A DNA stretch of 64,000 nt from Podarcis erhardii. Lineage: Eukaryota. The stretch is taken from NCBI GenBank assembly GCA_964252035.1, contig OZ176207.1. The stretch is one strand, 5' to 3'. Each line of letters starts with the position of its first letter. Position 1 is the stretch's first letter. The notes below the pieces were generated by a model. It had not been told where the DNA came from and did no database searches. It worked only from the letters and a program-made list of their open reading frames with translations. Both the position numbers and the translations under genes were made by a program. Positions 1-64,000 of this stretch are shown piece by piece.

Positions 1-58
1 CAACCGTGGCAAGGGGGGGGGGAGAGAGAGAGAGAAGAGAGAGGAAAGTAGCCCTTAC

Positions 59-228
59 TTGAGCACGGATTGCTCCTTCTCTTCTTCCTTCTTCTGGCGA
101 TCCATGACGGCCTGGATGATCTTCCTCTCTTCCTCCGTGAGGTGGCTGAGGTCGGGCATCTCGGACTGAGGTGGAGGCGGCTGAGGAGGAGGCGCAGGGC
201 CGCCCCGGGGCCCAACAGGAGCCGACAT
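59..228 (-). CDS. RIMS2: RIMS2 (RIM2, presynaptic active-zone protein) first coding exon; gene continues left of the window
   Basis: ATG at 228 gives MSAPVGPRGGPAPPPQPPPPQSEMPDLSHLTEEERKIIQAVMDRQKKEEEKEQSVL(K), the RIM Rab3-binding N-terminal helix. Donor AA|GTAAG at 59/58. Synteny with DCAF13. Confidence 0.93.
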
Positions 229-2200
229 ATTTGGTAGACGGAGCTTCAGCAACACTATACTGGAAAACACTGGGCTAACTCAGGCGGGGGCAGCGGAGCA
301 AACAGCCGCCGCTGCCGCGGAGTGAAATACATGCAAATCAATATACTTTGGGAATCAATCGGCCACCTAATTAATGCCCTGCTGGGGAGGGAAGGGGAAG
401 GATCAGCAGCGTCCGTGGAGGGGGGAAAGGGGGCTTGCTTTGGGTGAGATGAGAGGGGAGCAACAATAAAGGGTCCCCCCCCTCCTTCTCCGCACACACA
501 ACCCCTCTCACCTGCTCAGTGGGGAGGAAAGGGGGGAAGGAGTCGGGCAGTAATGGTTTCTGGGGAGGGAGAAGGATCTTCCGAGGGAAACGGAAGGGGG
601 AGCCCGCACTAGGTGGGGGAGGAATGGGGTCGGGGTGGGGGGCACCAGAACCCGGAGGAGCCTTAAGGGGAAGAGCCGGGGGGCGGTAGTTGGTGAGGGG
701 TGTCGTTGGGCTCTGGCGGGACGGAGCGAGGGGCAGTATTTGGGGGTGGGGGGCTTCTCACTCCAACCGAAGGCGCCCCCTGCTTGCGACCGGAGAGGAG
801 GAGGTGGCCGGGCGCCCGGGCCAGGGGAGCCCTGGCGAGGCGGCGGAAGGGCCGGGGGCTCCGGGCTGAGGGGGCGAAGCGTCGGGGTGTCGCGCGCTGT
901 AATAGTAATGGTGGTGCCGATGGTGAGAGAGGAGCCCCGCCGGCACCCTGAAGCGCAGAGCGGGAGAAAACCCCTTGGGGTGAGGGCGAGTCCCGGGCGC
1001 CAGCAGCTCCCGCCGGCTCATAATTCCAACCCGCTGTCCATGGAGGGGACCGTGGGGCAAAGCAGCTCCCGCCGGCGGCTTCCTCCTCCTCTGCCGCCGC
1101 CGCCGCCGCCGCCACCAGCAGCCGCCGCTTCCGCCACCCGCGCTTCAACAAGGCCTCGCCGCCGCCGCCGCCGCCTCTCGTGGCTGCCTCGCTCGGCTGC
1201 TCTTCTCTCAGCTCCGCTGCTGGCGACGAGCCGCCTAACCCATCGCATCGCGGAATTAAGAGGAGGGAAAGGGGAGCCGGGCGGGGGGGACGACGACAAT
1301 AGCGGGAATCACGGGAAGGGACTCCTCATCTTCCTCCCCGAATCTTCCCCCTCCCGCTCTTTCTCTTTTTCTCTCCTTTCCCCCCCTCTTTCTTTCGTCT
1401 TCCTCCCCCTCTCCCAGCCCGACAGCGACGTTCCTGCCTTGTCGCCTGAAGGCGCGGGAACGGAGCGCGGGGCGGGGCGCGCTGAGGAGAAATGCGGGGA
1501 GCGTTAAAGGGAAAAGCCGCTCGCTTCCCACACAGCCTCGAGACGAAGCCTCGTGCGACACGACGCGCGTCGGCAACGTCGGTTGGGGCGGGGGGGAGTG
1601 AAGCAGGGAGAGGCAGGCTGTGAGGGGAAGACGTTGGGGAGGGGGCGGGGAGGCGGAGCGGCGCGCGAAGGTGGGGAGGGGGGCAGGAGAGAGAGAGAGA
1701 GGAGTTGCGTTTGTTTATTTATTTATAAACGCACCGGGAAAGGCGCGCGGGGGTGGGGGTGGGGGGTAAGGAGGCGAATGGCTGCGATAAAAATCACGCG
1801 AGGCAAAAGGGGAGGAGCCAAGTGGCACCGGGGACGCGCGCAATTGAGAGGACTGGGCCCAGCCGCTCCAGGGAGGCCGGGCGAACGGCCGTGAGGGAGC
1901 GAGCGGGCGGGCGGGCGGGCGGGGCGGAGAGCGTGACAGACAAGCGCCCTGCCTGCCTCAGCCGTTATTTCTGGCGAGCTATGGAGGCGCGGAGAGAAAA
2001 GGTGGCATGGAAGAGAAGGGAGGCCAGTTCCCCCCCCCTCCCCACATACACCCGAAATTCGGGTGAAGAGAGGCAAGGCTGAGCCAGGGAAAACCCTGAG
2101 GAGGAAGACGTACAACTTCGCGGAGAAAAAGAGATGTGCCAAGGTAGTTTCCTGGCTCGTCTGGACCCAACGCGGATTAGTTGCTCCCTCGGTAACTTCA
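100..2200. promoter_or_regulatory. CpG island / promoter and 5' leader region of RIMS2
   Basis: Very GC- and CpG-rich, with GC boxes and (GCC)n tracts, directly upstream of the RIMS2 ATG. Boundaries approximate. Confidence 0.8.
1093..1175. repeat. Two GCC trinucleotide tracts: (GCC)7 at 1093-1113 and about (GCC)6 at 1157-1175
   Basis: Read directly. Confidence 0.9.
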
Positions 2201-3609
2201 ACTCGCCCTGCTGTCACATTCACATGGAGGGAGATGTAAGCGAGTGGCAGTTGGCCAAGGGGCAGGCGAAGCGCTAACAGGGTGGACAGACAGCTGCAGC
2301 TGGCTATGGGTTAAAGTGGGGGCTGTAATCTGTGTTTGGGATTACATAACCAAGGAAAGGTTGCTATTTTAGATTCATTTAATAAGGGGATATAAGGGCC
2401 TGGACATAGGTATTTGGCTTTAGGGCAGCTGTGGCCAGCCCTTTGGGTATGTATGCACGGGGTCGAGGGCAAGGGATGGTCCTACTGCTACAGGGCACCC
2501 TGCAGAACATTGGCAGCTTCCCTGTCACTGGCTCTTCCATGCTGAGCTAGGCAATCGGCAAGACAATGTAGAGAGATGCAAGGTTTGCGGCTCCTCTTGT
2601 CACCTGGAAGCCACCTGTGCCTTCAGTTGGATATCTATAATGTCTCCATGGGAGGGGAAAACATCTGTAAACATTACAGATGCAGTACTTTGTAGTACTG
2701 CCACTGTGGCACAAAAAGAAGGATCTTCATAACTTATTTATAGAAGGTCTTCCCAAATCTTGCATTCATCTGTGTAGACTGCATGGTATAAATCAAGGAG
2801 CCAGCACTTTGTGACATCACTGAGGCACAAAAAATGGATCCCATATATTAAACTTTGTGGCTCTTATATTGACTTCACAACAAGCACAGATTCATAAGTT
2901 AATGACATTGCTATGGCACGAAAAGATGGTTGCAAGACACAAGTCCTTGTGCTTTTTACACAAAATTACCCCATTTCCACCATCAATCATAGTTCACATC
3001 AGTACCTATGGGCTTCGTTTTAATGATTATAAATTGCACCTTGTGGCGCAAAAACCTAGATGCTTCAGATGCATTTAATTTGTATCATGATGACACAGTA
3101 ACTCATAAAAATGAGTTTAATCATTTGTAGTGCACCGATGCTGGAACCTGATTTGTAGCACATCTTCTCATCATGTATCCTTTTTTAAATAGAATATTGA
3201 AATCCATTATATAATCACAGTTCGCCTACACTATCCAAAATAATTTTTCCAACATCATCTGGCTTTTTGCATAGGTCCTCATAGATCCTTGTAAGTTTTA
3301 CATGTATTCTTACATCAAACCATATCATACTGTATAGCCATAGCTTATCCCTTCAGCATGAAGAACACGAATTCAGTGTGTGCTCTGTGTGTAATCCACA
3401 TCACTGGATCAGAATACATTGTGTCCACATAGTTTTCCCATTTAAGTCCTATAAGTTATTAATTTTATTTTTAATAAAATAAGTATTTAAAAAAATGTAT
3501 CACAGTTATTTTTTTTACAGATAGGTAGCCGTGTTGGTCTGCCATGGTCAAAACAAAATAAAAAAATTCCTTCCAGTAGCACCTTAAAGACCAACTGAGT
3601 TAGTTATAG

Positions 3610-3647
3610 GTATGAGCTTTCGTGTGCATGCACACTTCTTCAGATAC
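3610..3647 (-). ncRNA. Minimal type I hammerhead ribozyme motif (PLE-associated)
   Basis: Reverse complement of 3661-3698. Confidence 0.7.
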
Positions 3648-3660
3648 ACTGGATACCAGT

Positions 3661-3698
3661 GTATCTGAAGAAGTGTGCATGCACACGAAAGCTCATAC
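3661..3698 (+). ncRNA. Minimal type I hammerhead ribozyme motif (PLE-associated)
   Basis: GUAU-CUGAAGA-A-GUGUGCAUGCACAC-GAAA-GC-UC-AUAC: core, stem II hairpin, palindromic AGCU stem III and 4-bp stem I. Predicted cleavage after C3694. Confidence 0.7.
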
Positions 3699-6600
3699 CT
3701 ATAACTAACTCAGTTGGTCTTTAAGGTGCTACTGGAAGGAATTTTTTTAAGTTATTTTTTTCTCAGCTTTCCCAAGCCTAGTACCTTCCTGATGTTTTGA
3801 ACTACAGCTCTCATCACTAGCCCCAGTCTGTAATCCAAAAACATCTGGAAGGCAGTAGCGTGGGGAAGGCTGAAGGCACTTCCTAAACTTATACTAATAT
3901 CAGATCACTGCATTGTAAAAATCACAATGCTAGTGAGTCTTTTCATTACTGTGTCACAAAAACTGGAATTTGGAAATGATACTTCCCAGACTGAATGATT
4001 TTTCCACAACAAATTATGCTTCAAATATCATAAAATATATAGTTCCAGCTCTTCCTAAACACACTTACCATTTGAAGCCTCTTAACTTCAAATACATTAA
4101 TATCATAACATTGTACCAGATGGTTGTAAAAAATGTTTACAGACAAGCTCAGATACGGTTCAATACAGTTATGCCCTGGAAACTGGTTATTTGAGAGACT
4201 AGCTGGTAAAATTGTTTTTTTTAATGCATTCAACACTACATAAAAATCTGTACCTCAGATTTAGGTTTTTATGATGCAGTATTAACTATTAGTATTGGCA
4301 CTCAGTGTAACACTTTCAAGGGTTAAAAGTGCTTCTGAAACAGGTTTTTTCCAATCTAGATTTTTGCCTCACAGTAGTTCCACGAATGTTACATCAATTC
4401 ATTTACTTTTTTAAAAAAAAAATGTTGCTCAACTTTGATCAGTGCCAATACGAAATGGTACAAGATGACATAAATTAATTTAAAAGCCATCAATAAAATA
4501 GATTACAAAATATCCTGCAAACAATGGTCACTAGAAACAGCTGGACAGAATCAGTTAAAACAGTAACTCATTAAAAACCTACAAAGCTAGAGTAAACATT
4601 TTGAAATGCAACCTGCTATTTCTGCTATGCCCAAAAGAAGATGTCACAAAGCACTGTGTTATTTGTATATTGTGAGTCTATGCAGATCACAAACTCTAAT
4701 TTGATAGTGGGTTGGAATTGAGGTCCTCCATGTAAAAGACATGAGGATCCATGATTAGAATCTTTGTGTTTGCACCACAATGGCAGTATAAAGTACTGGA
4801 TTCATGGTTTTATATTGCAGGCTGTGGACAAGGATGTGAGCGATTTGATGGCAGCTTTGCATGGCCTATAACAAAAATAAAATTAATTCAACAGACTCTA
4901 TTTATATTATGCTAGATCAAACTTTTTACTATCTGCTACCTGCCTAAAAGTCATGGTGGAGACATGTAGGAGAAAAAGACAAATAAGGTCCACTGTGACT
5001 GTGCTTAGATGAAGGTCCCCACCAGTGACCAGCACACGTCTACTATTTCTATTATTGCCAAAGCAGAAAGCTTTGTACCTAGTCCAGCTAGGAATAATTT
5101 GAACATGGAATACTTTCCTATGTAATATAATAATAAACAGCCGTGAAATAATTTGAAAATGTCTGTGTCCAGCTTAGAGTATATTGTCCAATATATGCAT
5201 TATTTGCATCTACTGTATTAGGGTCATTGATTAGCTAACATCCAATCCAGTTTCTCATTTCTTACCCCTTCTAATAAATCTAAACACTGTTTCAAATAAT
5301 TCAGCAGAATCTTATTATTGCTTGATTGAAATCCATGAAGTAAAGAACAATCACCCAAGGAACTATAGTAAATTAAGTTCTATAGCAGCTAGCTACTGGG
5401 TTGAAATGCTAGGGGCTTCTTTCAAAATGAGTTAGCACAACTTCAGAACTGGAGGAAACAACTAGATATATATCAGAGCAAACTGTCTTGGTGGCAAACA
5501 TGATAGTTTTCCATGACCAAGATCACATTTATTAAGATGTTTGTTTGTTTGTTTGTTTGTTTTACTTATATACTGTTTTATAGAGACTTTCAAAGTGACT
5601 TGCAACAGATTTGTACATACAATATAATCACATTCAAGGGTAGTATTAGCAATAGAAATACCTTGGTGTCCATATGGTACCAGGATTCTTCAGGCAGCAT
5701 TTCCCTGACTTCATCTTTGGTCTTCCATAGTGTTGCCAGGCAGCAAAGCCACATAGAGACTCTGATATAACAGAGTGGACCTCTGTCACTCAGTATATGG
5801 TGATTTCAAGTCTTCCTGTGTTGGCAGCATCTATGAGTAATTGGTTTGGGTTTTCCTTCTTCAGACTTCTGACAAGATTTTAAAAAAACTAGCTGGGAAT
5901 TGCCCACACACCTGAGCACACATCTATACTGACATACCAGCTACCTTTCATGTATTCTTTTGAAATTGAGAGAGAATTACAGTACTCTTTCCTCTGGCTC
6001 TTCAGCCGTTGGTCTGTGTCCAAGAAGAACAGATTCAAAACTGGTAGTTTCCCAAGTGAGCTGTGTCTGGTGTGGATTTCTTTATAAGAGAATTAAAACC
6101 TCCTTCTTGAGGGAAAATAGAACCTCTACCCTATCACAGCAATGAATGAACTGTATTCTCAACAAGTAGGATGGTCTTCCCAGAATATCATATTTTCCAA
6201 GGACTATGATACTCATTTCTTGGAAAAGACTATGTTCTCAAATTGAGTGTGGGATGAAATTGAAGCCAAGCAATTGCTGTCTGTTGAAAAAGCAGACTTG
6301 GTTTTCTTGGTGTATGGTCACTTCAGATAGACAAGGGAGAAGACGAATGAAACTGTTGCTTAACTAGCCCATTCCAACTAATAAAAAGTGATCTAGCTAT
6401 TACTAGACTGTGTGGGTCATGGTAGATGACTTTATTACCAGGTAACAATATAATTAACATCTAAGTGAGAAATTGATAGCTAGAGGCACAGGGTTCTTGA
6501 TCTCTTACTCCCAGTCTGAAGATAGCATCTTCTGGACGCTGTTTGTTGACCCAAAGCCAACCTGTATATCTATAAATAAAGAGGCTGTGACAAAACAAGT

Positions 6601-6878
6601 GTTTTGTCAGTAGGTGATACCCTGCTGCTGTGGTATTTCCTCTTAGCTAAATAACACCATGCACATATCATTATACAGAGTACACAGTGTACAGAACTGC
6701 CATCTTAAGGGACAAAATCCAGCATATCCCGCTTCAGATAGTGGCTTGGAAAAAGGGAAGGCTAACTTCTCATACCTAGTCACCAGTCAGTACACAGCCA
6801 CAGGGACACAAAAATAGTTTGCTTCCTGCCTGTGCCTACTTGGACTAGTGCACTGGTACATTGTTAATAAAATCAGTA

Positions 6879-7104
6879 CAGTGGTACCTCGGGTTAAGAA
6901 CTTAATTCATTCTGGAGGTCTGTTCTTAACCTGAAACTGTTCTTAACCTGAATCACCACTTTAGCTAATGTGGCCTCCTGCTGCCACCGCGCCGCCAGAG
7001 CACAATTTCTGTTCTCATCCTGAAGCAAAGTTCTTAACCCGAGGTACTATTTCATAAGCTGAAGCGTATGTAACCTGAAGCATATGTAACCCGAGGTACC
7101 ACTG
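6879..7104. mobile_element. 226-bp Tc1/mariner-type MITE, family A, copy 1
   Basis: TIR CAGTGGTACCTCGGGTTA...TAACCCGAGGTACCACTG, TA on both sides, four copies in the window. Confidence 0.9.
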
Positions 7105-7830
7105 TATTCTAAGATCCCCACAGCTAAATAACGGTGCCTCTCTAAAAGCCACCTGAAACAGTTTTCTGAAAACATTAAGGAGGATCTAAATTCTACAAAG
7201 GATTTTTGCTCTGGGCTTCTTCCATTTTCTATTGATCTCACTGCTTTAGAATAAGAGTCAGCTGCGCTAGTTGAATGATCTTGGCAAAGTGATACTCAGA
7301 GTTTAATTTCCATAATGAGAGCTGCTTGGATTCTATAAATTTCAATTTCTCCCTTAGGAGTTCTTAGCTGAGTTGTGGTCACTAAATGATGTTTGAACTG
7401 TATTCTGCACGTGACATGGGGCATGCTTTACGGTATTTCATTATATTGTTGGGTATACGAAACAAAGCTCTAGTGAAGCTTCAGCTTAAATGAACCCCTT
7501 CAGCTGCTCACAACCAAATCCCCAACAACTTTCATGCCTATCAGTTTGAAAGAAATGATTTGCTAACATCTGGTTGGAATCAAACAGTGCAACTATCACC
7601 AGGTTGTCCCAAGTGCTAAAGAAAACACACAAGTGTTAAGAAATCAACCAGTATGGAATTTGGTTTTCAAATTTTAATTCTTAACAATTTAAAAGAACAC
7701 TTAATATAATTTAAGTATTTTAAATAAATACATAAATTATTGGAACCAAAGCAGCAACCACCCACCATCTCCACTTTTTCAAGTCTGCTTCAACTCACTG
7801 ATGCCTGCATGAACAACACCTAGGCCCTTT

Positions 7831-10089
7831 TTTGAGGGGAAAGAAGCACCTGATACGTGGAAAGAGGCTTATATCACGCTTATACCGAAGACAGAGACTG
7901 AAAAGACCCAACTTAAGAACTACCGTCCAATCTCTTTATTAAATGTGGATTACAAAATTTTTGCCGACATTTTAGCTAAGAGATTGAAAAAAGTTTTGAT
8001 GGGGGAGATTCATAGGGATCAATCGGGCTTCCTCCCGAGAAGACATTTATCAGATAATGTAAGGAACATAATAGACATTTTGGAAATGTTAGAAGTTAAT
8101 ATAAACACAAAAGCGGTTTTGATATTTGTGGACGCGGAGAAAGCCTTTGACAATATTTCTTGGACCTTTATGAAGAAGAATCTCCATGGGATGGGGGTAG
8201 GCCAAGGTTTTGAAAACGGTATAGGCGCAGTTTATTCTGAACAAAAAGCAAAGCTAATTGTAAATAATATTATTACAGAAGAACTTAAGATAGAAAAAGG
8301 GACACGTCAGGGGTGCCCAGTTTCCCCACTACTTTTTATTTTGGTCCTGGAGGTTTTGCTGAACATGATAAGAAAGGACCAGCTGGTTAAAGGGGTTCAG
8401 GTCGGAGCGAGACAATATAAATTGAGAGTATTCGCAGATGATTTGGTACTTACATTGCAAGAGCCGGAATCCAGTACGAAAAGGGTTTTGGAATTAATTC
8501 AGGAGTTTGGTCAAGTGGCAGGATTTAAATTAAATAAATCAAAGACTAAGGTATTAGAGAAAAATCTAACAGTAAGAGAGAAGGAGAGGTTTCAGAATGA
8601 AACAGGTTTAACAGTGGTTAAGAGTGTAAAATATTTGGGGATTAATATGACAGCTAAAAATATGAACTTATTTAAAGACAATTATGAGAAATGTTGGAAC
8701 CAAGTGAAAAAAGATTTAGAAATTTGGTCAAACTTGAAGCTTTCTTTGTCTGGTCGAATAGCAGCTATTAAGATGAATGTATTGCCTAGAATGTTATTTT
8801 TGTTTCAAACATTGCAAATTGTTGATAAGATGGAGTGTTTTAAGGGATGGCAGCGAGATATTTCTAAATTTATCTGGCAGGGCAAAAAGCCCAGAATAAA
8901 ATTTAAGATTTTAACTGATGCAAAGGAAAGGGGGGGATTTGCCCTGCCAGATTTGAAACTTTACTATGAATCAGCAGCTTTTTGCTGGTTGAAGGATTGG
9001 CTGCTCCTTAAGAACACAGACATTTTAGATTTGGAAGGTTTCAACAATTTTTTTGGGTGGCATGCATACTTGTGGTATGACAAAGTTAAGGTTCATAAAG
9101 GTTTTAAAAATCATATTGTCAGGAAAGCATTGTACAATGTTTGGATCAGATATAAAGACCTACTGGAGAGTAAAACTCCAAGGTGGCTTTCACCAATGGA
9201 GGCAAAAGCTGTGAAAAAACTCAATATGGAGTGTATATGGCCGAAATATTGGGAAATTTTAGAACAGGAGGGTAGTAACTTCAAACTGCAGAGTTTTGAG
9301 AAATTAAAGGACAAAGTGAGAGATTGGCTCCACTATTATCAAATAATGGAGGTTTATAAGATGGATAAGAAAATTGGTTTCCAGGTGGAGAAATCGAAAT
9401 TGGAAACAGAATTGTTAGAATCCAATACTAAAAATTTATCAAAAATGTATAACTTGCTGTTGAAATGGAATACGCAGGATGAAACAGTTAAATCAGTTAT
9501 GATTAAGTGGGCGCAAGATATTGGTCATAACATTATGTTTGCTGACTGGGAAAGGTTGTGGACCACCGGCATGAAATTTACGGCGTGTAACGCCTTGAGA
9601 GAAAATATTATGAAAATGATATATAGGTGGTACATGACCCCAGTCAAGCTTGCAAAAATTTACCACTTGTCAGACAACAAATGTTGGAAGTGTAAAGAAA
9701 ATGAAGGCTCATTCTTTCACCTCTGGTGGACATGCCCAAGGATTAAGGCTTTCTGGGAAATGATATATAATGAAATGAAAAAGATGTTTAAATACACTTT
9801 CCTGAAGAAACCAGAGGCCTTTCTCCTGGGTATGGTCAGCCATGTGGTGTTAAAGAAGGACAGAACTTTGTTTTTATATGCCACAACAGCAGCAAGGATC
9901 CTTATTGCAAAGTATTGGAAGACATCAGATCTACCCACTCTGGAAGAATGGCAGATGAAGATGACAGACTATATGGGACTTGCAGAGATGACGGGCAGAA
10001 TCCGAGACCAGGAGAAAGAGACAGTGGAAGAAGATTGGAAGAAATTTAAGGACTATCTTAATAAATATTACAAGATTAAAGAATGTTAG
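7831..10089 (+). CDS. L1 ORF2 remnant (RT plus C-terminal Cys/His motif), open from the truncation point to the stop; no start codon or endonuclease
   Basis: Motifs YRPISLLNVDYK, DAEKAFD, GTRQGCPVSPLLF, FADD, KYLG, CWKC...HLWWTC. The frame of ORF 7945..10089 stays open back to 7831. Confidence 0.85.
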   Translation, partial: FEGKEAPDTWKEAYITLIPKTETEKTQLKNYRPISLLNVDYKIFADILAKRLKKVLMGEIHRDQSGFLPRRHLSDNVRNIIDILEMLEVNINTKAVLIFVDAEKAFDNISWTFMKKNLHGMGVGQGFENGIGAVYSEQKAKLIVNNIITEELKIEKGTRQGCPVSPLLFILVLEVLLNMIRKDQLVKGVQVGARQYKLRVFADDLVLTLQEPESSTKRVLELIQEFGQVAGFKLNKSKTKVLEKNLTVREKERFQNETGLTVVKSVKYLGINMTAKNMNLFKDNYEKCWNQVKKDLEIWSNLKLSLSGRIAAIKMNVLPRMLFLFQTLQIVDKMECFKGWQRDISKFIWQGKKPRIKFKILTDAKERGGFALPDLKLYYESAAFCWLKDWLLLKNTDILDLEGFNNFFGWHAYLWYDKVKVHKGFKNHIVRKALYNVWIRYKDLLESKTPRWLSPMEAKAVKKLNMECIWPKYWEILEQEGSNFKLQSFEKLKDKVRDWLHYYQIMEVYKMDKKIGFQVEKSKLETELLESNTKNLSKMYNLLLKWNTQDETVKSVMIKWAQDIGHNIMFADWERLWTTGMKFTACNALRENIMKMIYRWYMTPVKLAKIYHLSDNKCWKCKENEGSFFHLWWTCPRIKAFWEMIYNEMKKMFKYTFLKKPEAFLLGMVSHVVLKKDRTLFLYATTAARILIAKYWKTSDLPTLEEWQMKMTDYMGLAEMTGRIRDQEKETVEEDWKKFKDYLNKYYKIKEC

Positions 10090-10369
10090 ATTGACATGGA
10101 CTTAAAAATATTGGTTTTCAGAGACATTAGAGTAAGAAAAGGAAGGGAATTAGTAAAAAACTTTTGGGAAATAAGGGAATGAAGTTGCTGATGGGATAAT
10201 GAAACTAGAATACAAAACGGTGAGGTATGAGGAAGTCGAGGAAATAAGGTTGAGAAAATAAGTTTTGAAATTATACTTGTTTTTTGTTTGTGTTTGTTTT
10301 CATTGTAGTTGTTTTGTATTTGTATGTTCTTATTGGATAATTTAATAAATATTATTAAAAAAAAAAAAA
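7831..10369 (+). mobile_element. 5'-truncated L1-clade LINE with TSD and poly(A) tail
   Basis: TSD (A)CCTAGGCCCTTT at 7818-7830 and 10370-10382. AATAAA at 10344-10349, A-tail from 10357. Confidence 0.93.
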
Positions 10370-11534
10370 ACCTAGGCCCTTTATACCTGCCTCCCCTCCC
10401 TGCTTCTCAGACATGCTTGTTGTTTTCTTCAGATTAGTCATGACCCTAGCAGGCATAAGCCAATGTTATCCCAAAAGGAAGCCTTTTATATTTCTGGAAC
10501 TTTATTAGGAACCCCTTCAGCTGCTTAGGAAGATTCTAAGAAACCCAGGGTAGTGAGATTTACTTCAAGGGTAAGCTAACAAGGATGTCCACCCAGTCAC
10601 CACCTCAGCCTAAAAACCCTTTTTCTGGATATTTTGCTGTCAATGGTACCCAGGCCTGTTTCTCCACCATACAAAGTGTGTTTAGCCTTTGCCAGGAAGG
10701 AAGTCTGGATTCAGCAGTGAGCATATGCTTTCTCTTTACTCTCCCTTCCTTGGCACAGGTAATTATTAGTGTCTCACTCCTTCCTCTTATCTATACCTTT
10801 CTCATTTCCCTCATCGCATTGTCTCTGAACCTACACATTACTCCAAACCATAGTCATTTGCATTTGAGCTTTCCCTTCTGGTGCATGTAGGCTGCAATTT
10901 TGCCTGGTCCTCTAGTGCCCTACTCTATTCCGTATAAAGCACTCTCTCTCTCTCTCTGTGTGTAACAGCAATTATTTAAGCTTGAATGTGGATAGCCTAT
11001 ATAATCTGTAACAGCTAACCATCTTGCTATTCTACATCTTTGTATGGGTGCTTCAAGACAAAAGCCATTTCACTCAAATGTATGCCAATACACATGCCAA
11101 ATGAAAATAAACTACATTTGTTTATATTGCCATTTGCTGCTTCTTGCTAATTTCCTCACCAAAACAAGACAATACTGTGTTCCTAAAGTAACTGTGCCCA
11201 CTGCAATAACCCCCTGTGTAAAGATGCCCAAAGTAATACTTTTGTGAACATGTCTGTAAGATAATGGGGTTGTGTGTGCATATATAGAGAGATGCAGGCT
11301 AATCTGGTACCATAATATTATACAGTACGATCACATCTTATGTACATGTACCGGTAACTTCTACAATTTCAGCAATACATGATTGAATGCTAGCTGGCTG
11401 ACATCCTGTAAATTAAGCCAGCATGAGGAGTGGACCTTGCTCAGGAACCAAGACGCACAGTTTAAAAACTCTTTTTGTGCTGGATTTTTCTGGCATAGAA
11501 AGAGTTTTTAAGCTCTCAGCTTTGCTTCTGAAGC

Positions 11535-11772
11535 AAGAGGAGGAGTTTGGATTTGATATCCCGCTTTATCACTACCCGAAGGATCTAACTTTCTCCTTTC
11601 CCTTCCTCCCCCACAACAAACACTCTGTGAGGTGAGTGGGGCTGAGAGACTTCAAATAAGTGTCACTAGCCCAAGGTCACCCAGCAGCTGCAAGTGGAGG
11701 AGCGGAGACGCGAACCTGGTTCACCAGATCACGAGTCTACTGCTCTTAACCACTACAGCACACTGGGTCTCT
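11535..11772 (-). mobile_element. Squam3-like (MIR/Ther1-derived) tRNA SINE
   Basis: Minus strand has a tRNA-like A/B-box head, CORE-like GTGACCTTGGGCTAGTGAC and a CT-rich tail. Second copy at 51.4 kb. Confidence 0.8.
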
Positions 11773-13249
11773 CCAGGTCTGTGATCCTTCCACAAGATTT
11801 CATGGGAATTTCGACAGCTCTGAGAGATCTCGAAAGAGCATTCTGGGGATTCTGGAGCCAGCATGCCAGTTCCAGAAATCCTGGGATGCTCACACAGGGT
11901 TTCAGAGAATTTGCGTTTTTGGCATATATGCAGAACCCTTGGCTTCAAGTGTATTATGTATAGAAATTACCAGTGTTTCAGAAGCCCTCCTTTCTTTCTC
12001 TCAACACATACAACCCTCATTGTTCCAATTTTCTTGCAAAGAAGGAAAAAACATAATTATGTTCTGTCCTTTTTACCTTGCATATAGTTTTCGTCCATGG
12101 TGTTATTAATACCTACGGTACCTGGATGAGTTCCAACTGAAAGTGTGCATTAATGGAAAACCTCTCTGTGCACCGAGTACAAAAAAATTAACACATTGAG
12201 AACTGTTCATTAGAGGATTAACAAACTCTAAACTTCCCTTAGCAAAATCCCATTATTTCTATGAAACAGAATGTCAATGCTATGATGCTGCCATTTTAAT
12301 TTCCCCCAATGCCTGGAATTATGTTTTTGGTACCAGAGAGATTCACTGATATATGAACCAGATGGGCATTTGCCAATGGCTCCTTCAAACCTGGCAATGG
12401 CAAAACTCAAATTATCCAGTCTCTCAATATCCTAAACAGTTCTACTTGGTGATACTATGCAGATATGAATACACATTTTTGAAGTGTTGAAGGTCCTGAC
12501 AAGCTTATGCTGAGGACGGCGGGGGTATGCTGTTCCTGATATATTCTGGTCCCAAACCACTGATAAAGTATTCAATGCACATTTTTGTCCTTTCATCCGC
12601 ACCAGTGAAGAAAGAACACAATAATCAAGCTTGCTGTTTCTTCTCTTCCCAACCAGCAAATGTTTGTATTTGTTGCCTTATGTGTTATTCCAAAAATATT
12701 AAAGTTAATTCCTATTCATGTCTGTGGAATACATACAAGAGACATTCGTCTGGGATTTTGCCTTTGTATAATGTAATCTCTTTCACCCGTGCAGTGCAGC
12801 AGGTAGAAATCTTTCAGCCATGGGTGTCTTAACTCACTATGCCCCATCTTTTCACAAGAACAGGAATGGTCCAAGTAGTCTCCTCCTCCTCTCTCAAGAG
12901 GGATTGTCATGTCATCAAAGCAGTTTCCCAACAGCAGCAATAAATTTTGACAAAACAGCGTTTAATTTGGCATTCTCAACTGACAAACATAATTTAGGTA
13001 GAATTACACTGCAAGACCAATGCTATCTGATTCATGGATATGATGAATTCCTGTAATCTGAGCTTTGGCACTTTGAAGAGCACCACTTTAGTCATGTTCC
13101 TGTAAGTTTGCTAATTCTAATTTTATTGAAGTGAGTTTGCTCTGATTATTCTCTCAGCCCAGAGCAAAAGGGCAGCATTGACCATAAATTTGATTCAGAC
13201 TTACATGGTTTTCTTCAGAAACCAGAAACACCAAGAAATGTTAACTATG

Positions 13250-13250
<1 letters not shown>

Positions 13251-13277
<27 letters not shown>
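13251..13277. repeat. (TG)n microsatellite
   Basis: Read directly. Confidence 0.95.
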
Positions 13278-13281
<4 letters not shown>

Positions 13282-13326
13282 GCACTTCCCTGGGGTCACA
13301 TTATATACTGTTCAAATAAATCAACC

Positions 13327-13440
13327 CAAGCATGGGGGAACTTTTCCAGCCCAAGGGCCACATTACCTCATGGGAACCCTTCTGGGGGCAACATACCAGT
13401 GATGGGTGTGGCCAGAGGCAAACATGGGCAGAGCAAAAAA
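13327..13440. mobile_element. Probable degraded hAT-like MITE end
   Basis: CAAGCATGGGGGAACTTTTCCAGCCCAAGGGCCAC resembles hAT-type termini. No second TIR identified. Confidence 0.3.
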
Positions 13441-15902
13441 TGCAAAACAATAAACAAAACCCCGAAACGTGTATATAATATTATACTGGGAAATCCTTTT
13501 ACTTTCATATATTTGAATAAAATATTTGAAAAAGAGATACTTTACATAAACTTTCCCAACAAATGCATGCCATTTTGTTCTACATTTTGAGATTGCCATT
13601 TTAATGCAGTTATTTACTCTATGCTTTTTTCGCTGATGTTTTTGGAGCTTCAGAGACAACCAGAAAGAGAAGGATTATTTTGAAACACGGGTTTATCAGA
13701 AACATCCCAGTATTTTCTGATTGCAAATACTCTATTGCAAAAAGATGCAGCTGCAAATATTGTCCATGGATTTGCTCACAAAGGTTACATTTTTGCCTTA
13801 ACTAGTTCAAAAAAACCCAACAGGCTCTATTTCTCAAATAGCTTATCTATAAATACACCTTTATTTATCCAGCTGTACCAATTAAATGTTTCTCCTTCAA
13901 TTTTAAAAACTAGATTACTTGCTTTGTAGGAAAAATAATTTTGGCTTATTGTGTCCTGAATGCTTATTGCATGAGAAATCATTTCCTGTCATCAATGCAG
14001 TCTGGTAAAGAAATTTGCTGATGTGCTACTTCCATCTCATCTACGATGCAGCATTTTCCTATGGTCAACGTCCCCTTCCTTCTTCGGGTCTTTTGTTCCT
14101 ATGGATAAAATCCTCTGCAGAGCTCTGCACCCATTAGGCTCTCTTCAGAAAAATTAGCACTTAGGACCATGCTGATCCTACTCCTGTCACTTAAGATGCA
14201 AGAAGCTCCTTGCTGAAGGCTCAGATACAGATCGTTAACCCAATCCCACAATTAGAAACACTTCTCCTAGAGAAGCCGATTATAGCTCACTATGACTCGA
14301 CACAGGGAATAAGTAGCAACTGATAGAACTGGAAGTAGGTAATGAATAGCACACACAATGCAAAGTTCCAGGCCATCACCACAGGGCTTGATGATCATTT
14401 GCGGAGGAAACTGCACAGATATTTTGTGAGCCATAACTACAAGCAGAAAACAAGGCAACTGTTAGTAAATGTTTGGCCAGTTTAGTATCAATTGATGCCC
14501 CCCAGACGGTTTAAATTATTGCAGAAATCACAGAAACAAAGTCTGCCTTAAATGAAGTCAGGCTACTGGTCCATTTCCCGCTGATTTCACTGATTGGCAG
14601 AGATTCTTCAAGTGTTTCAGTTTCTTTTCCAGCATTACTTGGAGATGCAACAATATGGGATCAGTACTTTCTGTCTCAGGAGTACTTACTGAATTATTCC
14701 TATGGAGGACATCACAAATAGTCTATGTGAATTTTTCAAGAAAAATCTGAGTAGGGCAGAATTTTTACTGGGTCCTGCTCCTGGATTTTATTTTGAAGTA
14801 TCTTTATAGGTTTTCAATTCCACACAGACATTCCACCACAATACTTTCTAAAGTTCTTCGCAATCTACTTTAAACTATCCTCACATCACATCTTGCAAGT
14901 GGTGAAGTCTATTGCGTGCAGGCTATTTACAGTACTTAAAAGCTGAACACGTGAGCCAAATCAAGGAAGACTTATCGCTAAACACTTTAAGGAAGGAAAC
15001 TCCCAATTTACTTCTCCCTCTACAAAAAAGAATCTGTTAAATGATTTAACTTATTTGCTTCTCCCCAGTTTTCTCTGCTTTCAACATGGCTGTGACTGAA
15101 AAATAGTCTTTACGTTTTCTAAATATCTCACGCCGAAATTGAAGAGCTGCAAGAGTGTAAACAGAACCACGGCTTCTCTCACATCTTTCTTGAAAAGCCA
15201 TTAGTATAATACTCTTAATTTATAATAAACAAAATTTCTTGTTGATTTAATTGATCTCTACAACATTGAGCTTAGAGCCAATTCTATCTGGCCACTTAAT
15301 GATGAACTATGCTGCTATAACTCAGGTAACAAATTGAGAGGGCAACAAATGAATCACACAGTAAACATGAAGTTAGCTTTCTTTTGCTTAGTTAAGTAGA
15401 CTCAATATGTACTTCATTTCACACCCTCTCCTCCATTCTGCCCATTTCCAAAGCAGAGCAGGGATCTGATCTTACACCTCCATACCAGACTGGCAGGTGT
15501 CTAGAAAACAGACAACATTCCTGGTATGGCTGAAGTATCTGCTCAAGAGCACTCTGAATGCAATGCTCATACAGAATAACTATAATTCCCGACTGCCATC
15601 ATGAATGCACCACCCACATACAAGAAGCTCAGCTACTCAGGTTTCTACATCTGCATTAATGTGGCCTCTGGGGGCAGACCTTCTTCCCTACCCATCAAGA
15701 AGGTCCACAATATCCTACTGGGGTCATAGGTCCACAATTCCCAGAGACCATAAGATTAAAGCAACTTTAATTTACTGTTAGCTGTTCCCTGAGGCTTGGT
15801 TAACATTTCACTCTCTTTCAAGAGCAAACTTAGTTATTTTAAAAATTCAAACAGATAAATAAATAAAAGACCTGATCCTGCCAGTCAATAACTTTTAAAA
15901 GC

Positions 15903-16631
15903 TCAAAACAAAATTTTTTTTCCTTCCAGTAGCACCTTAAAGACCAACTAAGTTAGTTCTTGGTATGAGCTTTCGTGTGCATGCACACTTCTTCAGATAC
16001 ACTGAAACAGAAGTCACCAGACCCTTCTATATAGTGAGAAGGTGGGAAGGGGTATTACTCAGAAGGGTGGTGGGATTGGGTGATTGGCAGATAGCTGTGA
16101 TGAGCCTGTTGACGACTCTTAACGACTGCAATAGGTCTTACAGGAAAAAGCAAGGGGTGAGAAGGTGAAAAATGGCTTTGTCATGTATAATGAGATAAGA
16201 ATCCAATGTCTTTGTTTAGACCAGGTCTCTCCATGGTTTTAAGTTTGGTAATAAGTTGCAATTCAGCAGCTTCTCTTTCCAGTCTATTTCTGAAATTCCT
16301 TTGTAATAGAACAGCTACTTTGAGATCTTGTATAGAATAAACGGACATAAATCTGACATCAGGAACCACAAGACAGAGAAACCAGTAGGAGAACACTTCA
16401 ATCTCCCAGGACATTCTATACAAGATCTCAAAGTAGCTGTTCTATTACAAAGGAATTTCAGAAATAGACTGGAAAGAGAAGCTGTTGAATTGCAACTTAT
16501 TACCAAACTTAAAACCATGGAGAGACCTGGTCTGAACAAAGACATTGGATTCTTATCTCATTATACATGACAAAGCCATTTTTCACCTTCTCACCCCTTG
16601 CTTTTTCCTGTAAGACCTATTGCAGTCGTTA
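15903..16631. mobile_element. Penelope-like element (Neptune-type) 3' fragment with inverted duplicate; encodes GIY-YIG endonuclease C-terminus on both strands
   Basis: RINGHKSDIR...PVGEHFNLPGHS...LEREAVELQLITKLKT...GLNKD on + (16334-16570) and mirrored on -. Inverted arms 16120-16338 and 16413-16631. Confidence 0.88.
15963..16000 (-). ncRNA. Minimal type I hammerhead ribozyme motif
   Basis: Identical to the 38-nt motif at 3661-3698, on the minus strand. Confidence 0.7.
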
Positions 16632-16702
16632 GCTTAGCTCTTAAACTGAAATTGATGTGAATAAGTTCTTAATTTTGTCTTGAACATGTTCCAATAAAAG
16701 TA

Positions 16703-17126
16703 CTGTATTTTTCGCCATATAGGACCCACTTTTCCCCCTCCAAAAATGAAGGGGAAATGTGTGTGCGTCCTATGGGGCAAATGCAGGCTTCAGGAAGCAA
16801 TCCGCAAGCCTGGGGAGTCCGTGGGAGTTCCCGCAGGGCTCCCTAGGCTTGTGGATATCAGCCTGCTGCCCGAAGCCTGGGGCGCACTGAGCAGCGCGCC
16901 CCGGTCTTCAGGCAGATATCTGCAAGCCTGGGGAGACTGGCGCAACTTCCCGCCGGGCTCCCTAGGCTTGTGGATAGCAGCCTGTTCTGGGGGCTGGCGA
17001 AGCTCGGGCTTCCCCCGCCCCAGCCCCGTGCCTGGGGGGGGGGGAAATAATTTTTTTTCTTTATTTCCCCCCAAAAAACTAGGTGCGCCCTATGGGCCAG
17101 TGCGCCCTATGGGGCGAAAAATACGG
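16703..17126. mobile_element. Tc2/pogo-like MITE, family C, copy 1 (424 bp)
   Basis: TIR C(C/T)GTATTTTTCGCC...GGCGAAAAATACGG, TA flanks, GC-rich interior. Confidence 0.85.
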
Positions 17127-17735
17127 TAACTAGACGTACAACAGGTATCAACATTTTGCTGTTAATCACATTCAAAATGGTTATGTCTTTTTTTTCTGTT
17201 CCAGTTTAGAAATTTCAGGCTTTAAATTAGGCAACTACAAAGTTACTATTCAACACATATCTTTGTTTTAATATCACATATTGACAACTGCGCAATTATG
17301 TTGGTGGGTGCAGCAAGGAAACACAGGCAAGTGTCATAACACTAGGGTTTCCTAAATTATCTAGCCTATGAAGAACTCTTCATAGGATTTTAGAAATTAC
17401 ATGCTGAATGCTTATGTAGTCTCTAGTAAAGGGAAAGCTGCTTGTTGCATAGTGAAGTTGTTCATCCTTTTTGGCAGTGGATACAACACTGTGTCTCTTT
17501 TTCAGGTGACACAAAATTGGACTGACAGAAGGTACAACAGAATGAAATGCTACTGGAGGTCACAAAATTAACCTAAACTATATCAGTAGCATATCTAGAT
17601 ATAAAATTTTAAATGCCTTTTTAATGCAAAATCCAAACATTACAATAGTAATGGAGACATTTAAAAAGTAAAAGTAAAAGGATGTGCACATTGTCTTTAA
17701 GAATTCAACCAATAAAACAGGCATTATATAAACTA

Positions 17736-17823
17736 TTATTTCACTACAGCTACAATGTGTTTCTTCTTCTCTGACACAAGCGGTACAGATCCAGGCTTGC
17801 TATGTTTCCGGCGATTCATTTCC
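17736..17823 (-). CDS. DCAF13: DCAF13 exon 11 (EMNRRKHSKPGSVPLVSEKKKHIVAVVK*)
   Basis: Acceptor TTTCAG, TAA at 17736-17738. Confidence 0.92.
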
Positions 17824-20800
17824 CTGAAATAAGAAACATCAAAATTAGATTATTTCAGCCACAAGGGGTATAATTTTATTTAAAAAACAAAGTACTTAAC
17901 TGACCATACTCTACATTGCTTCTGAAAAACAATATACTGAAAATGCCCTACTGTATTTGGAAAATCACTAACTGGCTGCTAGATCATAAACTTGGGCAGA
18001 AACTCATTTTGAGTTGCTTCTTTTAGGCAACAGATTCAATTAAAACAAAACTGAATAATGTATTTTATAGTGTTCTCTACTATTTCTAAGGATCGTCTAT
18101 TTTGTTCCATGGAGAAACCACCTGTTCCTTTTCTCTTGAATGTGAGTATTTACCACCACTTTGCCTTCCCTTTCCACCCCATTGCCTCATGCAATCTAAT
18201 TGCTTAAATTAACAAATAAATGTTACAGAATCATTTGCAATAACCAATACATCATCTAGTCCAACTAAAATAATTAAAGCTTGCCAATAGACTCCTGTAC
18301 AGATTTCTTTCATTTTGGTAAAATTTCAATAGAAAAGAGTAAACTGAACTGCTCTTCAAGCTAGCAAGTTTCCTCTAAATCTATTCAAAAGTGTTGCTGG
18401 GCTAACTGAAAGAATGGCCCAATATAACATCTAATTTAACAAGGTAAAGTTAAGAAGTAACATACTTTCGCCGACGAGCTTCTCTCATGATGCGTTGCTC
18501 TCTGGCCTGGCTATAGATCATCTTTGGCAAGTGTCGATGGCGATTTATACGTTTGATTTGGGGGTGGTGCTGGAATTTCTCTTTCAATTTCTCATTGTAG
18601 TTCATAGCTGCTTTTTCCCGAGGAAGAAGCTACAGAAACAGACCCTGGTGTTAAAACTGAGCAGGTGGTAAAGATGACTTATTCCATAAAGCAAGACAGA
18701 ACAGTTTTAGAAGTGTGCAATTCCACAAGAAGTATTGTTGGTTCCTGTGTGTCTGCTAACAGGTACAAAACTGTCCCTGCCAGATCTCCAAGAACCTGGC
18801 AAATATCAGCTAAAATTGTGCAATCCACACTGTGCAAGCATGACAGAAAAAGAATCTGGATTCTTTAAAAGATGTACTAGAAACTATATTCTTCTCCCAT
18901 CCCCCACAAGTGGACTATTCAGGTTGAGGGGACAGAAAGAGTAGTAAGAAGGAATAAAACATCACATGTTAAATAACCCTCCAATTAACTGCAATCACCC
19001 TGCCCATTAGAAGAGGCAGCAAATATGAAGTAGTCCCTGGAGTGGATTAATTGTCTATTTCAGAGGGAAGCAGAGATACCATCAGGGCCTATGCCAGGCA
19101 AACTACCCCCTCCCTGCCATTTGCCAAAAAACATAATTTGCCTTGTGAGAAGGAAGGAGGGGGGCTGGAGGAAGGGGGCTGTTCATGCTTCATTTTTAAC
19201 TGCAGATAAGTGAGTGGCAAAACTGTGTAACTGTAAAACTCCCGGTGTGCCTAGGCAAAAAGGCGGTATAGAAATTCAATAAATGAATAGTTCGTTCCAA
19301 TAGCAGTGGAAAAGAAATGGGCAAAAATGTAATCAAAGCTTATTGGACGCTCAGAAAAACCAAGAACTAGTAGAACTTGTTTTCAAGTAAGTCTGCTTAA
19401 AAGTGCTACCTAAAACCATTCTGGGAACCCATCTTACTTACATACTAGCTACCATCCCCAAGTTACTCAGTCCAACGCAAGCATTAACATGACCTATTTT
19501 TTCTTTGGATTTTTCAGCAGGCATCTTAGGGCTCCAATAACCCTGTGAGGAGAGTTCCACTCACAGCACCCACTAATGGAAGGAGTGGGGAGAGGAGGTG
19601 ATTTTTACAGATCCCCCCCTTCCGCCTGAAATTTGCCCCAGATGGTTGAAGAACCCTCTTCAGTGTGGGAGATGATGTGGACAGAAAGCTGCAGGGGAAA
19701 TAACTAGAAGTCACATTCTGCCCAATTTTGTTAGCAGGTACCACAACTGGATCAAAGTCCATCTACGAAGGTCACCTTTGGATCCAATCACAAATGGATA
19801 AATACTTGCACCTGAAGTTGACGCAAGAACTTACATATTTATTATTTAAGTTTGCCATACTTTATAAAATGGCTGCCTATTTGTTATCACTTTACTGGCA
19901 ATCTACGCAGAATTTCATCACTCCAGTGTTTTAGAGTAGGAATAATTTTTTGCTGGAAGCAAGGAAGCAGAAGCCCATTCTACTCTGCTGCTTAGTTAGG
20001 TATAGCTTATTTTATTAATTGAGTAGGACAGTTTCAATTAGCCTCTCTTCCTGGACACCTTGATTTTTTTTCTTCTATATCTATAAAAGGGTCTAGTGAA
20101 TTAATGGGAGGGGGGTTGTTCACCTATAGAGTCAAAACCTAAGCATCTTGATGCCAAACCCCTAATGATTTCACCAACATACACGAATAAAGAAAGTCAC
20201 CTTTTGGGGCTCTAGAGGAAAACATTTGATACAAATATCCAGCTGGAGTTGTCTTAGCTCTCAAATATAAGATATTAAATTGAATCAATGTTAGCAGACA
20301 TTTACAGGAATGAAATACAGTAATCCTTTACAAATTACATGCGTTATTTTTCCTTGGTCATTATCTCAAGACATCCCATAATAGTTTGTTTAGTCAGCAA
20401 TACATTCCAGGCATTCCTGCAGTGCAAATTGTCAATGCAATCCAAATTAAAAGGCTTTCATTTTAATTAAAGGCAATTACTTTAAAAATGGTTGCTCCTT
20501 CTGCAGACAAAAACAATACTGTGAGTTTATATGCACAGCACTCCTGAATTACTGCGTAGGTGAATGTGTGCAAAATCAGGAAGGGGAGGAGAGGGAAGGG
20601 AGCTTGGAATAGGAGGAAAAGTGACAGGGTAATATCCATGATGAGGGGCATTCATATAAAGGTCAGTATAATATAAAATATAGCATGAATTTTCACAAAA
20701 TGGCAGTAGAGCAGAAGCCAGGGGCATGTCTCAGGATTAGGCATGAACTGCACCTGATATTCACATTATGTTCATAGCCCCATCATGTTATAAACACCTA

Positions 20801-23800
20801 GAACAGAAATCTCAATATCTCTTTTTTTAAAAGCAAATGCACAATTGTATCATCACCTCCCTGACCTCAGTTCAATACATATTGACAACTTGCTCTTGTT
20901 AGCGCAAACAGGCCAGACTAAATTCCTCCAAAGCATCAGCTTTGAGGGCTGTCCTGGGCTTGTGAGACTATGATCCAAGATTAAAGATGATTCCTGTTAT
21001 TATATAGCAAAGGCAGAAGCAAAGGCCTCACACTAGCACTTCAAATATTATATTTGTGCCTATATGCTACTACTTCAGACAGAAGCTCAAAAGGACTGGG
21101 CTATAAAAGCTCACTGAATTACTAAACCCCATACCAATTGTTATACAATCCAAGAGAGTTCTACAAAACATTACAATGAGTGAATACTTGTAATTACTAG
21201 TTCATTTACATTATCATGACCACAACTGTAGCTTTCTCTTTGTGAAGAAGATACCCAAGATTAGCGTGCAGCGTGTCTAAATTGTATCAGGTGCACCGCA
21301 TTAGAGATTTAAAATGCCCATCTCATGTAACTTATTCAATTGCGTACAACTTTTGCAATGTAAAAGCAGATTTGCTTTCACAAAGTCTGCATTACATAGA
21401 TGCAAAAACGTAAAGTTGCTATTTTGGAAAGCAGCACAGTCCTTTTTAAAGAACACTCTCCTGCAGCTGTAACAACTAGATGTCACTTGTCTCCACCACA
21501 GTTACCCAGAATATCACAGGCTTAATCGTCAGTGGAGTGTAGACAGGGTAAGCGCCTCTGGCTCCTGCAGAGATGCTGTTCTTGCTAGAGTGTTCCACTG
21601 ATTTTACGTAATGAGTTCAACGCCAAATACATTAATGAAGCAAAGGAAACATGAATGTCAGAAATGATGAATACTTGAGCAGCCTCAGTGTCAAAGTACA
21701 ACTACCAGTCAAATAAACACTCATCAACTATGAAAGCCACAACCTAAGCAGTGTATTTAGGTCTAATCCAAATGTCAAGTAAAATTGTGCAGTGCATCTG
21801 ACAGAGGAGAATTCTGCAATGATGGAGAAGCTCCTCTTATTCATATTGGTTTCTTTAAAGAAAAAAAAAGGTTTAGCCTGCATGACACTTCCAATGCATT
21901 AAATCTTATTGCATTTTTTTTCTTCAGAAGCTTAATCTTTGGCAGTATCACATGAGCATGGAGCTGAATGATCAACTCTACTCTCTTGAGGAGCATTTAG
22001 CCAAACAGCTACTTATGCGCTCCTCCCCCAGTCCCACTGCTGCACTACCCAGTGCTAAACCAGTCTGATTGAATGTGTCATAAAAAACTCAGGCTTATCA
22101 TTTGTCTCGCTCCCGACAAATCTGGAGGAGACAATCTGGAGAAAACAAAGAGCAGGAGCCCCAGGTACTGCCATGGAAATGGGGGAGGACTGCAGTGGCA
22201 GCAATAACCTCTCTGAGAAGCCACGGCCTCATGCTAACACATGGTTTGCTCTTAGCAGTACGTGTGAACTGAGCCACTGAACAGTTATATTCAATTGATA
22301 GAAATATATACCATAATATATGGTAAACATAATATATGAGCAAACTCAAGGCATGCTAGTTGCAATGAAAGATTATCATGCATACAACTAAGCCAAATTA
22401 AAGATCAGCATTTTAAATACATAAATATAATTTTGTCACCTTAATTCCCTTTTTAAAATATAATTTGAATTTACTTACCACACCAAGTTTTTCAGAAGCA
22501 TTAGCTTTCCACAAACGAATGTTCATTTCGTCAGAGCCACACAAGATATATTTGTTGTCAGATGTCCATTTAACAGTAATGACATGCTGCATTCGCTTTG
22601 TATGATAGACTTCTCTAAAACAAACAAACAAACAAACAAAAACACCTATTAAATTGGAACATTTATACTGATGTTTTCTTTCATCATGCATTTTCCTTTC
22701 AACACTGGAAAGTGTTATTTTTTTATTCATAAAAGGGACCAATAAGTTTATTTTTAAGGTATACAACGTGTATTGCAGACAAATTAAACAATATGTAGCA
22801 CCACCTAAATCCTCAGAAATTACTAACTGCATACAAAAGACTCAAAAATAATTACCATATTTTTCGCTCTATTGGGCGCACCAGACCATAGGACGCACCG
22901 GACCATAGGAGGGGGAGAACAGGGAAAAAAATTTTTTTTCTTGTTTTCCCCCTCTAAAACAAGGTGCGTTCTGTGCATTCAACCGAAGCCTCCGGAGCCC
23001 ATCGGGAGTTCCTGTTGGGCTCCGGAGGCTTTGGGTTCCTTTCGACCTGCTCTTTGGGGCTGGCGAAGGGAAGCGCTGCTTTCCCCCACCGCCAGCCCCA
23101 AAGACCAGGTCGGGGAGCAGCGTGAAGGCGTCACGCACCTTCCCGCTATCCCCCGAGCTTGTGGGGCTGGCGTTGCAGCCTTCCCCCCACCTTCATACAG
23201 CTTTCATAGCCTCCGCAGGACAGCGGGGTGAAGGCACCCTGCTGCCCTGGGGAGGCTTTGCGCAGCTAACCCCAAGCTAGAACAGCGAGACGGAGCGCTG
23301 CGCAGCACTCCGTCTCCCTGTTCTGGCTTTGGGCTTAGTCGCGCAGCCTGCATTTGCTCTATAGGACGCCCACACATTTCCCCTTAATTTTTGGAGGGGA
23401 AAAAGTGTGTCCTATAGAGCGAAAAATACGGTATCTCTGGGGCCCTTACCCAACACTTCAAGGAAGATGTCTGTTACCAGAATACACAGATGAGATAAAC
23501 AGTGGTCGTGTGAATCACCTCTGTGCTAATAATGACAACTTCTAGCCTGTTCCCATGACTCTGAGCACATGGAAGACCAAACTGATTTTTTGGGGGGAGG
23601 GGGGTAACTATCAGCTAAGCTTCCATTAACTAGGTGTGCAGTTGGCAATACCAGGCATTGAAGCTGTTATATAGATCAGCTTTTGACATTCAGTCAGAAA
23701 CTCAGTCAACACCTGCTTGGTTGTAGTTCTGCTTAAGTGCAAAAAACCCCTGAAACATATGTCATTGAAAGTCACATGACCAGTTTGGCTTGTGGCAGCA

Positions 23801-26800
23801 AAGATAAAACTCAGCAGAGCCTATCTTGATGAAACCTAGATGATACTGTGAACATTTTTTCTCCAATAGGCATTCCAAGCTGGATGAATGTGTCCCTGCT
23901 AAGGTATCTGATTTGTATTTTTAAAATATGTATCTGCTGGTGTTTTCTCTTTTGGTTTTAACTGGGGTTTTTAATAGTTCTTTTCTTGTATCTTGCACAT
24001 TGGCTTGAAACGTGTGTAAGACAATTCAATAATAATAATCATCATCTAATAATAATAATAATACAGTGGTGCCCCGCAAGACGAACGCCTCGCAAGACGG
24101 AAAACCCGCTAGACGAAAGGGTTTTCCGTTTTGGAGGCGCTTCGCAAAACGAATTTCCCTATGGGCTTGCTTCGCAAGACGAAAATGTCTTGCGAGTTCC
24201 TGCGGGTTCCCCCCCCTTTTTCCCAAGCCGCTAATCAGCTGATCCGCTGATAAGCCGCTTAACAGCTGATCGCTAAAAGCCGCTAAACCGCTAATAGCGC
24301 TAATCCGCTAAGCTCTCAATGGGCTTGCTTCGCAAGACGAAAAAACCGCTATATGAAGAGCCTCACGGAACGGATTAATTTCGTCTTGCGAGGCACCACT
24401 GTAATTAACAACAACAACAAGCAGCAGCAACATTATTCCAAAGGGTCCCTCAATCCACAGGAATAGCTTTTTGTGGGAGAGAAAAAAGGAGCTGCAAAAG
24501 CAATGTTACGCAAAATGAGTTCCACTCTTCGATATAACGCCTTAAATTAGAGCAAGTACTCTGTTCTGATTTAAATTATACTCTAAAATATTTATAAAGG
24601 CGCAGAGTACCCATCTTGTAATTATTTAACAACTATGTACAATTTACAATTATTTTCATTTGGTTATATTATTTATTGTAACCTATATTTTTTCTTCATT
24701 CAAGTCTACTGTTTAAAAATAAATACATAAGACATAGAACAGCTATAGATGATAATTACTACTTACATGGAGACTTTGCTTATGTCCCCAGTAGTCTAAT
24801 TTGTTTTCAATTAAGATCGGAATGCAACCAAAGCACATTACAATCATGAATACATATTCATAGCTTTATTTTATTATTCACTGCCACCACAGGGCTACTA
24901 AAAAAACAATCTTGCTCTGAGGTGAAGGGAGATGCAGTTTTGAAGTATGTCTTGGCCATTTTATTATACAGATTGATATCATATAGTGTTATATAATTTT
25001 AATTGGTGCTTATAGTTTCAACTATAAACAGTGGGCAACATCAAACAATATTCATCCTCTAGTTGATGGAAATCTGCTTGTGTAATTGGACTTGTGGTTT
25101 CTCTTCTCCCCTTCCAGTCTCTGCATGCCCCAAAAAACTGCCCAAGAGGAGTCTCCCAAAGCACCAGAGCAGGTTTTGGGGGTGCACATGGGGTTGTAGT
25201 GGATACCCTCTTCTGCTATACTGAATCTCACCCAATATTTTCAGTGAGGTTTGCCTGAAAAGAAGTATGTTCATATGTGCACGCTTATATATGAGTTTAG
25301 GAGTTCAGGAGGACCTCACAACCAAGCCAGAGCCCCATGAGTCTTGGGCTGTGCACATATAAAATAAGGTTATAGTATGATAACAACCAACAAATTCAAT
25401 TTATTGAGATTAACTGTTTTTCATATATAATGTAGACAAAAGAGAGTGACTAAAGAGGAAGTCTCCCCTTTGCTCAAATTATTAGTTTTTTAAAGAATGG
25501 TCCAATCACTCCTTAACATATTAGATCATTAACTTCATGACATATTTAACAGCAGTCATGACATTCTGATAAAACAGAGTACTTTATTTTATACAGAGTA
25601 TTTACCAATAAAGTACACCACTTTATTGGTGCCCTCTACTCTCCTTATTGATCTCTGGAAGAAAATAATTGTATGCAATTTCAGATGCTTCTTTCACCTA
25701 ACCCTTTCTTTTTAAAAAAATACTTTATTTGTGCCTTTTGCTTGTCACAAGTTTTGAAAAATCACTCTTCTGAGGACAAGAGCAATACAATAGCATATGG
25801 GTGAATAACTTGATTCTTTCATTTAATCACACAAACATCTGGTTCATTTGCCAAGGGCTTTTAATGAACTTAATAAACAGAGTATCTCTTATTTCTTCTG
25901 TCTTCTCAAGTTTCACATTCAGGGCTTAATTAGGAACACAAAATATGCCATGGCTTATGAGCCCTTGGGACTGTGAAAGAAGCCTCCTGGATTAGACAAA
26001 TAAGTTCAGCAATGTGCATTTGATAAGTAAAATATTACTTCTATGCAAAACTCATGTTTTTTAAAACGATCTCATTAAAGAGGTTATGTGGATCCTGGAA
26101 GTCAACTAATACACATACACATTATTTTCTGAGTTTGAATGACTTTACTGTGTCTCAACACAGTCTGTCAATACTGTATTTTAACTGTTTCTTTTAATGA
26201 TGTATTTTTATAATATCTTGAACTCCTGAGAGGCAAAGCTCTATTCTGAAGGAAAACAGAGCTACTTTATATAAGTAGGGGTAGGGAAATGGATCCTGTC
26301 AGTGGGTCAGATGTTGACCTCTCCCAGCCCCACAGGAGAATTTGACAGATGGCATAAGAAATAAGGTCACTCCACGCAGAGAAAAGTGACTTGTTTCTTG
26401 AGCAGCTCACCATTATACATGACACAAGACTCTTGAAAGAGTGGATTTGCAAAAGCAAAAATCCCACTGAGTGAGCCCGTCATTAGGCTACTCTAAGGTA
26501 GGATTTAGAACCCAATCAATTTTAGTTTGGAAATTCAATATACATTCTAACAAATAGGAAGTACTGAAATACTGGAAAATTCAACTGGAAATTCAACAGC
26601 TGTGAATTATTACTTTTTCAGTGCAAGCAACAAACAACTACTGGTAGGAGGATATATCCTTCCTCAAGATAATACACACATTAAATAAGTTTATGAGAGC
26701 ATTAAGAATGGTGGGAAAGGAGGAAGGGGTCCCAAGATAAGCCTATTTGTAAAATCACTGACCTGCTGTGACCTTTGTCTACTGGAAAAATGCGAATAGA

Positions 26801-29800
26801 TTTATCAAAGCTGGCAGACACAAATTCTTTCCCAGTAGGAGAGTAATCCACATCAAGGACTGCAGACACATGATCCATATGAACCACTACAGGCTTGTCA
26901 AGAAATCGCATATCAAAAGTATATAAGCTGCAAAAGAAAGGATGTTAACACTTTACACTTTATTCCATTATGTTCAATTGCTCAGGTAAAGCTTCATTTC
27001 CAGGGGCTGAATACTAGAATAATCAAATGTATTTTCAAAATCTTTGGACTCACATGTCTGACTTTGATACAGCATTTTGCTTGTATCATGAAGTGTCATA
27101 ATAAAAAAAGGAATTTAAAAGCATTGGAGTAGTTTTTCTATTTTTGTATTTTTTCTTGTACACTCCTCTGAACAAATAAATTACAAAGCAAGCATGGCAG
27201 GTGCCCATTGGACCCCAGGAGTACATTTTACCCTTAGAGGCCAATTCTGCTCTGAGTGAGCTTCAACTTGATACACGTGCAGTGATCTATTGAACCCCCT
27301 CCTTATCAATGAGCCCAGTATTTCATCCAGGCATTGTTTGTTTCTGCTTTGCTTTTTGTTCCATTGTCCTCCCCCGAGGGTTCCTGAAGGAATTGCCAAA
27401 TTGATTATCATATATTGGACATCTTGAAGGTCCACACAGATGGAAAAACCAACAAGTTAAAACAATTTAAATAAGTAGCTCTTTCGATTCCAGATAAAAG
27501 TTAAAATCCAACAGCCTCCTTGTAACTTCTATAAAAATCATATCCTTACACAAAGCAGAAGTCAAAACTTAAAATTACAAATGTTCTGAATAACTACAGA
27601 AGTCTAAATAGAGAGCAAGTAAGGCAACAATAATTCTTACTTGAAGTCCTCATTTGCAGCAGTGAAAATGAAAGCTTCCATGGGATTCCAGCAAAGCGTA
27701 TTTGTTCTCATATCCAAGATAACCTGAGAAAATTTAAATATTTTTCAAACATTTTTCAGATAACCACTAGAAGTTATACAGATGTATTAACAACTGGTAC
27801 AAGTTCCACAAGTTCCCAACATGCCTGTGCAAGGTGTAGAATATGCTGGTGTCAGCATCAAGAATTTCCCAAAAACAAAGCGTATGTAAAGAAACTGACA
27901 AGTAAAAAAACAAAACAAAAAATTACTCAGGATGCAGCCCAAGAACTGCAGATTCAAAATAAGGTACTCATGGCAGCAGCAACCCTCTGAAAAGAAGACT
28001 GGACAAGATGACAAGATATCATCAAGTGTATTTGTCCAATGGATTCTTGTTCACAGAAGCCAGGACTACTAAAAAAATACAGGTCCCATGATCTCAAACT
28101 CACCTAGGCTTCTACAGCTATCAGAAGAACCATAATGCACAATAATTTTTTCTCATATGATGACAATTCCTTTACTGAGGGAATAGTTCACCAATGAAAT
28201 GTACCTGTAGTTCACCAATGAAAACTACAGGCTTGGACACTCCTCTTTTACTTGGGGCAGACTTGTATAGAGGGTAGATATTGTGAAATTATGTTAATTG
28301 GTTTAAATGCAGACCCTGGAACATACTGGTAGTAATTTGCTTTGCTGATCAGAAACTCTGTAACAAGGCTTGAAAAAAAGCCAGATGGCAATGAAAAGAG
28401 ACTGCCCTGATCCTCTGCTGAAGGGATAAAACTGACAACTTACTCTAGCCAGACCCCTACTTGGCAGAAGGCTGATTAGTTGAAAAGTCTTTAGCAGTCC
28501 ATATGCTGTACGGTCCCACTCTAAAAGGCAATAGTGGCGACAGCTGGGAGATATTGTAAGCCAAAGAAGGAAGTTTGTTATCCTCAGTCAGTGAATACCT
28601 TTCACCTTTACTGAACCTTGAAGAGGCTTCAAATATCTCCTTTTTGGTGGGGAAACTATTTGCATACCATGATCTTGTACCATTTATTTACCAAATAACT
28701 GAACAAACCACACCATGAACTGAACCACACCAACAAAATTTCAATTGTGATGTATGATCTATTCTAATCCACAGACAATGTTGTGTATTGAAATGTTCCA
28801 TTTCCACAGCAGTGACATTTCGGAAAAAGGGAGCCTAAGTGTTTTACACAGGTTAAAAAAAGTGAGACTCCAGCTTGCTGACTCACAACCTAAGAGAAAC
28901 AGAAATTAGTACAGTGGTACCTCGGGTTACATACGCTTCAGGTTACAGACTCCGCTAACCCAGAAATAGTACCTCGGGTTAAGAACTTTGCTTCAGGATG
29001 AGAACAGAAATCGTGCAGCGGTGGCACGGCGGCAGCAAGAGGCCCCATTAGCTAAAGTGGTGCTTCAGGTTAAGAAGAGTTTCAGGTTAAGAACGGATCT
29101 CCGGAACGAATTAAGTACTTAACCCGAGGTACCACTGTATAAGGAAGTGTGACACATAAGGGTATGGAGAGGTCCCATGGTACTGTCCTTTTCCAAATCC
29201 GCACTATTTTAATGTGTGTACACACCCACACACCCCACTTGATTATAAAAGCCTCAAAGTGGTGTATAAATAGGTAAAACAATAAAATCAAAAAACATAT
29301 ACAGCAATACTGAAAAACTTTTTTTAAAAATACAGAAGTTATGATACTAAAACAGATTATAACGACCTCAAGTTTCGAAGCTTCTGGGTAGGATTGTCTA
29401 AACAAGAATGTATTTAGCAGGCATCGAAAAGCGTGCAGTGAAGGTGCCTGCTTGATCTCAACAGTTCCAAGGGTAGGTATTCAAAGCATTCTTCATACCT
29501 CCACTATCTCTCTACAGTAGTCTAAAGCAGGGGTGGGGAACTGGATACAGCCCAACAGCTGTTCCCCTACCCCGCTGCCCCCCCCCCTGCACAGGCCACT
29601 TTTGATAGGTGGGTGCTTACCCATCCATCACCTGACATCATCATGGCATCAGTTGAAAGTAGACCAGCTTGAACTCAGGCCAGCTTACTATGAAAGATCC
29701 CTTTAGTTGATCCTCTGCTTTCAACAGGGATAAGATGCAGTCGGAGCTTCCCAATAGGCAGCTCTGGAGCACAGCCAAACACGGTAGGGGTTGCCGTCAG

Positions 29801-29915
29801 TACAGATCAGTTGATCAGCAATGACTGCAAGCCCCGCTTGCTGCAGGGACTGGTTGTGCGTGGGAGCTTCCCAGTGGAACCAATCCCAGTGTCAAATATA
29901 AAATGCACCACATTA

Positions 29916-29960
<45 letters not shown>

Positions 29961-32900
29961 TGCACTATCATTAAATTATTAATCGCCTTTTAAACCACCA
30001 CCTCAAGGCAATTTACATAAAATTTAAAACACTTAAAAACACAAAAACAACAAATACTTTTAAAACAAGACTTAATCCCTAGCAAATGGAGACTTGTGGT
30101 AAAGACCCATTTATCCAGCTAGAAAAGTCCTATTTAGCCAAAGGAAATCTCCGCTTGCCAAGAAACATTTTGGAGCACATTTCAAGTCTGCCAACTGTTC
30201 CTTTGTAGTCAAATATTTATCTGCCTTATTTGCACACCTTATTTGCACCTTATTTGGGTGTGATGTGGGAGGAAACAGCCTTGTGGGCAAAGGCTTCTCA
30301 ATGCTGGCCTAAAGTGATCTCAGAAAAGCTACATTTTCTATATGCTACATGTCAAAGAATTCTATATTAAAAGAATCTTGCACCCAACCGAGAACTATGA
30401 AAATTATGGAGCTCCTTAGCAGTGGAACTTAATAACTTCCCTTCCAAAATGAAAAGGTTTGTGCAGGGAATGCATACACAGACACTTCAGTCACAGGATC
30501 TTAAAGATTATGCATTACCTTCTTCAATGCCGTTGATTGTCTCATGTCATATAGCACAATATTCCTGTCTGAAGCACAGCTTCCCAAAAGGTACATCTGA
30601 AAAATTAGTTGCATATCAAGTAATGTAAATATCGTCAAGCAAAAAACAAAACAAAAAAATTCTTAAATTGTTAAGTGCTAACTGAAAAAGGTATAATATA
30701 TACAGGTCTTGTTTAAACCAGCAGCTCTATCTTTTAAACAGTGTAATTTTCAGCGGCAGTACATAAGCTATCTTATTTAATCTACTGTTGCTAAAAAAGA
30801 AAAAGATAATGTGGAGGGGATAAAGCTCAAGACATTTCCCAGATCTCATGCTTTTAAACTGATTTTAAAACCTAGGAGAATCTAAAAGTAGTCTGAGTGG
30901 GTGGAAGGAATGACAGGGGAACTCTTAAAACTGCTCAGTGTGTGCAATGAGTGCAATCCTTGGATATGTATAGTTAACAGATGCCCTTTTTAGGGTTCAT
31001 GACCCCATCTTACTTTACAATTGGGAAATCTAATACTTTTCGTTTTAAACATCTCTACTTTTCCACCCAAGATTGTGTTCTGCTCCTTTTGCCTTTTCTG
31101 TGAACATCTACCCCCACTTCCTCACTGTCCATCAAGCCATTTCTCCCCTTCCAAAATCCTTCCTCAAAATCTACTTGCAAAAAGCACAGACAAGAAGGTC
31201 TGCTGTCGCCTGTGATTTCTGTGGTCTTTTCACCCTCCTCACTCATTATCTTCCTTCACCTTTAATTACTGAAGTTATCCTCCAACTCCTCTAAAAGGAT
31301 ATACAACTGCATTTTATACAGCGACGCTGACTATGTTGCTGGTACTAAAACATTTAGTGACAGTCCTTACAGTGGAATATATATAAATAAGTTGTTACCT
31401 CAATTGGATTGAATTTGACACTGCTTATGCTATCGACTCCCCACGTCAAAGAGCATAAAGGACTGGTTCTCTGTTCATCCCAGATATCAACTTGATGACC
31501 ACAAGTAGCAAAAACAGGATCCTTCCAATGGTGATCAATTCCAGTGTACACAGTCTTTAAAATGCAAATATAAAAAGCAGTACCAACAATGAATTGCTGG
31601 TTTTATACTCGGAGGGTTTTGTGCTTAGTGCCAATGCCAGGAACCGCAAGAGACATCTAAAACAGTCAGAGTAAGGGAGTCCTGCTTCAGCAACCATTGC
31701 TGAGCAGGATTTATTTCTTTTGAAGCCTCCTGTGACCCAGAAATTCAGCAGCGGAATAGCAGCTGGAACATCTGAAGTCAGGGTGGATGCTTGGAAACAC
31801 CCTTGCCTCATCGCCCTCTGGCATCGAGTGCCAACAGGTACAAGAGACAGCAGCAATCTTGATAAGGAAACCCAATCTCATGAGAGACCCTTAAGGTCTC
31901 AATTGTCTGTTTTATTTATTCAGACATTTTGCTAGTCATTTCCAGTAACTTTGGTTAGGAAGAACAGTACAGCATAGCTATTTTTTTAAAAAAATACAGT
32001 TAACCATGGGTACAGCTCTACAAGTACTTCAAAAGTTGCAACCATTTTTTCCCCATTTGTGTGCACAAGCTTTTTTTATCACATTTTCAATTAAAATCCC
32101 ACCAGAGGCAACAGGATAGCAAGTCACTATACCTGAGTGGACCTATTTTTAAAAAGCTAAATGGTAGCTTAATCCACTATCCAGAAATTTTTATTACGGA
32201 AATATCACACCTATTTGCTGAACTTTAAGGAAATGGGGTTAATTATCACTAGCATGAATATATGCAGCTGAATTCTACAACTTACTGCACCAGGGCACAA
32301 ATACACAAGAGGTATGGCAGGAAATTACAACCTGATTCTTCCTGCAGCCTTTTCAGTGGTCTTTCCATGCCTAAATCTCACCCTTAGTATTCTTCCAGAT
32401 ACTGGGTTGAAAACTCATCTTCCTGCTGAATTTTTGGTGGCTGACAAATGTGACAACTCACATTTATGGTATTTTATGCCAATTATGTAATTTATGATAA
32501 TTATTTTAATGATTTTGGTTAAGGTGTTTTATGCTTCTTTTCTCTCTTTTTTGTAAAACAACCCATGACCATTTTTGTTGAAGGCCAGTATAAAACTCTA
32601 ATAAATAAACTAACTCATACAGAGGCTTTGTACCAGCATTGCAAGGGCACTCAGCTTATGGGAATATTGTCCGATAACGGCATTCAGTGACACCTACAAC
32701 ATCTTTGACACTACAGATCGAAGGTCAATAGTTTTCTGCTCGTATTCAAGTAAAACAATACCTTCATCTGAATCTTTAAACACAGAAGGAAAGGGAGAGC
32801 AAAACAAGACAATGAATAAAGTAATACCTTTCCAAGAATCGTATTTAGTGGTTCTTCTGCTTCCCCATAAGCTGGCACCTCCATTTTCCAGTGCTTCACT

Positions 32901-35158
32901 GTTTTATCATCACCAACCTATTGATTTGGGAGAAAACATTGTATTCATAGTAAGAGAGTTACAATTCAGTCCTTCTGACGTTTATGTGAAACTAACAAGT
33001 GTGCATAGTCAATCTTAAATTTACTTCCTGGAGGAAGAACTGTGAGGGGAGAGACTTCATCAGGCAAGGCCTTCTTCCACCTGCCTTGCCCCACCCTCCA
33101 GTCTCTGCTTCTCAGTTTGTATTGTATTATTTTATGCACTGTGATTTGCCATTGTTTTATTGATTATAGTTCAGAAATTATTTATTATAATTGTTTAGAG
33201 TGGATTTCTGTTTAATTTTCATATGTGATATTTAATATTATTCTATACTATTCTAATGGATTGTTGAATATTACTTTATTTGATATAGGTTGCTTATTTT
33301 CAAGTTATGTTTTATTATCACATTTTTGTCTTGGATTAGATTGTTATAAGGTGTACATTCTTTGTTTCTTCAACCTGCAAACCACCTTGGGTATTGTAAA
33401 AATAGAAAGAAGGTACAGTATACAAATTAAAAGTGATGATAAACATGGTGCCAGATTGCATTTCTTCCAGACTGAATGACAAATTTCTCACATATATATA
33501 TACATATATATGCTTTCGTAGATTTTCACGGGTACAGGAATGCAGGTTTTGGTGTCCTCGGGTGTCTTCCCGTGTAAAAGTTGGGGTGTCTAGGCGACGT
33601 TTCGACGAGGTCTCACTCGTCATCTTCAGGCTGGTGCTTTCGGCTTCTTGTTACTGGAACAGAGCAGGATCTCAGTGTTTGAGTTCCTATAAATACTGTA
33701 GAGGGGGTGTGGTGTATAGCCTCCAATGTTCTGGGCAGAGAGGAAGTTCCCAGGCTAGTGTGCCTTTTCTTCTTTTGTTCCTTAATTACTTGAGAGATAT
33801 CCTGAGTGATTTCTTGAGTGATATCCTGAGTACCACTTAGGTGGGTCATTAGGTGTGGATTAGTTGTTAAAGTCTTTGTGTCTTGACCTCTTGAACTTTG
33901 TGAAGAGTTTTCCTGAGAAGATGGCTGTACTGTACTTAGTTGTGCTCTGGCTTGGCTTCGTGTATAGGGGCGAGCTGTGGTTTTGTGGCTTGTGTCAGCC
34001 AGATCTGTGTAGGGATTGCAGGGGGGTGCAGCATCCGGAGGTGCCACCATGGATTGGCTACTGGATGGTGTCTGTAATTCATCTGTGGAGAGGGTCTGGG
34101 TTTGGGTCTGGTGTGGTTGATTGGTGTTGGCGTTCTGTGTGCCTCTGGATCTGGTGTCAGTTTTTGTGGGGAGGGCTAATTTCCAGATGTCTGGCAAGCG
34201 GGATGTGTCGTCACGCTTGTTCATGTTGTGAGGGTGTTTCTCTATCTCGATGGCTTCCATGATTATTCTCTTGTGGTGATGTTCCGTGTTAAAGAGCAAT
34301 TTGGAATCTGCAAAATTAATTTCGTGTCCTGTTTCTTTCATGTGAAAAGAAAACATGAAAGAAACAGGACACGAAATTAATTTTGCAGATTCCAAATTGC
34401 TCTTTAACACGGAACATCACCACAAGAGAATAATCATGGAAGCCATCGAGATAGAGAAACACCCTCACAACATGAACAAGCGTGACGACACATCCCGCTT
34501 GCCAGACATCTGGAAATTAGCCCTCCCCACAAAAACTGACACCAGATCCAGAGGCACACAGAACGCCAACACCAATCAACCACACCAGACCCAAACCCAG
34601 ACCCTCTCCACAGATGAATTACAGACACCATCCAGTAGCCAATCCATGGTGGCACCTCCGGATGCTGCACCCCCCTGCAATCCCTACACAGATCTGGCTG
34701 ACACAAGCCACAAAACCACAGCTCGCCCCTATACACGAAGCCAAGCCAGAGCACAACTAAGTACAGTACAGCCATCTTCTCAGGAAAACTCTTCACAAAG
34801 TTCAAGAGGTCAAGACACAAAGACTTTAACAACTAATCCACACCTAATGACCCACCTAAGTGGTACTCAGGATATCACTCAAGAAATCACTCAGGATATC
34901 TCTCAAGTAATTAAGGAACAAAAGAAGAAAAGGCACACTAGCCTGGGAACTTCCTCTCTGCCCAGAACATTGGAGGCTATACACCACACCCCCTCTACAG
35001 TATTTATAGGAACTCAAACACTGAGATCCTGCTCTGTTCCAGTAACAAGAAGCCGAAAGCACCAGCCTGAAGATGACGAGTGAGACCTCATCGAAACGTC
35101 GCCTAGACACCCCAACTTTTACACGGGAAGACACCCGAGGACACCAAAACCTGCATAC

Positions 35159-35194
<36 letters not shown>

Positions 35195-38100
35195 CCCAGT
35201 CATTTACAACTTCCCCTTCCCTGGTTCCTTTAATTTTCCCATCCATCCCACCTATTCTTGTATATCCATTTAGCTCCCTTATTTCTTTATTATTCTTTTG
35301 TTTTGTATTATATTGTTGAATTTACCTTAATCCTACTAACGTTTGCACATGTTTACAGTTGCATCCAAATACTCCACAAAATTTTTCCATTCCTCTTTAT
35401 ATACTTGATTTTCTTGTTCTCTTATTTTACTTGTTAGACCCGCTAACTCTGCATATTTCGTCATTTTTAATTGCCAGATCTCCTTATTTGGGACCTCACT
35501 CACTGATTGTGAGTGACAAATCTATTGTTCTTCCAGCTGCATGCCTAAACATGTTTAAAGATCTATGGAAAAGGGCTATAAAAGCAACTGTATTTCTGTG
35601 AATAACATAGTGAACACTGCAAGTAAATGAAAAAGTAAATGAAAAAGAGTTATTAGCTCTAACAGTGTTGCAAATATTCCCGCACATCTATCCCAAGACT
35701 GAAAGCCAATGCAAGTACTCCAGTGGGACTTACTTTTGTCTAAATACAAATTGGATTAGGCTGCACAACAGGTATTAAAAAATACACATAAAATTATTTT
35801 AAGTCTCAGGTGTTTGTACTAAAGAGGGATTGTATTTAACTATGCTGAAGTACACTGCAAGGACTGCATTACTTTACTGAACTGTTTGCTAGAGGCAAAA
35901 GAATTACCTGTACTAAGTGACTGGACTTACAATAGTGACAGAGGATATTTAAATAAGAGGATATGTAAATCTATAGCTTTTTCAAACAAAGAACACATTT
36001 GCTCTTCAAACTCAAAGAAAGCAACAGATTTCTGAAATAGCAGGAGTGGTTTGAAGAATTGGCTTACCCCTGGGCTTGCTTTATGCTCCAAGAAAGTAGC
36101 ATTAGTATGGAAGAGTAAAACCTAAAGAGGTGGGAAACCTTCTTCTGTCTGCATGATCACATTCCGTCATGCTCAACTTTTTGGGTAAAGTCAGAGGCAA
36201 AAATGGGCATCATAACTCTCACCTTTGTACAAGAGGTTGCATTCCACCCACACAAAAGTCAAGAGATTTCTACGAAAACACTTCTACCTCCAGACAGGCA
36301 AAAGCTTTATTGCAGTTCAAAGAGATTTGAACCAGGCAAAAGCACTTAAGGAGAGTGGGGAGAGACCCAAGGGTCAGTGAAAGAAGGCTGGAAGGCTGCA
36401 TTTGACCCTTTCCCTGAGATTCCCTGCCCCTGAACTAGATAAAAAATAAGCTGCTGCAGTAGTAAGCGAGAGTTATAAAATAAAAGTACTTGATTCTATT
36501 ATTTAGAAAACAGAATGGGGGGAAAGTAACAAAGAAAAAGAAGTATACCAAGCACTTTAATATGCCTCCATAATTGCCAATATTATACTTACAGTGAAGA
36601 AAGATGTACCACAGAAACGGGTACACATTCCTCTCACAAAGCCCTCATGTGCCTGCAATGTACGGGTGCATTCACGCTTCATCAAGTTCCAAATTCTAAC
36701 CTATTGGAAACAAATAGCAGCATTGAACAATTCAGCATTAAAACTGTTTTTTGGAACAATATTACAAAACGGTGCGATGCCCTTTTGAAATCTAGAGATC
36801 AGGACAGTGTGATCACAACTTATGTGAAGTTTGTATTTCTGGGGGTTGCATGTAAAGGTAAAATCATTCAAAGTCAGAATGAGCCCCAGAACTGCCCAGC
36901 CACCCAACATCTCAGATGGCCCCACAATATATTGAGGGAGTCTCCAGAGCCCAGTAAACCCTTTACGGAAATAGCTTTTAAGCCCTCCATCTTGCTTGCT
37001 GGGCTCTGGGACAGTCACATGAGGACTCTGGAGATCTTGACTCCATGAGATCTTGGATGATTCCATATGATCTCGCGAGAGCATCCAGAGCCCAGTAAGC
37101 AAGGGTTTCCAGCCCCCTTTCTTCTTATTTGTTGGCAAATTGCATTAAGATCAGATCGAATAAGTAAAATTGGTGATCCTACTATAACATTATTTCAATA
37201 TTTCAGGTAGCAAAATACAGGAAGCTGCTCAATTGTGGATAGAAACCAGAAATTACTGACATGTATAAATAAAGATAATACAAGAGAACCAGGGAAGGGA
37301 GTGGGGGGAAGTCAAGGGATCTAAGTAATCCTAAAATATGAATTTATTATGGTGTGAATTTTTTTCTTTTTCATTTTTTCATTATCTTCTTTTTTGGTTT
37401 ATTTTCTCTTTTTATACTTGTGTGATGATAATGTTTAATTGTAAAAATCAATAAAAAATATTATTTTTAAAAAATTGTGGATAGAAACCAGACAAATAAA
37501 ACAGAGCATTTTGCCAGAGGAGCTTTGAATGACTTGTGTTAAACTGGTAGCTTTTAATTGGTGGTTCAGTTTTTAAGACAATGTTATAATTTAGCTTTTG
37601 AACAGGTCCCAATGGAGGTCAGTGGGATTTACTTCCTAGTACCTGTATATAGGATTGCAGGACTAGGCATCTTCCATGGCTATATCCACAGGCAACACCA
37701 ACTGAAACCAATCGAGTTACTGTTATACAATCCCTCATGCTATGATTGGATCATTACTTCCTGAAGTCACAGGCTTCCATCCTACTCTTCTCCCCAAATA
37801 CCTTGTCTCAAGAGGGAAGGAGAACATACACTAGGAAACAAGAGCAACAGTTAAAATATTCTTAATTGTTTCCATTAAAAAGGCCTTTTTCAGGGCATAG
37901 CACCTAAGCACTAAAACTGAGAGTGCAATCTTGCTCATAGTTATAGGCACACACATAACTGAAATGCAAGGTTCTATTTCTTGCAGAATTAAATAACCAC
38001 AGTAAAAACATGATCTGACACTTTATGGTTGTTGTTTTTATCCAATTATACATACCTCTCCATCACATGCTCCAGACAAAACTGTAGACAAGCTGTTTGG

Positions 38101-39892
38101 ATGCTTAGCCATGCAGTTAACACCATCCCTGTGGCCATCTAATGATGCAACAAAAGGCTTTGCAAAAACACGGTCTAATTTTGTTGCATTTAGTGCCCGA
38201 GTATATTCCCGTGGAACCTCAAAGGGATGTAATGCAGGATCATAATTCCGTGGAACTATAAACCAAATAATCATATAAACATACAAAACAACAGAGAAGA
38301 TTACTGTCATAAAGCTTCCTTTTGCCTTTTATGTAGCTAGTTAATAAGACACCCTTACTAGTTAAGATCAGCCTTACTAGCTTTGAGTAAATTAAGAATC
38401 CTGTTTAAATGAACATACATTGTTCATAAACAGCCCTCAAATATATTTTTAAAAAAATATATGTTTCTATCAGTCACACAATCTATTTAATGTAGTAAAT
38501 TGAGATTTCAATAAACTGGTGATCAGGCAAACAACAACACTGCTCAGAGAATGTAGAACATGTTCATGAATTATATCCAATGTTTCAGCAAATTTCCTAT
38601 TTCTTTTTGTTAGTTACATTTCTAAATCACCATTCCTCCCAAGAGTACCTAGAGTAATATACAATAACATATAAAACATAAGACACATACTGTATCATAT
38701 ATAAAACATAATAACCAACATACAAAACATCCAGAAACCTGGAACCATTATAACACACCAAAAAATCACCTGCAGCTCTGAAGTATTAAAACAAAGTAAC
38801 TTCAATTCAGGAAAACCAGACAAAAATGTATTTAACGGACAACTATTTATGTAAAGCAAGGAGGGGGACAAACAGATCTTCAAGCTGAAGGCTTTCCAAA
38901 GTCAGCACGGCACTAGAGAAGGCCCTTTGGAGGTCCATGAAAAGGGTGTCGTCGTCCCCGGCACCCCAGCAATGATCTTATGGATCAAATTGTCTGGTAC
39001 TGAAAAAGGCACTCCTGTAGAGTAGGCCTCATAGGCCATTACCAGGATGTTGTTGAGCCTGGTAGCACATAAGCAGTCAAGTGCACTGCTTTTAGGATTG
39101 GTGTTTCATGTATACATCTTGCTGTCCTGGTTAACTTATCAGCCTGCCGCATCACTAGTTGCAGTTTCAAGTCTTGGAGGGTAGCCCCACACAGAATACA
39201 TTGCAATAATCCAGGTGCTCTGTGCAATGAGGTTAGAATTTACCATAATGTCACACAAGCCCCAGATTGTGCCAGCAACCTGGGCAAATGGCACAGGCCT
39301 TATCACTGCAAACGGGATGCAACCCAAGTCACAGGAAGGGGAGGGAGAGGAAAGACCCCTGTGCTGAGTGCTCCATAGATTTTCTTCACCAAATTTTACT
39401 TCACACGTATAAAAGAATTCCCTCCCCAATTCCGGTCGTGGTTTTTGGATAATGGGCACAGTGCAAAGCTATGTACTAACCATACTTTAAAAGTACAGAA
39501 CCCCCCCTTCCCCCACCCCAAGAAAAAGGAAGAAAGAAAAGAATAGGAACCGCAGTTTGTCGCTACAAGTCCCAACACCCTGGACAAGCTACAGTTCCCA
39601 TGACTCTCTGGAAGATGCCATGTGCAGAACAACTCTGAGATCTCTCCCAGCCTGAAGAGGCGCACGATGCAAAAAAGAGAAAAGGAAAACTCAGCCTGAC
39701 TCGGGAGTCGCCTTCAGGTGATGGAAGCCGCTCCGGCATCGCAAAGGGAACCAAACTTCGCTTCCTAAGAATCGACGCTCAACACAAACCCGGCCGCCCT
39801 TTCGAATAACTCCCCTTCTCACCTCGCTGAAGGTCCTGCTTGGTTTCCCGCACGTAATCATCCGGATTCCGGCTCAACACCTTCACCTTCAT
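17736..39892 (-). CDS. DCAF13: DCAF13 (DDB1- and CUL4-associated factor 13 / WDSOF1, Sof1 homolog), complete 11-exon CDS, 445 aa
   Basis: join(39823-39892, 38056-38255, 36593-36700, 32828-32917, 31399-31554, 30519-30596, 27641-27723, 26763-26927, 22479-22614, 18466-18629, 17736-17823) = 1338 nt. All junctions GT-AG and phases consistent. WD40 repeats plus Sof1 C-terminus. Confidence 0.95.
18466..18629 (-). CDS. DCAF13: DCAF13 exon 10 (LLPREKAAMNYNEKLKEKFQHHPQIKRINRHRHLPK...REARRR)
   Basis: TGTAG acceptor, GTATG donor, 164 nt. Confidence 0.92.
22479..22614 (-). CDS. DCAF13: DCAF13 exon 9 (EVYHTKRMQHV...ASEKLGV)
   Basis: TTTAG acceptor, GTAAG donor, 136 nt. Confidence 0.93.
22855..23431. mobile_element. 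Tc2/pogo-like MITE, family C, copy 2 (577 bp)
   Basis: CCATATTTTTCGCTCTAT...ATAGAGCGAAAAATACGG with TA flanks. Orientation opposite to copies 1 and 3. Confidence 0.85.
24064..24401. mobile_element. Tc1/mariner-type MITE, family B, copy 1 (338 bp)
   Basis: TIR CAGTGGTGCCCCGCAAGACG...CGTCTTGCGAGGCACCACTG, TA flanks. Second copy at 49.1 kb. Confidence 0.88.
26763..26927 (-). CDS. DCAF13: DCAF13 exon 8 (LYTFDMRFLDKPVVVHMDHVSAVLDVDYSPTGKEFVSASFDKSIRIFPVDKGHSR)
   Basis: TGCAG acceptor, GTCAG donor, 165 nt. Confidence 0.93.
27641..27723 (-). CDS. DCAF13: DCAF13 exon 7 (VILDMRTNTLCWNPMEAFIFTAANEDFN)
   Basis: CTCAG acceptor, GTAAG donor, 83 nt. Confidence 0.92.
28912..29137. mobile_element. 226-bp MITE, family A, copy 2
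   Basis: Same TIRs and TA flanks. Inverted relative to copy 1. Confidence 0.9.
29330..29465 (-). mobile_element. Probable L2 LINE 3' fragment
   Basis: Similar to 45210-45330 (TAAAACAGATT...CTGGGTAGG...TTTAGCAGGCA). Confidence 0.45.
29916..29960. repeat. (ATT)15 microsatellite
   Basis: Read directly. Confidence 0.95.
30519..30596 (-). CDS. DCAF13: DCAF13 exon 6 (MYLLGSCASDRNIVLYDMRQSTALKK)
   Basis: TTCAG acceptor, GTAAT donor, 78 nt. Confidence 0.92.
31399..31554 (-). CDS. DCAF13: DCAF13 exon 5 (TVYTGIDHHWKDPVFATCG...KFNPIE)
   Basis: TAAAG acceptor, GTAAC donor, 156 nt. Confidence 0.93.
32828..32917 (-). CDS. DCAF13: DCAF13 exon 4 (VGDDKTVKHWKMEVPAYGEAEEPLNTILGK)
   Basis: AATAG acceptor, GTATT donor, 90 nt. 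Confidence 0.92.
33590..33634 (-). ncRNA. Minimal type I hammerhead ribozyme motif (second PLE family), perfect stem II
   Basis: CUGAAGA-U-GACGAG-UGAGAC-CUCGUC-GAAA-CG-UC. Palindromic ACGU stem III, GUC triplet at 33598-33596. Stem I is weak. Confidence 0.62.
35062..35106 (+). ncRNA. Minimal type I hammerhead ribozyme motif, mirror copy with one stem II mismatch
   Basis: As above but CUCAUC (A at 35090). Confidence 0.55.
35190..35510 (-). mobile_element. L1 3' fragment (ORF2 end plus 3'UTR)
   Basis: Minus frame reads EVPNKEIWQLKMTKYAELAGLTSKIREQENQVYKEEWKNFVEYL, homologous to the C-terminus of the L1 at 7.8-10.1 kb. Confidence 0.7.
36593..36700 (-). CDS. DCAF13: DCAF13 exon 3 (VRIWNLMKRECTRTLQAHEGFVRGMCTRFCGTSFFT)
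   Basis: AATAG acceptor, GTAAG donor, 108 nt. Confidence 0.93.
37251..37472 (+). mobile_element. L1-type 3'UTR fragment with 20-bp TSD
   Basis: AATTGTGGATAGAAACCAGA at 37231-37250 and 37473-37492. Purine-rich, then T-rich, then AATAAA tail, like the L1 3'UTR at 10.1-10.4 kb. Confidence 0.75.
38056..38255 (-). CDS. DCAF13: DCAF13 exon 2 (VPRNYDPALHPFEVPREY...SGACDGE)
   Basis: TATAG acceptor, GTATG donor, 200 nt. Confidence 0.94.
39000..39235 (-). mobile_element. Degraded L2 LINE ORF2 fragment
   Basis: ...KLQLV...HETPILKAVH resembles the L2 KLQLVQN...HITP.L..LHWL motif. Confidence 0.55.
39823..39892 (-). CDS. DCAF13: DCAF13 exon 1 (MKVKVLSRNPDDYVRETKQDLQR)
   Basis: ATG at 39892, donor G|GTGAG, 70 nt. 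Confidence 0.94.
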
Positions 39893-40316
39893 CGTCTGCG
39901 GCTGAGGGCGTCAGGATGGCGATGGCGGAAGAAACGGTCTCCCCGCTACCCTCCGGCAGCCCACATGGACCAGGCAGAAACGAAGCAAAGCCAGGAACCA
40001 CTTCCGGGTCGAGGGAGCCACTGTGGGCACGAGCGTCTACAAACGGGCGGATGAAAGAGGAACCGGCAGCTCCCTGGTCACGTGAGCAAGGGCGGGCTAA
40101 AACACTAAACCCGCCCACCGAGGGAGGCACGGACGTCCGATTGGAGCAGCCCAGGGGGAGGGACCGGCTGCTGCTCCCCGATAGGACGAGGCAAGTGCCT
40201 CGCAGGTCAAAGGGCAGTTTACCTCAGCCGATTCACGTTACCGGCTAAGGTCTGCGTAGGGGTTTATTATTTATTGCAATTGTTATTAAATCGAAATATA
40301 GCCTAGGAGTTTTCCC

Positions 40317-40524
40317 ATGAATCCCGCTGCCGCCGTCCCCGGCGCGCAGAGCCGAGCATGCACCGTGGCGGGGTCTGCGTCGACGACGACGACGAGTTCG
40401 GCGCCTCCAGCGCGGTCTCTCTTCAGGCACGTGCATTTCGAGAACCTGGTGGCCGGGCTAAGCGGCGGCGTCATCTCCACGCTGGTGCTGCACCCGCTCG
40501 ACCTGGTGAAGATCCGCTTCGCAG
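40317..40524 (+). CDS. SLC25A32: SLC25A32 exon 1 (...[37 protein letters not shown])
   Basis: Donor G|GTGAG at 40524/40525. Start position less certain than the end. Confidence 0.82.
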
Positions 40525-43500
40525 GTGAGGCGCTCCGTCTTCCTTCCCGCCCTCCTTCCCTGCGCCGCACCGATGGTCGCTGACGTCATCGGCCGTACCA
40601 ACGGTCACGACGCCCACCGTCCGTGACGTCATCGGCCGGCCCGACGGCCGGGGACCCTCCCCCACAATTCCTCCCGGCGCGACGTGGCAGCTCCGTTTCC
40701 CGCCAATAGAGGGCATCGATTTGCACGTGCTAGTTTGTACAATACGCGTAACAATTTATAGAAATAATTAGCGTTGTTTAAAATAGAAATTGCCGGGGAT
40801 GATTTAACTCTGGCAACGAGGAGGCTTTTAAGGGCACTCAGCAGATTACACGTGGAATCCCTCTTCAGATATTCCCATTAAATGAGTTAGGGCAGAGTGT
40901 CTGCTTTTCAAGTGTGTCATTCCATTTCCAACCCACATGGAAATAATAACAAGAGGTCATTGGATTCGCCATATTCGTAGCAAGTGCAGCGTCTATAGCT
41001 AATTAACTTTTTCACTCTCAAAAGATCTTCTTGCAGTGCCTCACTTTTGCATACTGTGTTGTTCACTTAGCTCATTCTGAAATGCACTTTCTTCAGACTA
41101 ATCTCCCGTTGTTTTTTGTGCAGTGAGTGACGGCTTGGAGCTGAGACCGAAATACAATGGTATCCTGCACTGCCTGACAACTGTCTGGAAGCATGAAGGC
41201 TTACGTGGCTTGTATCAAGGGGTCACGCCAAACATCTGGGGCGCAGGTGCCTCTTGGGGCCTCTACTTTTTCTTGTAAGTTTAAACTACTTTCCATTGTT
41301 CTGGTCAATATTTGAAAGACTAATACTGAATATTTGAAAGGCTAATCTTGAAGGACCTTTGTACTAGAGGCTGCAGTTCACTGGAGAGTTTTTGAGCTAG
41401 ACTGGTAGAGCAAGCAATGTAAATTTGGCTGGGACAAGGGATACCAGTGTGGCATTTTAATTTAACCCTAATTGAATGAAATGAAGTAGTGCACACTATG
41501 TCATAAGTATCTTATCCCTACAGTTAATAGTGAGGGAAGCTGGGCATCTGCTATTAAGTTCGCTGGGCCTAGGGTCAAGTCTGAAGATTGCACTGAGCTA
41601 ATCTTCTAATTATCAACAGCTTTTACTTGTGTGACTTCTGTTGCTCTGGATTACTGTTCGCCAGCCACAGCCAAATCTTATTACAATCACACCTAGAGGC
41701 CATGAGGTTCTTGTCTGGTTTGTTTATTTATTTATTTGCTGTTGTTTATAGTATAGAAGTTTGGTATAATAAAGGCTACATTAATATTTGAAACTTTGGA
41801 ATATTGCTTCCTTCTCAGCATGTTTGCAGGTTTTTACAGGCCCAGTTGCAAAATGAGCAATCTCTTAGTCACCATTGAATTCTAGTATTAACTGAATATG
41901 AGCTGTTAGCAAGGAGGGGGAAGCAGCGTAATTGCTTACAGATATAGCTTTTTCTTTCACAACCTTTGTAAACCTTTTATTTACAGCAACATACAAATAC
42001 ACAGACACACGCACATGTATGGTATAGCTAATAGCCTAATATTTAAATGCTTTATATTTCAATTATAGTTGTAAAGCTCATTTTTAAAAAAACCCTCGAA
42101 ATAATATTAATTTATGTATCGAATACTATGATTGAATTCCAAATAACCAAACTTCTAGTTTCATATATCCATGGGACTTTGGACTCTAGCCCTCTTGGAA
42201 AGTTTTAAAAGCAGTTTGTGATATGGCATACATAACACCTGCTGTTCAAAGAAGAATGGGGAAGAGCTTCTACTTACTGATGTGTGCCCATGGGCTTGCA
42301 AAGTACATGCTTCTAGCCTACACATTTTATATACATTGTAGATAAGCATGTGTCATTTTTGTTAGTTCAAATGTTTATGTGTTACTTTGTGTGTTGATAT
42401 GCAGAATGTATTTCACATATTGGTAAAACAACTAATCAGCTTTAACCTTATCCCAACATTTCACTCTGCAGCTATAATGCCATTAAAGCCTACAAGACAG
42501 AGGATAAGCTGGAAAGTCTTGGACCAACTGAACACTTAGTGTCAGCTGCTGAGGCAGGTGAGGAAAATAAAAGTGGGATTAGCGAATACTTCCAGCTTTT
42601 CCATATACTGTATTTTGTTGTTGATGATGATCAATATATAGGGAAAAGGTTGGCAACTTCTTTAAAGCTGGGGGCATATTGGCAAACCAGAGACATTGGG
42701 GAGCATGTACTGCAACCATGCACACGCGTGCATCGGAACTGTGCCTCTGCACAAACACACTGCCTCCTGTTAGACAGGCTTTAAAAAGTGTTTTTGCTTT
42801 TTTAAAAGCCTAACGGAGTGTGCGTGTGTATGGGGGGGGGCATACAGCTGGGGAGGCAAGCGTTAACCTGCAGTCTCCAGGAATATACCGTATTTTTCGC
42901 CCTATAGGACGCACTTTTTCCCCTCCAAAAATGAAGGGGAAATGTGTGTGCATCCTATGGGGCGAATGCAGGCTTTCGCTGAAGCCTGGAGAGCGAGAGG
43001 GGTCGGTGTGCACCAACCCCTCACGCTCTCCAGGCTTCAGGAGAGCCGCAGAGCCAGCCCCACAAGGTCGGGGGACAGCTGGGAGGCGGAACGCCGACAT
43101 CCCGCTGTCTCCCGATGTGGTTTGGAGGCTGACGGCGGGGAGACGCGTGCTTCTCCCCGCCGCCAGCCCCCAAGCTCCGGGGACAGCTGGGAGGCGCAGC
43201 CCGTCTTCCCGCTGTCCCCGGACCTGGTCTGCAGGCGGGCGGTGGGGAGAAGAGCGCTTCTCCCCGCTGCCGGCCCCACAAGCGCCTGGGGGGGAAATAA
43301 TTTTTTTTCCCTTTATTTCCCCCCCAAAAAACTTGGTGCATCCTATGGGCCGGTGCGTCCTATGGGGCAAAAAATACGGTAACTCCCCTCCACAACACCT
43401 AGGGTGATTCCAGAGCACTTAGGGTACAGCTGGAAAGGGAAGAGTTGACCCTTTCCCCACCCCATCCAAATTGTTCCTCCTGTGTTCTAATTAGGTTTGC

Positions 43501-46500
43501 AAGCAGTCTTCTGTTTTAGCCAACCGTAAACCCACCCACACCCAAAAGCTCTTAGTGCTGGAGTTGGGCTTTTAAAAATTATTCCATGGCTTACAGTAGC
43601 AGACTTTTTTCAACCCTAATTTCAGCAAGGGAATCTTACAGGCACCAAGCAAGATGTCTACAGGTTCATGTGTTTCAGTGGGTGCTGTGTTGGTAAGCCA
43701 TGATATAGGGAGTCAAACAAAAGCATTTGGTAGAGTGCACACTGTGCAAATACCCTGTACTATTGGTCCATTTCTTTAGCAGAATATACTTTTTATCTGC
43801 TGTTCTGGATAAGTGCAGAACAACTGCTAAATCAACCTGGAATGTTAAATGCCAGCATAAAACTTCATTGGCATTAGAAATTTCCAGGTTTGTGTAGGAG
43901 TGCCTATGTGTTGAGGGGGTATGGTTGAAATGCTGTTTTTGCACAATGCTAAAGTGTTGACATTAAATAACTGTCGGCTCTCCATCTGATCATAGGAGCA
44001 ATGACTCTGTGCATTACAAACCCAATCTGGGTAACAAAGACTCGGCTTGTGTTGCAGTATGAAGCTGGTGTTGACCCATCAAAGAGGCAGTACAAAGGGA
44101 TGCTTGATGCCCTTACCAAAATATACAAGTATGAAGGTGTACGTGGCCTATATAAGGTAAGATAAGTCAAAGCCAGGAGTTCTGGTATTTGATATGGGTA
44201 TGACAGTATTTTACCACTGTGTCCAAAATCAGTGAATGGTTATTACATGAGTTTCACTGGAATAAGGTTGCCAGTGAGCTTTATTATCATTATCATTATC
44301 CTCCCTCTGCCTCTTTAGCATTTTCAGTTCTCTTCTCACAGAGCCATACTTCAGATAGTGGGAATTTTGTGAGGAGTTCAGTCTAAACCGAGTCAGGATC
44401 TGTCCTTCCAGTGAACACTCAGTATTTGGGCCAGTATGCCTGAGTTAATAGATAATTCTGTTCTGCAGTGGGAGAACCAGTAGGGAGGAACAGATGGGTA
44501 GAAGGAAAAGACATACTTGTGAGTAGACTGAATAGAAAGTAGTTTTTGTCAGTTCATGATGCTGCAAAGTGAGGGACTTCTGATCTGGCAGAACTGGGAG
44601 CCCTGCCCTCTTGCTAGATCAGTGGACTGTCTTTAGAGGATGAGGTCTTCCTGACCACAGATGACTGGTCCACAGACATCACCAAACTGGAACTGCATAG
44701 TAAAAAACAAAACTCCAAGAGACCCAGGAATGAGGCTCCTCCATGGGGCTTTGGATCCAGTTAGCACCCCCCCCTCAAAATGCCCCCTTTCTGCGCTTTC
44801 TGAACAGGTGGGAGCAGCAGCTTATTAGCTGCCTGGGCCTTCTCCCTCTGCGGGTGAAAATCACTGTGCTTTCTTAGATCTCCTAGCCGTTGACTTGGAA
44901 TGATTTTTGAGAAGTTAAAAGTTGAATTACAATAAAGTATAGTGTGTGTAAAAAAAGGCTATATAAATATGTATAAGATACTCAAGACACACAATAACTA
45001 TCACAATAACAATAGACAGATTAACAGGCTTTGAGATAGTAGTCCTTAATTTGTGTCTGAGCTTCATAAAATTCCTACATTTATTATTTTATAAAAAATT
45101 TACATGGCTTGATTGTAAAAAAATAATAATCCTCAGAGAGGTTTACAAAAAGATAAGGCAGTAAAATTAAGAATGATTTACAACCATACTTAAAAACATA
45201 CAAAAGTTAAAATACTAAAACAGATTAAAATTACCTCAACTTTTTAAGCATCTGGGTAGGTTTGTCTAAAGAAGAATGTTTTTAGCAGGCACTGAAAAGA
45301 GTCCAATGAAGGTTCCTGCTTGTTACCAATAGCCAGGAAATTCCAAACTAGGTGTTGCCACGCTAAAATACTGAATTCTTACAAACTTAGAATGACTATT
45401 ATGTGGCACCTGTAGTAGTGCCAATTCCGTCTAACAAAATGTTTGAGTGGCACATGTAGGGTGAAGCCATCTCGTAGATAAACTGGTGCCAAGTTATTAA
45501 GGGCTTTGGATTACTAATAGTAACACCTTCAGCCTGGCCTGGTAGCAAATCAGCAGCCAGTGCAGGTCTCTGAGCACAAGTGTTATATGCTGACAAGGCC
45601 TCACTCCTGTCAGCAATCATGCTGTGGCATTCTGCACTAACAGCAGTTTCCAACTCAAGCTCGAGAGAAGCCGCACATAAAGCTCACTGCAGTAATCCAG
45701 TCTTGAAGTAACCAATGCATGAACTACTGTTGGAAGGTTTTTCTGGTCTAGAAATTGCTGCAGCTATCACACCAGTAGCAGTTGGTAAAAGACACTTCTA
45801 GTCACAAAGGCTACCTGAGCCTGCAGTGGCAGAACCGGATCCAGAAGTATCCCCAAACTGTGAACCTGCTCCTTCAGGGGGAGTGCAACCCCATCCAGGG
45901 TAGACAACTACAGTGGTACCTCGGGTTAAGTACTTAATTTGTTCCGGAGGTCCATTGTTAACCTGAAACTGTTCTTAACCTGAAGCACCACTTTAGCTAA
46001 TGGGGCCTCCTGCTGCTGCCGCGCCGCCAGAGCACGATTTCTGTTGTCATCCTGAAGCAAAGTTCTTCACCCGAGGTACTATTTCTGGGTTAGCAGAGTC
46101 TGTAACCTGAAGCGTCTGTAACCCAAGGTACCACTGTAACTAATTTCTAACACCCATAAAAACATACTCATCTCTGGCTCATAGAAGTCGTCAACAGGCT
46201 CATCACAGCTACCTGCCAATCACCCATTCCCACCACCCTTCTGAGTAATACCCCTCCCCACCTTCTCACTATATAGAAGGGTCTGGAAACTTCTGTTTCA
46301 GTGTATCTGAAGAAGTGTGCATGCACACGAAAGCTCATACCAAGAACTGACTTAGTTGGTCTTTAAGGTGCTACTGGAAGGAATTAATTTCTAAGGCACA
46401 GGAACTACTCACCCACAGTGCCTCCATCTTGCCAGGATTAAAGCTCAGCTGTTTTATCTTTTCTTTCTTTCTTTCTTTCTTTCTTTTGAAAACTGGTTTC

Positions 46501-48571
46501 CATATATTTTCTTCTCTTACGTGCATATTTTTCTGTGTTTGGCCATTTCAACCAGTTTCCACATCCTGGCATTATAACTTATAACTGTAAAGTTATATTG
46601 CATTGTTTATATACATTTTGTGTCATAGGTTGCTCAGCTTTTCATATGAAACTGCATTTTAAATTGTCTGAAAAACTCTGTTCAGGGCTTTGTACCTGGT
46701 CTGTTCGGAACATCACATGGAGCACTTCAATTCATGGCATATGAAGAACTGAAATCAAAATACAATAGACATCGAAACAGGCGATCGGATTTGAAATTGG
46801 TAAGACATCCTGTGAAATGGAAGTATCTAGTTAGAATTTAAACTTAGTACTACTAACACTTGTATACTTTAATGATAGAAATAAGCAGCGTAAAATGTGA
46901 AATTTTGTTTTTTGTTCTTTTAGTGAATTTGTTAGGAGCTAATATTGGTACCATTTGGTTTTTAGAGCACTTCAGAATATATCACAATGGCAGCACTGTC
47001 GAAAATTTTTGCAGTTTCAACTACATATCCCTATCAGGTTGTGAGAGCACGTCTCCAGGATCAGCACAACAGATACTCTGGATTGGTCGATGTCATCCGT
47101 AGGACATGGAGGTAGGCCTGGAGATGAAAAGCTGGTGTGAAAGGGCTTCCTTTGTTATCACTGATGTACTTGGCATTCTTAAAGACATCAAGCTTTCAAC
47201 TTTTCCTCTCTATGTGTTTCCTCTCTCTGTTATATCAGCTGGGTGACTTTATAATTATTTGAGAGAAGTTCAAAACAAGCATGAATGGGTTTGTGAGAGC
47301 AGTAGAGAAACTAAAGCAGCAATCCTAAACACATTTGCTGAGATTAAGCCCCATTGAGTTCATTGAGTAAATCTGATTTGGAATGCACTGTAAAAGTAGT
47401 GAAGTATAAACAGGTAGGGATATTCAACTAAGTCGTACTCAGATTAAAATTTATTGAGTTTCATTGTTGATTTCCCCAGCCCCATTTTTAACGGCTTTCC
47501 TTGGCAGGTTGCATCATCACTCTTACCTATGGATAGGCAACTGTTCCATCATTCCTCCACCTCCTGCTATAACAAGCAGGTCTCCAGTACTATCCCACAA
47601 CAAATTGGGTGGAGGGTTAACAGAAGGACTGTGGAGATATAATTTACATGTTTCCAAAAAAATAGAGGAGAAAATTGCCTGTCACATAAAGTCACTATAC
47701 CCTAGATATATTGAGAAGTGTTCTACAAGGTGAAATAGGCCATGTGTGATCTTTTGTCGGGTTATGTGCCAGAAAGGCTTAGCCATGAAACCTAACAGCA
47801 GAGGTTTTCCACAAAAAGCAAAAACAGACAAGTGCTCTAGCAGAAAAGATGTGGTGTCAGCATGCTCAAATCAGAAGTGAAATGCCTGTTAAGAAATCAC
47901 TTGAGAACAATAACTTTGTATTGTTAGCCAGGTGTAATCTTGCTAAAGTCAGTATGGCAATTTGTGGACAGTCTCTCTGTTTTCTAGGCATCCGAGGCGA
48001 TCGTAACACTTCTCTGTGCAAATAAGCTTTCAGTGTTATTTCAGTATGGACTTTCAGTGCTTTCCTGAATTAGGTATTGCTCTAGAAATTCAGTTTTCAT
48101 GTTTCAAGATGGTCTTTGTAGAAGTGTCACCTAAAAGATCAATTTAGAATAAAAATGTGTGGATAATTATTTATCTATTATGGGTTGCATCCAGACAAGT
48201 CAAACTCAAAACAGACCCATTGAAATCAGTGGACCTATTCTGAATATCACTTAGTTGGATTCAGACCTGCTTTTATACCTTGCCTTTCTTTCTATCGCTG
48301 ATACTCAAGACCACAATAATTAAATATAATAAGAACAATAAAATCAGAATAATGTAATTTAAAGTTAATAGGCTGAATGATTTCCCCCTATAAAATATGT
48401 ATGGAAGTTGCAAGTAAATTCTTTCTGCTTCTCCCTAGGAAAGAAGGAGTTCATGGATTTTACAAAGGAATTATACCTAATGTTCTCAGAGTCACTCCTG
48501 CATGCTGTATTACCTTTGTAGTATATGAAAAAGTATCCCAGTTGTTGCTTAGCCTGAAGAATGGTAACTAA
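40317..48571 (+). CDS. SLC25A32: SLC25A32 mitochondrial folate/FAD carrier, complete 7-exon CDS (332 aa if started at 40317)
   Basis: join(40317-40524, 41124-41274, 42472-42557, 43996-44156, 46686-46799, 46966-47111, 48439-48571) = 999 nt. Three PX[DE]XX[KR]-type motifs ([27 protein letters not shown]). All GT-AG. Start codon uncertain. Confidence 0.93.
41124..41274 (+). CDS. SLC25A32: SLC25A32 exon 2
   Basis: [17 protein letters not shown]...WGLYFF, 151 nt, TGCAG acceptor, GTAAG donor. Confidence 0.94.
42472..42557 (+). CDS. SLC25A32: SLC25A32 exon 3
   Basis: [28 protein letters not shown], 86 nt. Confidence 0.93.
42888..43379. mobile_element. Tc2/pogo-like MITE, family C, copy 3 (492 bp)
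   Basis: CCGTATTTTTCGCCCTATAGG...CCTATGGGGCAAAAAATACGG with TA flanks. Confidence 0.85.
43996..44156 (+). CDS. SLC25A32: SLC25A32 exon 4
   Basis: [21 protein letters not shown]...GVRGLYK, 161 nt. Confidence 0.94.
45079..45908 (-). mobile_element. L2-like LINE 3' fragment, degraded
   Basis: Shares a segment with 29330-29465 and has a (TAAA)-like tail at left. Ends at a MITE insertion. Confidence 0.5.
45911..46136. mobile_element. 226-bp MITE, family A, copy 3
   Basis: TIRs and TA flanks. Confidence 0.9.
46186..46385 (+). mobile_element. Penelope-like element (Neptune-type) 3' tail fragment
   Basis: Reverse complement of about 15920-16118 with few differences. Confidence 0.85.
46303..46340 (+). 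ncRNA. Minimal type I hammerhead ribozyme motif, sense to SLC25A32 intron 4
   Basis: Identical to 3661-3698. Predicted cleavage after C46336. Confidence 0.7.
46686..46799 (+). CDS. SLC25A32: SLC25A32 exon 5
   Basis: [23 protein letters not shown]...DLKL, 114 nt. Confidence 0.94.
46966..47111 (+). CDS. SLC25A32: SLC25A32 exon 6
   Basis: [34 protein letters not shown]...RTW, 146 nt. Confidence 0.94.
48439..48571 (+). CDS. SLC25A32: SLC25A32 exon 7
   Basis: [43 protein letters not shown]. Confidence 0.94.
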
Positions 48572-48896
48572 ATATTGGTGATTGCTTTAGGAAAGGACAT
48601 CATCACCTTTTGGCTCTGCAGCAAATCAGTTATTCAAGACAGCTGTCTGGTTTATTTTTCTGGTACTCACAGAAGATGGAAACTAGAACTCATTTTGTTC
48701 TACTAGATAAATCTTTTCTTTATTGAATCTTCAATCTTTGCCAGGAATATTACCTCATCTGAACATTCTGGATGAGAAAATAGATGCAAAATGTGGTTTT
48801 AAAATTTTGTTCTAGAGTGAATTGTTCTCTCTATATGAACAGCAGTGGACTCTTAATGTACAGTGGTGGGTCTCTGGTGTAAAAAATATCAGATGG

Positions 48897-48902
48897 AATA
48901 AA
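48897..48902 (+). terminator. Candidate SLC25A32 polyadenylation signal AATAAA
   Basis: First AATAAA seen after the stop codon. Usage unknown. Confidence 0.35.
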
Positions 48903-49064
48903 TTCCCCAACAATGTTTCAGATTATTGCATATCAGTCTCTACCTGATACCTCACCATTAAATTGTGCATGTATTTATCCACAATGAATTCAGCTTTCCA
49001 AATTCTTTTATTCTCCAACTAGCAAGGATCAGTGTAATTTGAGAAGCTTCTGGATTCAGTAGTA

Positions 49065-49393
49065 CAGTGGTGTCCCGCAAGACGAACGCCTCGCAAGACG
49101 GAAAACCCGCTAGACGAAAGGGTTTTCCATTTTGGAGGCGCTTCGCAAAACGAATTTCCCTATGGGCTTGCTTCGCAAGACAAAAATGTCTTGCGAGTTC
49201 CTGCGGGTTTTTTCCCCTTTCCCCCCCCTTTTCCTAAGCTGCTAAGCCGCTTAACAGCTGATCGCTAAAAGCTGCTAAACCGCTAATAGCGCTAATCCGC
49301 TAAGCTGTCAATGGGCTTGCTTTGCAAGACGAAAAAACCGCTATACAAAGAGCCTCACGGAACGGATTAATTTCGTCTTGCGAGGCACCACTG
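49065..49393. mobile_element. MITE family B, copy 2 (329 bp)
   Basis: Near-identical to 24064-24401, TA flanks. Confidence 0.88.
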
Positions 49394-49599
49394 TATAGAA
49401 CTGGAAAAACATGTTAGTTTTGAATGCATAGTGTCTCTCAGCACACTGCAAAATGTGGAAAGTGCTAAAGTACTATGTTGTCTTTAAAGCAAAAATTTAT
49501 TGTGTTGCCTTGCTGGTATCAATGTTATATTTTGTGTCTGAATACATGTAACTTTTCTTTACAGCTTTTGAAATAGAATGTTAGAGTTCAAGCGTGTAG

Positions 49600-50900
49600 C
49601 ATCTAATGCAGGCCCAGCATCAAAACTTGTCATGGTCAGGCACCACCACCCAGAACCCTGCAACAAAGCACTGTGGAAGGGCCCATCACTGCTGGAAAGC
49701 TGTTGGATGGGCAATGAGAAGCAGTTGCTTTTGCCACCACTCCAGAGTCTGCTCCCCTTATCCATCATTCACCATCCAACAGCCATTTCACCAGTCTTCT
49801 TGCTGCTGCTGTATTGCTCCTTGCCAAACCTACCCAGCCTCTTCTGGGCAAAACATTCCAGAATCAGCAAAGTCCCTGCTGCTCTGCTTAATTCCAGTCT
49901 CTGACTGCAATGGATGCGCTTTTGGCCCTGTGGCTGAGCAGGCTTATATATGCACTCCCAATCCCCTTTATTGCTCAAACCTTGCGGAAGCTTCAGAATG
50001 AGAAAGCACAGTTGATTCTGGTGGCTTTATTTTGGCCTTGCCTTCCGTGGATTTTGGAACTCCTTCACCTGTTTATATCAGCCCCATGGCCTGGATCCAG
50101 AGTGGTTGAAACTGTTGATGTGGTTCTTGAGCAGCAAAGTCCAAAGAAATCTGGATTATCTTCAGATATTATTGATACCATCATGGCATGCTGCAGATCA
50201 TCCAATGTAAGAATCTTCCAATACACTTGAAAAGTGTTTGCCCACTGCTGCACTACCAAGAGCACTCAATGGGCTACTTTAATGTGTGTTTCCCCCAACG
50301 TGAGATCTCCATAAGGTCCTTTTCGCTTTATGATGTCCTCTTTTGGAGCCACAAAAGTCTGCACCTCTTTGGATTCTTCCCTCTTAGTTGCACTTTTATC
50401 AGCTTGCTGGGTCTTGAATGCCCCTTTCTATTAACAAACAACTGCATTTTTCATAAAAATAGTGTTTCATAGACTGACCCTTCTTTTGTACCAAAGATAA
50501 ATTCTGCCTTTCATCAAGAAGATTTGGTTTTACCTACTTTGTCCAGATCCTGTCCTGAAGTTTGATCCTGTTTTAAGGGACCTTCCAAGGGTTTCTTGGG
50601 GCTTCCCAAAGCCTGACATCCCCATTAAACGTATGTGTGCTTGTATATGCATTTTTTATGAGACTTGCGTTCCAGGAAAGTGTGCATAGGGCTGCAAGCT
50701 TAAAACTCATAGAAATAAAGGTCAAGCATGATTGAGTCAACATTTGTTTATGGTCATAGTGCTTAGTATAGTTTGCATTAGCTGGCGGTCATCTAATGAC
50801 ATTTTCTAAGTAGACTCATTAAAATCTATGGGCTCTTAACTATTCTAATGGATCAACTTTGAGTATGACTCACTGGATATCACCCATTGATCATAGAGTT
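49600..50900 (+). mobile_element. Degraded DIRS1-like tyrosine-recombinase retrotransposon fragment
   Basis: DAL...W...IYALP.PFI..TLRKL....A.LILVA.FWP..PW resembles the DIRS RT/RH C-terminal domain. It is followed by GLSSDIIDTIMA...IFQYT*KVF and DPSFVPKINSAFHQ, which resemble the YR ORF. Boundaries approximate. Confidence 0.55.
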
Positions 50901-51355
50901 CTGCATGCCATTACTAAGAGAAACTGAATTTTTAACGTGCAAATAGAAGGAGAAACCTCAAAATGAATGTGTAGATCAAAGGTGGTGGTCGTTATTCGGA
51001 ACTCTGTAAGTAATTATAACTTAACTAGTTTATGAGAAAAATGAAAAGTCAATTGGTTTTTTAGATGCGGCTTTCTGGAACACCACCACCACCCCATGTC
51101 ACAGGCAAACTGCCTTTGAAATCGAAGAGAATTTCAAAAGTGTTCGATGGGATATGCACATCAGCAGTTCAAAGTCTACAGTTATGCTAGCACAAGCCCC
51201 ATGGATTCCAGTCTATAAATTCTGATAAGATACAGCCAGTGTATAAAGCACTTTTACACATATCCAGTTTAAATCCTTGGCGAATTAGAAATAGTTAAAA
51301 TGGTGCTTGGATAGAAATTACTGGTTTTTTTTATCCAGATGGGCTTTGTATAAGT

Positions 51356-51602
51356 AGAAGAAGAAGAAGAAGAGTTTGGATTTGATATCCCGCCTTTCAC
51401 TCCCCTTCAGGAGTCTCAAAGCGGCTAACATTCTCCTTTCCCTTCCTCCCCCACAACAAACACTCTGTGAGGTGAGTGGGGCTGAGAGACTTCACAGAAG
51501 TGTGACTGGCCCAAGGTCACCCAGCAGCTGCATGTGGAGGAGCGGAGACGCGAACCCGGTTCCCCAGATTAGGAGACTACCGCTCTTAACCACTACACCA
51601 CA
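51356..51602 (-). mobile_element. Squam3-like SINE, copy 2
   Basis: Similar to 11535-11772, with (CTT)n tail. Confidence 0.8.
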
Positions 51603-52970
51603 TGAGTGGCTTTGACTAGTGGCCCTGCCTCTTCCTCAGATGGTATGGGGAAAGCTAGCCTGGAAGTGGGGGCAGGCAGCTTGATTTACCCTCCTTGCAG
51701 TGGCTGGGAAGCACTGTGCTCCAGCTGCTGGTTGTCTTGAGAGTACAGAAGCAATGGGAAAGGGTGCTGTGGCCCCAACCATTGGCCCAAGGAACATAAG
51801 CCACCAGTATACCAAATCAAGCAAAAGCATCAGTAATGGAAGATTAGCCTGGCCTCAGCTGGATACACATGCCAACTGTTGCTTCACTGTTCCATTATCA
51901 CCCTGAATAACTAATCCTCTATATTCGCCTACTTACCTTCATTTTGCATATTGCCTTTTTGATTTGTAAAACTCATGTCTGGGCCTCTCATTTTTTAAAT
52001 TGATGCGAGTCTCATGAGGAGACCATGCTTGTCTGAAAAGTGAGGAGATACGGCATGGTTTTAACTATGGAAAGTTATCATACAAAAAAAATATATGAAA
52101 GTAGGTATCCCCAAATGGCGGAAAGGTCCCTGCATGCGAGGGAAATGCTACATGGTATACATTCAGCTTATTTTTGTAGTTTTATTTAATGTTTAAGTTG
52201 GAACAAAAGGGCAAGAGAAATTCTGAAAGCCTTGTGTATGAATTTCCTTGTAATCGTAGGTTATTTAGTTTCATTCTTTAATCCGAGTAGTACATAATGT
52301 ACTTGAACCCCCAACAAATTAGACATGGGTTGATTAAAAACGTGTCCAGAAAACCCATTTTCAATGCCTAAGAATACTTGGCAAATGAGGATAGTATGTA
52401 TCTATCTTGCATGCATATTCCACATTGCTTCCTGAGCATGTCATATAGAGCCATCTATGACGATGCTGTACTTGCAAAGTCTCACCTGAACTCACCTGCA
52501 ATGCTTTTGATATTAAAGATAGTTCTTTGAGAGGGTGACATGTATTTGTGAGATTTATTGGTGCCGCTAACTCAGCTTGACCTTCTATTTCGCTTAAAGC
52601 AAAAGTTCCATGTATTATTTCAGCTTGCATGGGCTGAGCTCCTATGTGAGTAATCACTGCCATTCACTACACTGCAGGTTGAAGTTTTGCATACAGAAAG
52701 GAATGAACCGATGGCCTTGCCCTGCCTTGAAAAAGGAAGAGTGTGCAAATGCTTATCAGAGCCCCTAAGCCTGAAGTAACTATTTTATAGAAAGCAATCA
52801 GAATTCAATATATTAACATTACAAGTGGTTTTTCACCCACACCCCTTTCAATGCAAAGTTGGTGAGATTTTAATTAAAACTGTACTGATTTGTAGTAGTA
52901 GGCGTGAGCAAATTCTGTTTGATAACAAAAATTAAAATTCCTTTCATTTGGCTATTTCTAAAAGATTGTC

Positions 52971-52976
52971 TTTATT
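52971..52976 (-). terminator. Candidate CTHRC1 polyadenylation signal AATAAA
   Basis: TTTATT on +, about 250 nt after the stop codon. Confidence 0.5.
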
Positions 52977-53223
52977 AACAAATGTAAGAATTGTCTACAA
53001 ATTGTACAAAAGTAGTACATAAATCCAGAAAGTGTAGAAACCCATAAACTATACTTTAAAAAAAGAGAAATCCTTTGGTTACAGATATTTTCTGTAGAAC
53101 AAGCTTGTGCGTTATAGTCAAGTACTTTGATAACATAGAAAACTATATATTTAAAGCATGGAGTTAATATGTAAGGTATGAAATATAAGTGGTCAAAGGG
53201 GGGAGAGAATCTTTGAAAGAGCT

Positions 53224-58352
<5,129 letters not shown>

Positions 58353-59079
58353 GGCGCTGGCGGAGCGAGGCGCGGATGAATCGGGCAGTGTCTGCGCCGC
58401 GCATAAGCGAGCCTTTCAGTCCCTCCTCGGGGGGGGGGGGCGGCCAGGAATGCGCAGCCCGCAGCAGCAGCGTCCGCCCGGCTAAGCGGAGGGGGAGAGG
58501 GAGAGGGAGAGGGGTGGGCGGAGAAGGCAGGGGGTCTCTCCCCCCCCCCAGCCACGTGCGGACGGAGGCAGGAAAAGGGGATGGGGTGGGATGGAGGGAG
58601 CGCGCCGCACAGTCGAGGGGAGAAGGCAACTTCTGCGCCTCTCGACAGCGGCGCCGCTTTCCCGGCGCTGGCAAAGACTGGCCGCTGGGGGGCGCCCGGC
58701 TCGACTGCCCCGCCGCCGGATCTCCCTCGTCTGCTTGGATGCAAGCCAGGCGAGGAAAACGCCGCCGCTTCTTTGTCCGGAATCCGCCTGCGGAGAGAGG
58801 GCGGGCTTGCATTTCCAGATGCAACGCTCTTGGCTTTGCGAGAGGAGCCCGGCCCACGCAGGCTTCCTTAGCACGAAAGAGAGAGTTGCCTGCTGATATC
58901 CCCCTTTGCGTTACCAACAGATAACCATTACAAAGGGAGGGGGGGTGGAATGTTTTGATTTCTCCATTGCTATAAATACTCACATGCAATACATTGCCTT
59001 GTGGTTGCGCGTTTTGGTTGGTGGCTGCACAGAGTGATGATGCAGGGTTAAAAGTTGTTGCAAACGAAATCCCTGATCT

Positions 59080-59900
59080 GGACGTTGTGTAGAGTAGACA
59101 TTGGGCTGCACCTCCCTCCTACCATTTACTGGTATTCTGTAATCACCAGGTTGGGCACTGCTTTCCTTCTGGGTGAAGACAGAGGCAAAGTGGGTGTTGA
59201 AAAGTTCCCTCTTCTCTGTAACCCAATAGCATTTCTCAATCTTCTCAAGAGACCTTTTGTTGTTGTTGTTTGGTCGTGTCCAACTCTTCATGACCCCATG
59301 GACCAGAGCACGCCAGGCACTCCTGTCTTCCACTGCCTCCCGCAGTTTGGTCAAACTCATGCTGGTAGCTTTGAGAACACCATCCAACCACCTCATCCTC
59401 TGTTGTCCCCTTCTCCTTGGGCCCTCCATCTTTCCCAACATCAGGGTCTTTTCCAGAGAGTCTTCTCTTCTCATGAGGCGGCCAAAGTATTGGAGCCTCA
59501 GCTTCAGGATCTGTCCTTCCAGTGAGCACTCAGGGCTGATTTCCTTAAGAATGGATAGGTTTGATCTTCTAGCAGTCCATGGGACTCTCAAGAGTCTCCT
59601 CCAGCACCATAATTCAAAAGCAACCTACTATTTGCTTATTCTTCCTCTTGCCTCAAACGTAGCCAAAAATAAACTTAAAAATTATTCTCTTGCAAGCCTG
59701 AGTTTATCCAAGCTTTCGCCCTCCTTCTCTGTGGAGCTGTCGACTACTCTTCCATCATGATTTCTCCTTTCTTCCCTTTCTTGTGCATTCTCTTCTTATA
59801 TCTCAGCTCATCTGTAAGCTCCTTATGCAGCCACACTGATATCTTTTGAGTGTCTCCTTACTTTTCCATCAGCATTTGCGCCTTCAACACCTCACCTTTA
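59080..59900 (-). mobile_element. Degraded CR1 LINE ORF2 fragment split by a BovB insertion
   Basis: WLHKELTDELRYKKRMHKK (right part) and ELFNTHFASVFTQKE (left part) match the CR1 EN-RT linker. Confidence 0.55.
59256..59622 (-). mobile_element. BovB (RTE) LINE 3' fragment
   Basis: [37 protein letters not shown]...RWLDG...WRALVHGV, (CAA)n tail. Confidence 0.88.
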
Positions 59901-60019
59901 AGAATAAGATGGCTTCCACCGTACAAAAGTCAAAATCAGCAGAACTGGCAAAGGGCAAAATCATAGTTAGAGCAGGAAGAAACAAATGTCAGACAAAAAA
60001 TTCTTCTTCATATAACATA

Positions 60020-60110
60020 CAGTTAAACAACGGAACTCACTCCCACAAGATGTAGTGATGGGGACCAACTTGGATGGCTTAAAATGAGGGTTGGACAAAT
60101 TCATGGAATG
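60020..60110 (+). mobile_element. CR1 3' end fragment
   Basis: NSLPQDVVMGTNLDGL...GLDKFME. Confidence 0.6.
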
Positions 60111-60266
60111 GTTACGTGTCATGTACTACATCCACATTTGGAGGAATCATGCTGGAGTTGTTTGAATATTTATCTTTTCCATTGGAAGGTTACACTTCCT
60201 CTGCAGCTATTTTAAGACACAAAGCTACAACAATATCTAACGGCAATTATTTCTGACAATTATTTT

Positions 60267-60509
60267 AAACTGGGTTAAGTGTATGAGATAAACTTTAAGA
60301 AAAGATAAGAAATATTTAAGGGACGAGAGAAATAACTTGCTGAGATAATCAACGAAATTGGAATGTGGGAGGGAGGGTGCGGGGAAGTCAATGAAAGAAG
60401 GTAATGAAAGTAAGGTGATGAAGTTATGCATGGTTTGTTTTGTCTTTATATGTTTGTTTGTTTGTTAAAAAATTTAAAAACCCAATAAAAATTTATATAA
60501 AAAAAAAAA
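60267..60509 (+). mobile_element. L1-type 3'UTR fragment with 19-bp TSD and poly(A)
   Basis: TATTTCTGACAATTATTTT at 60248-60266 and 60510-60528. AATAAA then an A-run. Confidence 0.75.
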
Positions 60510-63500
60510 TATTTCTGACAATTATTTTCTCGTACAGTATTTAGATATGGATGTGGGACCAAAGAGGTAGCCAAAAGACAGTTCCATTCCCCCCACAACT
60601 AACTCCAGCCAAAACCAGCCCTGCTCTGAATCACCACCTCATGCCTAGTTAGGAAACCAGCACTGAGTTAGGAACCCTGACCAAATAATGAAGTAACTTG
60701 GCCACTTTGGGGATTGTAGATTCTACGACTCTTTATCACTGCTTTGATGGCAATCCCCACACACTCCTACTTTTTGTTACAATTGTTAAAATGGCCAATA
60801 TATATAATATATATCGTCATTTGTGAGCTCTCTGGCATTACTCCAGTTAATTGCTGGCAAATGCCCGTGGTTCTGAGTCAGAGACAAGGCATTTAATTGC
60901 TTGCCAGGAAGCTGAACTTCACTGTACACATTTATCTTTGTTACTGAGAAGGCTTGCTGGGACCTGCCCACTTGCCATTAAAGCCACTGACACAATCCAT
61001 CTGGAAATATTTAAACCCTATGCACATAAATGCATAGTGCATGACTTACAAGGGAAATGCCCTGCAGCTTCAATCTATAGAAACTGTTTTACCAAACACT
61101 GTAGTGGAACACACATATGCATACACATATAAACATTTGTATAAAGAAAGGTAGGCTGTGATTCATCTCTATGTGTATCTTAACAAGCTTTGTTCCTGAC
61201 TCCAGGGACGTCTGTATTGCTTATTTGTATTATTTTCCATTAAAATGTTTATATTCAGCTTTCCCATCTGAACAGTGGGGCACTCAGCTAAACAAATTAA
61301 AAAATGCAATTTTGAATTGCAGTTTTGAACATTAATCTGGGTAAATCAGTCATACCCAGAATGAGTTCCCATAGCATGTAAACCATGGTTCGTCATTACA
61401 TTATAAATGGGCCTAATTACAAGTCAGTATGATATTAGGATTCAATAGGATATTAGAAGTCTTCCTGCAAACGATTCAAGGTGCACATCACTGTTATTCA
61501 GTTACCATAAAATCACACAACAGCTGCTTTTAGGAATTATGATTTGAACTGTACACATAAGAGGCTCCAACCTTACTTACAGTGATTCCCCTCACTTATA
61601 GTACTGTCATAGGCCAGATCAGCTTCTTTTCAGCTTCAACCTTCAGCAAGTTATTAGTTCTAAGAAGCCCAGCTGTAGAGAACAGACATGCATCAGTATA
61701 TCAATGTTTGCATAAATGCTGGAAGTTGGTTTCCTTTACATTTCTATATTGACTTAGGCAAGAAGAAGAAAAATGTTGCTCTCTCCTCTTCCATGGGTAT
61801 ATCAAATTAATAAAGCTCAAACAGTGTTAAGTACAGATCAGAAATCCCATTATGTACAGAATTACCCTCACCCAAAAAGATTCAGATTAATAAGGTGGAA
61901 GATTCTTATGAGTACCCAGCTTTCTTGCATTTCAAAAAGTATAAGAAAACAGGAACAGAATCATAATGAAGAGAAACAAAAATGCAATAGGAGGATTTCA
62001 CACCATAAAGCTCCTGTAAGCCATGTTGCATTTGATGCCAAATTCTCACTTTTGTTTTGTGGGGTTTTGCATGTGAATACTGCATGTGAATACTGGCAAG
62101 AGTTTTGCTCAAACAAAAAGCAGCCCAGCTTTTTCAAAGCACCACTGAGCACAGCACCCAGTGGCAGCTGATGGATGCTCAGTTTTCCTGTGATGTGGCA
62201 TTTTAATGAGATGCTCCAGTGAGAGTGGGTGGTCAGACTTCAAAGAGAAATCTTATGCTGCATCCCATTTGGCCGCTTCACTTTCAGTCTTTTGCAGAAA
62301 GCTAAGCTTACCTCTCTCATTCTGCTGAAGCAGCTGAATTGGAAGGAAAGTCTAGATGAAACTTCATACCGTTGGCTGAAAGAGTCTGGGTGGAAGGGGA
62401 AAGGGGGGCCCTGCACTTTGCTTTGAAACAGGTCACAACATTTCAAACAGAAGCACAACCAACATCCTCTGCTGCCTCCTGCTCTTTGCTGGTGGCTACG
62501 GTTATGTTTTAAAGAGGTGCTGCAAAGAAGAAACATTATAATTATTTCTCTTACCAGAAGATGTTTACACAGACTTGAAATACCAACAAACATGGGGCTG
62601 TAGCCAACAAAATCACTGTGTGCACAGAAGAACTTCTGTGAGTGCGGCCGAACTTCCCTTCCTTCTTCCCCCTCACTCTGCCGCAATGCCCACAAATCTG
62701 TTTGGGGAGGGGAGAGGTTGAGGAGAAACCCAGAGCAGATTTGGGGGCAGTGGGTGGGGGAGGTAATAGAAATTCGATTGCATTCGCACAAGTCGTTCCC
62801 TGAACCCATCGATTCAGTGGGATACAACCCATGGTTTACTGGTGGTATTTTTCTGCTTTGAACTTTGCATAGCACTATCATTATGGAAAGCTTGTTGAAT
62901 ACAGCATCTTACAGCAATGAATAAAGCAAATTCAGTATTATAAAGTTCAGTGCACTTTGAGTGCTAAGAATCCTAATGCAGTTTTATCAGTAAACAAATG
63001 TTCATTTGGGGTACTTTGTCAAGTTCTGATTATGCCACATGGGGAATAGTGCAGAAAATGGCAATTAAAATTGCTGGGGCAGCAATGAAATGTGTTCTGA
63101 CTGGGAAGGTGGGAGTCATGCCCTGGGGGGCTGGCTGCTTGCCAAAATGCTACCGCAGCATGTTGCTCTACGTATGTGCAGTCATACAGGTTCTGAGCTT
63201 GCAGAACTTGTGTGACTGCAGAGAGTTCTCAAAGCAGTGTAGGAAAGGGAATTAAAATTTATCAGGGTTGAAGTGGAATATGTTCTCTGCAAAAAGTGGC
63301 ATAAAAGTAGCCACTTTAAATTTTGTTCCTCCCCCCCCCAAAAAAAAAGTATAAGGAAGGCAAATATGACAGAAATTTATAAGATTAGTGATGGTGCACA
63401 TGAACAGAAAGTCATGAAATGAAACTTATTGGCAAAATAATAATGAATGTTCAGAGAGTATAAATAACACATGGAACTCTTTCTATCATAGGAGCCAACT

Positions 63501-63602
63501 CCTTCACCCCCCAATAAAATAACTGAGGAGGCTGCCCCCCAAAAGCGTTGATGGGCATTGCCATTCAAATGGTGCTCATGCACTGCATCTTGTGAACGAG
63601 TA

Positions 63603-63828
63603 CAGTGGTACCTCGGGTTACATACGCTTCAGGTTACAGTCTCTGCCAACCCAGAAATAGTACCTCGGGTTAAGAACTTTGCTTCAGGATGAGAACAGAA
63701 ATTGTGCTCCGGTGGCGCGGCAGCAGCAGGAAGCCCCATTAGCTAAAGTGGTACTTCAGGTTAAGAACAGTTTCAGGTTAAGAACGGACCTCCGGAACAA
63801 ATTAAGTACTTAACCGGAGATAACACTG
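63603..63828. mobile_element. 226-bp MITE, family A, copy 4
   Basis: TIRs (right one with substitutions) and TA flanks. Confidence 0.88.
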
Positions 63829-64000
63829 TATGTGGGGCAGGGCTTACCTGCCTCCCAAAATTTTATTGAAGTTGGTACTCATGCTTGCCACAAAATGGTG
63901 ACTAGGTCTATCAATGGCTACTAGTGATGGTAGCAAAATCTGGATCTTCCAATTCAGATGGCAGTATATCATAACACAAGCTGGAGAGAAATAGCGCAAC

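What the first reader, a model, noticed from the sequence alone, without database searches (positions are those of the whole stretch)
33540..35156. Near-perfect 1.6-kb palindrome (804-bp arms, 9-nt loop) inside DCAF13 intron 3
Seen: comparing the arms base by base, I found one mismatch (C33606 versus A35090, a CpG-type transition). Known: long perfect palindromes are recombinogenic, extrude cruciforms and are usually lost quickly. Long dsRNA is an ADAR and MDA5 substrate. DCAF13 is a conserved 18S rRNA processing factor. Inference: every pre-mRNA from this allele would carry an 800-bp duplex 0.6 kb from exon 4, so this is a very recent, probably polymorphic insertion that may affect splicing, editing or endo-siRNA output. 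The single mismatch argues mildly against a read fold-back artefact.
Basis: partly seen in the sequence, partly recalled or inferred. Interest (0 to 1): 0.8.

Follow-up and report, generated by a model that had tools for sequence, protein, structure and literature searches.

The report
Head-to-head Penelope retroelement insertion palindrome
The 1.6-kb palindrome in intron 3 of DCAF13 is real in the assembly, but it is the ordinary head-to-head double copy that Penelope-like retrotransposons leave when they insert, so it is a young repeat insertion and not a new kind of structure.

Summary
**Observation: confirmed.**
- The arms are 33540-34343 and 34353-35156 (804 nt each), with a 9-nt spacer.
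- There is one mismatch, C33606 against A35090, at a CpG.
- The palindrome lies in the 3.7-kb intron 3 of DCAF13 (minus strand), 622 nt from exon 4.

**What it is.** Each arm is the 3' 804 nt of a Penelope-like element (PLE), running from the centre outward. An arm holds:
- the last third of the GIY-YIG endonuclease;
- a long open C-terminal extension;
- a PLE-type minimal hammerhead motif;
- the element's 3' end.

**Insertion plan.** It matches the published PLE plan:
- a (TA)n target;
- a likely 10-13-nt target duplication;
- a 27-28-nt "tail" on one arm only;
- 5' truncation and head-to-head inversion.

Two other inverted PLE-type pairs lie in the same window, and a related family in another genome shows the same layout. 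This scan's unchecked notes list kb-scale PLE palindromes on other DNA of this genome.

**Age.** It is young. The arms differ at one site, the 242-codon frame is intact, and near-identical copies are very abundant in four read sets.

**Not tested.**
- Spanning reads: Logan contigs break at the flanking microsatellites.
- Whether the insertion is polymorphic.
- Any dsRNA, editing, siRNA or splicing effect.

**Verdict:** new member of a known kind, of modest interest.

The parts
33502..33511 (.). Left copy of the likely target-site duplication (ACATATATAT) within a (TA)n tract.
   Evidence: One search finds 10-13-nt direct repeats, at 33490-33511 on the left and starting at 35157 on the right. 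The exact length is ambiguous inside a microsatellite.
33512..33539 (-). 27-28-nt extension found only beside the left arm. This is the candidate PLE 'tail'.
   Evidence: In alignment A2 the left arm continues past the shared ...CCTGCAT terminus, whereas the right arm and both L001 copies run straight into (AT)n. The extension lies inside the candidate TSD. Published tails are 30-40 bp and sit at one end only (PMC8557442, PMC3846280, PMC11167929). I could not confirm it in other copies of this family.
33540..34343 (-). Left arm: the 3' 804 nt of a Penelope-like element, with its sense on the minus strand (the same sense as DCAF13).
   Evidence: The tblastn matches to PLE proteins are on the minus strand.
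34344..34352 (.). 9-nt spacer (GAAAAGAAA) at the inverted junction.
   Evidence: On the minus strand it is pyrimidine-rich, like the sequence upstream in a related family. This is only a weak hint that it belongs to the left copy.
34353..35156 (+). Right arm: the same 804 nt of the element, with its sense on the plus strand (antisense to DCAF13).
35157..35166 (.). Right copy of the likely target-site duplication, followed by (TA)n(CA)n.
34355..35083 (+). Open frame of 242 codons in the right arm: the C-terminal third of the GIY-YIG endonuclease plus an extension of about 190 aa. Its stop codon lies in hammerhead loop 2.
   Evidence: One search lists the ORF. phmmer found 96 relatives, including the 841-aa P0010, which carries RVT_1 and a homologous C-terminus. 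Alignments A1 and A3 place it, and 10 of 16 relatives hit Pfam GIY-YIG weakly.
33613..34341 (-). The mirror-image open frame in the left arm. The mechanical ORF runs on across the spacer to 34410.
35065..35102 (+). PLE-type minimal hammerhead motif in the right arm. Helix II is broken here by the A at 35090, which gives a C-A pair.
   Evidence: My dissection compared with the descriptor traits in PMC4209133. Rfam gives no match.
33594..33631 (-). PLE-type minimal hammerhead motif in the left arm, with helix II fully paired. It is in the sense of the DCAF13 transcript.
   Evidence: This 38-nt block is identical to the one in the related family L002, while the flanks are only about 70-80% alike.
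32918..36592 (-). DCAF13 intron 3, which hosts the insertion. The insertion is 1,645 of the intron's 3,675 nt.

Best explanation
**What it is.** The palindrome is one insertion of a young Penelope-like retroelement (PLE), with a Penelope/Poseidon-type endonuclease, into a (TA)n tract in DCAF13 intron 3. It was laid down as two 5'-truncated copies joined head to head. The element's 3' ends face outward and the truncated 5' ends meet at a 9-nt junction.

**Shown here.** Each arm is PLE sequence running from the centre outward. Both outer ends are the element's own terminus. One arm alone carries a 27-28-nt tail. The whole unit sits between short direct repeats.

**Inferred mechanism.**
1. The GIY-YIG endonuclease nicked the AT-rich target.
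2. Reverse transcription started at the tail-inclusive start site and made the cDNA of the left copy, about 813 nt plus the tail.
3. The nascent cDNA then served as the template for the second arm, by self-priming (snap-back) or a template switch onto itself.
4. That copying stopped at the element's usual 3' end, and the product was joined to the other side of a staggered break.

This would explain why the arms are equal to within 9 nt. It would also explain why the right copy appears to be contained within the left copy at the outer end (shown) and perhaps at the inner end (a weak hint).

**Function.** The structure is a by-product of insertion with no selected role. As a side effect, every DCAF13 pre-mRNA can fold into an 804-bp intronic duplex (predicted, not observed).
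For: **Each arm is PLE sequence**
- The arm ORF has 96 relatives. P0010 (841 aa) carries Pfam RVT_1 plus a C-terminus homologous to the arm.
- The relatives show GVY..YIG with two cysteines in the core, two histidines, and the R/E/N block that the arm retains. Ten of 16 hit Pfam GIY-YIG, best E 9e-5.
- The CX2-5CxxC linker is absent in 8 of 9 relatives. The one match, in P0007, lies inside the GIY-YIG core and not in the linker.

**Hammerhead**
- The motif has every trait listed for PLE minimal hammerheads: CUGANGA, an unpaired base after position 9, a G10.1-C11.1 pair, a 6-bp helix II, a 2-bp helix I and a palindromic CG in helix III (against PMC4209133).
- It is the best-conserved block between families.

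**Architecture**
- Outer ends: contigs from four runs end the element at 33540 and continue into (AT)n (table 7).
- The tail is on one arm only, and the TSD is 10-13 nt.
- The same plan is seen at 3516-3749 in this window, with a 12-nt TSD, a 42-nt one-sided extension and a 3-nt spacer.
- An inverted PLE-endonuclease pair lies at 16120-16631 (hhalign 87%).
- A related family in GCA_029282475.1 also has a short inverted copy beside a longer forward copy in (AT)n.

**Literature**
- An inverted 5'-truncated copy, a one-sided 30-40-bp tail and a microsatellite bias are described in PMC8557442.
- Head-to-head inverted repeats with junction palindromes are read as self-priming, with 8-10-bp TSDs and a 31-bp tail, in PMC3846280.
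- The Anolis PLE protein cleaves and extends both strands at AT-rich DNA, and its two reverse-transcription start sites define the tail (PMC11167929).
Against: - No read or contig spans the locus, so the assembly has not been checked independently.
- Rfam finds no hammerhead, even at E up to 10.
- Pfam finds nothing on the arm ORF itself, so membership rests on homologues.
- The tail was not confirmed in other copies of this family.
- The TSD is ambiguous inside a microsatellite.
- The self-priming step is an inference from symmetry. In vitro the Anolis enzyme extends both strands (PMC11167929), which could also give inverted pairs. The unequal pairs at 16120-16631 and in L001 fit either route.
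Confidence: 0.85

Rival explanations
1. Twin target-primed reverse transcription. Both strands of the target were nicked and each primed its own cDNA from PLE RNA. The two cDNAs were then joined in the middle, without any self-copying.
For: [quoted passage not shown] That would naturally give one arm with a tail and one without.
- The unequal pairs (219 and 293 nt at 16120-16631; about 245 and 970 nt in L001) are easy to explain this way.
Against: - Two independent cDNAs should not stop within 9 nt of each other at about 810 nt.
- The same near-symmetry is seen at 3550-3758, with a 3-nt spacer.
- Unchecked scan notes report kb-scale PLE palindromes with 1-nt spacers elsewhere in this genome.
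Confidence: 0.3
2. Assembly artefact: a fold-back or chimeric long read, or a mis-join, doubled a single 5'-truncated PLE copy.
For: - No spanning molecule was seen.
- PLE tandem and inverted structures are known to cause trouble for assemblies (PMC8557442).
Against: - A fold-back read would invert the flank too. Here the two flanks are different, non-complementary host sequence that continues the intron on both sides.
- Both outer boundaries fall exactly at the element's terminus.
- The arms differ in the tail and at one CpG site.
- The unit is framed by a direct repeat.
- The same layout recurs in the window and in another assembly.
Confidence: 0.04
3. Later inverted duplication: a solo PLE copy was duplicated in inverted orientation after insertion, by a replication template switch or by hairpin-capped break repair.
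For: Such events do create short-spacer palindromes in eukaryotes (established knowledge).
Against: - The duplicated block would have to begin exactly at the element's terminus and include no host flank.
- The repeated occurrence of the same layout for different PLE families argues for an origin at insertion.
Confidence: 0.04
4. Retained functional hairpin: the intronic inverted repeat is kept because its dsRNA feeds small-RNA silencing of the PLE family or tunes DCAF13.
For: - The host transcript is predicted to fold into a near-complete duplex, with 99% of bases paired and an MFE of -1683 kcal/mol.
Against: - No RNA evidence was obtained.
- The insertion is too young for conservation to say anything.
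- The layout is fully explained as a by-product of insertion.
Confidence: 0.07

Closest known systems
Head-to-head inverted pLTR / inverted 5'-truncated copy structures of endonuclease-containing Penelope-like elements (Arkhipova et al. 2013, PMC3846280; Craig et al. 2021, PMC8557442)
   Same: - A head-to-head inverted repeat with a short junction.
- 5' truncation.
- A one-sided tail of about 30 bp.
- A TSD of about 10 bp.
- A (TA)n/AT-rich target.
- A hammerhead motif near the 3' end.
   Different: - This insertion consists only of two equal truncated copies with no full-length body.
- The arms are long (804 nt) and the spacer is only 9 nt.
- It sits in an intron of an essential gene.
PAc (Poseidon of Anolis carolinensis) in vitro system (Frangieh et al. 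2024, PMC11167929)
   Same: - A squamate PLE.
- An AT-rich target.
- A tail explained by two RT start sites.
- Both target strands can be cleaved and extended.
   Different: - This is a different family. Here the hammerhead overlaps the end of the ORF, whereas in PAc the ORF start lies near it.
- No biochemistry exists for this family.
Inverted Penelope copies that give siRNAs in transformed Drosophila melanogaster (Evgen'ev 2013, PMC3681739)
   Same: Rearranged PLE copies with long inverted repeats that can form dsRNA.
   Different: - That case is an insect with a robust endo-siRNA pathway and has small-RNA data.
- This is a lizard intron with no RNA data.
L1 twin-priming inversions
   Same: Use of the second target strand during target-primed reverse transcription, giving inverted segments.
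   Different: - In L1 the two parts copy different portions of one RNA, so no palindrome results.
- Here both arms copy the same 3' region.

Membership tests
Penelope-like elements (EN+ PLE) | PLE-type reverse transcriptase | tested here: inconclusive
   The RT is absent from this 5'-truncated copy. The homologue P0010 (841 aa, 50% identical over the shared endonuclease part) carries Pfam RVT_1 at E=2e-14 upstream of the homologous C-terminus. I did not make an RT phylogeny.
Penelope-like elements (EN+ PLE) | C-terminal GIY-YIG endonuclease with the CCHH motif and R, H, E, N residues | tested here: met
   The arm keeps the last third of the domain (TGHEINF ... RIIMEAIEIEKHP..N.RDD). Aligned relatives supply the GVY..YIG core with two Cys and two His. 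Ten of 16 relatives hit Pfam PF01541, best E 9e-5 and below the gathering score. The arm ORF alone gives no Pfam hit.
Penelope-like elements (EN+ PLE) | Insertion architecture: 5' truncation, direct or inverted repeats, one-sided 30-40-bp tail, short TSD, AT-rich/microsatellite target | tested here: met
   (table 7), compared with PMC8557442, PMC3846280 and PMC11167929. The tail here is 27-28 nt, and it was not confirmed in other copies of this family.
Penelope/Poseidon clade of PLEs | No CX2-5CxxC zinc-finger-like linker upstream of GIY-YIG | tested here: inconclusive
   A regular-expression search found no linker motif in 8 of 9 relatives, including the full-length P0010. The one match, in P0007, lies inside the core. 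The test was made on relatives and not on this copy, and without a phylogeny.
Hammerhead ribozyme (Rfam Hammerhead families) | Match to a curated covariance model | tested here: not met
   No hammerhead family matched at E up to 1 over 2.7 kb or at E up to 10 over 161 nt.
PLE minimal hammerhead (Cervera & de la Pena 2014) | CUGANGA core; unpaired base between positions 9 and 10.1; G10.1-C11.1 pair; long helix II; short helix I; GAAA; palindromic 1-bp helix III and loop; H17 | tested here: met
   The left arm reads CUGAAGA-U-GACGAG-UGAGAC-CUCGUC-GAAA-CG-U-C, with 2-bp GC/GC for helix I. In the right arm one helix II pair is broken. Self-cleavage was not tested, and published motifs of this kind need dimers and are weak in vitro (PMC4209133).
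microRNA precursors (mir-548, mir-3910 and others) | Score at or above the Rfam gathering threshold | tested here: not met
   mir-548 scores 65 bits against a gathering score of 90, on both strands at the palindrome centre. Any perfect hairpin would produce such a match.
hpRNA / endo-siRNA locus | Small RNAs or editing that map to the duplex | not testable with these tools
   Reads were laid on DNA-type contig runs. The arms are a high-copy repeat, so RNA contigs could not be assigned to this locus.

The most novel reading that the evidence does not exclude
Because DCAF13 is a housekeeping gene, this insertion would act as a constitutively transcribed 804-bp hairpin RNA in a vertebrate. Its antisense arm is transcribed first and its sense arm, with the hammerhead, second. 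It could therefore be a standing source of dsRNA (Dicer products, ADAR editing, innate sensing) directed at a currently abundant PLE family. Together with the other kb-scale PLE palindromes noted in this genome, it would also be a natural test of how long short-spacer palindromes survive in a vertebrate germ line.
Probability: 0.1. Interest if true: 0.6.

Novelty: new member of a known kind. Interest (0 to 1): 0.3.

Why it matters
- **Annotation.** An alarming-looking structure in an essential gene turns out to be an ordinary transposon insertion. Similar palindromes in this genome should be read as PLE products before anything else.
- **PLE mechanism.** This is a clean, young example. The arms are equal to within 9 nt, the tail is on one arm only, and a TSD frames the unit. 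These features constrain models of how PLEs make inverted copies, in particular self-priming against two-strand priming, a point the literature leaves open.
- **If the hairpin is expressed and processed.** It would be a vertebrate case of a gene-embedded dsRNA source against an active retroelement family. It would also help to measure how well long short-spacer palindromes are tolerated.

Tried and rejected
- **Rfam.** The scan of 33000-35700 at E up to 1 and of 35000-35160 at E up to 10 found no hammerhead. It gave only sub-threshold microRNA-model hits, which are caused by the perfect hairpin. I rejected these as spurious.
- **Pfam on the arm ORF.** Nothing was found. A profile of endonuclease relatives against PDB sequences also found nothing at E up to 1.
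- **Exact-protein look-ups.** Look-ups of the two window ORFs and of P0001 were not on record. I therefore could not fetch a second assembly of this locus.
- **Read laying on four runs.**
  - The arms have word depths of about 1e5, against about 10-200 in unique flank.
  - Contigs end at the (TA)n/(CA)n tracts and no piece bridges a junction.
  - Presence, absence, coverage halving and polymorphism therefore could not be judged.
  - The many 'skips' listed inside the arms come from other copies of the repeat and say nothing about this locus.
- **Does the spacer belong to one copy?** A comparison with a related family at about 71% identity gives only a weak hint in favour of the left copy.
- **Foldback or MITE-type DNA transposon.** Rejected, because the arms are retroelement coding sequence with the 3' ends facing outward.
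- **Pfam on the peptide at 16328-16567.** Nothing was found. Only the profile comparison supports a PLE endonuclease there.

Full report
**1.

- The repeat finder reports a single inverted pair at 33533-34343 and 34353-35163 with 9 nt between the arms.
- Walking outward from the centre, the two sides are perfectly complementary from offset 5 to 808, except at offset 742 (C33606 against A35090).
- The arms are therefore 33540-34343 and 34353-35156, 804 nt each, around the spacer GAAAAGAAA at 34344-34352.
- The mismatch is CG in the left arm against TG on the matching strand of the right arm.
- Beyond the arms the flanks are unrelated to each other.

**2. The gene context holds**

- The minus-strand stretch 38056-38256 matches human DCAF13 residues 24-90 (PDB 7mq8 chain LU, E=4e-38) and yeast Sof1.
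- Exon 1 (MKVKVLSRNP...) lies near 39.8 kb. Exon 3 is 36593-36700 and exon 4 is 32828-32917, with AG and GT boundaries.
- Intron 3 is 32918-36592 (3,675 nt). The insertion fills 45% of it and ends 622 nt from the exon 4 acceptor.
- DCAF13 is on the minus strand. The pre-mRNA therefore carries the right arm (antisense to the element) first and the left arm (element sense) second.

**3. What the arms are**

*Coding content*
- Each arm holds a 242-codon open frame running from the centre outward. The other two frames are full of stops.
- Pfam sees nothing in this frame.
- phmmer against 1.8 billion representatives finds 96 relatives. P0010 (841 aa) has Pfam RVT_1 followed by a C-terminus homologous to the arm.
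- Alignments of the relatives show GVYEIPC..C...YIGQTNRR..R..EH......H...TGH.I.F......RIIREAIEIEK.P...N.RDD. That is a GIY-YIG core with two cysteines, two histidines and the catalytic R/E/N block. Craig et al. give this pattern for canonical EN+ Penelope-like elements (PMC8557442).
- Ten of 16 relatives hit Pfam GIY-YIG weakly.
- The arm begins at TGHEINF, so it keeps only the last third of the endonuclease.
- No CX2-5CxxC linker was found in the relatives. This suggests the Penelope/Poseidon type, although I made no phylogeny.
- The frame then runs about 190 codons further and ends in ...QPEDDE-stop. P0002, from a different family, shares this extension and the same ending.

*Hammerhead motif*
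- Ninety nt from the element's 3' end lies CUGAAGA-U-GACGAG-UGAGAC-CUCGUC-GAAA-CG-U-C.
- Rfam does not recognise it.
- It nevertheless has each trait that Cervera and de la Pena list for PLE minimal hammerheads (PMC4209133):
  - the unpaired base between positions 9 and 10.1;
  - the G10.1-C11.1 pair;
  - a long helix II and a very short helix I;
  - a palindromic insert in a 1-bp helix III.
- The 38-nt block is identical in the related family L002, while the surrounding sequence is about 70-80% alike.
- The single arm-to-arm mismatch falls in helix II. The relatives carry G there, so the A at 35090 is the derived state, a CpG-type change after insertion.
- The microRNA-model hits at the centre are below threshold, occur on both strands, and are what any perfect hairpin gives.

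**4. Insertion anatomy**

| Feature | Window coordinates | Evidence |
|---|---|---|
| Left TSD candidate (ACATATATAT) | 33502-33511 | |
| One-sided extension ("tail") | 33512-33539 | |
| Left arm (element sense on minus strand) | 33540-34343 | |
| Spacer | 34344-34352 | |
| Right arm (element sense on plus strand) | 34353-35156 | |
| Right TSD candidate | 35157-35166 | |

- Both outer ends are the element's 3' terminus (...CCTGCAT).
- In all four runs laid, contigs that carry this end continue into (AT)n (table 7). The same holds for both copies in L001. The family therefore ends there and targets TA microsatellites.
- The right arm abuts (TA)n(CA)n directly. The left arm is followed by 27-28 extra nt before the (TA)n tract.
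- Direct repeats of 10-13 nt frame the unit including that extension, although a microsatellite makes the exact TSD uncertain.
- This is the published PLE plan:
  - An inverted 5'-truncated copy, a 30-40-bp tail at one end and a microsatellite bias are described in PMC8557442.
  - A 31-bp tail on one of the inverted repeats, 8-10-bp TSDs and head-to-head as the commonest arrangement are described in PMC3846280.
  - The tail is explained by two reverse-transcription start sites, and AT-rich targets are cut on both strands, in PMC11167929.

**5. It is not a one-off**

- The window holds two more inverted pairs.
  - At 3516-3749 a different hammerhead-bearing family forms 103-nt arms with a 3-nt spacer, a 42-nt one-sided extension and a clean 12-nt TSD.
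  - At 16120-16631 a 219-nt inverted copy abuts a 293-nt forward copy. The peptide it encodes matches the PLE endonuclease profile (hhalign 87%, E=4.5e-6).
- A related family in GCA_029282475.1 has a short inverted copy next to a longer forward copy in (AT)n.
- Unchecked notes of this scan list many PLE palindromes on other DNA of this genome, some of 2-2.5 kb with 1-nt spacers. I use them as leads only.

**6. Mechanism**

- Shown: the structure is a PLE head-to-head pair with the anatomy described above.
- Inferred: the arms were made in one event and the second arm was copied from the first.
- The reasons for the inference are:
  - Two independent cDNAs should not stop within 9 nt of each other at about 810 nt. 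The pair at 3.5 kb is just as symmetric.
  - The right copy lacks the tail that the left copy has. The spacer weakly resembles the left copy's upstream sequence. The right copy therefore looks nested within the left.
- Arkhipova et al. drew the same self-priming inference from junction palindromes (PMC3846280).
- The rival is independent priming on both nicked strands, which the Anolis enzyme can do in vitro (PMC11167929). That route explains the one-sided tail and the unequal pairs well, but not the symmetry.
- I put self-priming ahead of twin priming at roughly 55 to 30.

**7. Age**

- The arms differ at one of 804 sites, and that site is a CpG.
- The frame is intact.
- About half of the repeat contigs laid from the best run are at least 99% alike, and the family reaches word depths of about 1e5 in four organisms.
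- If the arms were identical at insertion and have not converted each other, the divergence of 0.12% implies an age of the order of 1e5 to 1e6 years at typical squamate rates. Those rates are my own knowledge and were not looked up.
- Polymorphism was not tested.

**8. Artefact?**

- No molecule spanning the locus could be examined. The runs are Logan contigs that stop at the flanking microsatellites.
- Several arguments weigh against an artefact:
  - The flanks are different host sequence on each side.
  - The boundaries fall exactly at the element's terminus.
  - The arms differ by the tail and by one base.
  - A direct repeat frames the unit.
  - The layout recurs in this window and in another assembly.
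- I put an artefact at about 4%.

**9. Consequences**

- The minus-strand transcript of 33540-35156 is predicted to pair over 99% of its length (MFE -1683 kcal/mol).
- The host-sense hammerhead is a single minimal motif that would be buried in the duplex. Published motifs of this kind need dimers and are weak (PMC4209133), so I do not expect it to cleave the pre-mRNA.

**10. Verdict**

The structure is real, young and striking, and it is fully accounted for by known PLE biology. It is a new member of a known kind.

Noticed in passing
window 3504-3761: A second PLE-type palindrome from a different hammerhead-bearing family. It has 103-nt arms, a 3-nt spacer, a 42-nt extension on the left arm only and a clean 12-nt TSD (AGTTATTTTTTT).
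   Followed up: partly
window 16120-16631: An unequal head-to-head pair: a 219-nt inverted copy abuts a 293-nt forward copy. The encoded peptide matches the PLE endonuclease profile (hhalign 87%), but Pfam is silent. No clear TSD was found.
   Followed up: partly
window 34355-35083 and locus L002 59-730: The element's frame stays open for about 190 codons beyond the endonuclease and ends in QPEDDE-stop, inside hammerhead loop 2. A related family keeps the same ending, so the ribozyme core and the ORF end overlap.
   Followed up: partly
protein P0001 (268 aa; no contig on record): A predicted protein joins a Translin-family domain to 105 residues that are 93% identical to the C-terminal extension of this element. 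This is probably a gene model that has taken in a PLE fragment.
   Followed up: no
window 33008-33430: Another very high-copy repeat lies in the same intron, between the palindrome and exon 4. Its word depth is about 1e5 in all four runs, and it shows many shared variant sites.
   Followed up: no
window 7813-10086 (+): A 758-aa open frame that looks like a LINE reverse transcriptase.
   Followed up: no
window 55481-55777 (-): An open stretch with a collagen-like G-x-y run followed by a cysteine-containing C-terminus. From memory it resembles CTHRC1. I did not check this.
   Followed up: no
locus L001 4397-5749 (GCA_029282475.1): A related PLE family is inserted in a long (AT)n tract as a short inverted copy next to a longer forward copy. 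The arms are 99% complementary, and the hammerhead blocks carry small deletions.
   Followed up: partly
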